DNA of 64,000 bases, taken from the NCBI GenBank assembly GCA_963788655.1, contig CAWBHS010000055.1, forward strand, positions 34,727 through 98,726. Reading direction: 5' to 3'. Source of the DNA: an uncultured Verrucomicrobiae bacterium (GTDB lineage Bacteria; Verrucomicrobiota; Verrucomicrobiia; Limisphaerales; JAFGQR01). The notes beneath the pieces are model-generated. The model made no database searches. It had not been told where the DNA came from and was given only the letters and a program-made list of their open reading frames with translations. The position numbers and the translations under genes were made by a program. Position 1 is the first letter of the stretch, and each line of letters begins with the position of its first letter. This document shows positions 1 through 64,000 of the stretch, piece by piece.

Positions 1-147
1 GAACTGGATCAGAAACAACCCGGAGAAAGTCCGGTTTGCTGCGGATGCGGTGGGGGCGAATCCAGCCGGTTGCGACAGCGGCGTGGTGTGGACGGTTTCA
101 TTGCGCAACCGTATGGGTTTGTCCTGCGCAATCGCCCCACCGACATA

Positions 148-176
148 TAAAAAAAGGCACCCTGCGACGGTGCCTG
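148..176 (-). terminator. Intrinsic terminator-like hairpin
   Basis: Minus strand reads AGGCACC-gtcgcag-GGTGCCT followed by a T-run. Confidence 0.5.
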
Positions 177-267
177 CCCAAAAGCCAATCCGACTCGTTT
201 TCACTGTGCCCAAACTTACCCGCGAAATGGACTTTCCACAAGGGAAACGGCGCGTGATATAAAAGAA

Positions 268-503
268 CGTGCTGCCGGCATCTTGCCGGCAAATACGATC
301 ACGGAGCTGCGCTCGACCTTTGTTTTGGATTCACTACGCCTTCTTCCGTTTGATCTACCGGCAGGATGCCGGCAGCACGCTCGAGCAACGTGCTGTCGGC
401 GTCCCGCCGGCAGAAACGGAAGCACGTGCGGGGTGGTAATTTCTGGAGGGCTCAAATTCGAACGGTCCGTTCCCAACTGCCGGCAGGATGCCGGCAGCAC
501 GCT
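268..503. repeat. REP-like palindrome cluster, family A (two inverted doublets)
   Basis: Four copies of GTGCTGCCGGCATCYTGCCGGCA or its reverse complement at ~268, 356, 388 and 476; a fifth copy at ~51274. Confidence 0.85.
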
Positions 504-510
504 CGATCAG

Positions 511-1188
511 CTAATAACCGAGAGGGCCGTAGCTGGGCAGCCGAAAGCCATACGCTGGGAAGGAACCGTAACGGTAGGGGCTCCATGATCCGTAGTTCGG
601 ATACAACCGCTGGTATGCCGAAGCCATTGCCCGGGGTTGCAGGTAGTAATACCGGAAATAATCGTAGCTCTCCGGATCCAATCCCCCGGACCGGGCCTGG
701 CGGGCTGCCAGGACGCTGGCGAGCGCTTCGTTCCGTTGCTGGGCGACCTGTGCCTGTTTTTGGGCGCCTTGATGCAGCATGGCGGTTACGATTTCGTCGG
801 CCACGTTGTGTTGTTTCAGCGCGATAATGTCCGCCTCGGTGAGCAGCCCGGCTGACGGCGTGCATTCGATGTACGTCTTGATGACTGCCGTGGAAACCTT
901 GGCGTCTGCCAGCTTAATGATCGACACGACCACCGGTGAAAGTTGTTCGGCGCCCGGTTGGTTCGAAGCGTCGTTCTGATTTGCTTGTGCTGGCGCCGCT
1001 TCAGGTTCGGAAGTGGCTTGCGGGTTGGTGGGGACGGCTGCTGGCTCAGCCACGGAACGTTCGGCGTTTCCCTCCTCCGCGCCGGTAACTACTCCACCCC
1101 AAAGCGCGGCGATGATCAGGACGCCGGCGAAATACCAAAGGCCGCGAACGCGAAATTGGCGATGCGATTTCAGATGTAACGTTTTCAT
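511..1188 (-). CDS. Hypothetical exported protein
   Basis: N-terminal hydrophobic segment, A/P/Q-rich linker, ADIIALKQHNVADEIVTAML helical motif, Y/G/P-rich C-terminus. Confidence 0.7.
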   Translation of the reverse strand: MKTLHLKSHRQFRVRGLWYFAGVLIIAALWGGVVTGAEEGNAERSVAEPAAVPTNPQATSEPEAAPAQANQNDASNQPGAEQLSPVVVSIIKLADAKVSTAVIKTYIECTPSAGLLTEADIIALKQHNVADEIVTAMLHQGAQKQAQVAQQRNEALASVLAARQARSGGLDPESYDYFRYYYLQPRAMASAYQRLYPNYGSWSPYRYGSFPAYGFRLPSYGPLGY

Positions 1189-1451
1189 AACCAAGTGCCG
1201 ACAGTTCAACGTTCAACCATGCGTAATGTTGTCCTTTAATTCCGCATTTGCAAGCGACGGTGCGTTGGCGCCAATGCCAGGCCCAAGCGTCCGCCCCACC
1301 CACCCGCCGCGTGGGGGCACGCGGGCTACAACGCCATCGAGTTGGCCGGCAGACCCGGTGCCCTCACCGGGCGCACGACGTATCAACAACTTCGATCACG
1401 ACTTCGGGCGGCGTCCCGCCGCTTGATCTGCCCGTTGCCTCATGGCCATGA

Positions 1452-4400
1452 CTATCCTTTGAATTTTCCCGCTTCGGTTTCGGTGGCTTTGCCCAGCGCC
1501 GCCAGCGTCTCCAGAATCTCGCCGATGCGCTCCTTGCTGGCGCGCTGGAATTGGGCGGACAACTCGGCGGCCGTGACCGGCGAACCGGCTTCCGCCAACG
1601 CCCGGCCGACGGCGTCCACTTGCGCGGACAGTGGCTTGGGCCAGGGCAGTTTCGCGACGGGTTTGGCGGGCGCGGCTTCGGCCACCGTTTCCGCGCTGGT
1701 CTCCAATTCCGTCTGGACGGCTTGCTCCGGCCGGCCGCGGCATTGGAACTCCGGGCGGAGCCAGCGGACGTGACCGCGTTTCTCCTCGGCGGCGCGTTCG
1801 TGGTTCAACGCGACCAGGCGCTCCAGGATGATCTCATCCCTATCTGCTCGGGTGGGGACCTGTTCCAGCGGGTCCGATGAATCATTTGAAGAAGTTTGGG
1901 ACGCGGTGGAACGCGTCCTTACCAGGTCGTCCCAGCCGTAGGCATGGAAGACGGCGGCATCGAGGTCGTCGTGGATTTGTTTGAGGACAGAGACGAGGCC
2001 GTGTTCGTGGATTTCTTTTTCTTTCGGAGTCAGGGACGGAGGGGGAACGGTGGGTGGGAGCACGGCTCCTTTCCCCTCACCCCGGCCCTCTCCCTGGGGG
2101 AGAGGGGGAATGGCACCCCGCGCGGCCGTTGCCGTGGCGGGCTCCGAGGATCGGGGAGCGTCCACGGCTGTTCCCTCTCCCTGGGGGAGAGGGTCAGGGT
2201 GAGGGGAGACGGGGGAGGACCGGTCGATGGCCCGCAGCTTTTCGAGGACGTTGTACATGCCGGTGAGGGTGAGGCCGGGATGCAACGCCTGCTGCCGCTT
2301 GCGATGCGCATCCAATTGCTCGCCCAATGACCGGATGCGCTCCCGTGTTGGCCCGTCAGGATCGGGGAAGGGGAAGGTTTCGAAGCAGCGAGAGTTGTTG
2401 TAACGAGGTCGATCTTCGAGCGTTCCTCCTTGCGCAAGTGCCCAGCAGATATGAACACGGCTTGAGAGCACCCCTAACCAGAACTGATCCTCAAGAGCTA
2501 TTGCAATCAACCCTTGGTCTGGCAAAACGGAACCCTCTAACTTCACGAACAACCGGAACTTTGCCGTCATTGGTGTTGCCACGTAACTTTTCAGACCTGT
2601 GAGTGCAGGCTCGCATAGTGTCACGCGTCTTGGCGAATAACCACCAACGATTCGCGTAGTCACCTGCATCCTTGGTTCTGCCAGCCTTTGCCAAACGTTC
2701 AGGTTTCACTGTTTCAGTGAGCCACTGGTAAATCTCAGGAAATTGTTCAAGAACCTGCTCCGCAGTCAGCCCAAAGAGATCAATTATAAGTTTCTTGCGC
2801 GGTCGATTTGTAATGTCTTTCCCGTTCAAAAAAGGTCGAATGCGGAGTTCAGCTCCGTGTATCCTGCCCAGGCCCAGGCGTTCGGCGTCTGATCGGTTGA
2901 CAACAAAACCACCTCCCATAAAGGTGACGCCACGAAAGCTTAGGCCAGCGTTGGAACGGAGAGTGACGGCATTCTGGCTGTATGCACCGATTGTAAGGTC
3001 AGGTGCGATTCTCCCCTTAGCCTCATGAAGCATCTCTGCGTCACCATGCCTCTGAGCGTGAGCGACTATTCTTGCTAAGAGCCCGTCAGTCTCATTCCGA
3101 CTGCAGACCGTCATTGCAATGTCCACAGCAGCGCCATCCGCCGAATCGACCCATGGATGATCAGGAATCGCGAAGACAATCGACAGCGGATTCTTGGCGT
3201 TCAGATGAGGCTCGATCACCCGACGGTTGAAAGTCTGCTTGATGCTGTTTGTTGTGATCAGGCCAAACTGCATGACCTTTCCCGCCCGGACCAGCTCAGC
3301 AGCTTTGTGCCACCAATACATTACGAAATCGCAAGATTCGGGCAGTTCTTTGTAGGTTTGTCGGATGGTTTCAGTATATCCGTCGCCCAGCGCCGCCCTC
3401 ATAAGTGAGGTTCCAATAAACGGCGGATTGCCCACCACATAATCCGCCTCCGGCCATTCTGCTTTGCGCGGATTGACGTAGTGCCAGAGCGGCACGCGGG
3501 CGGTTTCATCCGGCACGTCCTTGCCCGTCACCGGATGCGTCTTCATCGTCCGCCCATCCCAGACGGTGATGGGCCTCGTAGCAGCCGACGTGAGGAGGCT
3601 CTGACTATTGGTTGAAGGTGAAGGGTTGAGGGTTGAGGGTTCAGAAGTTTGAGCCTCGTTACCTCGGCTGCTACGGAGTTTTTCGCGTACTTCGTCCGGC
3701 AATCCAGGCAGGTCGGGGTTTTCGCGGGCCATGCCCCAGGTGATCATTTCCTTGCGGTCATAAGCGAGCACGGCGTCCTGCTTGCGAATGCTGTGTTCCT
3801 TCGAGATCACCGGATCGTCGGGCACGGCCTTGTCGCTGGTGCGGAAATGCCATTGCAGGTAACCGATCCACAGCACCAATTCGGCAATGGGCACCGCCCA
3901 CGGATTGATCTCCAGCCCGATGAACTGGTGCGGCCGGACCTTGAACTCGCGCATCTCGGTCTCCAGTTGCGGGTCGCCCAGTTCGGTGAGCAGTTCGAGC
4001 GCCTCGCCTTCGAGCCGTTTCATGTGCTCCATCGTCACGTAGAGGAAGTTGCCGGAGCCGCAGGCCGGATCAAGCACGCGGAGCCGGCAGAGCGAGTGAT
4101 GGAACCGGCGGACTTCCTCGATGGCGTCGCCGCGCCGGCCGGAGGACTCCTTCTTCAGCTTGGCCACCTTCGCGCCGTGGGTCCGGGCGGCTTTGGCGTC
4201 GCCGGTCTTCACAATGGCGGCGGATTCGGTGTCCAGTTCCGCGGTCTCGGCTTCGGCAGCGTCGGCATCGGCGGTGAGTTTGGCGGCGGCGGTCTTCACC
4301 GTTTCCCATTCCGCGCGCAAGGGATCGATGATCGTTGGGAACACCAGCCGTTCGACGTAGGCGCGCGGGGTGTAATGGGCGCCGAGCTTGTGGCGTTCCC

Positions 4401-5523
4401 GCGGCGAGAGGGCGCGCTCGAGCAGCGTGCCGAAGATGGCGGGTTCCACGTCCCGCCAGTCGGCTCGGGCGGCTTCGATGAGCAATTCGAGTTGCTCCGC
4501 GGTCACCGGCAGGGCGGTGGCGCTTTCGAACAAGCCGCCGTTGAAATGAAGGACCTTCTCGCGGATGACGGTCGAGAACTCGGCGCCGTTGGCCATGTCG
4601 CGCCACAGGGATTCCACCATCACCGTGAACCCGCGGAGGTTGTTTCGCAGGGATTCGAGCAGCGCCTTGAAGGAGTTGTTCGGCAGCAGGCGGACGTCCT
4701 CGGCGAACATGGTGAAGATGCAGCGCATCAGGAAGTCGGCGACCATCTGCGGATCGTGGCCGGCTTGCTCGAAGGAACGGGCGAGCCGCGCGAGGTGATC
4801 GGCAATCTCGCGGGTGACCTTCGCGCTGCGCCGGGCGGGGTCGAGCGCGAATGGGTCGGTCCAGATCGCGTGCAACACCGCGCGTTTGAGCTCGTCGCGC
4901 AGGTCGGCGAGGTAGATGCGGTGGGCTTTGGGATTGGGAAAGCGGACGTAGGTGCCGCCGGTGCAGGTGAACTCGGCGAACAATTCAATCGAATACCCGA
5001 CATCGACAATGAGCAGGAACGGCGGGCGGCCTTCGCTGGCGGGCAGGGCGCGGGCGTATTGCTCGGCCTGGTTGCGGGCCTTTTCCATCGCCGTGTCCCA
5101 GGCGCCGGAACCGCGGATGCCGTGGCCGCGTCTGACGGATTGCCCCCGCCCTCCCGCTGCGGGCGAGGGAGCCGGAAGGGCAGGGGAGGGAACTGCCGGT
5201 TGACCGCCCGGCGCCGAGGCAGCTTCCACGCCTTGCTTGGTTTCGCAGATAAAGCAGCCGCGTTTGTAAAGATCGATGAAGTTGGTGGTGACCGAACCGT
5301 CGGCTTCCGGGCGCGGAATGCTGCGGTCAAAAACGTAGGCGTTCTTGGTGTCGTCGGGAACCGCGGGATCGGGTTTGGGGACGCCCAGCACGGCGCACAA
5401 TTCGGCCAGGAACAATTGGTAGTTGGACCGCTCACCGCCGCCTGAAGGCGACCAGCGCGCGATGAAGTCCTCAATGTCCCGGCTCACCTCGGAACTGAGC
5501 GACAGCTTGGATTCAATGGCCAT
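1452..5523 (-). CDS. MmeI-like type IIL/IIG restriction-modification enzyme (N6-adenine MTase with nuclease and TRD); one frameshift near 2607
   Basis: [13 protein letters not shown] and [17 protein letters not shown] nuclease N-terminus; [19 protein letters not shown] (motif I), VGNPPFIG (motif IV); C-terminus ([30 protein letters not shown]) continues in ORF 1452..2669. Confidence 0.9.
1851..1923. repeat. REP-like doublet (GGACGCGGTGGAACGCGTCCTTACC family) in frame within the RM gene
   Basis: Imperfect inverted arms 1851-1875 and 1899-1923. Confidence 0.7.
2072..2207. repeat. REP-like doublet (CCCTCACCCCGGCCCTCTCCC family) in frame within the RM gene
   Basis: Inverted arms 2072-2107 and 2173-2207; same family at ~17655 and 26881-27055. 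Confidence 0.85.
3577..3675. repeat. REP-like doublet (GTAGCAGCCGACGTGAGGAGGC family) enclosing 7-mer repeats, in frame within the RM gene
   Basis: Arms CGTAGCAGCCGACGTGAGGAGGCT and AGCCTCGTTACCTCGGCTGCTACG around iterated GGGTTGA. Confidence 0.8.
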
Positions 5524-5740
5524 TTCTGGACGGCAACCGTAATGATGCTCGATCTGAAGTTCAAGTGTGTTCAGTAGCGGGTGGGGCGCGCAGTCCTCGG
5601 CGCGCCGCGAATGTCGCAAACCGGGCCCAGGAAATATGCCGGCGCGCACGGCGTGTCGCGCCCTACTTTCCGCCGGCCCAACGGTTCAACCTAAACCGTA
5701 TCAATTCAGTGGCTGGTGCGGCGAGGAGGCAGTTCGGCGT

Positions 5741-5873
5741 GGTAGGACAGGCGTCTCGCCTGTCTCGAATAGCCCAAGGCATCCTCACCGTTTGGCGCCA
5801 TAGAAAGACTCACGGCGCCATGATACAAGTTGTTGGTTTGCACTCGTTCGGGACAGGCGGGACGCCTGTCCTA
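5741..5873. repeat. REP-like doublet (GTAGGACAGGCGTCTCGCCTGTC family)
   Basis: Inverted arms at ~5741-5764 and ~5851-5873, intergenic. Confidence 0.85.
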
Positions 5874-6051
5874 CTGAATCGTCACGGCTAAACGGTGCAG
5901 TTTAACCGCACAGAGATTAGCGCGGCTTTGCCGCGCTAAGGATTAGAGTTAAATCATATCGGCGAGAAGAAGCACTTCGCGAGTTTTTGCTTTTGCCGGA
6001 TGATGATATTCGAGTTGTCCCCGAAGCTGATTAAGGACATGCTGAGGACAT

Positions 6052-6177
6052 GCCTAACCAACCGACTCACCGAACCGCCGCCCCGCGCTGTGAGTTCACG
6101 CGGGCTGGGAGAATGGCCCCTCCTATTGGCTGCCGACGGGCGTTGCCTGGCGGCTGTCGGTGGCCTTGGCGTTAAGA
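6052..6177 (+). mobile_element. Integron attC-like site (orphan)
   Basis: Inverse core GCCTAAC (6052-6058), core GTTAAGA (6171-6177), internal complementarity CACCGAACCGCCGCC / GGCGGCTGTCGGTG, ATG of a short ORF 8 nt after the core site. Confidence 0.7.
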
Positions 6178-6184
6178 ATGTAAA

Positions 6185-6475
6185 ATGAGCGTTTATATCC
6201 ATTACGAGGACATCCCACGGCCGGAGCGGAAGCAACTTTCGAAAGAAGAGTTTCGGAAGGACAGAGCGACACGACTTTGGAGTGCGCTTTCCGTTGGTAT
6301 CAGTTTTGCTCTTGGTTTTGAAGTGAGCAGCAACTCCTTTCCTGACAAATCCGATTGGCCCGGGAGACTCATCTACTTTGTTCTGTTCTGCGTTGGCTTG
6401 TCAGCCCTGTTTCATGAAGCCATTGTCAAACCGCGAATCATCAGGCTGGTGGAGAAAAGAAAGAACTCGTCTTGA
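6185..6475 (+). CDS. Small hypothetical membrane protein, probable gene cassette
   Basis: 96 aa, two hydrophobic segments, lower GC, directly follows attC. Confidence 0.65.
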   Translation: MSVYIHYEDIPRPERKQLSKEEFRKDRATRLWSALSVGISFALGFEVSSNSFPDKSDWPGRLIYFVLFCVGLSALFHEAIVKPRIIRLVEKRKNSS

Positions 6476-7871
6476 TCACCGGCAGGCTGGCGGCGGCCAT
6501 GGCCTGACCGTGACGTTTTTCTTTTTCATCCGGAGTGTGCAACGCGATCGCCTCCGCCAGTTCCGGAAATTCCTCGCGCAACACCTGGCGCGCGTGGTCG
6601 AGAATAATCTCGCCGCCTTTGCCACTGGTTACGCGGCCCAGCACCAGCAGGTGTTTCAAGTCATAAAACTCCGCGTAATGCGCAATGGAATATCCCAGGT
6701 AGATGCCAATGGTTTGGTAGATTTTCGCCGCCCGGTCGTCGCCTTGGGCCATGTGATTTTGCACGGCCACCAGCTTTTGCGGCAACGGCAGACTGGCATC
6801 GATTTCCAGTCCAGAAATCGGGATCAACCGCCCCACGCATTGTTGAGAAAAATACTGTGCGCCACAGCCCCGGTCACCGGACCATTCGTCCACTGGCGCG
6901 TTGGGCTGATAGTCCACCGGCGCAAAGGCCAGCTCATTCAGCCACGACGTGATGTTGCCTTCGCGCGTCACGTAACCGGCCGCCTCACTGGAGCCCATGG
7001 CCACGCCCAACACCGCGGTGTCGTTTAACGACATGGCTCCGGCCAGCGCGGTGACTTCGCCGTCGTTGACCACTTCCAGCGGCACGTCGTTCCACGCTTG
7101 CTTGATCATGAAAAACAACGGTTTCACGAAGCGATTGAAGGCTTCCTCCGGGACGCCGCGAAACAGCGAAGCAACTTTGACATAGTTATTCACATACACG
7201 CCCGCCGAACTACCGCCAATGGCGTCCACCCGCGGCAAATGCGCCGCCGCCTTCTTGAGCGAATCCATGATCTCGTCGAAGTGCCGTTGCGGATCGGTAA
7301 ATGATTTGGGATCCCACACCGTTTCATCGCTGAAGACCACGTTGCCGTCCTGCACCGCAGCCACTTTGCGATCGCTGGCGCCGAGGTCAAAGCCAATCCG
7401 GCAACCGTCCCAATGGCGTCCCAGGGCTGTGCTGCTCTCCCGTTCCGGCGGCACATGCTCGGGCGGGCAGAGCACGACCTCGAAGGTCTTCTCGTACACT
7501 TTGCCGCCCAGCAACGCGGCATCAAATTTTCCGGTTGCGCGCTCTTGGAAATGGCGCTGCAACTGCCGGCCCAATTCCACGGGGCCGGCGAAATGAATTC
7601 GGTAACCGCCGCGTGACCACAGCAGGAACTTGAGGATACGTTCGAGGTAGGTGAAATTGCCCGCTGCCGGCGCCGAGTTGGGAGCCGCCACTTGCGTATC
7701 AAAACGGGAAACTGATCCATCGCCGCGCTCCAGCGCCAAGTGAACCGGCGTGGCGGCTGAGCCCAGACTTTCGCGAAAGTTGCGGTTGGCCAGCACGGCG
7801 GGCCGGAACGAATCATCGAGCGCCGGCGTGAGGCGGGGCGCCGTTAAAAGTAATCCATTATTGGTGTCCAT
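6441..7871 (-). CDS. ROK family protein (sugar kinase/regulator)
   Basis: IGFDLGASDRKV, VVNDGEVTALAG, GSSEAAGYV, LNELAFAPVD motifs; start taken at MDTNN. Confidence 0.85.
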   Translation of the reverse strand: MDTNNGLLLTAPRLTPALDDSFRPAVLANRNFRESLGSAATPVHLALERGDGSVSRFDTQVAAPNSAPAAGNFTYLERILKFLLWSRGGYRIHFAGPVELGRQLQRHFQERATGKFDAALLGGKVYEKTFEVVLCPPEHVPPERESSTALGRHWDGCRIGFDLGASDRKVAAVQDGNVVFSDETVWDPKSFTDPQRHFDEIMDSLKKAAAHLPRVDAIGGSSAGVYVNNYVKVASLFRGVPEEAFNRFVKPLFFMIKQAWNDVPLEVVNDGEVTALAGAMSLNDTAVLGVAMGSSEAAGYVTREGNITSWLNELAFAPVDYQPNAPVDEWSGDRGCGAQYFSQQCVGRLIPISGLEIDASLPLPQKLVAVQNHMAQGDDRAAKIYQTIGIYLGYSIAHYAEFYDLKHLLVLGRVTSGKGGEIILDHARQVLREEFPELAEAIALHTPDEKEKRHGQAMAAASLPVIKTSSFFSPPA

Positions 7872-8031
7872 TGAATTCACGTGTTGTCTTCGGAATGTGA
7901 ATGAGCCTACCAGCCCGGTGGGATTCGTCCCAAGCGAATTCTTGCTTCGCGCTTGAAGTGGTTCCCAGCTCGGCCTAGCCTTTTCGAATGTTGAAACACT
8001 GCGAAGCGTCTTCATTTGCAGAACTACGATT

Positions 8032-9099
8032 ATGAAGCATTCTCTTACTGTCCGAGCCTCCTTGAGTCTCACTGTCCTCTTGGCCATGGCCGCAATCGTC
8101 TCCGGCCAAATCCCGTTCCAAGAACGCCTGCAAAAACTCCCGTTCAAGATCGCTTACGAAAGTTACGTGGACGGCAACTGGGACATCTTCGTGATGAACG
8201 CCGACGGTTCTCATCCGGTCAACCTCACGCACACGCCAAAAGTCCACGAGTTGTATCCGCAGGTTTCGCCGGATGGCTCGAAGATTTGCTTTGTGGTCGA
8301 TAAAGGCGAAGGCCGGGACACGGTCCGCAGTGTTTATTACATGGACATCGACGGCCGGCATCGGCACCAGGTGGCCGATCATGCGCGCCAGCCGTTTTGG
8401 CGGCATGACGGCAAGCTCATTGGGTTTCTGCCGCAGGAATATCCCAAGTTCAACGTCGTGGATTATTACACCCACGGCATCAGTTTCTACGACCTGGCCA
8501 CGGGCAAAATCGAGCCGCACGTCAACAACGCCAACTTGCACCATTTGTACAATCCCAACTTTTCGCCGGACGGAAAATGGATTGTGGCCACCGTTCACGC
8601 CGGTATGGGCATCGACCATGGCATCCTGCTCATCGAGGCGCATGGCACCAACATTTTCAACCTGCACATCCCCGGCTGTCGGCCTTGCCTCAGTCCGGAC
8701 GGCAAACAAATTGCCTGGGGACCGGGCGATCACGAAATCGCGGCGGCGCCCATCAACCTCAGTTCCGCGCACCCGTCCGTCGGCCCAAGGCGGGTGCGGA
8801 TCAAAGATGAAAAGAACAAGATTTATCATGTCGATTGGTCGCCGGACAGCCGCTTCCTGAGCATCAGCCGCGGGCCGGACGGGAAGGGTGATCCCAACAA
8901 ACCGGGCACCTATTCGGCCGCCTGTGAAATCGTCGGGGTCTATGCGCCTGGCTGGAATATCTGCGCCGTTTCGGCGGAGCGGGATGGTGTGCTGGATCTC
9001 AACCAAGCAACTGACGCGGACTTCACGATGCTGACAAGCGATGGCCATTGCGACAAAGAATCCGCGTGGTTCCGCGCGAAGCCCAAGGCGAAGGAATAA
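8032..9099 (+). CDS. TolB-like beta-propeller (PD40 repeat) exported protein
   Basis: Signal peptide; repeated P-x-(V/F/W)SPDG motifs. Confidence 0.85.
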   Translation: MKHSLTVRASLSLTVLLAMAAIVSGQIPFQERLQKLPFKIAYESYVDGNWDIFVMNADGSHPVNLTHTPKVHELYPQVSPDGSKICFVVDKGEGRDTVRSVYYMDIDGRHRHQVADHARQPFWRHDGKLIGFLPQEYPKFNVVDYYTHGISFYDLATGKIEPHVNNANLHHLYNPNFSPDGKWIVATVHAGMGIDHGILLIEAHGTNIFNLHIPGCRPCLSPDGKQIAWGPGDHEIAAAPINLSSAHPSVGPRRVRIKDEKNKIYHVDWSPDSRFLSISRGPDGKGDPNKPGTYSAACEIVGVYAPGWNICAVSAERDGVLDLNQATDADFTMLTSDGHCDKESAWFRAKPKAKE

Positions 9100-9105
9100 G
9101 TTGCG

Positions 9106-10027
9106 ATGAGCAAGTTTGGTTGTTTGACGGCACTGGCGGCATTGGCCTGGTTAACCGCCTGCGGAAAGGTTGGATCGAATTCCCCAACCGGCACTTCCGA
9201 CCAATCGGGAAGTGGTTTCTCAAGCCCAGCACCCGTAATCTCCCAAGTCCGGCGTCGCAATGGTGTATCTGCCCGGCGGCGACTTCAGGATGGGCAGCGA
9301 CCATGGCAATGCGGATGAAGCGCCGGCCCACCAGGTCCAAATCAGCGCGTTCCTGATGGATCAGTTTGAGGTGACGCACGAGCAATTCGTGAAGGCGCAA
9401 CTGCCGAATCCTTCCCATTGGCAGGACAGCCCCAGGAAGCCCGTCGAACGGGTGCGATGGCAGGACGCCAAACGCTACTGCAACGAGCGTTCGCTGCTCG
9501 AAGGATTGAAACCGTGTTACGACGAAAAGACCGCCGACTGGGACTGCGACTATGGCGCGAACGGTTACCGGCTGCCCACCGAAGCGGAATGGGAATACGC
9601 CTGCCGCGCCGGGACCACGGGTGATTATGACTTCGGGACGCCGGACAAGCTTCGCCAGTACGCCTGGTTTGCCGACAACTCCGACGCCAAAACGCACGCG
9701 GTCGGACAGAAGAAACCGAACCGCTGGGGCATTTATGATCTGTATGGCAACGTCTCCGAATGGTGCGAGGACGTTTATGACCCGCACTATTACGAGCACA
9801 GTCTGACGACTGATCCCCACGGGCCGCCGGATCCCGGCAAGGACGTAAAACGCGTCATGCGCGGCGGCAACTGGAAAACCAGCGCCAACGCCTGCCGCGC
9901 CAGTTTCCGCCAGGGCCAGCGAACCGGGGATACGGACGCGTGCTTCTACACGGACTACTGCGGCTTCCGTTGCGTGCGGCGAGTAACGGCGGAAGAATTG
10001 CAGGCACTGCGAACGAATCCGAAATGA
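9106..10027 (+). CDS. FGE/SUMF1-fold lipoprotein (frameshift near 9243)
   Basis: Lipobox LTAC in ORF 9106; F-x-[29 protein letters not shown] in ORF 9260. Confidence 0.85.
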
Positions 10028-10893
10028 ATGCTGCAACAACCCTGTTTCTGGCAACGTTGTTGACATTCACGTACAACGCTGTGAGCGCAGCGCCGCGAAC
10101 CGGGCAAATCGTTTTCTCCAGCAACCGCTCCGGCGCCTGGCGCCTCTGGACGATCAACGCGGATGGTTCGGCGCTGAAACAAATCACCCAGCAGGATTCC
10201 GACGAGCATGACGTTGATCCGGTTTTCAGTCCCGACGGCAAGTCCATCCTTTTTACTTCCACGCGCGGCGGCAAAACCGGAATTTTGCGAATGCCAATCG
10301 ACAGTTCAAAATCCGAACGGATTTGCGATGGGGATCAAGCCGAGTGGTCACCGGACGGAACCAGGATTGCGCTGCGCCGCAATGAACGCATCTTCACGCG
10401 CGAGCTCGCCACCGGTCAGGAAAAGGCGATCAGCCCCGAAGATTGGCCGCATTGCTCTGGCCCGGCGTGGAGTCCCGACGGCAAGACCATCGCGTTTGCG
10501 GCACGGTGGGAGAGCGGCAACGCGATCTATGTGGTGCCGGTGGTCGGCGGCAAGCCGGTCAAAGTGTATGACCAACAAGGTGCCTGCGAACCGCATTGGT
10601 CGCCGGATGGCTCCCGGCTTGTTTACGAAACCGAAACCCATATTTGCACGATCAATTCCGACGGCACGAAGAACCAGTTGGTCACTTATTTCGGCGGCGT
10701 TCAACGTTACGCCCGCTTCAGTCCTGACGGCAAACTGCTGGTGTTTTGCCAGGGCGTCTCCGAACAAGGGCCGTGGGAACTGTACGTCATTCCCGCGACT
10801 GGCGGCTCGCCACAGAAGCTGACCGAGGGCGGTTCGGACATGTATCCGGATTGGCGGGCGGCGGCATCTGGTCAAGCCGGCGTTCCGAAATGA
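10024..10893 (+). CDS. TolB-like beta-propeller exported protein
   Basis: Signal peptide, IVFSSNRSG, multiple WSPDG/FSPDG repeats; ATGA overlap with upstream gene. Confidence 0.85.
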   Translation: MNAATTLFLATLLTFTYNAVSAAPRTGQIVFSSNRSGAWRLWTINADGSALKQITQQDSDEHDVDPVFSPDGKSILFTSTRGGKTGILRMPIDSSKSERICDGDQAEWSPDGTRIALRRNERIFTRELATGQEKAISPEDWPHCSGPAWSPDGKTIAFAARWESGNAIYVVPVVGGKPVKVYDQQGACEPHWSPDGSRLVYETETHICTINSDGTKNQLVTYFGGVQRYARFSPDGKLLVFCQGVSEQGPWELYVIPATGGSPQKLTEGGSDMYPDWRAAASGQAGVPK

Positions 10894-11054
10894 CGAACGA
10901 GCCGACAAAAATGTCGGCGCTTCTTTGGATGGGATCGCACTGGCCCCCGGGTCGCCAGCGCCGAACTGGACAAATGAAACCGCCGGCATACAATGTCCCC
11001 GCTTCCATGAAGAATTCGGTTCGAACAATGCGGTAAGAAACCTTTGTTGTAATT

Positions 11055-11966
11055 ATGCCCATCCCGGATTTTCAGTCTGTCATGCGGCCCTTGCTGGAAT
11101 ACATCAGCGATGGGAAAGAACACGCGATGCGCGAGGCTTTGGACCACCTCTCGAACCAACTGGAGCTCTCTGCACCAGAGCGAGAGCAGCTTCTTCCGAG
11201 TGGACGGCAGGAGGTCTTTACCAATCGGGTTGCCTGGGCGAAGACGCACCTTCGGATGGCAGGTCTGATTGAAGGAACTGCTCGAGGTGTTTTCAAAATT
11301 ACCCCGCAAGGTCTCGATCTTCTCAAAGAAGTGCCAGGCCGAATCGACTTGCGCCTTCTGCGAACTCAGCCAGGGTATCTTGCGGCGCGAGATCGGAAAA
11401 AGGAAAAGGTCAGGGCTGACGGCTGTCTGGAAACCGACGACAACCGCACCCCAGAAGAGGAGATGGAAGATTCGTACCAAGCCTTGCGCGAAAGCCTGGG
11501 CAAGGATTTACTGCAACGGCTAAAATCGGCGTCGCCTTCTTTTTTTGAACGAATGGTGGTGGAGTTGCTTGTCCGCATGGGCTATGGCGGTACGCGTAAA
11601 GATGCGGGTCAAGCAATCGGCAAGAGCGGTGACGAAGGGATTGATGGCATCATCAAGGAGGACCGTCTCGGGTTGGATGTTGTTTATGTTCAAGCAAAGA
11701 AATGGGAACATACGGTCAGCCGGCCTGAGATTCAAAAGTTCGCCGGCGCATTGCAGGGATTTCGCGCCAAGAAAGGGGTATTCATTACCACGTCTGACTT
11801 CTCGAAGGAGGCTCAAGATTACGCCTCGCGCATCGAGAGCAAGATCGTGCTCATCGATGGCGAGCAGTTGTGGAATTTGATGATCGATTTTGGCATCGGA
11901 GTCACCAGCGTGGCAACCTATGAGATTAAGCGAATCGATTCGGACTACTTCAATGAAGACGGGTAG
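11055..11966 (+). CDS. mrr: Mrr type IV restriction endonuclease
   Basis: MPIPDFQ..M.PLL, NRVAWAKTHL, SGDEGIDGII.EDRLGLD.VYVQAKKW, KGVFITTS. Confidence 0.95.
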   Translation: MPIPDFQSVMRPLLEYISDGKEHAMREALDHLSNQLELSAPEREQLLPSGRQEVFTNRVAWAKTHLRMAGLIEGTARGVFKITPQGLDLLKEVPGRIDLRLLRTQPGYLAARDRKKEKVRADGCLETDDNRTPEEEMEDSYQALRESLGKDLLQRLKSASPSFFERMVVELLVRMGYGGTRKDAGQAIGKSGDEGIDGIIKEDRLGLDVVYVQAKKWEHTVSRPEIQKFAGALQGFRAKKGVFITTSDFSKEAQDYASRIESKIVLIDGEQLWNLMIDFGIGVTSVATYEIKRIDSDYFNEDG

Positions 11967-13569
11967 CGTTTTCCTGAAAGGATGTTTTGTTGTGGCTGTA
12001 TTCGTTGCTGCGACACCCGCCTGGTGCCAGGACGAAAGCCCGTTTACGCAGGTGTTCGACACGACGGCTGGTCACACTCTGCCCCTGGCGGACAGTGCCA
12101 TCGCCGAACGAAAGGACTGGACGCTAGTGCCTGAGGATACTATCGAGCACCGTTTTTCCGGCGATGCCGTGCTGCTGAACGACCGCCTGGCCGTCGTTTT
12201 TCGGCGAGTGATTACGGGAGCTGAAGTGTATGCGAAAAGCGCCGGTGGCTGGAAACGCCGAGCGAACCTGTATCACCTTGCAACACTTGCCGCAGCAGCG
12301 GACGAACAGACGGCCTTCAAGCTCATCGAAAACACTTCCGGCGCCGTGATGCTGCAGGTGGAGTTCGGCGGCAACCGGCCGGCAGCCTTGCGGTTTCGCC
12401 TGACTACGGGGGAAGCCATCCTTGAAATCCGGTCGGACGACCATGCCGGATTTCTCGCCGTGGATTCCGCAACTCGCTACGTGGTGGTACCCGATTACTT
12501 CGGCGACGACATGGTGTTTGAGGCTGATTCTCTCGCCCGTCCAACCGAGGTGGCGCGGGCAAGTGTTTGCCTCCCCGCCGAGAATTTCTGTCTCAATCTG
12601 CTCGCGGGCGGTGATGCCATGGTGATGAGTGTTTGGCAAACGAGCGGGCAGGAAGTCTGGTTCAGCGGGTCAACGGCCGACAGCCCCGGCTGGATGCCGT
12701 CGAATAGGATTCGTTGCGCCGCAGGCAAGAGCATCTGGCTGGCATTCCTTGAAGCGCCGAACCTCTGGCATGCGAGCACGCTGGCCTTGCAACGCGAATG
12801 GAAACCGCCCTTTGCGGCCAAGTGGCGCGGCAGCCTGATCAGCACCAATTGGGTGGCGGATTCTTGGGACGTGGAACGCGGGCCAGTGCCGGCGAAAACC
12901 ACGGCCATTCCCCAGGCGAGGTTGCTCGTGTACCCCAACGACCGCAGCCTGGCCACGCCGTTGACGGTCACGTGTCCGACGGATGTCATGCGGAACACGC
13001 TGGGCGTTGGCCCGTGCCAGTACATACTCGCGTGCGAAGGTATGGCGGGAAATCCCACGTCGGACAGCGTGATGGATTGGGTGGAAAAACAATTTGCCCG
13101 GAAGAAAGCGACAGCGATGGCTGACGATATCAACGAACGCTTGGAGCTGATGATCCGCCACGTGGCCGACGCCCGAACGCGAATTGCACGCTACGCCGAA
13201 TTTGCCAGCCGGGTCCGCAAGATCCTGGACCACCACCCGGGCGCGGATCCATTCACGCCGATCGTGGATGATCTGGACCGCTTCGTGGTCGCCGGCCTGG
13301 CTTCGACGGCATCGCCGGAACATGCCAGAGAATTGGCGACCGCCGTGACCGCGTTGATTGGACAACCGGACGCACTGGCGGCTTGTCAGCGGCTGGGCGC
13401 AGAATTGCGATCCATCGGCGCGGTCCAGGACGGAGCCCTGGCGCGATGCCGCATGGCCGTTCGACGCTTGCAGGCCCAGAGCCGGACTCTCGCGGCTGAG
13501 CAACCGGTGGAAAGCGAACTCATCCGCAACGTTCAGGGGTTGGCGGAGCAAATGTTGCAGAGGAAGTGA
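11953..13569 (+). CDS. Hypothetical exported protein (paralogue A)
   Basis: Signal peptide; shares long motifs with the 13861..16209 protein. Confidence 0.8.
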   Translation: MKTGSVFLKGCFVVAVFVAATPAWCQDESPFTQVFDTTAGHTLPLADSAIAERKDWTLVPEDTIEHRFSGDAVLLNDRLAVVFRRVITGAEVYAKSAGGWKRRANLYHLATLAAAADEQTAFKLIENTSGAVMLQVEFGGNRPAALRFRLTTGEAILEIRSDDHAGFLAVDSATRYVVVPDYFGDDMVFEADSLARPTEVARASVCLPAENFCLNLLAGGDAMVMSVWQTSGQEVWFSGSTADSPGWMPSNRIRCAAGKSIWLAFLEAPNLWHASTLALQREWKPPFAAKWRGSLISTNWVADSWDVERGPVPAKTTAIPQARLLVYPNDRSLATPLTVTCPTDVMRNTLGVGPCQYILACEGMAGNPTSDSVMDWVEKQFARKKATAMADDINERLELMIRHVADARTRIARYAEFASRVRKILDHHPGADPFTPIVDDLDRFVVAGLASTASPEHARELATAVTALIGQPDALAACQRLGAELRSIGAVQDGALARCRMAVRRLQAQSRTLAAEQPVESELIRNVQGLAEQMLQRK

Positions 13570-13639
13570 ACAGGGGAAGCTCAACCGAAAATGTATGGGA
13601 ACAGAGGTCATCTTGAATCGACGCGTTGTTGGTCGCGCC

Positions 13640-13780
13640 CGCGTTTGGAGTGTGTGGAGTTTGCTCCCGCTTTCGTTGAGTCTCTGGCCGTCCAAACCGG
13701 AGCAACCCGTGAATGGTTTCAACGCTCGCTTCAATTCGAAAGCGCCGGCAAACTGGACGCACTCCAAACGCTTCGCGACT
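13640..13780. repeat. REP-like doublet (GCGTTTGGAG...GCACTCCAAACGC family)
   Basis: Inverted arms; second copy at ~51368-51510. Confidence 0.8.
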
Positions 13781-13860
13781 TTCGGAAGCCATGGGTGGCT
13801 TACTCACCCCCAGCCCATAATTGCCCGAATACCAAAAGCATCTAAACGAACTGCTATTGC

Positions 13861-16209
13861 ATGAAAACTTACCATTCCACATTTTGGCCATGTCCCCCAG
13901 GGAGCAGAGCAATTGCGGCAATGCTGCTAGCACTGACGCTCTCTCCCTTCATGCACGCCAGCGCCGCTGAACCGGCTCACAACTTTTTCGCCAATCCCAG
14001 CTTCGATCTGGGCCACAGCGGATGGCAGCTTTCCAAGGCCGGCAAAACTGCGTGCCAGTTTTCGGTGGACGAGCAGGACGCCGCCGCCGGACAAACCAGC
14101 GCCTTGCTGGCCATCGATGCCGTCGAGGATTGGGGCGTGCAATTTGGTCAGTCGTTCCCCGCCGGTGCGAAGGGCAAGGCCTACACCTTTGCGGCGTTCG
14201 TCCGGAGTCTGAAGGGCCCGGTCGAGATCCGTCTCGAAATCGAGCGCACGGCAAGTCCATGGGATCGCGCCGTCGCCAGCGATCGGTTCAAGCTGACCGA
14301 CCAGTGGCAGGAACTGCACGTCACGTTTACGGTGGCCAAGGATTTCCCTGAAGGCTGGTTTGCCTATTTGAGTTGCGTTCAACCCAAGATCCAAATCCGC
14401 GCCGACATGTTTCGGCTGTACGAAGGCCAATACATTCCGTACGAAGAGATCTCCCGGCAAGAGGAGGCGACCGTGGCCGTGCGCTTGTTCGACACTGGCA
14501 AGTCATCCGCATCGACATGGCCAGATGCCGCGGTGTCACGCCGAGCTGGCTGGATACACGTTCCCGAGGATGAGTTGAAACACTCGTTCAAAGGGGATGC
14601 CGTTTTGGTAAACGACCGGCTCGCCGTGGTGCTGCGTCACGGGGCGCCAGGCGCGGAAGTTTATTCGTTGGGGCGGGCGGCGGCGGCGATGCGGGCGGTG
14701 TTGGCGCCTGCTGGTGGCAACAATTCGGCGACGCTTTCCTCATTCACCATCGTCGAGAACAATCCGGGAATGGGCACGGCCGATGCCGTGTTCTCCGTGG
14801 CAGACGGCCCGCCCCTGATCGTGCGTTACGAATTGAAATTGGGCCAACCCGTGGTTCAAACCGAAGCGCGCAACGGGGTGACCGGCCTGCGCGTCGAGGC
14901 ACCCAGCCGGTTTGTGGTCATGCCGGACTTTTTCGCGGATGACATCGTCATTGACGCGGGCGATTTGCCGGTGGCCGAAGCCGAGTTGCCCAGTGACAAT
15001 TTTCTGCTGCACTTGTTACCCGGCGGCGAAGCCATGGTCATGACGGTGACCAAAACCAGCGACGAAGACATCCGCATCGCCCTGGTGGATGACGGCAAGC
15101 AACGCCTGATCCGCCACTCCGAGCTGCGTTACGGCAAGGATGGTAAAGTATGGGTGGCCATTCTGGCGGGACCGGAGATTTGGCACTCGCAGGAAATCAC
15201 CCGTGAGCAAGCGGGCCGGATGGTGGATCTTGACTGGAAAGCGCCGTTCGCGGCGCAGTGGCGGGTCGATTGGCGACGCGATAAGGATTTGACCGACAGT
15301 TGGGACCTGCTCAACGAACGGGCGGATGGCAGTTTCACCAAACCCGGCGTTTATGGCGGATCGGACACTATCCCGCGGGATCGCAGCCGCTGGACAACGG
15401 TGCTGGGCCGGTTCGCATATCCGGCCTGGATCGACCTCAACCGTCAGGGGCATCTTCAGCCGCTAAAGACCTCGGCATTGCGCTTCGAGGGCCCCGCCAT
15501 CATCTACCCGCTGAATCGCGTGGCCGCCACGCCGCTGGACACTTTCACGGTGCTGGACTTGGTGCGCAACACGCTCGGCGTCGGGCCGTGCGAATACATT
15601 CTGGACGTCGAGGGACAGGCTTCGAAATACCGGGGGCGGGCGACGTGTTCGGTGCGCGATACGTTGAATCCCATATACGCCAGCAAACAACAAAAGCAGC
15701 GTCATGCGGAGATTGAGCGCGTTTTGGAGGACCTCATGACTTTCATCCGGCACATCCGTGGGCGTATCGAAGGCTACGTGACATTTGGGCACCAGACCCT
15801 CGCTTATTTGGCAGCGCAAAAGCAGGCGCATCCCGAGCTGTCCGAACCACTCGCCGAATTGGAAACGTTGGCGCACCGCATCGATGACCGGGTGACAGCG
15901 CGCAAAGACAAGATCAAAACTCCAGAGCACGTCGCCCAAATGATCAAGGAGTTCCGTCAGACGGTCCTTAACGACGATGGGAACGAGGCGTTGGCCAACT
16001 GTAAGCGGTTCACTTCGGGTTGGGTGGAAATCGGCGGCAACCAGGATGAATTGGTGGGCGAATGTCGCTGGGCCGTAAAGATGATCCGGCAGCGGGCGGG
16101 ATTGCTGATGGCCTTCGATCCGCGTCTGGCGGATGTGGCGAGAGAACTCCGCGAACGCAGTCAGGTCGTGCTGCGGAATCCCGCCAACCACGAAGGGGCG
16201 AGGCATTGA
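13861..16209 (+). CDS. Hypothetical exported protein (paralogue B) with N-terminal CBM4/9-like domain
   Basis: Signal peptide; N.F.NPSFD..W and [12 protein letters not shown] resemble a carbohydrate-binding module; remainder paralogous to 11953..13569. Confidence 0.8.
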
Positions 16210-16321
16210 ACGCCAAGTCGCCCACGAGATGCTTGCCAATTTTGGGGAACCGCAGAACAATCAGCGGCTATTGGCACCAATTTTGACAGAGATGCAAACG
16301 AACTGCGGGATTGGCGATTTC

Positions 16322-17281
16322 ATGGCGCGCCGCAATAGCGGCATTAATGCGTTTGGATTCGCCCCATTCCGAGTCTTGCGCTTATCTGCACAGTGGATCT
16401 CCCGTGTTCTTCCGGCCTCCTTGATGCTTTTGCTGTTCGTTGGCTGCGGCCAGGTTGATCAGACGGCGCGGACGGATCAAACGTCTCCCTCCGGCATTCA
16501 AAGCGTCACTACGCTGGGCGGCATCACTATGGTGCGCCTGCCGGCCGGTGAATTCGTGATGGGAGATGACCGCGGCGATGACGATGAGAAGCCGGCGCAC
16601 AAAGTGCGGGTGAGCGCCTTTGACATGGACATCCACGAAGTCACGCAAAAGGCCTACGAGAGTTTGATGGAGAAGAATCCCTCGAAGCGCAAAGCTCCCG
16701 ACAAGCCGGTTGAACAGGTGGATTGGTATCATGCCGTGCTCTATTGCAACCTGCGTTCGCTGAAAGAGGGATTAACGCCGTGTTACGACCCCAAAACCCT
16801 GGCATGCGATTTTGCCGCCGATGGCTATCGTCTGCCCACCGAAGCGGAATGGGAATATGCCTGTCGAGCCGGCACGCAGACCCGTTATGCCTGCGGCGAT
16901 GATCCGGCCCGGCTTAAAAGCTGCGCCTGGTTCAAAGCCAATGCCGGACAAACAACCCATCCCGTCGGCCAGAAGTCGCCGAATGCGTGGGGTCTTTTCG
17001 ACATGCACGGCAACGTCGCCGAGTGGTGCCAGGACAACTACGACGAAAGTGGTTACTCGCCAGCCGAAGTCCAGGATCCGCGCGGCCCGGTTTCCGGCAA
17101 CCAGCGCGTGCTCCGGGGCGGCAGTTGGCGGACCAGTGAGGATCGCTGCCGGTCCTCCGCCCGCAGCAGTGAAAACGCTCGCTTCGCCGACGCCTGCTTT
17201 GGCTCGGATGCCTATGGCTTTCGCTGCGTGAAGCGAGCTGCGACAAACCAGATGGGTAACCTGAAAGGAAAAGGAAAGTGA
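16322..17281 (+). CDS. FGE/SUMF1-fold lipoprotein (start uncertain)
   Basis: FVGC lipobox-like, F-x-[35 protein letters not shown]. Confidence 0.85.
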
Positions 17282-17322
17282 GATTTCTCGCCTTGCCCCC
17301 CAGTTGATTTCCGCTGTTTACC

Positions 17323-19080
17323 ATGCTTTTCCACACTTGGCCGTTTCTGGTTTTCATGTTGATTGTCCTGCCGGTTTATCTGGCGCTACGGCGCACCCGG
17401 CTGTGGGTGCCCTGGTTGATGGTGGCTTCGTATTTTTTCTACGGCTGGTGGAATCCCTATTACCTGATCCTCATATTTTATTCGACCACGCTCGACTTCA
17501 CGGTGGTCGCCTTGATGGACCATTGTCCGCGCGAGCAATCTAAGGATGGCTGGTGGGCGCGGCTGAAAGCACGTTTGACTTGTAGCCGCCGACGTGAGGA
17601 GGCGGATTTGGTGCAGGCAGGGAACGATGAAGTTCTGCACACGCTCTCCGAATGCCCCCTCACCCCGGCCCTCTCCCCCGGTGGGGAAGAGGGAGACGAC
17701 AGGGTGGGGGAGGGTGATGGAGCGCGCCCGCGGTTTGCCGATCGCGTGATGAGGAACGCCTTTCTTGCTGCCGCGTTTGGTGCGCTGCTGTTCCTGAGTC
17801 TGGCGCTGGCTGGACCGCCAACCTTGCGCCCGACGATGACGCTGTTGACGATTATCTTTGCGTTGATGGCCACGGGAGCTTTCTTCGGCAGCCGGCGAAC
17901 TTGGCTCATCATCAGCATCATCAACAACCTGTCCATCCTGGTGTTTTTTAAATACGCCGGATTCGCCGTGAAGAACCTGAACGCCGTTCTGGACTGGGCG
18001 CACCTCCCGGCAATCTTGCCCGATCCGGCGACGCTGATGCCGTTTGGGGCAGCCTATCTGTTGCCGGTCGGCATTTCCTTTTTCACGTTCCAATCGATGA
18101 GTTACACCATCGATTTCTACCGGGACAACGTCCATCGGGAACGCAGTTTTATCCGGTACGCGACCTTCGTCTCCTTCTTTCCACAACTGGTGGCCGGGCC
18201 GATTGAACGGGCCAAACATCTGCTGCCGCAGTTCAATCAATTTCCTCCGATCCGCCTGCAAAACGTGACCGACGGTCTGTCGCTGTTCCTGGTCGGCTTG
18301 TTCAAGAAATTGGCGCTGGCCAATTACCTCTCGTTTTACGTCGAGCGCGTCTATGACAATCCAAGCGCATTCGGCGCGCCGGCGCTGATGCTGGGAACAT
18401 TTGCGTTCGCGTGGCAGATTTTTTTCGACTTTAGCGGCTACACGGACATGGCTCGCGGCGTGGCCAAGCTCATGGGCTTCGACTTGATGCTGAACTTCAA
18501 CAATCCCTACCTGGCCACGGGTTTGGGCGATTTCTGGGGCCGCTGGCACATCAGCCTTTCCACGTGGTTCCGGGATTATGTTTACATCCCGCTGGGTGGG
18601 AACCGGCACGGCACCTTTGCCACCTACCGGAACTTGTTTTTGACCTTCGTCATTTCGGGCATCTGGCACGGTGCGGCCTGGACCTTTGTCATCTGGGGCG
18701 CGCTGCATGCCGCGGGCGTGATGATCACGCGCGAGTTGGAACGGTCGGCGTTTTACCGTGAACGGGTGCCGCGGCTGGCAAAGCAATTGGCGGTGTTCGT
18801 GTTTGTGTGTTTTGCCTGGGTCTTTTTCCGGGCGGATTCTCTGAACGACGCCTTGCTGATCGCCGGACGCATCTTCACCGGCGTATGGAATGATCCGCAA
18901 ATGCCGGTGTTCATGCTGGCGCTGGTCGGATTGATCTGGCTCTACCAGTTCATCTACGAGTCGCGCTTCCGGGAAGTGCTCCGGGCGGACGTGCTGCGGG
19001 TGGGGTCGGCGGTGGCCATGGTGTTGTATCTGTGTTTCTGCGCTTCAGGCGGCGGCGCGTTCATTTACTTCCAATTCTAA
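17323..19080 (+). CDS. MBOAT family O-acyltransferase (AlgI/DltB-like)
   Basis: LPVGISFFTFQSMSYTID, FFPQLVAGPIER, DFSGYTDMA, FWGRWHISLSTWFRDYVYIPLGG, SGIWHGA. Confidence 0.95.
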   Translation: MLFHTWPFLVFMLIVLPVYLALRRTRLWVPWLMVASYFFYGWWNPYYLILIFYSTTLDFTVVALMDHCPREQSKDGWWARLKARLTCSRRREEADLVQAGNDEVLHTLSECPLTPALSPGGEEGDDRVGEGDGARPRFADRVMRNAFLAAAFGALLFLSLALAGPPTLRPTMTLLTIIFALMATGAFFGSRRTWLIISIINNLSILVFFKYAGFAVKNLNAVLDWAHLPAILPDPATLMPFGAAYLLPVGISFFTFQSMSYTIDFYRDNVHRERSFIRYATFVSFFPQLVAGPIERAKHLLPQFNQFPPIRLQNVTDGLSLFLVGLFKKLALANYLSFYVERVYDNPSAFGAPALMLGTFAFAWQIFFDFSGYTDMARGVAKLMGFDLMLNFNNPYLATGLGDFWGRWHISLSTWFRDYVYIPLGGNRHGTFATYRNLFLTFVISGIWHGAAWTFVIWGALHAAGVMITRELERSAFYRERVPRLAKQLAVFVFVCFAWVFFRADSLNDALLIAGRIFTGVWNDPQMPVFMLALVGLIWLYQFIYESRFREVLRADVLRVGSAVAMVLYLCFCASGGGAFIYFQF

Positions 19081-20238
19081 ATGTCCAGCCCGATCCAACC
19101 TGAAATTCCGGAAACGACCTTCGTGAACGCCGTGCAGTTGCACTTGCGACATTGGATCATCGCGGTAGGCATCCTGCTCGCGGTGGCGTTGTTGACGCCG
19201 TGGCTGTGGAAGAAGATCGAGCGCTTCGATACCGGTCCCGATTACCGCATTCCGTACCGCTTGAGCAAGGACTACTGGCTCTACGAGCGGCGTCTCGAAC
19301 AATTGGCGCCCACCAACGTTGTGGTGCTCGGCGACTCGGTGGTTTGGGGCGAATATGTCCTGCCAGACGGGACGCTGTCGCATTTTCTAAATGAGGTGGC
19401 CGGGCAATCCGGCGAGTTCGTCAATGCCGGCGTGAACGGCCTATTCCCGTTGGCGATCGAAGGGCTCGTGCGTTACTACGGCAGTCCGCTGCGACGCCAC
19501 AAAGTGATTCTGCACTGCAACGCGCTTTGGCTGACCAGCCCCAAGGCTGATCTGCACATTGCGAAGGAAGAGCCGTTCAATCACGCGGATTTGGTACCGC
19601 AGTTTTTTCCGCGTATCCCGTGTTACAAAGCCGATCTCAACGATCGCTTGGGTGTCATCGTCGAGCGCAACGTGCCGTTTGTGCAATGGGTGAATCATCT
19701 GCAAAACGCCTACTTCGGGCAAAAGAGCATCTTGAAATGGACGCTGGAAAACGACGGCGGCGATCCGCCCCGGTACCCGAACGTCTATAAAAATCCGTTT
19801 GCGCAGATCACGCTGCACGTTCCGCCGGCGCCGGCGAATGATCCCGAGCGCGGCCCGCAAAGTCCGCGACACAAACCGTGGTCCACGAGCGGGCAGGGCA
19901 CGGCGCGCTTCGAGTGGGTGGACCTGGACACGTCGTTGCAATGGGCCGCGTTTCAACGCCTGCTGCGTGTTCTCCAGCATCGCGGCAACGACGTGCTGGT
20001 GGTGCTCGGTCCGTTTAACGAACACATCATGGCCCCCGAAAACCTGCCCGCTTACCGGCGCGTTCACGACGGTATTCAGGGGTGGCTGACGGCGCAACAG
20101 GTTCCGCACGTCGTGCCGAAAGTGTTACCCAGCGTGCTTTATGCGGATGCCAGTCATCCGTTGACCGCCGGCTACCAGCGGCTCGCGCAGCAGCTTTATG
20201 CGGACAAAACTTTTCAGGCCTGGCTGAAAGGCTCATAA
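19081..20238 (+). CDS. SGNH-like hypothetical protein (AlgJ/DltD-like MBOAT partner)
   Basis: N-terminal TM helix, VVLGDSVVWG, VNAGVNG, C-terminal DASH (DxxH). Confidence 0.7.
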   Translation: MSSPIQPEIPETTFVNAVQLHLRHWIIAVGILLAVALLTPWLWKKIERFDTGPDYRIPYRLSKDYWLYERRLEQLAPTNVVVLGDSVVWGEYVLPDGTLSHFLNEVAGQSGEFVNAGVNGLFPLAIEGLVRYYGSPLRRHKVILHCNALWLTSPKADLHIAKEEPFNHADLVPQFFPRIPCYKADLNDRLGVIVERNVPFVQWVNHLQNAYFGQKSILKWTLENDGGDPPRYPNVYKNPFAQITLHVPPAPANDPERGPQSPRHKPWSTSGQGTARFEWVDLDTSLQWAAFQRLLRVLQHRGNDVLVVLGPFNEHIMAPENLPAYRRVHDGIQGWLTAQQVPHVVPKVLPSVLYADASHPLTAGYQRLAQQLYADKTFQAWLKGS

Positions 20239-20250
20239 TCCGGGAGCGAA

Positions 20251-20925
20251 ATGAAATTGAAATACCTTGCTTTGAACGACCCGCTTTACCGCTATCTGGC
20301 CGGGTGCCGCTCCCATGCCGATGATCCAGTGCTGGCGGCGTTGCGGGAGGAGACTGCGGCAATGGGAGACGACGCCCGCATGCAAATCAGCCCGGACCAG
20401 GGCAGCTTGATGACGTTGCTGGTCGCGGCCATCGGCGCGCGTTCCGCCCTCGAGGTGGGCACCTTCACCGGTTACAGTTCGATCTGCATTGCGCGCGGTT
20501 TGCCGGATGGCGGCCGGCTGCTTTGCCTGGATGAAAGTGAACCTTGGACGGCCATCGCGCGGAAGTTCTGGGCCAAGGCCGGGGTGACGAACAAAATCGA
20601 ACTTCGCTTGGGACCGGCGATTCCCGCGTTGCAACAACTCGAATCGGAACTCGAGTTTGATTTCGCGTTCATCGACGCGGCCAAGACCGAATACGATGCC
20701 TATTACGAACTCATTCTGCCGCGGATCCGTTCGCATGGCTTGATTCTGTTGGACAACATGCTGTGGGGCGGCCGGCTTGGTTCGGGATCGCCCCAGGAAC
20801 CTTCTGGCAAGGCTATCGACACTCTGAATCACAAACTGGCTCACGACGACCGCGTGGAGTCGGTGCTGCTGTCGGTGGCTGACGGGCTGCACCTTTGCCG
20901 AAAGAAACCGGTGGCCGACGGATAG
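20251..20925 (+). CDS. O-methyltransferase, caffeoyl-CoA OMT-like
   Basis: MQISPDQG, LEVGTFTGYSS, FDFAFIDAAK, DNMLWGG. Confidence 0.9.
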   Translation: MKLKYLALNDPLYRYLAGCRSHADDPVLAALREETAAMGDDARMQISPDQGSLMTLLVAAIGARSALEVGTFTGYSSICIARGLPDGGRLLCLDESEPWTAIARKFWAKAGVTNKIELRLGPAIPALQQLESELEFDFAFIDAAKTEYDAYYELILPRIRSHGLILLDNMLWGGRLGSGSPQEPSGKAIDTLNHKLAHDDRVESVLLSVADGLHLCRKKPVADG

Positions 20926-21003
20926 GTTGGCCAGATTGGGCTAGTCATTGAGCACAAATCGCAGATAAACTGTTTGGACATCTTGGACAGAAAGAATTGA
21001 ATC

Positions 21004-21966
21004 ATGAAACGTATTGCAGTCTTTTGGATGCTCGTAACCGCAACGGTTTGTCTGACGCCGTACGGCCAGGCGGCGAATTCCGCGCGAGTCGAATTCGTGC
21101 CGACCAACAATGCCGTCAAAGTCCTGATCGGCGGCCAACATGTCACCACCTATTTGTATGGCGACCAGCTCACCAAACCCTGTCTCTATCCGGTCAAGAC
21201 ACCCGACGGGATCATTTTGAACCGCGGCTTTCCGTTGACCAAGGTCGAGGGTGAAACCACCGATCATGCTCACCACGTTGGCCTCTTTTTTACCTACGAC
21301 GATGTGAATGGGGATGGATTTTGGAACAACAAAACCAGCCCGCCGCAGGTCAAACACATCAAGTTCACCGCCACCGAACCCGGCGATACCCAGGGCACGC
21401 TTGGCACATTGTCGCACTGGATTGCCAAGGACGGTCAAACGGTGTTATTGGATGAGCATCGGACCATGATTTTCAAGCCAATCAAGAGCGGTTACGCCAT
21501 CGACTTCAAGCTGGATCTGACGGCCCGCAAAAAGGTCGAGTTCGGTGATACCAAAGAAGGGATGTTCGCTATTCGGACTGCGGATTGGTTGCGTGAAAAA
21601 GGCGGCACGGGTAAATACTTTAGTTCTGAAGGCGCCACCGGTTCGAAGAATATCTGGGGTCGCCGGGCCAAGTGGGTGGCCCTCGAAGGCAAGCAGGGCG
21701 GCCAGGTGGTGGGTATCGCGATTCTGGATCACCCGTCCAGCGTGAACTATCCGACCTACTGGCATGCGCGGGATTACGGTCTATTCAGCGCCAATCCACT
21801 GGGGCAACTGGCGTTTCAGAAAAGCACGAAGGTGGCTAATCCGACTCCCTTGCACCTGACGCTTGAATCCGGCCAGACGGCGCACTTCCGCTTCCTGGTT
21901 CTGGTCTATGAAGGCGCCCGGACGCGGGAGCAGATCGAAGCGGAGTTTCAGAAGTTTGCGCGGTAG
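21004..21966 (+). CDS. PmoA-like/DUF6807 family exported protein
   Basis: KP.LYPV, DHAHHVGLFF, FGDTKEG, WHARDYGLFSANP. Confidence 0.8.
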   Translation: MKRIAVFWMLVTATVCLTPYGQAANSARVEFVPTNNAVKVLIGGQHVTTYLYGDQLTKPCLYPVKTPDGIILNRGFPLTKVEGETTDHAHHVGLFFTYDDVNGDGFWNNKTSPPQVKHIKFTATEPGDTQGTLGTLSHWIAKDGQTVLLDEHRTMIFKPIKSGYAIDFKLDLTARKKVEFGDTKEGMFAIRTADWLREKGGTGKYFSSEGATGSKNIWGRRAKWVALEGKQGGQVVGIAILDHPSSVNYPTYWHARDYGLFSANPLGQLAFQKSTKVANPTPLHLTLESGQTAHFRFLVLVYEGARTREQIEAEFQKFAR

Positions 21967-22265
21967 ATTGCCGTCCGGTGATCCAACCAGTTCGTGGCGC
22001 GGATGACATCGGCTGGGCTGGTTTGGAGAACTGAACTGGCAATAGTCATGGTGATGACTGTTATTAGCGCGAAAGTTCTCGACAAATCAGTTCCCCGCCA
22101 ATTTAAGGGTTGCATTCGCGTTGGAATGCCGCCAGTTTGGGTGGTCTGAAACATTGCCGCTTTCCGGCATGGTGAATCTTCAGTTGAATGTGCTTTCAAT
22201 GATGATTCGAAACCCGGCAGTCGGGAACAGTTAGGAAAGAGCATCAGTGGAAATAGAAAATCATC

Positions 22266-22610
22266 ATGAGCACTAAATTGTTTGTGGGCAATTTGTCCTA
22301 CAATGTCACCGAAATTCAATTGCAGGATCTCTTCGCCGCGCACGGTACCGTTACCGAAGTGAACCTCGTGCAGGATCGCATGAGCGGTCGGTCACGTGGC
22401 TTTGCGTTTGTTACCATGGAATCCAAAGAAGCCGCCGAAGCAGCCATTCAGGAACTCAACGGCCAAAGCGTGGACGGCCGCGGCATCACCGTCAATGAAG
22501 CCCGGCCGCGGGAGGAACGATCTGGCGGTGGCGGTGGTTATGGCGGCGGCGGTGGCGGCGGCGGTCGCGGGCGGGGTGGTCCTCGCCGGGGTTACGGCAA
22601 CCGTTACTAA
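22266..22610 (+). CDS. RRM RNA-binding protein with Gly-rich tail
   Basis: KLFVGNLS (RNP2), RGFAFVTM (RNP1), VNEARPRE. Confidence 0.95.
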
Positions 22611-22627
22611 ATTAGGTTTTTGGGAAT

Positions 22628-22665
22628 GGCGGGGCCCGGTTGTGCCGGGTCCGCCTTTGTTTTTT
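22628..22665 (+). terminator. Intrinsic terminator
   Basis: GGCGGGGCCCGG / CCGGGTCCGCC hairpin followed by TTTGTTTTTT. Confidence 0.8.
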
Positions 22666-22740
22666 CGGGATCAGGTTCTGCCTGCTGAAACCCGGATTGG
22701 TGCAACCTTGAGGCAGAAAGCAGTTAGCAGAAAGTCATTA

Positions 22741-22954
22741 ATGCGCGAACACATCGAACTGGAAGGAAGAATTACGGCCGTGCTGGCCGGCACCATGTTT
22801 CGAGTCGAATTGGACAACAAACACGAAGTGCTGGCCCATATTTCCGGCAAGATGCGGAAACGCTTCATCCGCCTGACCGCGGGCGACCGCGTGAAACTCG
22901 AAATGTCACCTGTACGACCTCGACAAAGCCCGCATTGTCTATCGGTTGCGCTAG
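22741..22954 (+). CDS. infA: Translation initiation factor IF-1 (one extra base near 22911)
   Basis: [31 protein letters not shown]; removing one base gives [19 protein letters not shown]. Confidence 0.9.
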
Positions 22955-23105
22955 CGCGACTCTCAATCACTCCTGAAACGTTGGAGTTGCAACGCCGCAA
23001 ACTGCTCGGGAACTTACCTCAGTCCGTCTCCGGCGCCGGCGGCGAGGGTGAAGCGTCCAAACCCGCTGTCCGGCATCCCGTATCTGGCAGCCGGCATCCG
23101 CCCCC

Positions 23106-23999
23106 TCAGAGCAACCCCTGATACGCCAGCCACAAGGCGCGGTAGTATCTCATCACCCGCACCGGATCCTTGCTTTCCGGGATTTCTGCCAGGCAGTAAC
23201 CGGCAAAACCAACCTCGTTTAGCCGCGTGAGCAGCTTGCGGAAGGGGTAATCTTCCAGGAACAGGTCGCGCATGTGGACGGAAAAGATCTGGTCCTTCAA
23301 CAAATCGAAGTTATGGTCGAACCCCGCGCCGGCCAGATCGCTTTGATTTGAGTTCCAACAAGCACCCACATTGGGATGGTCGGCCGCGTCGAGGATGGCC
23401 TTGATGTTTGGCACGAACGACGTGTCCTTGCCGTGGACCTCGAGGCGAATTTGCACACCATAGCCTTTACCAAACTCGCCCAATTGCCGCAGGGCCCGGC
23501 CAATCTGTTCGAGAGTCTTTTCCTTGGGGACACCGTTGGGCAGGCCGTTGGGCCGGACCTTCACGCCGGACGCGCCCACGTCGTGCGCCAGGATGATGTA
23601 TTCCTTCGTCGCCGCGATGTCGCGCTTGAGCTTTTCCTGGTCCGGGGTGTGGTAGTCGAACGCGCTGCCCAGGCCCATCAGCTCGACTTTAGAATCCTGG
23701 AACCGCTGCTTGACCTCCGCGCGTTGCGCCGGAGTCAGGTTAACCTCGACTTTGTGCGCGTGCGTCGTGCGCAGTTCGACCCCCTGGAAATGGGCGGCTT
23801 CACAGTTTTTGATAATGGTCGCGATGTCCCAGTCTTTGGCGAGGTTGTACGTTACGGTTCCCAATTTCATTTTGGGCGGCCGGGTGAGAAAACTGGGCGC
23901 TGCCGCCGCCGTGGAGGTGAAGGAGGAATCTGCCAACAGGCCCAGGGCACCCGCGCCCAGTCCGGCAGCTTTGAGGAAGTTACGTCGATTCGTTTTCAT
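23106..23999 (-). CDS. Tat-exported sugar-phosphate isomerase/epimerase (xylose isomerase-like TIM barrel)
   Basis: RRNFLK Tat signal; GVELRT, RLEVHG, VHMRD, LAEI motifs. Confidence 0.85.
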
Positions 24000-24057
24000 G
24001 CTTTGTTTTGTTGTTCGTTGTGTGGCGACGGCTCAATGGTATTTGCCGTCATGAAAA

Positions 24058-25077
24058 TTATGCGCTACGGCGGTGCCGCAGTCGGTCCAGCGCTACCGCC
24101 ACAATGATAATGGCGCCGGTGATGATTTCCTGCACCCAATTGGGCAAGCCCATTTGCGAGCAACCGGAACGGATAACGGACATGATCAGCGCGCCGACAA
24201 TCGAACCCAGGATCGAACCTTCGCCCCCGGACAAACTGCCGCCGCCGATGACCACCGCGGCGATGACGTCCAATTCCAGGCCAATGGCCACCGTGGGATC
24301 GCCGACCGTCAGCCGGGAAAACTGCATCACGCCGGCCAGCCCGGCAAACGCGCCCCCGAGCGTGTAAATAAAAATTTTCACCCGATCCACCGCCACGCCG
24401 CACAGGCGCGCGGTCTGCTCATTGGAGCCCAGCGCAAAGGTGTGCCGTCCCAGCCGCGTGTAACGCAGGACCACGGACATAAGCACCGCCATCCCTATCA
24501 ATATCCAGACGCCGGCGGGAAACACGTGCCAGCGGTTGCCGGGCCCCAGCGACGCCAGCACCTCGTTCAACCAGGTTTGGGGCGCATCCAGTTTTTGTTC
24601 GTGGGAGATTCCTTTGGCGGCACCGCGGGCCAGCAACATCATGCCCAGCGTGACGATAAAAGGGACCACCCGCAGGCGCGTGATCAACAGCCCGTTCGCC
24701 AGGCCGCACAAGCCGCACACCACCACTGCCGCCAGGGCGGCTTTGACCGGACACAACACAGCGCCGTACCAGTTCAAAACCCAGGCGACGACCACCGTGC
24801 TCAAGGCCACCACGGAGCCGACCGACAAATCGATGCCGCCGGAAATGATCACCACCGTCATACCCAGCGCCGCGATGCCTACGATGGCGGTTTGCCGGGC
24901 GATGGTTTCGACATTGCGCCACGTGCGAAAACTGTCCGGCCCGATCAGGATGAACAGCAGAAAGACGAACGCCAGGGCCAGCAAGGGACCAAACCGCTGG
25001 AGCACGCGGCGCCAATCCAGCTTGCCGGCGTTACTCGGGGTGAACACTTTTGCTGGATCTGCCTCCATAGTTTTCAA
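24058..25077 (-). CDS. Sugar ABC transporter permease (RbsC-like)
   Basis: GGIDLSVGS, PFIVTLG, ELDVIAAVVIGG.SL.GG.GS. Confidence 0.92.
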   Translation of the reverse strand: MKTMEADPAKVFTPSNAGKLDWRRVLQRFGPLLALAFVFLLFILIGPDSFRTWRNVETIARQTAIVGIAALGMTVVIISGGIDLSVGSVVALSTVVVAWVLNWYGAVLCPVKAALAAVVVCGLCGLANGLLITRLRVVPFIVTLGMMLLARGAAKGISHEQKLDAPQTWLNEVLASLGPGNRWHVFPAGVWILIGMAVLMSVVLRYTRLGRHTFALGSNEQTARLCGVAVDRVKIFIYTLGGAFAGLAGVMQFSRLTVGDPTVAIGLELDVIAAVVIGGGSLSGGEGSILGSIVGALIMSVIRSGCSQMGLPNWVQEIITGAIIIVAVALDRLRHRRSA

Positions 25078-26621
25078 GTTTCAACCGCGGTATCCTGTCC
25101 GGTTGCTTCGAGCATAAGCTGATGCTCATTGATGTCCTCGACGCGGTGGGCCGGGCCCAGCCGTCCACGGCACATCACCGCGATGCGGTCGCACACGCCC
25201 ATCAATTCCGGCAAATAGCTGCTCACCATCAACACCGCTTTGGCCGGGGTGCCTTCGGCCGCCGAACCGCTGGCCAGTTCATTGATCAGTTGATAGATCA
25301 ATGCCTTGGCCGCTACGTCGATGCCGCGCGTCGGTTCGTCCAACAGGAAAATGTCCACGTTGTGCTGCAACAACCGCGCCAGCGCGACCTTCTGCTGGTT
25401 GCCGCCAGAGAGGGCGGCGACTGCTTGCCGGGGCCCTCGGCAGCGGATGTTCAGCCGTTCGATCCACGTCTGGACTGCTTGTTCCTGTCGGCTCGGGAAA
25501 ATGAGACCGCCAAACCCGAAGCCCTGCAGATGGGAGAGGGTAACGTTGTCGGCAATGCTCATCGACAGCGCCAGACCTTCCGCTTTGCGGTCTTCACTGA
25601 GCAATCCCACGCCTTGGGCCCAGCGCCGCAATGGCGATCCCAACCCGGCATAAGCGCCAATGCGAATTTGGCCGTCGCGCACCGGGTCCAGTCCGAACAA
25701 ACAACGGAGCAACTCCGTTCGACCGGCGCCCATCAAACCGGCGATGCCCACGACCTCGCCACGCCGCAACTCGAGCGAGGCCGAAGCAGGCTTCTCCAAG
25801 CCGGCCAGGTTTTTGATCTCCATCACCACGTCGCCGGCCGAACGCGGTGAGCGGGGATACAAATCTTGCACCTCGCGGCCGACCATCAACGTCACGATTT
25901 GATCCACGGGCATCGCCTCCGTGGCACCTTCCCCGACCGTCCGGCCGTCGCGCAGCACAGTGATGCGATCGGAGACTTCTTTGACCTCTTCGAGAAAGTG
26001 CGAGATATAGACAATCGCCAGTCCCTGGGATTTCAACTTTTCGATGAGCGCGAACAATTGCCGAACATTCTGGCTGGTGAGGCTGCTGGTCGGTTCGTCC
26101 AATACCAAAATCCGGCAGCCGACCGCCAGGGCACGGGCGATCTCGACCAATTGTTGGGCGGCGACGGTGAGTTGGCGGACAGGTTGGTCAGGACGAATCT
26201 CCGTGTGCCCAAAATGTGCCAGGGCTTCCTGGGCGCGCCGGCGAACTTCGTGCCGGTGAATCCAGCCCCAGCGATGCGGCTCCAAGCCCAAGGTGATGTT
26301 CTCCTCGACCGTCAAATGCGGGGCCAGCGAAAGCTCCTGGTAAATCATGGCCACTCCCGAACGCCGGGCGGCCAGTGGGTTGGCCGGATGGAAGGGTTGG
26401 CCGTCGAGCCACATTTGGCCGGCGTCCGGTTGGTGCGCGCCGGAGAGAACCTTCATCAACGTGCTTTTGCCCGCTCCATTTTCCCCAACCAGCGCCAGCA
26501 CTTCGCCGGGAAACACTCGCAGGCTCACGCCGTCCAAGGCCACCGTGGCGCCAAAGCGCTTCGAGATGTCTTGCATCTCAAGCCGAGGCGTGGGGCTGGG
26601 CGCGTTCAAATCCGGACTCAT
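25074..26621 (-). CDS. Sugar ABC transporter ATP-binding protein (RbsA-like)
   Basis: GENGAGKST, LDEPTSSL, LSGGNQQK, LDEPTRGIDV. Confidence 0.93.
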   Translation of the reverse strand: MSPDLNAPSPTPRLEMQDISKRFGATVALDGVSLRVFPGEVLALVGENGAGKSTLMKVLSGAHQPDAGQMWLDGQPFHPANPLAARRSGVAMIYQELSLAPHLTVEENITLGLEPHRWGWIHRHEVRRRAQEALAHFGHTEIRPDQPVRQLTVAAQQLVEIARALAVGCRILVLDEPTSSLTSQNVRQLFALIEKLKSQGLAIVYISHFLEEVKEVSDRITVLRDGRTVGEGATEAMPVDQIVTLMVGREVQDLYPRSPRSAGDVVMEIKNLAGLEKPASASLELRRGEVVGIAGLMGAGRTELLRCLFGLDPVRDGQIRIGAYAGLGSPLRRWAQGVGLLSEDRKAEGLALSMSIADNVTLSHLQGFGFGGLIFPSRQEQAVQTWIERLNIRCRGPRQAVAALSGGNQQKVALARLLQHNVDIFLLDEPTRGIDVAAKALIYQLINELASGSAAEGTPAKAVLMVSSYLPELMGVCDRIAVMCRGRLGPAHRVEDINEHQLMLEATGQDTAVET

Positions 26622-26880
26622 GCTGTGCGGCCGATTGAACACAAATCCGGAGCCTCAGGCAACTAAACGTTGAAGGCGCGCCCAGCAACCGCTATTGATT
26701 TGCGCATGCCCAATCGTCCTTGGCACTCCGCTGTTGTGCTCCGCGGTCAATCCAGCGCGGAAATGGTTTTCAAGCGTTTTCGGTCAAGTCTGAGGCGTAA
26801 GTCGATGAATGACTCAAATCCACCCCAAGCAGTCAGCGTTGCAGAGAACCCGTGGCTCTTGGTGCTTCGAACGCCTCTTT

Positions 26881-27055
26881 TCCCCTCACCCCGGCCCTCT
26901 CCCTTGGAGAGAGGGGGAACCCTCTGCCGCGTTTGTGCGAAGGCGAAGCCGGCGAACCAAATGCCAGGTGACATCCGCAAACAGAGCAACGGATCATCTG
27001 AGCGCACCAGCGGCTTTTCCCTCTCCCCGAGGGAGAAGGTTAGGGTGAGGGGAAA
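26881..27055. repeat. REP-like doublet (CCCTCACCCCGGCCCTCTCCC family), intergenic
   Basis: Inverted arms at ~26881-26918 and ~27018-27055. Confidence 0.8.
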
Positions 27056-27151
27056 CAAGGCACTCCCTACAATTCAGCCGCATCGAGTGTGTCCCGAACT
27101 GTGCAACTCCACGAATCCTCTGACAGAATCGGAGCTGGCCCCTAAAACGGA

Positions 27152-30100
27152 ATGAAAAGAATTCTCACTACTATCCCATTCCTGGGCTGGTCGATCTTGG
27201 TAACGACTTGCATCTTCAGTGCCTGTCCGGTCTGTGGCGTTCTGGCGGTGGACGGTTTGCGCAGCGAATACCGCGTCAACCCGGTCGGCATCGATGTTCC
27301 GACGCCGCGGCTCAGTTGGGTGGTTACGTCCGCCGCGCGCGCCCAACGGCAAACGGCCTATCGCGTACTAGTGGCGAGTACCTCGCGAGCAACTGGCCCG
27401 CGACGAAGGCGACCTGTGGGACAGTGGCAAAGTGTTGACCAACGAAACCGCCCACATTGTGTATGGCGGCACGTCGCTGAAGACCGCCCAAACGGTTTTC
27501 TGGAAGGTCCGTGCATGGGACAAGGCGGGGCAGCCTTCGGCGTGGAGCAAACCCGCGACCTGGACCATGGGTTTGCTGCAACCGACCGACTGGCAAGCCC
27601 AATGGATCGCCGATCCGGCCAGCGTGACGAACCACACTATGCGAGGCCCCCTTAACGGGTACCACAGTCAAATCGCCGGTTCGTCGAATACGACCAAATG
27701 GGTGGCCATCGATTTGGGCAAACCGCAGTTGATCGATGGCGTTCGTCTCTTTCCGGCCCGGCCTTATGACTGGCAGCCGGATACGCCGGGCTTCCTGTTC
27801 CCGGCGCGATTCCGGATTGAAGTCGCCGAGCAATCCAGCCTGGCTGATGCGCGGGTGGTGGTGGATCGGACGACTGCCGAGGAACCGGGTCCGGGCACCA
27901 ATGCGCCGGTCTATCGGTTTGAGTCCACCAGTGCGCGTTACGTTCGCCTCACCGTCACCCAATTGCGGCGGCGCGACAGTGACCAACCATGCGGTGGCCC
28001 TGGCGGAAATGCAGGTGTTGGCCGGTGAACAAAACCTGGCGCAAGGCGCCCCGGTCTCCGCGTTGGATTCGATTGAAAACGGCGCCTGGGCCAAAGCCAA
28101 TCTTACCGACGGCGTGCTGGTCACTGTGCCGCCGAGTGGCGGTTCGGGAGCGTTGCCGGCAACGATGGTTCGCAAGTCGTTCATCTTGCCTGCCGCCGTG
28201 CGCAAAGCCACGGCTTACGTCACGGCATTGGGCCTATATGAACTGCGGTTGAATGGCCAGCGGGTCGGTGATCATCTGCTTGCGCCGGAGTGGACCGATT
28301 ATCGTAAGCGCATCCAATACCAGACCTACGACGTTACCCGCCTGCTGCGCGCGGGCGACAATGCGGTCGGCGCGTTGCTGGGCGAGGGGTGGTACGCCGG
28401 GCGGCTCATGGTGGTGGGACGTTTTGCCTACGGCTTTTACCCACGGTTCCTGCTGCGACTCGAAATCGAGTGCGCCGATGGCACCAGGCAGACCATTGTC
28501 ACCGACAACTCCTGGCGCGGCACCAACAATGGGCCCATCCGCTCCGCGGGCATTTACGACGGCGAAGTTTATGATGCGCGAAAAGAAATGGGCGGTTGGG
28601 ACGCGCCGGGATTTGACGATGCCCAATGGCGGCCAGTGAATACCTTCGATCTCGGTTCGTCCCGGCTCGGGTGGCAGCCCAACGAACCCATTCGTGTGAC
28701 GCAGGAATTGAAGCCGGTGAAACGTGACCGAGCCCAAGCCGGGCGTGTATGTGTTCGATCTCGGGCAGAACATGGTGGGATGGTGCCGCGTCCAGGCCCA
28801 AGGCCGGGCCGGGCAAACGGTCACGATTCGACATGCGGAGATGCTCAATGATGAGGGCACGCTCTACACCGCCAACCTACGGCAGGCCCCACAGGTGGAC
28901 CGTTATACGCCGCGCGCGGATGGGGAGTTCAGCTTCGAGCCCCATTTTACGTATCACGGTTTTCGGTTCGTCGAGTTGACCGGTCTTGCGGCGCCGCCTG
29001 GGCTCGAAGCGGTGCGGGGGCGGGTGTTTCATTCCTCAGCGCCCGAAACCGGAACGTTCGAGTGTTCCAATCCGGCCCTGAATCAACTCATGCGCAACAT
29101 CGTGTGGACCCAGCGGGCCAATCTGATGAGTTCGCCGAACGATTGTCCGCAACGGGATGAACGCTTTGGCTGGATGGGCGACATCCAGGCGTTTGCGCAG
29201 ACGGCCATCTTCAACATGGACCTCGCCGCGTTCTTCACGAAGTGGGTGCGCGACATTCGCGATGCCCAGGCGGACGACGGACGTTACCCGGATTTTGCGC
29301 CGCATCCCGGCGATCCCAATCAACGCTTTTCCGGAGTGCCGGCCTGGGGCGACGCCGGGACGATCGTTCCGTGGCGGGCGTATCAGAACTACGCCGATGT
29401 CCAGATGCTGGCAGAGCATTTTCAATCCGCCCGGCGCTGGGTGGACTGCATCCATCGCCTCAATCCCGATCTGATTTGGGCCAAGGGCCGGCACAACGAC
29501 TACAACGACTGGCTCAACGGCGATTGGATTCGGCAAACCGACTGGCCGCCCAAAGGTGGGAGTGTGCCGAACGAAGTGTTTGCCACTGCGTTTTTCGCGC
29601 ACTCGACGGAGATCGTGGCCAAAATGGCGGCAGTGCTCGAGCGCGCGGAAGAGGCTCGACGTTACGGTGAATTGTTCAACCAAATCAAAGCCGCCTTCAA
29701 TCAGCGTTTCGTGAAGCCCGATGGCCGCCTCGAAGGGGACACACAGGGCGGCTATGCGCTGGCGTTGAATTTCAATTTGTTGCCCGACGCGCTGCGTCCG
29801 CCGGCAGCGGAGCATCTGGTCGAAAACATCCGCCGCTACCACAACCATCTCTCCACCGGCATTCAAACCACGCACCGGGCGATGTTGGAATTGACGCGTC
29901 ATGGCTACCCGGAAGTCGCCTGGCAACTGCTGACCAATCGCACCTTTCCCTCGTGGCGGTACATGATCGACAACGGCGCTACGACGATTTGGGAACGCTG
30001 GGACGGTTACGTCAAAGGTCGCGGTTTCCAGGATGCGGGAATGAATTCGTTCAACCATTGGGCGCTCGGTGCGGTGGGCGAATGGATGTGGCGGTACATC

Positions 30101-30442
30101 GCCGGGATCAACCCGGTCGAAGCGCAACCGGGCTACCGCCATTTCCGCATCGCCCCGCAACCGGGCGGCGGCGTGACCTGGGCCAAGGGCGCGTACCGGT
30201 CGCTGCGTGGTCTCATCGTGAGTGACTGGAACATCGAACGCGGCGGGTTGACTTTGGCCGTGACCATACCCGCCAACACCACCGCCACGGTAGTGGTGCC
30301 CGCCCGCGACGCGGCTTCAGTGACGGAAAGTGGCGTGCCCGCCGGGCAGGCTGAAGGCGTGAAGTTCGTGCGTTTTGAAAATGGCAGTGCGGTCTTTGAG
30401 GTTGGTTCGGGTCAATACTCGTTTTCCGCGACTACGAAATAA
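27152..30442 (+). CDS. Alpha-L-rhamnosidase (GH78) with discoidin-like insert; frameshifts near 27385, 27985 and 28725
   Basis: NPVGID...PRLSW, ALGLYEL.LNG, APEWTDY, FDLGQNMVGW, FTYHGFR, DCPQRDERFGWMGD, GATTIWERWD, MNSFNHW across four overlapping ORFs. Confidence 0.9.
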
Positions 30443-30455
30443 CCAGAATCAAATG

Positions 30456-30486
30456 TAACCGCAAAGAACGCATAGAACGCAAAGAA
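30456..30486. repeat. Left inverted-repeat array of GxxExxY cassette 1
   Basis: TAACCGCAAAGAACGCATAGAACGCAAAGAA; 28/31 complementary to 30905-30921 joined to 31723-31736. Confidence 0.85.
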
Positions 30487-30496
30487 ATGGAGGATT

Positions 30497-31741
30497 ATGA
30501 GAGACATGAAAGCACTGAGTGATCAGGTACGGCAAACAGCTTACGATATTCATGTGTTTCACGGGCACGGGCATTTGGAGAAGGTGTATGAAAATGCCCT
30601 GGCACATCGTCTCCGCAAGTCGGGATTGGATGTCAAGCAGCAGCATCCCATCAACGTGTTCGACGAAGACGGTACGCTGATCGGCGAGTATCTGGCTGAC
30701 TTGCTGGTGGAGAACCAACTGATCGTCGAGTTGAAAGCGGTGAAAGCCTTGGCCAACGAACACGAGGCTCAAATTCTTGGCTACCTCAAGTCTGCACGGT
30801 TGGAGCACGGCCTGTTGATCAATTTTGGTTCCTATAAGTTTCAGATCCGCAAGTATGCCCGAAGCCAATCTCCCCGATGGTCGAGCGGCTCTCTCTGGTC
30901 GTTCTTCTCTGCGATCTTTGCTCGCAGCCCATAAGGCTGCCAGTCCAGCCGGTGGAAGTCCGGCGATGGTAAATGACGATGAACCATCCAGTGATAACCG
31001 ACATGAGATTTCGGGGTGACCCGGCTCATGCAAGCTCGGTAGTAAACGTCCTGACCGGAGCAGGGCCAGCAACCTCTCCAGGCCGTAGCATCAAGCGAAT
31101 GCTGCAGCTTCGTTACGCAACCCACGCGATCCGGAATCGTGGGACTTGTGGTGGTCGAGCCGGTGCAAAGACGGCGAAGACAGAATCCACGACGAAGGCA
31201 TCGTCGAGTGCAGTCGTGGGCGCCACCGGAGTACGGGCGACGGCATGGGAGGAACGGACTGGCAGAGTAAATTGGGGACCCGCTACGGTTGGCGGGATGG
31301 ACCCGCAATCCGACGGAATAATCCATAAGCCGTGGGATGGCCGTCAGAGGCGCAGATGTGGCCATAGTAAGCAACGATCCGGTCGGACAATACAACCGAC
31401 TGGGGAGCCAAGGGCCACTGGATCCGCGGTTCAGGTCAGAAATCATCGGTGCCGCTTGGACGAAAGTCCGATTACGGATAAAACGCCGGGGATGGAGATA
31501 CGAACAGTGACGGCCTATAAGCCGGCGTGGAGACGCTGGCGAAGGTGGCCGTGGCGTGAAGCGGGTTTGAAGCCGTACTGGGGAAAACCCACCGTACGGA
31601 ATTTTAGAGGGGGTGGAGGAAACGAAATGCATGGCCTGGTAGCCGTTTGCCACGATGCCCGAAAGGGCCGATACCTTGGAAGTTACTGGCCTAAACATGT
31701 TCGCGCCTCCGCTCTACTCGATGTTCTTTGCGGTTAAATGA
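30497..31741 (+). CDS. GxxExxY protein (PD-(D/E)XK-like), interrupted near its 3' end by a group II intron (exons 30497-30921 and 31723-31741)
   Basis: GHLEKVY, ADLLVEN.LIVELKA, AQILGYL, GLLINFG; spliced end reads ..SAIFAFFAVK-stop in frame. Confidence 0.9.
30922..31722 (+). mobile_element. ORF-less group II intron (801 nt)
   Basis: Domain V AAGCCGTACTGGGGAAAACCCACCGTACGG (~31571-31600); domain VI stem with bulged A31716 and ..CTCGAT end; domain I-like CAGTCCAGCCGGTGGAAGTCCGG; no RT ORF; excision restores the host repeat and reading frame. Confidence 0.9.
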
Positions 31742-31833
31742 ATGGAACCGCAAAGAGCGCAGAGAACGCAACTCGGCATCATCGAAAACGGTCCTTGAAT
31801 TGAAGCGCACATGTCCGACACCATTTCGCTTGC

Positions 31834-34653
31834 ATGAATTTGTTCCGCATTGTTGCTGGGTTTTCGCTGATGTTGTCAGGCGCAGTTTGTCTTAGCGCCG
31901 CCTCACCCACCCAGGTTGCTTCCGTAGCCCTGGCTTGTTTGGGATCACCGTGGCCGCTGGTGATCGGGCACCGCGGATTCAGCAAGCGGGCGCCTGAAAA
32001 CACGCTTCCTTCCTTTCGGATGGGTTGGGAGGCGGGCGCTGATTTGGTGGAGTTGGATTATTATCACAGCCAGGACGGCGTACCGGTGGTCATTCATGAT
32101 GGCACGCTGGATCGCACTACAGACGCCGCCAAACGGTGGGGCCAGGAGAAGATTGCCGTCACTTCGAAGACGGTGGCGGAGCTGCAAGAACTGGATGCAG
32201 GCGTGTGGTTTAATCGTGACTTTGCCGGAACAAAGCTTCCGACGCTGGCCGAAGTCTTGCGCAGCATACCAGCCGATGGCCTCCTGCTCATCGAACGCAA
32301 AGGGGGCGATCCCGCGACGCTGCTTGAATTGCTCAAACGCACCAGCCGACGCCAACAGGTGGTTGTCCAAGCTTTCGATTGGGACTTTCTGCGCGGTTGT
32401 CACGACCTGGCGCCAGACCTTCCACTGGGCGCGCTGGGGCCGCCCTCGAGTTGGCAAGGGCACCGGCTAAGCCATGCTGAAAAGGTGCTTTCCGCCAAAT
32501 GGATTGAGGTCATCGCAGCCACGGGGGCCAAGGTCATTGGCTGGAACGATCAGGTGGATGCGCGCAGCGTGGCGCTGGCGCATGAGCGGGGCTTGCAGGT
32601 TTGGGTGTACACCATCGATGATCCGCAGCCGGCCGCGGAACTGGTCGGGCAAGGCGTGGACGGCATCATCACGAATGATCCGGAAACCATCCGCAAGCGC
32701 ATCGCACCGCGATACCCGGCTCGTGGCTCCGATGCATTTGCTCGTTCGCTGCCCAAGCCGATGATCGATCATCCCGGAAACATCTTTCTCGCCGGTGAAT
32801 TTGTTCGCCTGCGCGTGCCGGATACGGTTCCGGCGGGCGAATGGGAGTGGCGACTGAAGGATGATCAAGCGCAGGTCGTCCAGACCGGGACGGTCTCGAA
32901 TGGCGCGGGCGCTGAAAAAGGATTTGTGGACCTGGGAACGCTCGGGACCGGTTGGTATCGCCTGGAATTCGAGGCCACTTCCGGCGCAACCTCACAATGG
33001 ACATCCCTGGCGGTGCTGACACGATTGGCGGCGCCGGTGCCGGAGGACTCACCCGTTTGCCTGGATTCCGCCGCCGCCTGGTTTGCGCGCGATGACGTGG
33101 CGCAACAAGAACGCCTGACGAGCCTGGCGGCGCTGGCGGGAGTGAATTGGATACGGGACCGGCTGAAATGGAAGGAAGTGGAATTTGCTCCCGGCCAGTT
33201 TGCGGCGCGGTCCACGTATGACACCGCCGCGGACGTCCAATCGCAATGGGGCTTGAAAGTCCTCCAAGTGTTTCACGACACGCCTGCCTGGGCCAGAACC
33301 GATGGTGAGTCGGGAGGACATTTTGCCCGCGACCTCCGCACCGTTCATGATTTCTGCGCCGCGATGGCCCGGAGGTTTCACCGGCGGGTATTTGCCTGGG
33401 AACCATGGAACGAGGCCAATGTGAAAACGTTTGGCAGTCAGACCGTCGATGAAATGTGTTCCTGGCAGAAAGCGGCCTGGCTCGGTTTTAAGCGCGGTGA
33501 TCCGACAGTCCTGGTGGGCTGGAATCCCACCGCCGCCGTGCCGACACAACCGCACACCGACGGCATCATTGCCAACGAGGCAAGCAACTATTTTGACACG
33601 TACAATTATCACACGTACGACTGGCCGCATTCGTATTTGAATTTGTGGGAACCCGCCCGGGCGGCAGCGGGCGGGCGGCCGATTTGGATCACGGAGAGCG
33701 ACCGCGGAATGAAGCATGAGAACAATCCGCCGTGGTTTGATCTTTCCCCAGACGGCGAACGGTTGAAGGCGGAGTTGATGGCCCAGGAGTATGCCCAGAG
33801 CCTCTACGCCGGAGCGTCGCGGCATTTCCATTTCATTCTCGGCCAGTACCAAGAACCGAACGGCGTGCAGTTCGGTCTGCTGCGCACGGACTTGACGCCG
33901 CGTCCCGCCTACGTGGCGTTGGCGGCGGTGGGACGGTTCCTGGCGGGCGCTACCTGCCTGGGGCGATGGCAACCGGCACCCGATGTCCACGTGATTGCCT
34001 TCCGTGCGCAGCCGGATGGTCAGGCGCAGGATGTTCTGGTGATGTGGGCCGAGCGCGAAGTCGATTGGCCGGAACGCGGCAAGGCCAAGGCGTCCTGGCC
34101 GTTGCCGAAAGATGTTTCAGTAAAGGCAGTCTATGATTACTTGGGCCGGCCATTGAAAACCGGATCGCTTACCAAGTTACGTTCGGCGCCGGTCTTCGTT
34201 CTCCTACCACCGGATGGCAGTCGCAAACTGCCGCTCGAGCCGCCGCCCTCGTTACCGCAAACCAAAGCGCAACCCACGCAACCATCGTCGATTGTCCTGC
34301 AAACCATGTTTCCGCCAACGCTACGGAAGCGTGTGGAAGACAAGCCATGGTCTGAAGCCTACGCGTGGTCGTATCGATCCGATCAACCCACAGAGTTTGA
34401 ATTGGCAGTTTACAATTTTGGAACCTCCGCCGCAGAAGGCAAAATCAAATTGGAACAGGCGCCCAGCGGTTGGACGGTCACGCCGGATCACTGGCAAGCG
34501 GCGGTGGCGCCGGGAGAACGAAAAACCGTTACGGCAACGTTGACGGTCACATCCGGCTCGGACAAATCAACGAAGGAAGGCTGGGTACGACTGCGCGGCG
34601 GCTTTGGTAAAGCCGGACGACCGGTCGTGGCTTTCCGGATGGTTGAGCGATAG
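31834..34653 (+). CDS. Glycerophosphodiester phosphodiesterase fused to a clan GH-A glycoside hydrolase-like domain
   Basis: IGHRG..APENTL, ELD, VIHD.TLDRTT, VDGIITNDP; later WEPWNEAN and PIWITES. Confidence 0.85.
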   Translation: MNLFRIVAGFSLMLSGAVCLSAASPTQVASVALACLGSPWPLVIGHRGFSKRAPENTLPSFRMGWEAGADLVELDYYHSQDGVPVVIHDGTLDRTTDAAKRWGQEKIAVTSKTVAELQELDAGVWFNRDFAGTKLPTLAEVLRSIPADGLLLIERKGGDPATLLELLKRTSRRQQVVVQAFDWDFLRGCHDLAPDLPLGALGPPSSWQGHRLSHAEKVLSAKWIEVIAATGAKVIGWNDQVDARSVALAHERGLQVWVYTIDDPQPAAELVGQGVDGIITNDPETIRKRIAPRYPARGSDAFARSLPKPMIDHPGNIFLAGEFVRLRVPDTVPAGEWEWRLKDDQAQVVQTGTVSNGAGAEKGFVDLGTLGTGWYRLEFEATSGATSQWTSLAVLTRLAAPVPEDSPVCLDSAAAWFARDDVAQQERLTSLAALAGVNWIRDRLKWKEVEFAPGQFAARSTYDTAADVQSQWGLKVLQVFHDTPAWARTDGESGGHFARDLRTVHDFCAAMARRFHRRVFAWEPWNEANVKTFGSQTVDEMCSWQKAAWLGFKRGDPTVLVGWNPTAAVPTQPHTDGIIANEASNYFDTYNYHTYDWPHSYLNLWEPARAAAGGRPIWITESDRGMKHENNPPWFDLSPDGERLKAELMAQEYAQSLYAGASRHFHFILGQYQEPNGVQFGLLRTDLTPRPAYVALAAVGRFLAGATCLGRWQPAPDVHVIAFRAQPDGQAQDVLVMWAEREVDWPERGKAKASWPLPKDVSVKAVYDYLGRPLKTGSLTKLRSAPVFVLLPPDGSRKLPLEPPPSLPQTKAQPTQPSSIVLQTMFPPTLRKRVEDKPWSEAYAWSYRSDQPTEFELAVYNFGTSAAEGKIKLEQAPSGWTVTPDHWQAAVAPGERKTVTATLTVTSGSDKSTKEGWVRLRGGFGKAGRPVVAFRMVER

Positions 34654-34690
34654 CGAGACCACCGTCGGATGTTCGTCCTCAGAGTCTCAG

Positions 34691-34950
34691 CTACTGACCA
34701 TCGGTTGACGCCGGTGCTTTGCGTTCTTGAGCATCTTCCTTTGGCTCGGCCCAGTATTGGAGCATCTGCTCGACTGACGGCACTTTCAAAGGCCGCACAA
34801 TTCGAAAACCAACGAACAACGCATCAGAGAGCCACCACTTTGCATCCTCAGAAAACGATTCCTGCTGATTCCATTCCGGCAAAGAACCACGCCGGGCGGC
34901 ACTCCGCAACAATGCCGGATCTTCATCATCCCACGAACCACCGCGGAGCA
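34691..34950 (-). pseudogene. C-terminal fragment of an FGE/SUMF1-fold gene
   Basis: RGGSWDD..LRSAARRGS..WWLSDALFVGFRIVRP with no N-terminal part. Confidence 0.65.
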
Positions 34951-34959
34951 CACAAGGGC

Positions 34960-35609
34960 CACCCAGTGGTCGAGCAACTCGTGCAAGTCGCGGGCAATCT
35001 CCGGTCGGGTTGCGGTGAGGTCAGAGGATTCGCCAATGTCCTGGGCAAGATTGAAGAGTTGGAACGGAGACTGCCGACCCTGCTTCAACAATTTCCAATC
35101 CCCGCGGCGCACGGCGCAATTGACTCCATAACGCCAATACAACGCCTGGTGGGGTTGACCGGACTTCTCGCCAGTCAGATAGGGAAGTAAATTGACCCCG
35201 TGCAAGGTGACGGTTCCGTGCTCCGCCGCCGCATCACCTGAAGGCGCATTTTGAGATTGTGGGCGCCGGTCGGGTTGATGTCGTAACCGAAGCGTGCTTG
35301 ATGGTGGCCGGTCAGGAAGCCCGCTCGTGACGGTGCGCAGAACGGCGCTGTGACGTAACCACTGGTGAAGCGCACGCCATGCTGAGCCAGTGAATCCATA
35401 TTGGGCGTTGGCACTTGGGGATTGCCCTGGCAGCCGAGTTCCCCATAACCCAGGTCGTCCACGACGATCAGCAGAATGTTGGGACGCTCCGAGCTGTCCA
35501 ATGCGGCGAATGTCGCAGGCAACCCCCAAGCGAGCGCCGCGATCCCAGCGAGGAGGACAGCCGCTGGCAGACGGGATTTGTGTGTCTTTGGGCTGCCAGG
35601 CGTTTTCAT
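34960..35609 (-). pseudogene. Sulfatase with large internal deletion
   Basis: RPNILLIVVDDLGYG and CAPSRAGFLTG N-terminus joined, in another frame, to GVNLLPYL..AVRRGDWKL..LFNLAQDIGE C-terminus. Confidence 0.8.
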
Positions 35610-35625
35610 CAAGAACACCCAAGTT

Positions 35626-38600
35626 TCATCGTTTTACTCTCATCATTTTGCCATCCTCGCACACAACACGAAAGCCAACATTGAAAACGCGCTGCCAGCT
35701 TGGATAGGCCAGGCGGAATGCACAACGGGCACGGGCGGGCGGGTCAAAGAAGGAACCACCGCGAACCACTTTGCGGGCGTTGGACTCGCCAGCATGGCGG
35801 GCATCAACGTCCCGATAAGGATGGGGCGTGTAGGGGGTACGCGTCCATTCCGCGGCATTGCCGTGCAGGTCGTGCAAACCCCAGGCGTTGGGTCGGAAGC
35901 TTCCCACTTCGGCGGTGACCACGGCGCGGTCGTTGAAACGCGCGTCGCTCAAGGCGGCGCCTTCGAGAACCAGGTGTTCCAAGCCGCCAGTGACTTGCTT
36001 GCCATCCCTGCCCAGGCCCTGGCTGAACGATGCGTCCGCCAGATTGGCCCAAGGGGAGAAGTCGGCGTCACGGGTTCCAAAACTGAACGGCGTGGCCGTG
36101 CCCGCGCGACAGGCCCATTCCCATTGCGCCTCCGTGGGCAGGTTGAAGTGGAGTCCGGTGCGGGCGGAGAGCCAGCGACAGTAGGCCATCGCGTCATCCC
36201 AGGAAACGCGCACTGCGGGCTGGCGGTCACCGTTCAACGTCAGGCCCCGGGCGTCCGGGCCGCCGGCATCGATCGCGGGGTAGCGCTTCTGGTAGTAGCG
36301 GCTGTCGTGACGTGGATGGAACTGGCGGAACTGGTCGTTGCTGATTTCGCACGCGGCCATCCAGAAGGGTTGGGCGATGGTGACGCGAGTGAGGGGGCGT
36401 TCGTCGGATTCACCGTCCGGGTCGCCCATGAGGAACTTGCCGGCCGGGATGCGGACTAGCTTTAGCGTGACGCCGTTGCCTAATTGGATGACCGTTTCGT
36501 GAGGACCGAAAGGACGATCCGAAATCCGAAATCCGAAGTTTGAGTGAAGCCCGAAATCCGAAGACCGAAGTTCACTCGTTGCGTGCGCATTTTCGGGATT
36601 CGGCTTTTGGATTTCTTTCGGCTTTCGGCCCTCGGAATTCGGAATTCTCTCCGGGTCGTCCGTCGGTCCGCCGAACTGCCGCCGCAGGGCCAGGCGTCGT
36701 TCATGGGCGCCGTCGGGAATGGGATACACTTCACCCCACGTGCCATGACAGGGCGCGTTCAGGTCAATCCACGTCACCAGGCGATCCCAAGACTCAGCGT
36801 CGAGCGTTACGCCCTGGTGGCCTTTGCGGAGCATCTGGATAAGCGGGCTGGTGTCGGCGTGGTATTCGCCCGGCAGGAGCATTGCGACATCGTCTTCGAT
36901 GCCAACGCGGCGGAGGTAGGGAATGAGCGCATCGTAGGCCGGCGCGTATTTGAGAATGCCCTGCGTGTCGGCGCGCATCGCGGGATCCAACCGATCGATG
37001 CCCAACTGGCTGATGCGGCGCCCCATGTAGTTTGTAACGACTTTCGCAGATCGCAGATCAGGCAGAATTTTTGCCGCAGCCGTCGCCGAGCGGCTCTGAC
37101 CATTTCTGGTTTCGGATTTCAAATTTTGGATTTGCCCTCCATCGTGGCACTTCACGCAATGCCGATCCAATACCGGCTGCACTTCGCGCCCAAAATCGAA
37201 TCCGCGCGCAGGGCCATACCACGGCGTCAATTTGCGTGGTTCGCGCCGGACCGCCAGCGCAAGTTGCGGGCGCGGCGTGTCCGACGGACGTTCGTGACAG
37301 CCCACACACGACGCCGTCTCGCCCGGCATGACGGTGAACCAACTGCGCATGAGTTGCACCGCCTTGCCTTCGGCGTCGAGGGGCTGCAATGCGATGGGGG
37401 TGTTGGCGGGCACCCGGAACAACGCCGAACCATCCGCTTCCAGCGGCACCGTGCCGAGAATTCGCATGCCTTCCCATGGCCCGCCGTAGCCGATGAGATC
37501 CGGTCCCGCGAGGCCAGGATAAGCAAAATTGTAGGCCACCACGCGCAGACATTTCACGGTGCCGCGGGGCACTCCTTGCAAACCGGGCCCGGCATAGATG
37601 TCGTGCAAATACACCAGCCCGTCTTCGCGACTCAGGTCCACCTGCTCTGGTACGATGGGTGGTTTAGGTTGCGGTTTCAGCAGCACTGGCTCGAGCAACG
37701 CCCATCCCGGTTCTTCCCGCACGAGCACGAGGTTGTCAAATACATCGGCGAGGTAGATGGCCCAATTCGCTTTGGAATTCAACCACGCGGCCACGAGGAA
37801 GTATTTTTCGTTGAGCGGGAATGGATGGAGAAACTTCGGCCAGTCGGGTTCGATCAAGTTGTCTTTCACCAGCGGCTTGATTGGGTCACCGCGCCCGGAG
37901 ATGCGCTGCACAATGCCTTCGGCCTCCCGCCAACCTTGGGCGGTGTCCAGAACCACAAGCTGCCCCATGCGATGCGGGCCGTGGTAGCCGGCGAGGATGC
38001 AAATCATTTTGCCGGCGTCTCCCGGCAGCGGGCGCGGGAAGTAGAGCGCGTTCGGATACCACGAGCCGCTACCGTAGATGGCGCGCTGGCCGGTGCCGTC
38101 GGGATTCATGAGCATCAATTCACGCAGATAGATGTGGTTGATGCCGGTGTAGTCCCAACGGTGATAAAGCACCTGGCCGTTGGGCAGCACGGTGGGATGA
38201 AAGTCGTGGTCCTGGTCAAAACAAATCTGTCGCACGCCGCTGCCATCAGGATTCATGAGGTATAGGTTGGTAACCTTCTTCAAGCCGTGCCAGCACGGGA
38301 CGGCTTGGAACGAAGCCGTCGAACCGAACACGATTTTGCCATTCGGCAGGTAACAGGCGTCGAAGCTGTCCACATCCTCGGGCATCGTGGAAACCTGGCG
38401 TCGGCCGGTGCCGTCGCTGCGCATCTCAAACACCTTCCAGTTCGTGGAATCGGATTGGGTGAATAACAGCCGGGCCGCGTCCCAGTGCAAATCCATTTCG
38501 CCCACATAGCCGCCATGGGGCGGGCGATACAGGGGGTGCAATGCGCCGCGCGGGCTGATGGGTGCGAGCACGCACAGCGCGTTGTCGTACCCCGTGCGCG

Positions 38601-39030
38601 CGAGCGAGGAGTTGCACTCGTGATTGGACGGCATGCCGATGTCGAGCCCTGGCGCGCCTCGCATCCCACTGGGCCGCCGCTTGACGAGCAGTAGTTGCTG
38701 CGACCGCAAGAGCGGATGGGCGAGCAAGGCTTCCTGCTGCAAAGTGCCGATGTCCCTTTCGATTGCCGTAACCACGGCTTTCCCGCGGCCAGCGCTTGCC
38801 TCCACCCGCCGGCGGAGCGCCTGGGCACGATCCAGGAATTCACGCGCCCGGGAATAGTCACGGCCATACGTCCGATTCAAATCGCCGACGGCTCCCTCCA
38901 ATGTGCCAAGGCGGTAGCGGAGCAATTCGACGCCTTCCTTCGGCTTCGTGACCGCAGCCGCCACAAAGCTGGTCGCGATGAGCAACGTGCTTGCGAGCAT
39001 GGCCAGAGGGAAGAGCAACCTGTTTCTCAT
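35626..39030 (-). CDS. Exported multidomain protein: HZS-alpha-like propeller/middle domain, two CxxCH motifs, C-terminal FGE/SUMF1 fold
   Basis: LGTVPLEADGSALFRVPANTPIALQPLD.EGKAVQLMRSW, CVGCHE, CVKCH, LPTEAQWEWACRAG, GFRVV. Confidence 0.85.
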   Translation of the reverse strand: MRNRLLFPLAMLASTLLIATSFVAAAVTKPKEGVELLRYRLGTLEGAVGDLNRTYGRDYSRAREFLDRAQALRRRVEASAGRGKAVVTAIERDIGTLQQEALLAHPLLRSQQLLLVKRRPSGMRGAPGLDIGMPSNHECNSSLARTGYDNALCVLAPISPRGALHPLYRPPHGGYVGEMDLHWDAARLLFTQSDSTNWKVFEMRSDGTGRRQVSTMPEDVDSFDACYLPNGKIVFGSTASFQAVPCWHGLKKVTNLYLMNPDGSGVRQICFDQDHDFHPTVLPNGQVLYHRWDYTGINHIYLRELMLMNPDGTGQRAIYGSGSWYPNALYFPRPLPGDAGKMICILAGYHGPHRMGQLVVLDTAQGWREAEGIVQRISGRGDPIKPLVKDNLIEPDWPKFLHPFPLNEKYFLVAAWLNSKANWAIYLADVFDNLVLVREEPGWALLEPVLLKPQPKPPIVPEQVDLSREDGLVYLHDIYAGPGLQGVPRGTVKCLRVVAYNFAYPGLAGPDLIGYGGPWEGMRILGTVPLEADGSALFRVPANTPIALQPLDAEGKAVQLMRSWFTVMPGETASCVGCHERPSDTPRPQLALAVRREPRKLTPWYGPARGFDFGREVQPVLDRHCVKCHDGGQIQNLKSETRNGQSRSATAAAKILPDLRSAKVVTNYMGRRISQLGIDRLDPAMRADTQGILKYAPAYDALIPYLRRVGIEDDVAMLLPGEYHADTSPLIQMLRKGHQGVTLDAESWDRLVTWIDLNAPCHGTWGEVYPIPDGAHERRLALRRQFGGPTDDPERIPNSEGRKPKEIQKPNPENAHATSELRSSDFGLHSNFGFRISDRPFGPHETVIQLGNGVTLKLVRIPAGKFLMGDPDGESDERPLTRVTIAQPFWMAACEISNDQFRQFHPRHDSRYYQKRYPAIDAGGPDARGLTLNGDRQPAVRVSWDDAMAYCRWLSARTGLHFNLPTEAQWEWACRAGTATPFSFGTRDADFSPWANLADASFSQGLGRDGKQVTGGLEHLVLEGAALSDARFNDRAVVTAEVGSFRPNAWGLHDLHGNAAEWTRTPYTPHPYRDVDARHAGESNARKVVRGGSFFDPPARARCAFRLAYPSWQRVFNVGFRVVCEDGKMMRVKR

Positions 39031-39058
39031 TGGCGGATGGAAAATGTCCGGTTGTGAC

Positions 39059-40527
39059 TCAACTTTCGAGGTGGACGCCCGCTTTGAGCAAGGCATCGCG
39101 CAGCGCGGGGTAGGGCAGTTCGCGTGTCCCGTATCCGTTTCGCGGCGCAGAGGGCGGCGGCTGTGCCAGCGGCCTGGCCCTGTCCCATGCAGCACACGGT
39201 GTTGCGCGTGGACATGTGCGCGTCATGGTTGGACGTGATCAACATGCCGGCGGCCAGCAGGTTCTCGAGGCCCGCCACTCGCAGCGCCCGGTAGGGAATT
39301 CCGTAGGTGCCGCCGTTCTTGATTTGCAGGCGCGGGGCGTTGTCATGAAAACCGTAGGCCATGATGTCATCGTCGAAATGACGCCCTTCGAGCACGTCGG
39401 CTCGCGTGAGGTCGTAATCGCACGCGATGACTCGCGCCCGCCGGATATTCAGCGACGGACTGGTCCGGGCGATAAAGGCCTGCTCGCAACCCGGTAGATA
39501 CGTCCGGAAAAGCTCGATGGCTTTGGCCTGGCGTTTTCGCAGCTCGAGTTCTGCTTGCGACACAGCATCACGATCCGTCGGGCTGACCGGCATTTTCAAT
39601 CCCATCTTGATGAACATGAAATAATCGTCATGGACGGTGGTTGTCACCATCGCCAGCATGATTTTCTGTGCTTCATCCCGGAACTCTTTCGGCAATCCGC
39701 GCGCACTAGCTTGCACGCGGATGATCTGGCCAGGCTTGCCGCTGCGCCAGCCGCGGGCCAATTGCGTCACCGCGCCTTTGGACTCGAGATACGCATAGAA
39801 CCGTTCGACGTTCACTCCGCCGACACCCATGCTGTTGACCACCGGATAATCATTGGGTTCGGTGTATCGAGCCCCGGCCTGGGCGGCGAGGTCCCCGTAC
39901 GCGGTGCAATCCACAAACGATTTCGCCATAATGGCCTCCCGCCCGGCTCGGCTTTCCGTGATAACTCCCCGGACGCGGGAACCTTCCCTGATAGCCCCAA
40001 CCAGCAGGGTGTTGACGGCCACGAATACTCCGGATTCCACCAGCATTTCGAAGGTGATCAGCTTGTAGAGTTCGGTGTCAATGGCCGTGCAGACCGAGTC
40101 ATAATTGTAACCGGAAACCATCTCCGCGTGCCCGGAGGTGCCGCCGACCTTGGCGAGCCGTTCCACAATTTCCTGAGGAATTCCCCGAACGACCTGCTTT
40201 CTGGCCACGCCGGGAAAGGCCTTCCACAAATTGAAGAAACTGTGCAGCGCCGTGCCGCCCTCGACGACCGTTCCACCGGGATAGCCTTTGCGTTCAATCA
40301 GGATGGTTTTCGCCCCGGCGCGGGCGGCAGCCAGGGCGGTCACCACCCCAGCCGTGCCGCCGCCGGCGACGACGACATCGAACTTCCGAATGGGCAGTTT
40401 TCTGGAGGGCTCAGTGTACCACTTCTCCCGGTGATTCTTTGGATTCTGCGGGCCGGCCAAACAGAGAGCTGGCAGGAAGGGCTGCGCCCCACAGGGCAAC
40501 TTGTTTTGAGAATTCTCGACGATTCAT
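39059..40527 (-). CDS. Tat-exported FAD-dependent oxidoreductase (frameshifts near 40420 and 39135)
   Basis: MNRREF signal in an alternative frame; DVVVAGGGTAG, YGIPYRAL, CMGQGQAAGTAAAL. Confidence 0.85.
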
Positions 40528-41951
40528 CATTTTTCCGGTTTATCGTGGACAGGATGCAGGCCGAACTGGGTGAGTTTCTCGCGCATCTTCAAGCGCGTCA
40601 CGCCCAACCAACGGGCGGCTTTGGCCTGGTTGCCCTGGGCCAGCCGGATGGCTTGGGTGTAGAGTTCGGGTTCCAGGTCGGCAATCATTTTCGCAAAGAC
40701 ATTTTGTTCTTCGCCGCGTTGGGCGCGCGCCAGCAATTCGGCAATATAGGCCGCGTGGGTTTGCTCGGCGGTCGCTGGCGGTTTGCGACTTTTGGCCTGC
40801 ACCTGCTCCACGTGTTCGCGGCCGACGGCAAAGGGCCGGGCCGACAACAGGGCCTGCCGGATGACGTTCTCCAATTCGCGCACGTTGCCGGGCCAGGGTT
40901 GCGCTTGGAGCCATTGGACCGCCTCCGGTTCGATGGATGGCGAGTCCACGCCGAGTTCCTTGGCGTAACGTTGGATGAAAAACTTGACCAGGCTGGGAAT
41001 GTCTTCACGGCGTTCGCGGAGCGGCGGCAACAGGATGGTGACCACGCTGAGGCGATAGAACAGGTCTTCGCGAAATTCCTTTTCCTGAATGGCGGTCTCG
41101 AGGTCGCGATGGGTGGCCGTAAGCACGCGGACATCCACGGGAATCGGTTCGTCGCCACCCAGGCGCTGGATGCAGCGTTCCTGCAGAACCCGTAGTAGTT
41201 TGGACTGCGTGCTGGGCGAGAGATCGCCGATTTCGTCGAGGAAGATGGTGCCTTGATGGGCTTGTTCGAAGCGGCCGATGCGCCGGTGCTGCGCGCCGGT
41301 GAACGCCCCACGTTCGTGGCCGAAGAGTTCGCTCTCAAGCAGCGTTTCGGGAATGGCGGCGCAGTTTACGGCGATGAATGGCTTGTTCGCCCGATCGCTG
41401 TGTTGATAAAGCGCGCGGGCGATGAGTTCTTTGCCGGTGCCGGTTTCGCCGCGAATCAGGACCGAAACCGAGGTGGCGGCCACGCGGCCCACTTCCTTGT
41501 AAATGGTCTGCATGGCCCGGCTGTTGCCGATAAGGGCGAACCGCGCCGAGTGGGCCTCGCCCATCTCGACCGGTTCGGACATCCGCCGGGCGTGGACCAC
41601 GGCGGCAGCGACCAAGTCGAGCAATTCGTCGGCTTCAAACGGCTTCACCAGATACTCGAAGGCGCCGAGTTTGGTGGCTTCAATGGCTGTCTCGGTGGTG
41701 CCATGGGCGGTCATCAGGATGATGGGCAGTCGGGGTTTGGCCGTGCGCAGTTGGGCAATGAGATCCAAGCCGCTCAAGCCCGGCAGCTTGAGGTCGGTGA
41801 TGACGAGGTCGTAAGCGTGGTCGCGGGCCTGGGCCAAACCGACGTCGCCGCGCGCTGCGATGTCAACCCCGTAGCCTTCGGTGCGCAGCACTTTTTGCAG
41901 CGCCGTTGCTGTGCTGGCACTGTCTTCGATGATCAGGAGTCTAGGTTGCAT
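40527..41951 (-). CDS. Sigma-54-dependent response regulator (NtrC family)
   Basis: Receiver domain, [34 protein letters not shown]-terminal HTH. Confidence 0.95.
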
Positions 41952-43413
41952 TGTCCTCAATCCACGGGAGTACAATTTCAAAAATCGTGCCGCGATTCAA
42001 CTCCGTTTGGTAGCGCAACCGGCCGCCGTTCTTTTCCACATTGCGCGCCGCGATGGAGAGGCCCAGGCCGGTGCCCCCTTCCTTGGTGCTGAAGAACGGA
42101 TCGAACAACCGTTTTTCCACCTCGGGCGGAATGCCGGGCCCGGTGTCGGCAATTTGCAGGACGACGGCCGGGCGGATTCCTTGGTCGAATTCCGCCGTCT
42201 CCCGGTTCGCGCGCAGGGTGATGGTTCCCTTCTGCCCGATGCTGTCGGCGGCATTTTGGATTAGGTTGATCAGGATCTGTTTGAGCTGCTGCGTATCGAC
42301 GCGGACCCAGGTGGTGCCTGGGGCTTCCAACCGCAATTCGATGGCGGCCTTTTCCAGTTCGGATCGGAGCAGTTCGCCGACATCCTGGAGCAACCGTTCG
42401 GCCGGCACGCGCACGAATTCCGGTTCGGAAGGCCGGGCGAATTGAAGGAAGTCTTTCACGATCCGGTCGAGCCGGTTGATTTCACTGCTGATGACCTGGG
42501 CGTCTTCGTTGTGAGCGAACGCGGGCGACGCTTGTTTGAGGCTGAACAGACGAAATTTGATCGCGGTGAGTGGATTGCGAATTTCATGCGCCACGCCCGC
42601 CGCGAGCGTGCCGAGCGAGGCCAGTTTTTCCTGACGCTCGATGATGGCCTCGCTTTCGCTAAGTTTCTCGCGCAACGGCGCGATCATGCCGCGGTAAATG
42701 AGAAAGGCTACCACCACGACCAGCGCAAGAATCAGGGCCAGCGACAGCTTTAACAATTTTTGAAGCTCGATCAACGCGCGTTGAGTGCCGTCCAGGAACT
42801 GGTCGAACGCCTGATGCTGGGCGGCAACCAGTTGGTCGCACAGGTCTAATACTGGTTTTGAGGCTTGATGGACAGTTTGGTAAGCGGTGGTAAAACTGGC
42901 GGGCGATTCGACCGAAGGGGACGGTTCCAGGAGGGAAGTGGTTTGGGCCAGATACTGCTCAAAAGCGGTTTCCGCCTGCACAAAGAGATCCATCTGTTCG
43001 GTAATCTTCGACTTCTTAAACAGCCGCAAGTCGGCCAGTTCCCTGAGGGCCGAGCGATGGGTTACGATCCAAGCCTGCCACTGATCTGCTTCGCGATGGA
43101 ACTGCTCCCGCCCACGGGCTTGGTTTGTGAGGCGGCGATCCAACAGAATGTCGTTCAGGCCGTGGACGGCATCCCGCAGTATCATCCCCACGGAAAAGTT
43201 TTGTCCTTTGACCGCGGCATATTCTTTTTGCAGGGAGTCCACTTGCCGCCACGCGTTGCTTTTGATCCAGGAGATCAGGAGCACGCCCAGCAGGACCACC
43301 AGGGCAAAACCGAGCAACCGGACCCGGATCGAGGGAACCATGCGGTTGGCACGCCGGGAACCAACGGTGGAATGATTTGTTCCACTGGGGAACCGCTTCA
43401 TACGCTTGATCAT
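41941..43413 (-). CDS. Sensor histidine kinase (start uncertain)
   Basis: Two TM helices, AHEIRNPL H-box, NLIQNA, DTGPGI, GTGLGL. Confidence 0.93.
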   Translation of the reverse strand: MIKRMKRFPSGTNHSTVGSRRANRMVPSIRVRLLGFALVVLLGVLLISWIKSNAWRQVDSLQKEYAAVKGQNFSVGMILRDAVHGLNDILLDRRLTNQARGREQFHREADQWQAWIVTHRSALRELADLRLFKKSKITEQMDLFVQAETAFEQYLAQTTSLLEPSPSVESPASFTTAYQTVHQASKPVLDLCDQLVAAQHQAFDQFLDGTQRALIELQKLLKLSLALILALVVVVAFLIYRGMIAPLREKLSESEAIIERQEKLASLGTLAAGVAHEIRNPLTAIKFRLFSLKQASPAFAHNEDAQVISSEINRLDRIVKDFLQFARPSEPEFVRVPAERLLQDVGELLRSELEKAAIELRLEAPGTTWVRVDTQQLKQILINLIQNAADSIGQKGTITLRANRETAEFDQGIRPAVVLQIADTGPGIPPEVEKRLFDPFFSTKEGGTGLGLSIAARNVEKNGGRLRYQTELNRGTIFEIVLPWIEDNAT

Positions 43414-43459
43414 GTCAAAACCGTTCAAGAATCCAAGGCCAGACCGAATTTATCCGCCA

Positions 43460-43475
43460 TGGCACGGTCTGGGCT
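43460..43475 (+). promoter_or_regulatory. Possible sigma-54 (-24/-12) promoter
   Basis: TGGCAC-N5-GGGC with GG and GC at canonical spacing, divergent from the HK/NtrC pair; -12 box imperfect. Confidence 0.35.
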
Positions 43476-43916
43476 TAAGACATGTTACGGATAGCTAGAA
43501 CTGTGCGCACGAAGGCCCATTCGACCTTTTGCGAACTATGAAGACCCGGATCGCAATCAAATCTTTTAGTGACTTGTCCTATGAAGTGGTCGCCCGCCAG
43601 ACGCCGGTGGCCCAATTGGCCCGCGCGGACCCATCGAGAGGCGTGCGGGAACCGACGCTGGAGCGGGCTGGTTATTCCGGGCACCGCTGGGATGCGTCCC
43701 GAGCCGGAGCGGGGAACGGCAGTGCCGACCAGAGCGGCAAGTCCCCCAACCATTCGGGTGGAAATTGTGATGAAACTTCCTCCTACAGTGCATGAGTCAG
43801 GCCTGCCATACCAGCCGCTCGCAGTGGGTTTCTGCAATTTTTACCCATACCACCCGCGGACATTCCTTTCCCCCCGAAGGACTCCGCGGGTGGACCAAAC
43901 TTGAAACTAAGGTCCA

Positions 43917-44423
43917 ATGAAAAAGCGTGTGTTAATCGTGGATGACGACGACTCGGTGCGCGAGTCGCTCAAGAAAGTGCTTCAGGACTCTGGCTACGAA
44001 GTGGTGCTGGCCCTCGACGGACAACAGGCCATGGGCCGCCTCGATCCGGGGCCCATGGATGTATTGCTGCTCGATCTCAATCTCCCGGATCGGAGCGGTT
44101 GGGACGTGTATGAATCCCTGACCACGCGTTATCCCCTGGTGCCCATAGTCATCATTACCGGCATGCCCAATCAGCACCCCGTGGCGCTGGCGGCCGGCGC
44201 GGATGCCTTGTTTGAAAAGCCGGTGGAAGTGTCGCAACTCCTGGACACCCTGGCGGGTTTGCTGACCCAACCCCGGGAAGCGCGGCTGCAACGGTTGTGC
44301 GGTTATCGAGACGACATGGTCTTTGCGGCGCCGACGGGCGTGCTTCGCCGGAACAATGGGACAGTAGGTGTACGGCGGCGGCCGGCGTGTTCCCGACCTT
44401 CCGCGTCCGCCGGTTCGCAGTAA
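43917..44423 (+). CDS. Response regulator receiver protein
   Basis: VLIVDDD, LLDLNLP, IIITG, FEKP. Confidence 0.9.
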   Translation: MKKRVLIVDDDDSVRESLKKVLQDSGYEVVLALDGQQAMGRLDPGPMDVLLLDLNLPDRSGWDVYESLTTRYPLVPIVIITGMPNQHPVALAAGADALFEKPVEVSQLLDTLAGLLTQPREARLQRLCGYRDDMVFAAPTGVLRRNNGTVGVRRRPACSRPSASAGSQ

Positions 44424-44448
44424 GGATAATTGCTAGCCCCACTGAATC

Positions 44449-45324
44449 ATGAGTCCAGACCGCCTCCAAGCCCAACGCTTCGAACAGAAGTACATCGTCA
44501 ACGAGACGGATGCGCTCGCCATCCGGGACTTCGCGCAGTGTCATCTGGATCTGGATGAATACGGCGTCGGCAAACCGGATTATTCATACCCGGTTCATAG
44601 CCTGTATCTGGATTCTGATGATCTCCGTACCTACCGGGATACGATCAACGGTAACAAGAACCGCTTCAAACTGCGGCTGCGCTTCTACAACAACCACCCG
44701 GATGCGCCGGTGTTCTTCGAGATCAAACGGCGCATGAACAACTGCATTCGCAAACAACGGGGTGGGGTGCGGCGCCACATGGTGGAACGTCTGCTCGCCG
44801 GCGAGCTGCCCACGCCCGAACAGTTGGTTTCGCGCGATCCCAAGCATTTCTTTGCCGTCCAAAACTTTTGCCACTTGATGCAGGCCATCCAGGCAGCACC
44901 CAAAGTCCACGTGGCCTACGTGCGGGAAGCCTACGTGCCGCACGACGACAACTCGTCGCGGTTAACTCTCGACCGCCTGGTCCGCACTGAACCGGAGCTG
45001 ACCGCCCGGCTGTCCACCCAAATGATCAATCCGCGGCTCGTCTGGGGCAAGGCCGTGGTCTTGGAGCTTAAATTTACCGACCGCTTCCCCAAATGGTTCG
45101 GGGAGTTGGTGCGCACGTTCAATTTGCAGCAATGTGGCGCGGCCAAGTATGCCGACGGAATTACCATTCACAATGGGAAGATTCCCCGGCATAAACACAT
45201 GCCCCCACTGACCGCCGACTTCAACTGGCCCACCGAAAATGCCTTCCCGGTTGCCTCGCCATTCGCTGGTCCGGCTTCACCGGCGGCCAATCCATTGGTC
45301 TTGATTACCGCTCGGAAGGATTGA
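44449..45324 (+). CDS. VTC (polyphosphate polymerase) domain protein
   Basis: RFEQKY, SLYLD, KLRLRFY, FFEIK, RLTLD, VLELKF. Confidence 0.85.
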   Translation: MSPDRLQAQRFEQKYIVNETDALAIRDFAQCHLDLDEYGVGKPDYSYPVHSLYLDSDDLRTYRDTINGNKNRFKLRLRFYNNHPDAPVFFEIKRRMNNCIRKQRGGVRRHMVERLLAGELPTPEQLVSRDPKHFFAVQNFCHLMQAIQAAPKVHVAYVREAYVPHDDNSSRLTLDRLVRTEPELTARLSTQMINPRLVWGKAVVLELKFTDRFPKWFGELVRTFNLQQCGAAKYADGITIHNGKIPRHKHMPPLTADFNWPTENAFPVASPFAGPASPAANPLVLITARKD

Positions 45325-45527
45325 CGGTCGTCTGCCCGCTGGTCAGGCCGACGCTTTGCATCCCTGATTTGGAGCAGGCGTGTTCGCCAAAAAACCTCAA
45401 AAGATCGGGCGTTGAGCCCCTGAACCGGCATGGAGAATTACCCGCGAACAACTTGTGAACCGGCTGTGGACAATTCGGAATAGAAAGGGTTTGCCGCTGG
45501 CGGCGGCGGCGTTCAAATTGGTTCTTC

Positions 45528-46169
45528 GTGCAACCATCGACCGTCACAAATCCATCGGCCGCCGCTGCTCCGCCGCTCGATCCGCGGGAACAGCAGGGCC
45601 GCGAGTTTTTGGTTGCGGGCCGTTTCCGCAAGGCGCGTGACATCTTCAAGGATCTGTGCAAGAAATACCGGCTCCAATACCTGCCACTGCTGATTGAAGC
45701 CAACCTCGGACTGGCGCGCGAAATGATGGGTAGGGGCATGGTGTCTGAGGCGCAGCAGGTGATCGCGTATTTGAAAACCATCGCGCCGCCGGCCGCCTTG
45801 CAAGCCCTGACCGGCGAAGCCGTCAGTCGCACCGGCAATTGGCAGGACGTGCTGGCTGCGGTGCTGCCGGCGCTGGCAAATCCCGCCGCCGAAGTGCCGA
45901 TGAGCGAACGGCTGCGGCTGGCGGACCAGGCGGTCCTGGCGTTTCAGGTCGTGCCGGCGGATGGTTCCGCGGGGCCGGTGGTCGCGGCGGAATTGCACGC
46001 CATTCATGAATCCCTTCAGTCCGTGTGTCGCCAACATTACGATCAAGCCTTGGAAGCGATTCGGTCCCTGATCCACGAGAGCGCCGCCGCCATCAAGGAA
46101 CGCAACTGGGCGCTCCTCGACCCGAAGAACGATACGATGTCCGATTTGTTGTTCTACCTGGAGGATTGA
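45528..46169 (+). CDS. Hypothetical TPR-like protein, possibly a deletion chimera
   Basis: Helical TPR-like N-terminus; ends DLLFYLED; GTG start. Confidence 0.5.
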   Translation: MQPSTVTNPSAAAAPPLDPREQQGREFLVAGRFRKARDIFKDLCKKYRLQYLPLLIEANLGLAREMMGRGMVSEAQQVIAYLKTIAPPAALQALTGEAVSRTGNWQDVLAAVLPALANPAAEVPMSERLRLADQAVLAFQVVPADGSAGPVVAAELHAIHESLQSVCRQHYDQALEAIRSLIHESAAAIKERNWALLDPKNDTMSDLLFYLED

Positions 46170-46171
46170 CC

Positions 46172-46480
46172 ATGCGCGTGACGTGTCCCGCCTGCCGCAA
46201 ACCGAATGACTTTTTCGAATCGCCCGCATTCTGCCAACGCTGCGGGGCTGACCTGACGTCGCTGTTGGCCGTGGAACAAGCCGCCTTCCGGTATCGGCGC
46301 GCGGCTCTGGGCGCCTTGCACCGACGGGACTGGGAGACCGCCATGGATCACGCGGAGCAATCGTGGTCCTTGCACCGTTCGGCCCTCGCGGCGCACATCG
46401 CGTTTCTGGCGGCCGGTTCGGGATGGGAGGAAGAGGTGCTGGTTTGGAAGGAGCGACTGGACCGCGCCACCTCCACGTAG
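46172..46480 (+). CDS. Small zinc-ribbon plus TPR-like protein
   Basis: CPAC...CQRCGADL followed by helical region; GGAGG upstream. Confidence 0.75.
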   Translation: MRVTCPACRKPNDFFESPAFCQRCGADLTSLLAVEQAAFRYRRAALGALHRRDWETAMDHAEQSWSLHRSALAAHIAFLAAGSGWEEEVLVWKERLDRATST

Positions 46481-46704
46481 CGGCTTGCTTTACAGGCTCG
46501 GAAATTCTGATCCCGTGGCAGACTGGTGAGTCCAATCCCACTCACCCGCCCTTCCGCCTTCGCGCGGCTTCGGCGCGACGAAACGGGCATATCCTGTTCC
46601 GCGCGACCAGCTCAAAAACAGTCCCGCGTATCATCCGGACCAGCCTGCCGGATATGTTTTGATGGACTTGACTCGGCAAGCCTAGTCTTCAAGCTCCTGC
46701 CATC

Positions 46705-47619
46705 ATGAAATTTGGCGCGCACATGCCCACCAGTGGTGGGGTATGGAAAGCTTTGGAACGTGGAGCCAGCATCGGCTGCGAAATCATTCAGCTTTTCGTG
46801 AAAAACAATATGCAGTGGTTGGGCAAACCGTTTTCGCCCGCGACGCTGGGCAATTACGCCAAGGAACGCGCCGCGCACCCATTCGAGGTCGTCTTTGGTC
46901 ATACGGGTTATCTGATTAATCTGGCCGCGCCGCCCTCGCCTAATCGCGACAAGTCCATCGCTTCGCTGCTTCAGGAAATCCAACTCGCCACGGACTTGGG
47001 ATTGCCCTTTCTGGTCCTGCACCCAGGCTCCCATCTGGGCACCGGCGAAGCCGCCGGGATCAAGCAGGCGATCGCTGGATTGAATGAAGTGTTCCGTGCC
47101 ACGCGCAATTCACCGGTTCGGATTGCTTTGGAAAACACGGCAGGGCAGGGGAATTGTCTGGGCGGCACCATTGCGCACCTAGCCGCCATCTTCGACCGGG
47201 TCCAACGTTCGGAACGACTCGGCGTTTGCCTGGATACCGCCCACTTTTTTGCTGCCGGCTATGATATTCGCACGGCCAAAGGCTGGAACACGGCCATCCG
47301 CGAAGTCGAGACGCTCATCGGCCTCGACCAGGTGTTGGCCTTCCATTTGAACGACTCAAAGTCCGGACTGGGCTCGCATTTGGATCGGCACGCGGGGATT
47401 GGGCAGGGCCAATTGGGTCGCGAAGCGTTCCGGCACATCGTGAATGATCCCCGGTTTCGCCGGCATCCCGGTTGCCTGGAGACACCCAAGTCGCCCGATT
47501 TGCATGAGGACGTGGAGAACCTGGCCGTGCTTCGTTCACTGGTTAAACGGTTGCGCCCTCGTAAACGGTCAGTCGCCCAAAGCCGTGCGGCTGGTTCGCC
47601 TGCCACTCGATGCCGGTGA
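46705..47619 (+). CDS. nfo: Endonuclease IV (AP endonuclease)
   Basis: GAHM, H.GYLINLA, VLHPGSH, LENTAGQG, CLDTAH, HLNDSK, DRHA.IG.G, LETP. Confidence 0.95.
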   Translation: MKFGAHMPTSGGVWKALERGASIGCEIIQLFVKNNMQWLGKPFSPATLGNYAKERAAHPFEVVFGHTGYLINLAAPPSPNRDKSIASLLQEIQLATDLGLPFLVLHPGSHLGTGEAAGIKQAIAGLNEVFRATRNSPVRIALENTAGQGNCLGGTIAHLAAIFDRVQRSERLGVCLDTAHFFAAGYDIRTAKGWNTAIREVETLIGLDQVLAFHLNDSKSGLGSHLDRHAGIGQGQLGREAFRHIVNDPRFRRHPGCLETPKSPDLHEDVENLAVLRSLVKRLRPRKRSVAQSRAAGSPATRCR

Positions 47620-47669
47620 TCGTGTTGTAGCACGTGCGCCTAAGCCGCAAAAGGGTTGGACGGCTCCAT

Positions 47670-47742
47670 TTCACCGCAAAGCCCCGAAGAGCGCAAAGAG
47701 GCTCACCGACATCCTTTGCGCTCTTCGTGGCTTGGCGGTGAA
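47670..47742. repeat. Empty inverted-repeat element of the CCGCAAAG family
   Basis: TTCACCGCAAAGCCCCGAAGAGCGCAAAG / CTTTGCGCTCTTCGTGGCTTGGCGGTGAA separated by 15 nt. Confidence 0.8.
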
Positions 47743-47968
47743 TCGGGCCGTCCCCCCAAAAACCTCGCATTCGAAGTCGATCCTCGTACGTCCTGGGATG
47801 CCTTCCCTTTCGGAATTGAACGGCGATGGCAACTATGGTGGCATGGCAATGGTGGCTATTGATTACATTATCCCGGTGGGGAATTATGACCGTCCTGACC
47901 AATCATCCGGCCCAGCCTTTGCCGCGGGCCGAAAGAAAGTTTGCACCGCGCCGCGGGAATCGGCATAA

Positions 47969-49030
47969 ATGCCGCGTATGGTCCAGACAGTCTTCGGCTC
48001 AAAACCGGTTGCCGACGTTGACATGCTGCACGACGAATATATCCAAGCGTTTCGCTGGATGCTGTTGGCCCGCGTATTGGACGAAAAAATGGCCAATTTG
48101 TATCGCGGCGGCAAAATCCATGGAGGCGTTTTCATGGGTAAAGGTCAGGAGGCGCTCAGTGCGGCCGTCGGCATGTCGTTGCGCAAGGGGGACGTGTTCG
48201 CGCCGCTCATCCGCGATGCGGCCGGCCGGTTGGCGTTCGGCGAACCGATCCTGGATGCCGTCCGCACGTATCTCGGCTCGCCGTTGGGGCCGATGCGGGC
48301 GCGCGATGGCAACGTTCACCGGGGGCGTCCCCGCGAGGGCTTGCTGGCGATGATCAGTCATCTCGGGGCCATGGTGGCGGCAGTCAATGGCATGCTCTTC
48401 GCCCGGCGGCTCAAGGGAATTACCGGCATGGTCGGCGCTACGTGCCTCGGTGATGGCGCGACATCCACCGGCGCCTTCCACGAAGCCCTGAACCAGGCCG
48501 CGGTCGAGCGCTTGCCGCTGGTGCTGGTGGTGGCCAACAACCAATACGCGTATTCCACGCCCAACTCGCGGCAATTTGCCTGCCGCGATCTCATGGATAA
48601 AGCCGTGGGATACGGCGTGGCCGGCCATCAAGTGGACGGCACGGATTTGCAGGCTTGCTTGAAGGGGGTCGGGGGCGCGGTGCAGGCGGCGCGCGAAGGC
48701 CGGGGCCCGCAACTGGTGGTGGCCACGTTGCTGCGCTTGTGCGGGCATGGGGAACACGATGACGCCAGTTATGTGGACCCGAAAATCAAGGCGTCGGACA
48801 TTGGCCGGGACTGTGTGAAGATCGCCGAGGCCTTCCTGCGGCAACAGGAATGGTTGACCGAAGCCGAATTGGCGGAAGCCTGGGCGCAGACCGAGCATCA
48901 AGTGGAAGAAGCCATTGCCACCGTCCAACGGGAAGGCGGGCCGGATCCTTACAAGGAGAACTGGTGTACGCTCTCTTCGAAACATCTGGCCGAAGGTTAT
49001 GAAATGGTTTGCGGCGCGAACGGGCATTAA
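47969..49030 (+). CDS. 2-oxoacid dehydrogenase E1 alpha subunit
   Basis: GQEA, TPP motif GDGATSTG...ANN, RLCGHGEHD. Confidence 0.92.
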   Translation: MPRMVQTVFGSKPVADVDMLHDEYIQAFRWMLLARVLDEKMANLYRGGKIHGGVFMGKGQEALSAAVGMSLRKGDVFAPLIRDAAGRLAFGEPILDAVRTYLGSPLGPMRARDGNVHRGRPREGLLAMISHLGAMVAAVNGMLFARRLKGITGMVGATCLGDGATSTGAFHEALNQAAVERLPLVLVVANNQYAYSTPNSRQFACRDLMDKAVGYGVAGHQVDGTDLQACLKGVGGAVQAAREGRGPQLVVATLLRLCGHGEHDDASYVDPKIKASDIGRDCVKIAEAFLRQQEWLTEAELAEAWAQTEHQVEEAIATVQREGGPDPYKENWCTLSSKHLAEGYEMVCGANGH

Positions 49031-49036
49031 GCGGGC

Positions 49037-50002
49037 ATGAGCATCACCTATCTCGAAGCCATTCGCGAAGCCCAAGCGCGCGCCCTCAAGGACGATCCGC
49101 GGGTGTTCATTTACGGCCAGGACGTGGGCAATTTTGGCGGCGCCTTCAAAGCCACCAAGAACCTGGCCAAGGAATATCCCGGGCGCGTTCTGGATGCCCC
49201 AATCAGCGAAGACGCCATGGTGGGCTTGGCAGTGGGCGCCGCGCTCGAAGGGATGCGGCCCATCATCGAAATGCAGTTTGCGGACTTTTCGACGCCCGGT
49301 TTCAACCAGATTGTCAATCACGCCGCCACCTGTTATTGGCGCACCAATGTCCCGTGCCCGATCACCTTGCGGTTGCCTTCCGGCGGCACGTCCGGCAGCG
49401 GTCCGTTCCACAGCCAGACGCTGGAAACCATCTACGCGCATTATCCGGGGCTGGTCGTGGTCATGCCGGCCACAGTCGAAGACGCCTACAGCATGTTGTT
49501 GGAGGCGGTGGCCATCGATGACCCGGTCATCTTCTGCGAGCACAAACTGCTTTACTACCACCTCAAAGCCGAGTCGCTGCCCACGGAAGCTCTGCCGGTG
49601 GGCAAGGCGCGCATTGCGCGCGCGGGGCGCGATATGACCATCGTCACCTACAGCGCGATGCTGCACGAAGCCTTGGCGGTCGCCGACGAACTGGCAGCCG
49701 AAGGCACCAAGATCGAAGTGGTGGATTTGCGTTCGGTCAAGCCGCTGGACACGGACACCGTGATGGCGTCGGTGGCCCGCACTGGACGTCTGCTGTGCGT
49801 GGGCGAATCCTGGCCGTGGGGGGGAGTGACCGCTGAGGTGATCGCCCGCGTGACCAGCGAGGGACTGGATCTGCTGGATGCGCCGCCCCAGCGATTGAAC
49901 GCCAAAGATACCCCCGTGCCTTACCACCCCAGCCTCTGGGCGGCCCATCGTCCGACCGCCCGCACCATTGCCGCCGCTGCCCGGCGCGTGCTCCGATCGT
50001 GA
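49037..50002 (+). CDS. 2-oxoacid dehydrogenase E1 beta subunit
   Basis: GQDVG.FGGAF, DAPISE, EMQFADF, GPFHSQ, DPVIFCEHK. Confidence 0.95.
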   Translation: MSITYLEAIREAQARALKDDPRVFIYGQDVGNFGGAFKATKNLAKEYPGRVLDAPISEDAMVGLAVGAALEGMRPIIEMQFADFSTPGFNQIVNHAATCYWRTNVPCPITLRLPSGGTSGSGPFHSQTLETIYAHYPGLVVVMPATVEDAYSMLLEAVAIDDPVIFCEHKLLYYHLKAESLPTEALPVGKARIARAGRDMTIVTYSAMLHEALAVADELAAEGTKIEVVDLRSVKPLDTDTVMASVARTGRLLCVGESWPWGGVTAEVIARVTSEGLDLLDAPPQRLNAKDTPVPYHPSLWAAHRPTARTIAAAARRVLRS

Positions 50003-50055
50003 TGTTGAAATGAACTGGCCACGCTGCTCATCAACCCCGCCTCACTGCTGATCTC

Positions 50056-51264
50056 ATGCCTCAGATTCCAATTATCATGCCGCAACTGGGCGAATCCATC
50101 GCCGAAGCCACCGTGGTCAATTTGCTGGTGAACGTGGGCGACCAGGTCGCCGCGCACCAGGATATGATCGAAGTGGAAACCAACAAGGCCACCATGAACG
50201 TGGCCAGCCCGTGCGCTGGACGCCTCCAAAAGCTGGTCGTCAACGTGAATGAGAGTTATCCGGTGGGGGCCGTGCTCGGTTATCTGGAAGCCAGTCGCGA
50301 AGAGGCCACGCGCATGGGCTTGGATCAGCCCGAAGAACCGGAGTCAACGGAAGAACCCGGGCAGCCCACGGGGGAACAAACTTCAACGGCTCCCGAAGAA
50401 AAGCGCCGCCAAGTCGAGCCGCGCGTCCGTGGATTGCCGGTGCCGGCGCACGCCGCCGGGGCCAGTTACATGTCGCCGCGCATGAAAGCCCGCATGCAGG
50501 AACTGGGATTGCACGCCGCCGATTTGTCCGGACTGCCGGGCAGCGGTTCCGGCGGACGCGTGACCATCCAGGATTTCGAAACCTTCCTGGCCAACCTGGA
50601 AAAGCACAAGTTGACCAACGCCTCCTCGATGCGGGTGGCGGTGGCCGATGCCATGCGCCGGAGTTGGACGCGGCCCATCGCCACGGTGGGCTTGCCGGTG
50701 GCGCTGGATGCGATGCTCGCGCATCGCAAGACCCTCAACCCCAAACCGGGGCCGGCGCTGTATGCCGCGCGCGCGCTGGCGATCGCTCTGGCCGAAAACA
50801 GCGCGCCGGCGGGCCGCTTGATTGGCCATCATGTCGTGCATCCACCGGCCATCGACGTGGGCGTCGCCGTCGAGGCGGAGGACGGCGTGCTGGTGCCGGT
50901 GTTGCGCGGTGCAGACAAGCAGCCTTTAGCGAAATTGGTCACCCGTTACAACGAACTGGTGGAATTGGCTCGGCAACGCCGGTTGCCGCCGGACGCTACC
51001 GGCGGGTCCATCGCCACCGTGACCAACTACGGTACCTTCGGACTCACCTGGGCCACTCCGATTCCGTTGCCGGAGCAAACACTCGTATTGGGGATGGGCG
51101 CCGGTCGGCGGATGCCGCAATGGGATCAACAAAAAGGCGAGTTTGTGCCGGTGATGGAAGGGCAATTCACCGTGAGCTTTGACCACCGCGTGCTGGACGG
51201 CGGTGCCGCCGGACGCTTGCTGGCGCGTATCGCCGCGTTGCTGGCGGCGCCGGAGAAGTTATAG
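50056..51264 (+). CDS. Dihydrolipoamide acyltransferase E2
   Basis: Lipoyl domain EVETNKA, GSGSGGRVT, SFDHRVLDG. Confidence 0.92.
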   Translation: MPQIPIIMPQLGESIAEATVVNLLVNVGDQVAAHQDMIEVETNKATMNVASPCAGRLQKLVVNVNESYPVGAVLGYLEASREEATRMGLDQPEEPESTEEPGQPTGEQTSTAPEEKRRQVEPRVRGLPVPAHAAGASYMSPRMKARMQELGLHAADLSGLPGSGSGGRVTIQDFETFLANLEKHKLTNASSMRVAVADAMRRSWTRPIATVGLPVALDAMLAHRKTLNPKPGPALYAARALAIALAENSAPAGRLIGHHVVHPPAIDVGVAVEAEDGVLVPVLRGADKQPLAKLVTRYNELVELARQRRLPPDATGGSIATVTNYGTFGLTWATPIPLPEQTLVLGMGAGRRMPQWDQQKGEFVPVMEGQFTVSFDHRVLDGGAAGRLLARIAALLAAPEKL

Positions 51265-51273
51265 ACCGGCACC

Positions 51274-51635
51274 AGCGTGCTGCCGGCATCCTGCTGGCAG
51301 TTTTGGAACAAAGCGTTCGCAGAATAGCCAATCACCAAACCGCCAGGGCGCCGGCCAATATCGCGGCAGCGTTTGGAGCGCGCGGAGATTGCTCCCGCTT
51401 TCGTTGAACCAACGCGCCACAAACTGGAACGCACCGCCAGGAAAGCCTCGACGCTCTCTCCCCAACCGAAAGCGCCGGCAAGCCGGACGCACTCCAAACG
51501 CTGGCGCGACTGACAATGGGCTGCCCCGTTTAAATGACCAATGAGCAGTGCTTCGGTAAAAGTCTGATCGAGAACGATCGGGACTTGGACCTTGGGCATT
51601 CTCTGGTGCTTGGTCCTTGGAAATTGGTCATTCCT
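51274..51635. repeat. Stack of three repeat families between convergent genes
   Basis: Family A arm at 51274, GCACTCCAAACGC doublet ~51368-51510, AATGACCAAT / ATTGGTCATT element with heptamer iterations ~51533-51632. Confidence 0.75.
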
Positions 51636-51647
51636 CAATCAGGCCGC

Positions 51648-54600
51648 TCACGCTTCATCCAGCGACTCCAATGCCTGTTTCGCCTGGTCACGTTTGGTCA
51701 TCCAATCGGCGTGTCGCTTTTGGTGCTCTTGCAAGACGTGCGGCGGCACCTTCTCCACGAAGGCCGGATTATTCAGCTTTTGTTCGACCTTGGCAATCTC
51801 AGCATCGGCTTTGGACACCTCTTTGGTCAGGCGGGTCTTTTCCGCCGCCACGTCAATGAGCCCTTCCAAGGGTAGATAGAGTTCGCCCATTTTCACACGC
51901 ACTGAAGGCATTCCTTTGGGCGGCTGGAACTCGGGGCTGACCTCAAACGCCTCGGCGTTTAACAACAGCTTTAGCACGGCCTGGTCGTGTGACGACACTG
52001 ACTCCGCCGGGATCAGGATGAATTTGACTCTTTTGTTGGCCGGAATGTTTTTCTCGCGCCGCAGGTTCCGTCCTTGAACGACCAGCTCCTGCTTGGCCCC
52101 AGCGAATTCGAGGCAAGTGCTGTCCAAGCTGTAATGCGTGTGCATCTCGGCTTCGAACGGTTTGGGCCACGGCGCGAACATGATGGTTTCCCCACCTTGG
52201 GCAGCGGGCATGTCCTCGTGGTAACCCATGCCGTGCCACAGTTCCTCGGTGATGAACGGCAGGAACGGATGGAACAGCCGCAAGGTGTGCGACAACACGA
52301 AGTCGAGCACCGCCAGCGTGTTGGCGCGGAGGGCTTCAAGCGTTGAAGCATCGGATGGCGCGCCGATGTCTGCATTGACTTCGCTATCCGCTGGACGCGG
52401 CAAGGCGGCTTTGGCGGCTTCGAGATACCAATCGCAAAATTCGCTCCAGAAAAAGCGATACAGAGCCTGGGCGGCCTGGTTGAACTGGTAGTTCCCCAGG
52501 GCCTCGCTGATCTCGCGGATGGCGGTGTCGAGCCGGAGCAGGATCCATCTGTCGTCGCCGGTCAGGTGGGCGGGATTAATTTCGCCTTGCACCTCGCCGC
52601 CCTGCATTTGCCGGAAGCGGCAGGCGTTCCAGAGCTTGTTGCAGAAATTGCGGCCCAATTCAACGTCCTTCTCGTCGAAGAGTACGTCCTGCCCCAACGG
52701 CGCGCTCCGCATCGTGCCGAAGCGGAGGGCGTCGGCGCCGTATTTAGCGATGAGTTCGAGCGGGTCGGGCGAATTGCCCAGGCTCTTGCTCATTTTGCGG
52801 CCTAGTTTGTCGCGGATGATACCGGTGAAATACACGTTGCGGAATGGCAGGTCCCCCATGAATTCGTATCCTGCCATGATCATGCGTGCGACCCAGAAGA
52901 AAATGATGTCCGGCCCCGTGACCAAGTCGGTGGTGGGATAGAATTTCTTTGAGGTGTCCGGTCTGCGTCCGGCCAGCCCATCGTGGCGAACGGCCAGAGC
53001 CAGGAGCTGAACCAGGTGTCGAGAACGTCGGGGTCTTGGGTGAAACCGTGCTGTTCGAGTTGAGAGGCGATGCGCTCGTCGGTAGTGCTGCAACGAATCT
53101 GAAATTTGCATGGGGTGCCGAGTGGAGAATCACCTGCTTCGAGACGCTCGAAGCGCAATACGTTCACAAGGTCTTTTGACTGACCAGCAGAATTCTGTGA
53201 AGGCCACGCGAACTCCATCCCCGGAAGACCTCCGGTTCCTCGCAGGAACTCTGGGCGTGCTCCGATGGAGGAGTCGAACACTTCCTTTGGAAGGTGCTGA
53301 GACATAGCGTGGTAACTTTGCATGACAACGCTCTTCGTCCACACCGGCACGCGATGCCCCCACCACAATTGCCGGCTGATGCACCAGTCGCGGAGGTTTT
53401 CCATCCAGTGCGTGTAGGTCTTCACCCAGCGATCCGGATAGAACCGCATCTGGGGGAGCGCGCCCGCCCCGGGCGCTGCGGCGGACACCTCGTCCGCCGA
53501 GTCCTTACGCACAGACGCTTCCAATTTCAGAAAGTCCGACATTGCGCCGACGGCAGCAGGCGAGGCGCCTGCGCTCCCGGTGACACAGGTGAGCGCTGGT
53601 TCGACACTCGGATACTTCAAAAACCATTGCTCGCTGAGATACGGCTCGATGGGCACATGGCTGCGCTGGCTGTATCCGACGTTGTGGACGTAGTCCTCGG
53701 TTTTCACCAGCAAGCCTTGTTCGGTCAATTCCTCGATCACCGCCGTGCGCGCTTCCATGCGGTCCATGCCATCGTAGTCCTCGCCGGCGGCCGCCGTCAT
53801 GTTGCCGTCCGGGCCGATGACCACCGTAAACGGCAGATCGTGGCGCACGGCCATTTCGTAGTCCGCCGGATCGTGCGCCGGGCGTGACTTTGACGCAGCC
53901 GGTGCCAAATTCCTTGTCCACCAGTTCGTCGGCAATGACCGGGATGGGTTTGTTCTGCAAGGGCAGCAGACACTTCCGGCCAACCAAGTGGGTGTAGCGT
54001 GCGTCGTTGCGGGTTCACCGCCACGGCTTCGTCGCCGAGCATCGTTTCGGGCCGGGTGGTGGCCACCACGAGAAACTGACTGGGGATCGGGCTTCCGGCC
54101 TCATCCAACAAATGATACTTCAAATGCCAGAGATGCCCTTTTTCCTCGACCATCTCGACTTCCTCGTCGGAAAGCGCGGTGCGGGCGGCAGGATCCCAAT
54201 TGACCATGCGTTTACCGCGATAGATGAGGCCCTTTTTGTACAGCTCGACAAAGACTTTCTGGACGCAGCGCGAATAGTCCGGGTCCATCGTAAAACGTTC
54301 GCGGCTCCAGTCACACGAGCAGCCGAGTTTCTTGAGTTGCTGGATGATGATGCCGCCGTTCTTCTCCTTCCAGGCCCAGACGTGTTCGAGGAATTTTTCG
54401 CGGCCCAATTCATCGCGATGCTTCATGACGCCCTGCTTGCGGAGCGCCTTCTCGACGACGGCCTGCGTGGCGATGCCGGCGTGATCGGTGCCGGGCAGCC
54501 AGAGAACTTCTTTGCCGTCCATCCGGGCTTTGCGCGAGAGGATGTCCTGGATGGTATTGTTCAGCACGTGCCCCATGTGCAGTACCCCGGTGACGTTCGG

Positions 54601-54732
54601 CGGCGGGATGACGATGGAATAGGGCGGCTTGGTGGACTGGGGATTGGCGGTGAAACACCCCTGGTCCTGCCAGAACTGGTACCATTTTTCTTCGACTGTT
54701 TGCGGTTCGTACGCTTTCGATATTCCAGACAT
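51648..54732 (-). CDS. valS: Valine--tRNA ligase (frameshifts near 54005, 53880 and 52960)
   Basis: [56 protein letters not shown]-terminal coiled coil. Confidence 0.95.
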
Positions 54733-54787
54733 AAGACACTTAAATCACAAAACCAAAGGAGACGCGAGTTTCACCGATTTCTATGGA

Positions 54788-55265
54788 AGACACGAATTTC
54801 ACGAATTATCACGAATTGAACTAAGGCAAAGATGGAATGGAACTAAGTTCAAAGGACGATCCGTTTATGAACTAATGAATCTTGGCCAAAGTTGACGAGG
54901 AAACCGAGTTTCAATTTGGAGGCAGCCAAGTAATTCAGCACCTGTTTGACGTGGGATTCTGTCAGCTTTTCCACGGCTTTGGCTTCAAGCAGGATTGTGT
55001 CGAAGACAACGAAATCAGCAAAATAGCGGTGCGGCAGAATGATGGTCTTGTACTGGATGTGGTATTCCTTTTCTCGGGCGAATGGAATCTCGTTTTGGGC
55101 AAATTCAAACTCGAGCGCGTCTTTGTAAATGACCTCGTCGTGCCCTTTTCCCAACTCCCCATGCACCTCCATGCAGTGGCCAATGATTTTATACGATTCC
55201 TCTTTGTAGAGTAGCTCTGACATTTGAATCCCTAGAATTCGTGATAATTCGTGTAATTAGTGTCT
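54788..55265. repeat. Inverted-repeat arrays bracketing GxxExxY cassette 2
   Basis: 54788-54817 AGACACGAATTTCACGAATTATCACGAATT versus 55236-55265, 28/30 complementary. Confidence 0.9.
54849..55223 (-). CDS. GxxExxY protein (PD-(D/E)XK-like)
   Basis: LGKGHDEVIY, ADFVVFD.ILLEAKA, QVLNYL, GFLVNFG. Confidence 0.92.
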   Translation of the reverse strand: MSELLYKEESYKIIGHCMEVHGELGKGHDEVIYKDALEFEFAQNEIPFAREKEYHIQYKTIILPHRYFADFVVFDTILLEAKAVEKLTESHVKQVLNYLAASKLKLGFLVNFGQDSLVHKRIVL

Positions 55266-55290
55266 CAAGCCATCTTGTGCAATCGGTGTC

Positions 55291-56850
55291 TCACTTGCGC
55301 AACAGCGCGTATTCGATGCTGTCCACGAGGGCGTGGAGGCTGGCTTCGATGATGTTGTCATGCACGCCCACAGTGCCCCATTCGACTTTGCCGTCGCTGG
55401 ACTCGATCAGGACCCGGGTGCGGGCGGCGGTGCCGGTGCTGGATTCGAGAATGCGGACTTTGTAGTCGGTCAACGACACTTGCTTGAGCTGCGGATAAAA
55501 ACCGACCAGCGCCGCACGGAGGGCGCGGTCAAGGGCGTTCACGGGACCGTCGCCTTCGGCCACCGTGTGGGCGGCACCAGTGCCCACCCGCACTTTGACC
55601 GTGGCTTCGCAAATCGAATCGTGTCCGTCCCGCCGCATTGAGACATGGTAGGCATCCACTTTAAAGGGTGGCTCCTGATGTTTGAGAAGCTTGCGGATCA
55701 ACAACGCCAGTGACGCTTCCGCCGCCTCGAACTCGTAGCCGTCATGCTCCAACTGCTTGATGCGCGCGAGAATGCTTTTCAGTTCCGGCGTGTCGTTGGT
55801 GATTTTGAACCCCAGTTCCTGGGCTTTCATCACGATGTTGCTCCGGCCTGCCAGATCGCTCACGAGCACGCGCCGCTTGTTGCCGACCAGTTCAGGATCA
55901 ATGTGCTCGAAGCTGCGCGCCACTTTCTGGACGGCGTTGACATGCATACCGCCCTTGTGCGCAAACGCAGTGGCGCCCACCCAGGGTTGACGCGGGTTGT
56001 GGCGAAAGTTCGCCATTTCGTCCACGAACTGAGACACTTCCTTCAACTGCACCAGGGATTTCTCGGGCAGACTCTTCTTCTTAAGTTTGAGCACGACATT
56101 GGGGATCACGCTGGTCAGGTTGCAATTGCCGGTGCGTTCGCCATACCCATTGATCGTGCCTTGCACATGGGTGGCGCCGGCCTCCAGCGCCGTCAACGCG
56201 TTGGCCACGCCGAGGCCGATATCATCATGCGTGTGGATGCCGAGGCGGACTTTGAGTTTTTGGCGAGCTTCAGTGACGATGCGCGCAACTTCGGAGGAAA
56301 GCGAACCGCCGTTGGTATCGCACAAGGTCACCACGTCGGCGCCGGCTTCTTCCGCCGCCTCCCAGGTGGCCAGGGCGTATTTCGCGTCGTCTTTGTAACC
56401 GTCAAAGGCGTGTTCCGCATCGTACACCACAAACTTCCCGTTGGTCTTCAGATACTGGACCGTGTCAGCGATCATGGCCAGGTTCTCCTCCGGGCTGGTG
56501 CGAAGCACTTCCTTGACGTGCAGGAGCCAGGTTTTACCAAAAATGGTGACCACTGGCGTCTCGGCTTCCAGCAGCAGGCGCACCTGATCATCCACATCCA
56601 CCGGAGTACCTTTGCGCCGGGTGGAGCCGAACGCGGCAATCCGGGCGGTCTTGAATTTGCGTTTTTTCGCCTCGGCAAAGAACTCGATGTCCTTGGGATT
56701 GGAACCGGGCCAACCGCCTTCAATGTAATGAATCCCGAAAGCGTCGAAACGTTCCGCAATGCGGAGCTTGTCCATGACTGAAAAATTGATGCCTTCGCCC
56801 TGGGTGCCATCACGCAGGGTCGTATCGTAGATCTCGACTTCCGGTTTCAT
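55291..56850 (-). CDS. cimA: Citramalate synthase
   Basis: YDTTLRDGTQGEG, EGGWPGSNPKD, YDAEH, HTHDD, GYGERTGNC, AHKGGMH, EGDGPVNALD. Confidence 0.93.
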   Translation of the reverse strand: MKPEVEIYDTTLRDGTQGEGINFSVMDKLRIAERFDAFGIHYIEGGWPGSNPKDIEFFAEAKKRKFKTARIAAFGSTRRKGTPVDVDDQVRLLLEAETPVVTIFGKTWLLHVKEVLRTSPEENLAMIADTVQYLKTNGKFVVYDAEHAFDGYKDDAKYALATWEAAEEAGADVVTLCDTNGGSLSSEVARIVTEARQKLKVRLGIHTHDDIGLGVANALTALEAGATHVQGTINGYGERTGNCNLTSVIPNVVLKLKKKSLPEKSLVQLKEVSQFVDEMANFRHNPRQPWVGATAFAHKGGMHVNAVQKVARSFEHIDPELVGNKRRVLVSDLAGRSNIVMKAQELGFKITNDTPELKSILARIKQLEHDGYEFEAAEASLALLIRKLLKHQEPPFKVDAYHVSMRRDGHDSICEATVKVRVGTGAAHTVAEGDGPVNALDRALRAALVGFYPQLKQVSLTDYKVRILESSTGTAARTRVLIESSDGKVEWGTVGVHDNIIEASLHALVDSIEYALLRK

Positions 56851-56998
56851 AATCTTGCCCGCCGTAGCGGGAACGGCATTTTTACGCCCAGCGGGTTGCG
56901 GTTGAAAAGCTCAAAACCGGCATCGGAGGGGGCGTTGGAAGACCGAAAACCACCCGCAACATTGCGTTGGCGGCGGTTTTGCTCTACAAGGACAGCCT

Positions 56999-58240
56999 GT
57001 GAAGTCGCCTACCGCCAACAGCTTCTTACTGTTGCTGAATCTGGGACTGATCGCGACGGTTGGTTACCTGATCAAAACGCGGTCCCGTCCCGCGCTGCCT
57101 CCTGTCCAGGCGGCGACGCGGATTGTGACCAACGCGCCCAAGGTGGTGATCAAAGGCAGCGCCCCCCGCATCGTGACGGTGACCAATGACTTCCGCTGGG
57201 CGCAGCTCGAAACGGAAAACTACCGGGACTATATCGCCCGCTTGCGCTCCATTGGCTGCCCCGAGCAAACCATTCGCGACATCATCATTGCCGATCTTGA
57301 CAAGCTGTTTGCCCCCCAAGTGCAGTCCATGTATGGCCGGCGGCCGAATTTGCACTATTGGGATTCCGAGGAAGAAGAACTGGCCAACGATCAGGACCAC
57401 CGCAAATGGGTTCAACAGGAGCAGGCGGTCAATGAGGAAAAACGGGCGATCATCATGGAATTGCTCGGCGTGGATCTCGTGCGCGAGCGGCTGAAGGTCA
57501 AGGGCGACCAGGATTACTACGAGCGCCGCTTGGGATTTCTGCCGGATAACAAAGAAACAGCCGTGCGTTTGCTGCTCGAAAAATATGACGGCCTGGAAGC
57601 TCCGTTGCGCGGCGTGCTCGACGAACCGGGGCAAAGTCTGACGGCGACCGAGCGGGAGGAGTTGGTCCAATTGCGGTCCACCAAGCAAGCTGAACTGGCG
57701 CAGGTTCTTTCCCCCGCCGAGCAGCAAGAATTCGAGCTCTGGATGTCGCCCACCGCGAATGCCGTCCGTTACGCCTTTTACGGGATGAACGCCACCGAAC
57801 AGGAATTCCTGGAGGTTTATGAACTGCGCAAAGCTTTTGATGAAGAATACCCACCCGAAATATTGGACATGAACGATCCTGTCCAAGTTGAAAACTGGGC
57901 GCAGGCAAAACAAGCCTTGGACCAACAGCTCAAACAGACTCTCGGCGAAAGCCGCTACCAGGAATACCAGCGCGGGGAAGATCCGGATTGGCATCAGCTC
58001 AATGCCACGGTCACCCGTTTCGAACTGCCGCGCGAAAAAGCGGCGGAAGTCTATGCCATGAAACAAACGTTGCGGGATACGCGCCGTTACGTGGAGAACG
58101 ATCCCCGGTTGAGCTTCGAACAAAAAACCACCGCCCTTCAGGAAATCAGCCAGGAAACTCAGCACGCCATCCAGGAAATTCTTGGATCCGAAGCCGGCCC
58201 GTATTTCTTGCAGAAAACGGGCGGAGAATGGGAACGATGA
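56999..58240 (+). CDS. Hypothetical membrane-anchored helical protein
   Basis: N-terminal TM, YIARLRSIGCPEQTIRDIIIAD motif, acidic helical repeats. Confidence 0.8.
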   Translation: MKSPTANSFLLLLNLGLIATVGYLIKTRSRPALPPVQAATRIVTNAPKVVIKGSAPRIVTVTNDFRWAQLETENYRDYIARLRSIGCPEQTIRDIIIADLDKLFAPQVQSMYGRRPNLHYWDSEEEELANDQDHRKWVQQEQAVNEEKRAIIMELLGVDLVRERLKVKGDQDYYERRLGFLPDNKETAVRLLLEKYDGLEAPLRGVLDEPGQSLTATEREELVQLRSTKQAELAQVLSPAEQQEFELWMSPTANAVRYAFYGMNATEQEFLEVYELRKAFDEEYPPEILDMNDPVQVENWAQAKQALDQQLKQTLGESRYQEYQRGEDPDWHQLNATVTRFELPREKAAEVYAMKQTLRDTRRYVENDPRLSFEQKTTALQEISQETQHAIQEILGSEAGPYFLQKTGGEWER

Positions 58241-58290
58241 ATTCAGACTTGGGTTGACAAAGCCCCGCCCCGTGACGACGTTGCGGCAGG

Positions 58291-58719
58291 ATGAAAACGA
58301 CGACAAAAACTTTACTCCTGGCAGCGATCGTCGGAGGTCTGAGTTTGCACCAAGCGTCGGGTCAGGACGTTCCCCCAAAACCGGCACCACCGCCACCCGC
58401 TACCCCGGCACCCCCAGCGGGAGAAGCCAACGAAGCGCTGACTTATCGCCTGAAAAGCCTGACCCCGGTCACTCCGAGAACCATCGAATACGATGGCGCC
58501 CTCATGCGGCTCCGGCAACGGGCTCAACGAACCGAAGCCGACCGAGCTTCCGAAGCAGCCAAATGGAAACGGGGAGTGGACAACGTGTCCTTTGACCCGA
58601 TGACGGGCCGTCCGGCAGGTCATCTACTTGTTTCTAATCAAGTTCTGATCCGCTGCCATCTCCCCGGGGCTTTTTCTTGTTCCGCCGCTGCTCCACTGCA
58701 CTGCAACAGTGCAAATTAA
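58291..58719 (+). CDS. Hypothetical exported Pro-rich protein (3' end doubtful)
   Basis: Signal peptide, Pro-rich linker; TTGACA about 35 nt upstream. Confidence 0.5.
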   Translation: MKTTTKTLLLAAIVGGLSLHQASGQDVPPKPAPPPPATPAPPAGEANEALTYRLKSLTPVTPRTIEYDGALMRLRQRAQRTEADRASEAAKWKRGVDNVSFDPMTGRPAGHLLVSNQVLIRCHLPGAFSCSAAAPLHCNSAN

Positions 58720-58759
58720 TCGCAAGCCGCGACGAAAATTCCTGCCTGCCGCACCGGTT

Positions 58760-58933
58760 GGGTAGGGCGAGACTTCGTCGAGCCCTGACATCCCCGAAGC
58801 ACTTCCGCAGACTGGGTGATGAACAAGGGAAATACCTCGGTGTTCGTAGCGCCGTAGGCTTTCCGCGATATGGGCCTCGGGTTATCGGCAGCGATACGGG
58901 GAAGTATGGGCTCGACGGAGTCTCGCCCTACCC
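58760..58933. repeat. REP-like doublet (GGTAGGGCGAGAC family)
   Basis: GGTAGGGCGAGACTTCGTCGAGCC / GGCTCGACGGAGTCTCGCCCTACC. Confidence 0.85.
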
Positions 58934-59113
58934 GCGATTGGTTGCGGCTTTGCCGCGCTAAGGTTCCTGATGAAACGATGGCTAATCTAAGCCATCGTTA
59001 GCGATGATATATTGCCCTTGACACCGAGCCAGCGTCGTCCCAAAGATGCGCCCGTTCAGGAAAGCTTGTTCCGAGCCGTCCTGGACCTAAACCACAACAG
59101 CAAGGAATACGTT

Positions 59114-59431
59114 ATGAAAAGACTAATCGGTTGTTTGTCGGCAGTGGCGCTGGCTGCGTTCCTGACCGGCTGCGCGGGAGTGCAATCACCGCTCGTCGGC
59201 GGAGTTTACAAGGACGTGACCGCGCCCATCATGGCGACCAGTAACGCCACCGTCACCAAGAAGGGCGAAGCCTCAGCGACCTCGATCCTGGGTATCGTTG
59301 CCACCGGCGACGCCAGCATTCAGGCAGCGGCGGCCAACGCCGGAATTACGAAGATCCATCATGTGGATTATCACGCCAAGAGTGTCCTCATGTTCTGGGC
59401 GAAATACACCACCACGGTTTACGGCGAATAG
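59114..59431 (+). CDS. TRL-like family lipoprotein
   Basis: Lipobox LTGC; K.GEASATSILGIVATGDASI.AAA.NAGITKIHHVDY. Confidence 0.85.
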   Translation: MKRLIGCLSAVALAAFLTGCAGVQSPLVGGVYKDVTAPIMATSNATVTKKGEASATSILGIVATGDASIQAAAANAGITKIHHVDYHAKSVLMFWAKYTTTVYGE

Positions 59432-59483
59432 ACTTCATTTGCATCGGACGTGCAGTGCCGATGCTGATTCAATTAATCGGATC

Positions 59484-59516
59484 ACGGCCCCTGAAGGCAG
59501 GGGCCGTTTTGTTTTG
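59484..59516 (+). terminator. Intrinsic terminator
   Basis: ACGGCCCCTG-aagg-CAGGGGCCGT followed by TTTGTTTT. Confidence 0.8.
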
Positions 59517-59741
59517 GCCAGCCCGGATTTCCGACGGCGGCATGATCCTGCCCCGTCAGAACGCGCGACTAGCACCGTCAATCTCGAGTTAAAATGTACG
59601 TCCCCGGCACCAACCCCAGCGGCTGCCTTGCCTGCGCCACGGAATAGTGTGCTGGGGAGTTGATTCGGGACGGAGCGGAAGCGGAAAAGAATATCCGTGC
59701 AATCCTTCAATCTATGGGCAAAATGAAGCCGTGAATTTCTT

Positions 59742-61060
59742 ATGCTGATCGCCATCGTATGCTTGGTTGCGTTGACGCTTCCCGCCGCTGCCGAAAACTG
59801 GCCGGCATGGCGCGGAACGGACGGAAACGGGATTTGCCGCGAGCAGAGTCTGCCACTGCACTGGAGCACCAATCAGAATGTCCGTTGGCGTGTGCCCCTC
59901 CCCGGTCCCGGCAATTCTACGCCGATAATCTGGGGTGAACGCGTGTTTATTACCCAGGCCATTGCCAAAGAGCGCCAGCGTTTGGTGATGAGCTTCGATC
60001 GGCGAGACGGCAAGCTCCTCTGGCAGGCCGGCACCGTTGCGACGGTGAAGGATTCCGGCGGCGCAGCCAATCCACCCTGCTCGCCGTCTCCGGTGACGGA
60101 CGGTGAACGTGTGGTCGCGTGGTTCGGCTCGGCGGGCGTCTTCTGTTTCGACCTGAGCGGCCACGAGTTGTGGCGGCGCGATCTGGGCCGGCAAACGCAC
60201 GGGTGGGGTTACGCGGCTTCTCCGGTTCTCTACCGGAACCTCTGCCTGTTGAATTTCGGTCCTGGCCAGCGGAGTTTTCTCATCGCCCTGGACAAGCGTA
60301 CAGGCGAGACCGTCTGGCAATACGATTTGCCGCCCATCGCCGCGGACGCAAAATGGGAGGATTTCGGCGGTGACTTGAAGGACTGGAAACGGCTCGGCTC
60401 ACCCACCATGCCGGAAGTTACCGGTTCTTGCGCCACACCGGTAGTGGTACACACGACGGGACGGGATGAAGTGGTCGTGGCGCTTCCCCTGCGCGTGATG
60501 GCCTTCGCGCCCACAGACAGGCGAACCGTTGTGGAGCTGCGACGGCTTGAACACCGGCGCCTACAGCTCGCCCTTCTTCGGCGACGGTATGTTAGGAGTA
60601 ACCGGCAGCGGCCTGCGCAATGCCGCCATGGTCATTCGCCCCGGTGGTCGCGGCGATGTCACGGCTACGCGCCGGCTCTGGCATTTGTCGCCACGCGGCA
60701 GCCAAACATGCATCGGCTCGGGTGTAATCTTCCAGGGCCACATTTACCAGGTTACCACGATGGGTTTTGCCCAATGCCTCGAGTTGCAAACCGGCCGAGA
60801 CCTTGTGGGAGGAACGGCTTACCGGCAGCGGAGCGCGCAACGCCTCCTGGTCGTCGCCGGTCCTGGCCGGTGACCGCCTCTATGTGCCCAACCAGAACGC
60901 GGATGTGTTCGTGCTGCGCGCCGATCCAAAATATGCGTGTCTGGCCACCAACTCGATTGGCGGCGAGCCGATGAATGCCTCGCTGGCGATTTCGGACGGG
61001 GACGTATTCATCCGTACCCACAAACACTTATGGTGCATCAGCGAGGTAAGAAAACGTTGA
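59742..61060 (+). CDS. PQQ-like beta-propeller repeat protein (frameshifts near 60520 and 60795)
   Basis: ENWPAWRG..GNG, WRVPLPGPGNSTP, ASPVL, SSPVLAGDRLY, FIRTHKHLWCI. Confidence 0.85.
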
Positions 61061-61138
61061 GCGGCGCAATGCTGGGAGAGCAAATCTGAATCGGAACTAT
61101 TCATTTGCCAGCGATAGGAAGCGCCGGTAAGCCGACCC

Positions 61139-61768
61139 ATGCCAGAGCCAATCGTATCCACAATGACCGCCAGGATTGTCGAATGGGATCGCCGGAAGGG
61201 CTATGGCTTTTTGCAGGTTGGAAAACAGCGGGTGTTTCTGCACCACCGCGACTTTACCGAGCATCACAAGCGACCGGCCGTGGGGGATGCCGTTCACTTC
61301 ACGATGGGTCAGGATGCCAAGGGGCGTCCTTGCGCTACCAATGCCAGGCACGTAAATGACGGCGGGCGAATCACGGTGCTGAACGTTTTGGTGGTGGCCG
61401 CTCTGCTGATGTTGCCAGCCATTGCCTTGCAACGACGAGGGGCGGATTTCATTTGGGTGGGGGCCTATCTGCTCGCGCTGGGCGCAATCACTTACTCCGT
61501 ATATGCCCTGGACAAGCGGCGAGCCCGTGAAAAGGAGTGGCGGATGACCGAAGGTCTGCTGCATCTGTTGGAATTGCTGGGTGGGTGGCCGGGCGCGTTT
61601 TTAGCGCAGCGGCGCTTGCGGCACAAATGTTCCAAGGGCAGCTACCAATTTGTGTTCTGGCTGATCGTGCTCATCTATCAGTTTGTTGCGTTTGATTCGC
61701 TCCAGGATTGGCAGTTTTCCCGGGCGGCGATGAGCCGGCTTGAGGCAGCCACGGTGCATCGGCGATGA
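61139..61768 (+). CDS. Cold-shock domain plus DUF1294 membrane protein
   Basis: W...KGYGF..VFLH; Y.LDK.RA...WR..E..LH..ELLGGWPGA..AQ..LRHK. Confidence 0.9.
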   Translation: MPEPIVSTMTARIVEWDRRKGYGFLQVGKQRVFLHHRDFTEHHKRPAVGDAVHFTMGQDAKGRPCATNARHVNDGGRITVLNVLVVAALLMLPAIALQRRGADFIWVGAYLLALGAITYSVYALDKRRAREKEWRMTEGLLHLLELLGGWPGAFLAQRRLRHKCSKGSYQFVFWLIVLIYQFVAFDSLQDWQFSRAAMSRLEAATVHRR

Positions 61769-61934
61769 GCCGCCACAGCCCAAATTCCCAAAGCACGCTC
61801 GAAATAGTCCGGCGATTCCTCGCTGAGTTGTGGCGTTTAAGTGGACCGAGTCCCGTCAGGGACGAAAGAAATCATCTCCGTCGAATTACCATTTGACAGA
61901 TTGGGGGCTGTCCGCGAAATAATCTGCCGCACGC

Positions 61935-62009
<75 letters not shown>

Positions 62010-62360
62010 GCTAAAAACCCCCACAAGAACCTAAAAGAACCAAGGTGTTTACGCTTCTTGCACGTTCACAATCCAATGCTGGCCTATTGCGGCCTACGGC
62101 GTCAAACAGGGCAAATTCTGGCAACCGATGGCAACCGCTTCCGGTGGTTTTCGCTTCTGAATTCAGATCGACAACAACCGCGATTCCTCACGCACCGTAC
62201 ACGCTCCGAAGGGAGATGCTCGGCACGAGCAGCGGCAAGGTGGGGGCGATTTTCGGAGGTTGACACGAAACTGAAATCTTGCCTAATTTGCTCTCATGTA
62301 TGGAATTACCGCTGGAGCTTAACGGGTTCAATACACGAACCGTCGTTGTATTATAATTGT

Positions 62361-64000
62361 GCCTCGTCAGCAGAATCTGTGGGTAGTTTCCGGCTCTGGG
62401 AGCCGGCCTAACGTGTGATACAAGGCTATTTCCATCGCGTCGTAGGTGCGAAATCCGTAGGATCTTCTGGTCACCACTCGGATTTTATTGTTCAGACCCT
62501 CGACCGGGCCGGACGAGAGTTCCCCTTTGGCGCGGAACCAGTTCAAGAGCAGCTCTTGGTGGTTGCGCAGCATCCTGGCCACTTTGGCCATCGGTTCAAG
62601 GCGGCTGCGCAGAGCTCGTTCAGTCCAGACGTCCAGAAAAGCCCTGGCCCAAGTGACAGAGCGATAGCGCCAGAACGGCTCGAAGGTTTCCTTGAGCATC
62701 CAGGCTCGCCCAGTGGCCAGTTTACTGCGCAGCAGTCCCCAAAGCTTTTGCTTGGCCCGGCCGCGGACCCGATTTCCCCGGCGCAGCAACTTCCACCGCA
62801 TGTGCTTGAGCTTTTTGGCCGCGGGACGTCCCCGCAGCCGACCACTCTCGGCTCGGCGCACTTGGTCGACGGCTTGATTCAAATGCATCGTGATGTGGAA
62901 ACGGTCCAACACGTGCAAGGCGTGCGGGATCTTGGCCCCAATCACATTCAGGTAGGCCCGCCACATGTCACTGCAGACAAAGCGCACGCCGCTGAGCACC
63001 GTCGGCCCCAACGCCTCAAAGCCCCGGCGCAGCGTGGCCTGCGTGCGTCGGCGCCCCACCCACAACAGCCGCCGACAGTGCTGGTCGATCTGGTAGATGA
63101 CGGTCAGGAATTGCTCCGCCCGCTTGCCTTGGCCCCAATGGATCTCGTCGACGCCAAGGGATTGGACCCCTTCAATCTGACGGTGGGCCAACCCCCACTC
63201 CACGAACCACTCGACCGAACGATAGACCGCTTCCCAACTGGTCTGAAACGCCAGGGCGGTCTGTCGCCAGGACAAGTGCCGCGCCCATCGCGCCAAGAAT
63301 CCCATCATCGCCGTGGTGATCGGTCTCTTGCCCCGGCTCCACGGCATGTGCTCGACGATGACCCCATGCGTGGGACACTCCACCCGCCGCGGCGCATAGA
63401 GGAATTCGGTTTTAATGCCCCACAGCGGCACAAAGAGCCAGGTTCGTTCCGGCAGTCGGTCGTAACCTGGCGCCGGCTCTCGGCACTTCGAGCACCGGCC
63501 GCACCGCCCTTGATGCGCCTCCAGGGTAATCTCAACGCGCAGCTTGTCGCGCTCGCACAGGAGCCGGACCTCCTTGTAAACGAACCCCGCAAAACGTTGT
63601 ATCCGGTTCAGGATGGTTTTAACTTCGAGTTGAATAGCTGGTCTCCGGGTCGATGGTTTGTTTTGTTTGCAAGCTGCAAACTAATCGGCGCACAAGGGGA
63701 TCAGCTATTCTTTTTTGCCACGCACGTCCGCCCCGTAGTCTCAGCGGCTGGTCTCGACCACCAGCGCCAGGTTGAGGGGAGGGTCGCCGACTGGGATAGG
63801 CGCCGATCGGAGCCGGTCTTGCGCATCCCAAGCGCGGCTCAGATCGTGCGCAAAGGGACCCAGTCGGCGGGCCTCCCCTCAACCGGTCGAGCCTCCCACA
63901 CGCTTCGTTTGTCCCGCCAGCAGATCGCTCACTCCGGCCACGCACCTTTTTCCTTTTTCACAGCCGCTGTTTCAAATCCACCCACAAATTTTGCTACAGA
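62361..64000 (-). mobile_element. ISL3-family insertion sequence (far IR cut by the window edge)
   Basis: GCCTCGTCAGCAGAATCTGTGGGT at 62361 is an imperfect inverted match to ACCCACAAATTTTGCTACAGA at the window end; AT-rich flank. Confidence 0.88.
62367..63635 (-). CDS. ISL3 transposase (probable ATT start)
   Basis: CxxC zinc finger, LGVDE, CSDMW..Y, LDRFH, VEGLNNK..RRSYGFR; frame is open 68 codons upstream of the GTG at 63431. Confidence 0.9.
   Translation of the reverse strand: MQLEVKTILNRIQRFAGFVYKEVRLLCERDKLRVEITLEAHQGRCGRCSKCREPAPGYDRLPERTWLFVPLWGIKTEFLYAPRRVECPTHGVIVEHMPWSRGKRPITTAMMGFLARWARHLSWRQTALAFQTSWEAVYRSVEWFVEWGLAHRQIEGVQSLGVDEIHWGQGKRAEQFLTVIYQIDQHCRRLLWVGRRRTQATLRRGFEALGPTVLSGVRFVCSDMWRAYLNVIGAKIPHALHVLDRFHITMHLNQAVDQVRRAESGRLRGRPAAKKLKHMRWKLLRRGNRVRGRAKQKLWGLLRSKLATGRAWMLKETFEPFWRYRSVTWARAFLDVWTERALRSRLEPMAKVARMLRNHQELLLNWFRAKGELSSGPVEGLNNKIRVVTRRSYGFRTYDAMEIALYHTLGRLPEPETTHRFC

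What the first reader, a model, noticed from the sequence alone, without database searches (positions are those of the whole stretch)
30922..31722. ORF-less group II intron inserted into the terminal repeat of a GxxExxY cassette
Seen: removing exactly 30922-31722 rejoins TTCTCTGCGATCTTTGC with GTTCTTTGCGGTTA. This restores a gap-free 28/31 inverted match to the upstream array (30456-30486) and an in-frame end of the GxxExxY ORF (..AIFAFFAVK-stop). Domains V and VI are recognisable, and no reverse transcriptase is encoded in the element or elsewhere in the window. A hairpin loop in domain I (GCCG-gtGCAAAGA-CGGC, 31159-31175) is perfectly complementary to the 7 nt before the insertion point (TCTTTGC). 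Known: group II introns recognise targets by EBS-IBS pairing, and ORF-less copies need a trans-acting RT/maturase. Inference: this is a non-autonomous retroelement whose target is a multicopy repeat family (CTTTGCG also occurs at 47714), so it would be a parasite of another selfish cassette with many homing sites.
Basis: partly seen in the sequence, partly recalled or inferred. Interest (0 to 1): 0.85.

Follow-up and report, generated by a model that had tools for sequence, protein, structure and literature searches.

The report
Gene-less intron homing into repeat arrays
A mobile self-splicing intron that has lost its own enzyme gene sits in a run of 9-base repeats behind a small gene, and its many relatives show that the family finds such repeats by RNA-DNA base pairing.

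Summary
Window 30922-31722 is an 801-nt ORF-less group II intron: it matches Rfam group-II-D1D4-4 at 57.9 bits (cut-off 49). A six-domain fold is supported by covariation, with 80 of 253 pairs showing double changes against 36 in shuffles. It has a branch-point A and sits in the sense direction in the tail of a GxxExxY gene.

The genome holds three copies, 99.6-100% identical. Each lies after ..GCG(A/T)TCTTTGC and before G, in 9-mer tandem arrays.

In 75 relatives from genomes and metagenomes, the EBS1 loop pairs with the last 7 exon bases at a mean of 6.27 of 7. There are 22 different EBS1 words, each matching its own repeat family. One long-read genome has about 18 copies, some in adjacent repeat units.

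None of the family members seen carries an RT gene. The helper RT is unresolved. The closest candidate here is a five-copy En-less RT intron that also sits in such arrays.

Unusual features:
- The 5' end is UCGCA, not GUGYG.
- Domain V has an extra AA bulge.
- The standard DV-DVI model does not detect the element.

Splicing and mobility were not shown. Earlier notes of this scan report related introns (array-homing and attC-homing) on other DNA of this genome, but not this element. I class it as a new variant of a known kind.

The parts
30456..30486 (-). Upstream 9-mer array (3 units CGCAAAGAA/CGCATAGAA). On the minus strand it reads as an unoccupied target, GCGTTCTTTGC|GGTTAC.
   Evidence: the repeat finder lists 3 copies of 9 nt spaced 9 apart. 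The motif hit at 30461-30471 is on the minus strand. It matches the rejoined downstream array in inverted orientation at 28 of 31.
30497..30934 (+). GxxExxY gene, read unspliced (145 aa). The family domain covers aa 7-120, so the intron lies in the non-domain tail.
   Evidence: NCBIfam TIGR04256 scores 123.3 bits against a cut-off of 35, over residues 7-120. ORF list.
30909..30914 (+). IBS2 (CTGCGA), which pairs with EBS2 at 4 of 6 positions in this copy
   Evidence: Flank table. The C60 copy has TTGCGT, a 6 of 6 match. Family EBS2-IBS2 score is 4.76 of 6 against 4.30 +/- 0.07 shuffled.
30915..30921 (+). IBS1 (TCTTTGC), the last 7 nt of the 5' exon, inside the array unit ATCTTTGC(G)
   Evidence: 7 of 7 complementary to 31165-31171. 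Family mean is 6.27 of 7.
30922..31722 (+). ORF-less group II intron, 801 nt, beginning UCGCAG.. and ending ..CUCGAU
   Evidence: RF02003 hit. Three copies share identical ends. The ends are fixed by the 9-nt register of the arrays and by intron-9 nt-intron tandems in G151.
30937..31265 (+). Domain I, closed by CUGCCAGUCC (30937-30946) pairing with GGACUGGCAG (31256-31265). The RF02003 match lies at 30946-31093.
   Evidence: RNAalifold on 43 sequences. Helix 3 is 99.1% paired. Coordinates.
31115..31120 (+). EBS2 (ACGCAA), just 5' of the hairpin CCCACG..CGUGGG
   Evidence: Alignment and flank tables. Shuffle test.
31159..31175 (+). EBS1 hairpin: stem GCCG/CGGC with a 9-nt loop. EBS1 GCAAAGA lies at 31165-31171.
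   Evidence: The MFE fold gives this hairpin. Helix 18 has double changes in 3 of 4 pairs. 22 distinct EBS1 words match their flanks.
31277..31569 (+). Domains II (31277-31353), III (31358-31418) and IV (31419-31569). Domain IV is short and has no ORF.
   Evidence: Consensus fold and covariation counts.
31570..31605 (+). Domain V: AAGCCGUAC-UGGG-GAAAA-CCCA-(CC bulge)-GUACGG-(AA bulge)-UUUU. The AGC triad is present, the loop is 5 nt, and there is an extra AA bulge beside the triad.
   Evidence: MFE fold at -16.3 kcal/mol, z -2.96. Invariant or nearly invariant across the 43-sequence alignment A1, one row of which lacks this stretch through a deletion. The RT-bearing relative G146 lacks the AA.
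31605..31722 (+). Domain VI: a 13-bp basal stem with an inserted arm, the bulged branch-point A at 31716 (7th nt from the 3' end), and a 3' end of AU
   Evidence: Helix 37 is 99.6% paired with 4 pairs showing double changes. The G146 RT-bearing intron has the same inserted arm.
31723..31772 (+). 3' exon: the rest of the array (G TTCTTTGCG GTTA), then a hairpin with arms 31725-31735 and 31746-31756, then the inverted array. On the minus strand at 31750-31760 it carries a second unoccupied target-like motif.
   Evidence: the repeat finder inverted pair, 11 nt and 100% complementary. Motif scan.

Best explanation
Window 30922-31722 is a non-autonomous (ORF-less) group II intron. It is IIB-like, of Rfam type D1D4-4, with the 5-nt domain V loop described for classes E/F.

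It lies in the sense direction in the repeat-encoded tail of a GxxExxY gene, so it is transcribed with that gene. I infer that it folds into the six-domain ribozyme, that it splices by branching at A31716, and that it rejoins ..TCTTTGC to G.

As a lariat RNP with a reverse transcriptase supplied in trans, it would reverse-splice into DNA sites chosen by EBS1 (GCAAAGA) and EBS2 (ACGCAA). Together these read about 13 nt, which is more than one unit of a 9-mer tandem array. Every array of that repeat family therefore offers one or several homing sites.

Shown here: the structure, the copy number, the shared insertion site, and the co-variation of the guide loops with the flanks across the family. 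Inferred: splicing, retrohoming and the helper.

My odds for the helper in this genome are about 45% for the five-copy En-less 'C39-type' RT intron and about 25% for the D1D4-6-type RT intron; the rest falls to another RT, such as the D1D4-7 type, or to one missing from the assembly.
For: 1. Ribozyme identity and structure.
- RF02003 scores 57.9 bits against a cut-off of 49.
- The consensus fold of 43 non-redundant relatives (all under 96% identical to each other) has 253 pairs, and 96.9% of cells are paired. 80 pairs show double changes against 36.1 +/- 3.4 in shuffles (0 of 500 reach 80) and 24-35 in slid controls.
- Domain V has the AGC triad. Domain VI has a bulged A 7 nt from the end, and the 3' end is AU.

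2. Recent spread in this genome.
- There are three full copies at 100, 99.6 and 99.6% identity on three contigs, plus three fragments.
- All three full copies follow GCG(A/T)TCTTTGC and precede G, while the rest of their flanks is unrelated.

3. Guide-target pairing across the family.
- In 75 copies (of 83; 8 dropped, listed), EBS1-IBS1 pairs at a mean of 6.27 of 7: 36 copies at 7, 26 at 6, 11 at 5, 1 at 4 and 1 at 3.
- Over the 45 distinct combinations the mean is 6.02, against 4.62 +/- 0.13 (maximum 5.02) when flanks are shuffled 2000 times.
- EBS2-IBS2 scores 4.76 of 6 against 4.30 +/- 0.07, maximum 4.52.

4. Arrays as targets.
- In G151, 16 copies have a median pairwise identity of 98.6%.
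- They sit after GTATTCCGC, GTATTTCGC or CTTTTCGC units, and include intron-9 nt-intron tandems.

5. No RT in the family.
- 47 of 81 metagenome matches end at 750-804 nt.
- 7 of the 11 long ones without the strict end motif still align over their full length.
- None carries an insert.

6. RT-bearing relatives of the RNA type exist elsewhere.
- 5 of 6 strong RF02003 loci examined in the order have an RT ORF.
- Those RTs are 41-47% identical to the C39-type RT of this genome.
- The C39-type intron itself sits in 9/10-mer arrays, and one copy lies 7.7 kb from the ORF-less copy on C60.

7. Precedents in print.
- ORF-less introns mobilised in trans (passages of PMC8643678 and PMC4424553).
- Tandem integration at one site (PMC12584367).
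Against: - The 5' end is UCGCA, not GUGYG. Within the family the first two bases vary (UC, UU, GU, CG).
- Domain V carries an extra AA bulge next to the triad, and RF00029 gives no match at E<=1. Catalytic competence is therefore assumed, not shown.
- No RT-bearing intron of the same covariance-model type was found in this genome (only 150 of 429 candidates were scored, and the assembly is 86% complete) or in G151.
- Perfect target-like motifs stay empty, including two in the window and one 205 nt from the C60 copy.
- The C60 copy has an extra G in domain V.
- RNA-library contigs of four studies cover only the intron interior and bridge no junction. They show neither splicing nor, strictly, transcription.
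Confidence: 0.85

Rival explanations
1. The element is an immobile remnant. It was once inserted by an RT that is now gone, and today it is at most a splicing-only or inert insert. Its unusual 5' end and domain V would then be decay.
For: The 5' end is non-GUGYG, domain V has an extra bulge, and RF00029 does not match. No cognate RT of the same RNA type is present. Target-like sites are empty. In G071 and G056 the copies are deleted, fragmented or split by an IS.
Against: The odd features are invariant or nearly so across 43 diverged relatives, while helices keep compensatory changes. Decay would not give that pattern. Copies are 99.6-100% identical here and have a median identity of 98.6% in G151. 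EBS1 has been retargeted at least 22 times, each time with a matching flank.
Confidence: 0.08
2. The helper is not the nearest RT relative but a different intron class. The D1D4-6 and D1D4-7 type RT introns are the only classes found in both genomes with recent bursts. Alternatively, a free-standing RT is the helper. On this reading the clade is a 'SINE' that borrows heterologous RTs.
For: G151 has about 18 fresh copies but only D1D4-6 and D1D4-7 type RT introns. In three loci of other phyla (L231, L255, L260) an ORF-less intron of this clade starts about 60-100 nt after the RT stop codon inside a D1D4-6-type intron. All 5 further host genomes checked hold 11-55 RVT_1 matches.
Against: Group II RTs are normally specific for their own RNA (established knowledge; not tested here). 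The own-genome D1D4-6 RT is only 27% identical to the RTs of D1D4-4 introns, against 44% for the C39-type. Co-occurrence in two genomes is weak evidence.
Confidence: 0.3
3. The three copies spread at the DNA level, by recombination or gene conversion between repeat arrays, and not through an RNA intermediate.
For: The flanking arrays are repeated and could support recombination.
Against: The inserted unit has exactly the same two ends in every copy. It always lies in one orientation relative to the array word. Its guide loops match the flank even where the flank word differs between subfamilies. Recombination predicts none of this.
Confidence: 0.03

Closest known systems
ORF-less IIB1 introns of Thermosynechococcus elongatus, mobilised in trans (Mohr et al. 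2010, PMC2882425; I saw the search listing with the start of its abstract, and its description in passages of PMC8643678)
   Same: Gene-less derivatives of a mobile group II intron multiply within one genome, keep their EBS-IBS guides, and depend on an RT made elsewhere.
   Different: In T. elongatus the helper is a closely related intron of the same RNA family in the same genome. Here no RT-bearing intron of the same covariance-model type was found. This clade is ORF-less throughout, occurs in many phyla, has a non-GUGYG 5' end and an extra domain V bulge, and favours tandem-repeat arrays.
Ge.ur.I1-1, group IIF intron of Geobacter uraniireducens (Nagy et al. 2013, PMC3753933; sections 4, 8 and 15 read)
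   Same: A small IIB-like ribozyme with a 5-nt domain V loop. Its 5' exon carries repeated IBS1/IBS2 words (AUUCG, CGUGU) 9 and 19 nt upstream, which is the word and period of arrays in this genome. In vitro it even uses those repeats as alternative 5' splice sites.
   Different: It encodes its own RT and has a predicted GUGYG end. The paper does not treat the repeats as a homing target ('repeat' occurs 0 times). Class membership of the element here was not tested by RT phylogeny, because it has no RT.
EcKTE56.groEL, a specialised IIB1 intron of E. coli (Gomes et al. 2025, PMC12584367; outline and passages read)
   Same: A delta-ORF form is mobilised by RT supplied in trans. A second copy integrates directly in front of a resident copy, giving head-to-tail introns with no exon between them. 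The same arrangement is seen here at L066 4297/4298 and in L132.
   Different: It has one unique chromosomal target (the groEL stop codon), a CL1 RT with an endonuclease domain, and a canonical 5' end.
Class C (IIC) introns that insert after terminator hairpins or into attC sites (passages of PMC4424553)
   Same: A multicopy, hairpin-forming, non-coding DNA motif serves as the landing pad, so insertion does little harm to the host.
   Different: IIC introns lack EBS2 and read a stem-loop shape. This element has both EBS1 and EBS2 and reads the sequence of the repeat unit. It is not a member of that class.

Membership tests
Group II intron ribozyme | Six helical domains around a central wheel | tested here: met
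   RNAalifold consensus on 43 sequences. 96.9% of cells are paired, and 80 of 253 pairs have double changes against 36.1 in shuffles.
Group II intron ribozyme | Match to a curated group II covariance model | tested here: met
   RF02003 group-II-D1D4-4 scores 57.9 bits against a cut-off of 49.
Group II intron ribozyme | Match to the DV-DVI model RF00029 | tested here: not met
   No match at E<=1 in 30700-31950 and none at the three copies in the genome scan. This is explained by the extra AA bulge in DV and the roughly 75-nt arm in DVI.
Group II intron ribozyme | Domain V hairpin with an AGC triad, a 2-nt bulge and a terminal loop | tested here: met
   The fold shows the triad A-G-C paired to U-U-G, a CC bulge and a GAAAA loop. 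The deviation is a second bulge (AA) beside the triad, essentially invariant across alignment A1, where one row lacks the stretch through a deletion.
Group II intron ribozyme | Domain VI with a bulged A 7-8 nt from the 3' end, and a 3' end of AY | tested here: met
   A31716 is the 7th base from the end, and the intron ends in AU. The basal stem covaries.
Group II intron ribozyme | 5' end GUGYG | tested here: not met
   UCGCA here. Relatives have UUGCA, GUGCA or CGGCA. The boundary is fixed by the array register and by IBS1 abutting it.
Group II intron ribozyme | EBS1-IBS1 and EBS2-IBS2 pairing with the 5' exon | tested here: met
   7 of 7 and 4 of 6 in this copy.
Group II intron ribozyme | Splicing of the flanking exons | not testable with these tools
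   RNA-library contigs cover only the intron interior and none bridges a junction.
Non-autonomous (ORF-less) mobile group II intron | No intron-encoded protein | tested here: met
   Domain IV is about 150 nt. None of the 13 RVT_1 matches lies on contig C55. The ORFs inside the element are mechanical only.
Non-autonomous (ORF-less) mobile group II intron | Several near-identical copies at different sites that share the target word | tested here: met
   3 copies at 99.6-100% identity, and 16 in G151 with a median identity of 98.6%.
Non-autonomous (ORF-less) mobile group II intron | A related RT-encoding intron in the same genome that can act in trans | tested here: inconclusive
   No RT-bearing RF02003 intron was found. 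The C39-type RT is the closest, at 41-47% identity to the RTs of D1D4-4 introns, and its RNA shares sequence blocks.
Class E/F (IIE/IIF) introns as described by Nagy et al. 2013 | 5-nt loop in domain V instead of a tetraloop | tested here: met
   GAAAA loop. The feature is taken from PMC3753933, section 4.
Class E/F (IIE/IIF) introns as described by Nagy et al. 2013 | Alpha-prime at the end of a stem-loop in DId3, and an extra bulge loop in DId3 | not tested
   I did not assign alpha-alpha-prime.
Class E/F (IIE/IIF) introns as described by Nagy et al. 2013 | Placement of the intron-encoded RT in lineage E or F | not testable with these tools
   The element has no RT, and no reference class E/F RT sequences were on hand. 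The search for related loci reached only close relatives.
Class C (IIC) hairpin- or attC-targeting introns | No EBS2, a short EBS1, and recognition of a stem-loop | tested here: not met
   EBS2 is present and covaries, and EBS1 is 7 nt.

The most novel reading that the evidence does not exclude
The element belongs to a clade of group II introns that spans many phyla and is ORF-less throughout. This 'SINE' of the group II world has kept a working ribozyme with a non-G first base and a doubly bulged domain V. It retargets itself from one short tandem-repeat family to the next, and it multiplies in genomes that hold no RT intron of its own RNA class, so it must borrow heterologous RTs. Because its DV-DVI escapes the standard model, surveys that concluded that bacterial ORF-less introns are rare would have missed it.
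Probability: 0.35. Interest if true: 0.8.

Novelty: new variant of a known kind. Interest (0 to 1): 0.6.

Why it matters
[quoted passage not shown] This family fits that exception.

- The exact DV word of the family occurs in more than 123 stretches of genome contigs from many phyla.
- 0 of 61 with enough upstream DNA have an RT ORF abutting DV.
- The RF00029 model used by the surveys (PMC8919778, passages) does not score it.

The family also gives a natural series of at least 22 retargeted EBS1 guides with their DNA sites. That is a ready data set on how group II introns change specificity. The tolerated changes at the 5' end and beside the catalytic triad can be tested directly in vitro.

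For genome annotation, it explains about 800-nt inserts in repeat arrays of Verrucomicrobiota, Planctomycetota, Acidobacteriota and other phyla.

Tried and rejected
- RF00029 (DV-DVI) gave no hit in the element at E<=1 and none at the three copies in the genome scan.
- RNA evidence: 4 RNA-library runs were laid on 30600-31900. Contigs at 96-100% identity cover 30938-31671 only. None reaches an exon or bridges a junction, and such libraries can hold DNA. This gives no verdict on splicing or expression, and the uncovered exons are no finding.
- A 5'-terminal hairpin GCAGCC/GGCUGC that I first drew is replaced in the consensus fold by the 10-bp domain I closing stem.
- 'Remnant of the RT start codon' (GGGAUGGAG here against the C39-type RT start) is rejected. 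Most family members read GGGGACGGAG there.
- Reading domain V as carrying A.A and G.A mismatches at the triad is replaced by the AA-bulge fold, which is the MFE.
- Helper RT by co-occurrence is unresolved. G151 lacks C39-type and D1D4-4 RT introns, and five more host genomes hold 11-55 RT matches each.
- Class E/F assignment through reference RTs failed. The search for related loci with the G146 RT returned only close verrucomicrobial relatives. Simon et al. 2008 (PMC2525955) is not held, so its list of ORF-less introns and its class E/F features were not seen.
- In the RT identity matrix the row 'own_C39type' was a wrong-strand ORF and is void.
- The Pfam scan failed on a bad coordinate and was not repeated. 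NCBIfam served instead.
- Literature searches for array- or REP-homing group II introns and for GxxExxY gave no paper that describes this habit. Only listings were seen for most hits.
Full report
**What is in the window.**
- The sequence shows a GxxExxY gene at 30497-30934. It matches NCBIfam TIGR04256 at 123.3 bits against a cut-off of 35, with the domain covering residues 7-120 of 145.
- The gene is flanked by short tandem arrays in inverted orientation. Upstream lie three 9-mers, CGCAAAGAA/CGCATAGAA, at 30460-30486. Downstream lies TTCTCTGCG ATCTTTGC|..|G TTCTTTGCG GTTA.
- This downstream array is followed by a hairpin (arms 31725-31735 and 31746-31756, 11 nt, 100% complementary) and then a further inverted array.
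- The 801 nt at 30922-31722 interrupt the second unit of the downstream array. Removing them gives a 31-nt string that matches the reverse complement of 30456-30486 at 28 of 31, and the frame then reads ..AIFAFFAVK-stop.
- The insertion lies beyond the conserved domain of the protein. Unspliced RNA would still encode the domain, ending ..ARSP-stop.

**It is a group II intron RNA.**
- Rfam's group-II-D1D4-4 model (RF02003) matches 30946-31093 at 57.9 bits against a gathering score of 49, E 3.9e-10.
- A permissive scan of 30700-31950 adds only a sub-threshold twister-sister match (19.1 bits against 34). It does not find the DV-DVI model RF00029.
- I collected relatives (see below), kept 43 full-length sequences less than 96% identical to each other, aligned them as A1 with a mean column identity of 88%, and folded the alignment.
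- The consensus has the six-domain layout. In window coordinates:
  - Domain I is 30937-31265, closed by CUGCCAGUCC/GGACUGGCAG.
  - Domain II is 31277-31353, domain III 31358-31418, and a short domain IV 31419-31569.
  - Domain V is 31570-31605 and domain VI 31605-31722.
- Counting pairs on A1 gives 96.9% of 10,790 cells paired, against 93.4% in shuffles. 80 of 253 pairs have changes on both sides, against 36.1 +/- 3.4 in shuffles (0 of 500 reach 80) and 24-35 in the six slid controls. The structure was predicted from this same alignment, which favours it over the slid versions; the compensatory changes are the stronger point.

**Domains V and VI.**
- Domain V folds (-16.3 kcal/mol, z -2.96) as AAGCCGUAC / UGGG / GAAAA loop / CCCA / CC bulge / GUACGG / AA bulge / UUUU.
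- The AGC triad pairs canonically: C-G, G.U, A-U. A second two-base bulge (A31600, A31601) lies directly beside it.
- The RT-bearing relative G146 has the same 5-nt loop but no AA.
- The whole domain V is invariant or nearly invariant across alignment A1, one row of which lacks this stretch through a deletion.
- Domain VI has a 13-bp basal stem with four pairs that covary (helix 37) and an inserted arm of about 75 nt that G146 shares. A bulged A lies at 31716, the seventh base from the 3' end, and the intron ends in AU.
- The AA bulge and the long domain VI explain why RF00029 fails.

**The ends.**
- The intron begins UCGCAG, not GUGYG. The boundary is not a matter of taste, for two reasons:
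  - In G151 two introns are separated by exactly one 9-nt unit (GTATTTCGC|intron|GTATTTCGC|intron|GGTTCATTC), and empty arrays keep the 9-nt register.
  - IBS1 abuts the boundary.
- Relatives begin UUGCAG, GUGCAG or CGGCAG, and in other phyla also AUGCAG, CUGCAG and CCGCAG. RT-bearing D1D4-4 introns begin GUGCG or GUGUG.

**Copies in the genome.**
- The window is G000:C55:34727-98726. The assembly has 8.96 Mb in 115 contigs, at 86% completeness and 5.6% contamination.
- There are three full copies: C55, C27:79816-80616 and C60:9956-10757, at 100, 99.6 and 99.6% identity. There are also three fragments: C49 (positions 288-445, 89%), C81 (positions 1-67, 94%) and C88 (positions 773-800).
- The flanks read:
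  - ..tctctgcgatctttgc|intron|gttctttgcggtta
  - ..tatctgcgttctttgc|intron|ggccacatt
  - ..tctttgcgttctttgc|intron|ggttgattc
- All three full copies follow the same 13-nt word and precede G. Beyond that their flanks are unrelated.
- The C27 copy lies 50 nt behind another gene. The C60 copy lies in a repeated module whose second, identical target 205 nt downstream is empty.
- The C81 fragment starts at the same first base but follows ..cgattcgt, a different repeat family.
- GCG.TCTTTGCG occurs 20 times in the genome, roughly eight or nine of them in arrays by my reading of the printed contexts, and all are empty. In the window, two such motifs on the minus strand are empty.

**The guides.**
- EBS1 (GCAAAGA, 31165-31171) is the core of the 9-nt terminal loop of a domain I hairpin. 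Three of the four stem pairs of that hairpin show double changes (helix 18).
- EBS2 (ACGCAA, 31115-31120) lies about 45 nt upstream, next to the hairpin CCCACG..CGUGGG.
- I tabulated 83 copies that had at least 16 nt of upstream flank. Eight were dropped before counting, all listed:
  - three that follow another intron or lack a flank;
  - one with N;
  - four whose loop segment did not align at 15 nt.
- In the remaining 75 copies, EBS1 pairs with the last 7 exon bases at a mean of 6.27 of 7: 36 copies at 7, 26 at 6, 11 at 5, 1 at 4 and 1 at 3. Counting Watson-Crick pairs only, the mean is 5.92.
- There are 22 distinct EBS1 words and 37 distinct IBS1 words in 45 combinations. Over these the mean is 6.02, against 4.62 +/- 0.13 (maximum 5.02) when flanks are dealt out at random 2000 times. 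The baseline is high because all targets resemble each other.
- Examples of EBS1 with its flank word:

| EBS1 | Flank word |
|---|---|
| GCAAAGA | TCTTTGC |
| GCAGAGA | TCTCTGC |
| GCGAAAA | TTTTCGC |
| ACGAATT | ATTCGT |
| ACGGATT | AATCCGT |
| GCTAATT | ATTAGC |
| CCTAACA | GTTAGG |
| GCAGATG | CATCTGT |

- EBS2-IBS2, allowing a spacer of 0-2 nt, scores 4.76 of 6 against 4.30 +/- 0.07, maximum 4.52 (62 combinations). This is a weaker signal than for EBS1 but in the same direction.
- The first 3'-exon base is G in 3 of 3 copies here and in 15 of 16 in G151.

**The family.**
- A DNA search of 101 related genomes found matches in 8, own genome included. G056 has a copy split by an IS. G071 has a deletion derivative and fragments. 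G004 has a fragment.
- A pattern from the 5' end found 29 stretches in genome contigs, all but one (a 1.3-kb contig filed under a Syntrophobacter MAG) from Verrucomicrobiota records or an unclassified long-read MAG. That MAG (G151, 11.4 Mb) has 29 RF02003 matches. It also has 16 full copies that I aligned, with a median pairwise identity of 98.6%, range 84.8-99.9. This is a recent burst.
- The same pattern found 94 stretches in metagenome contigs, of which 80 loci with 81 matches were held.
  - 47 matches end at 750-804 nt and one at 261.
  - Of the 34 without the strict end motif, 23 have less than 790 nt of contig left.
  - Of the other 11, 7 align over the full length, 2 stop at about 660-669, and 2 are short fragments.
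  - No copy shows an insert in domain IV.
- The family is therefore ORF-less as far as seen.

**A wider clade.**
The records are labelled Acidobacteriota, Planctomycetota, Alpha- and Deltaproteobacteria, Binatia, Nitrospirota, NC10 and others.
- Of 61 occurrences with at least 2 kb upstream, 0 have an RT-like ORF abutting domain V. Six have an ORF of at least 350 aa with a YADD-like motif, but it ends 683 nt or more upstream.
- A profile built from A1 aligns most of these loci from about position 1-15 to about 704, that is domain I through domain V.
- Of the 21 distinct ones I printed, those from Pirellulales, Binatia, Terriglobia, Isosphaeraceae and a deltaproteobacterial record again follow short tandem words and carry a complementary 7-mer near position 245. 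A planctomycete subfamily sits at a non-repeat site.

**Which RT?**
- The genome has 13 RVT_1 matches in three intron families:
  - D1D4-7 type: C50, C46, C99, C44.
  - D1D4-6 type: C24, C38.
  - A five-copy 'C39-type': C39, C60 twice, C68, C107; 1,978-1,987 nt, 99.85% identical; a 490-aa ORF without an endonuclease domain.
- None of these matches RF02003 (150 of 429 candidates were scored).
- Elsewhere in the order, RF02003 matches 15 of 151 genomes. 5 of the 6 strong loci I fetched carry an RT ORF about 400 nt downstream. Those RTs are 41-47% identical to the C39-type RT and 27-34% identical to the others.
- The C39-type RNA shares sequence blocks with the element: CGUUAC.CAA, GCCGUAGC, CAUAGUA.GC and GGGAGCCAAGG.
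- The C39-type also lives in arrays. Its five copies are identical only from GAAAGCGCC onward, and the variable GTGY..TYCG in front of that is target sequence. The intact array at C59:69315 shows this.
- G151 has only D1D4-6 and D1D4-7 type RT introns. The helper therefore stays open.
- In three loci of other phyla (L231, L255, L260), an ORF-less intron of the wider clade starts shortly after the RT stop codon inside a D1D4-6-type intron. This hints at a link with that class.

**Comparison with print.**
- Zimmerly and Semper (PMC4424553, passages) name three target habits of bacterial introns: homing sites, terminators and attC. They call bacterial ORF-less introns rare, and they add the caveat about unusual domain V structures.
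- Miura et al. (PMC8919778, passages) detect ORF-less introns through RF00029.
- Nagy et al. (PMC3753933, sections 4, 8 and 15) describe the 5-nt domain V loop of classes E and F. For Ge.ur.I1-1 they report alternative 5' splice sites 9 and 19 nt upstream at repeated AUUCG/CGUGU words. That is the same word and period as arrays here, but the paper does not call them repeats.
- Gomes et al. (PMC12584367, passages) show trans-mobilisation of a delta-ORF intron and direct tandem integration. This matches the 0-nt intron|intron junctions at L066 and L132.
- My searches for array- or REP-homing introns found no description of the habit. I saw listings only, and Simon et al. 2008 could not be read.

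**Earlier notes of this scan.**
- One note (e1-7761740) reports an RT-bearing group II intron in a 10-nt repeat palindrome elsewhere in this genome and points to Ge.ur.I1-1. That gave me the paper. I examined what is probably the same family (C39-type) independently.
- Several notes report ORF-less attC-homing introns in this genome. I saw a second ORF-less family (D1D4-7 type, 7 copies) but did not test its targets.

**Verdict.**
- The element is best filed as a new variant of a known kind: a trans-dependent group II intron.
- It belongs to an ORF-less clade that is widespread, structurally odd at the 5' end and in domain V, and adapted to short tandem-repeat arrays.
- Splicing, mobility and the helper RT remain to be shown.

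Noticed in passing
own genome C39:88433-90410 (locus L012), plus C60:18463-20441, C60:345890-347872, C68:5245-7232 and C107:1383-3370: A five-copy RT-bearing intron, 99.85% identical between copies. The copies agree only from GAAAGCGCC onward. The GTGY.. in front differs per copy and belongs to the target array, so the intron seems to start GAAAG rather than GUGYG. The EBS1 candidate is CGGAUG.
   Followed up: partly
own genome C17:37447-37524, C49:296022-296099, C59:4354-4431, C59:60959-61036, C80:3330-3407, C93:31095-31172, C9:104770-104847: A second ORF-less intron family with 7 copies. Each has RF00029 at about 49.6 bits and a D1D4-7 hit about 640 nt upstream, with no RVT_1 match nearby. 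Earlier scan notes call such copies attC-homing; I did not test that.
   Followed up: partly
loci L231 (30-2655), L255 and L260: A twintron-like arrangement in MAG records labelled Alphaproteobacteria, Candidatus Sulfopaludibacter and Acidobacteriota. A D1D4-4-type ORF-less intron begins about 60-100 nt after the stop of the RT ORF of a D1D4-6-type intron.
   Followed up: partly
L066:4297/4298 (G151) and metagenome locus L132: Two introns lie head to tail with no exon base between them. This is the pattern shown experimentally for a second integration in front of a resident copy (PMC12584367).
   Followed up: partly
L038 (G056:C363) and L032 (G056:C256): The G056 copy is split after GGCCATAGTAAG by an IS-like element with inverted ends TGTCATTTTGCAC..AAAATCACCCACC. 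Both contigs end inside that element.
   Followed up: no
window 54791-55263: A second GxxExxY gene (54855-55199, minus strand) is flanked by arrays of another word: CACGAATTAT x2.8 at 54791-54817 and AATTCGTGT x3 at 55236-55263. It has the same inverted-array architecture and no intron.
   Followed up: partly
whole genome G000: TRF lists 246 arrays of period 9 or 10 with at least 2.5 copies. The commonest units are AT-rich words ending in CACG or GCGC, such as AATTACACG, AATGGACACG and AAAGAACGC. Many ATTCGTGGTT array ends are followed by a conserved ..ACGGCTAAG about 20 nt downstream.
   Followed up: no
own genome C60:10605 region (copy C60:9956-10757): This copy has one extra G in the 5' arm of domain V (AGCCGGUAC), which makes it 802 nt. 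It may be inactive.
   Followed up: no
window 61935-62006: A tRNA gene (RF00005, 70.5 bits).
   Followed up: no
locus L107 (G151:C4), 770-832 and 3149-3207: Acido-Lenti-1 RNA matches (32.8 and 37.7 bits; cut-off 37) lie on both sides of a D1D4-7-type RT intron.
   Followed up: no
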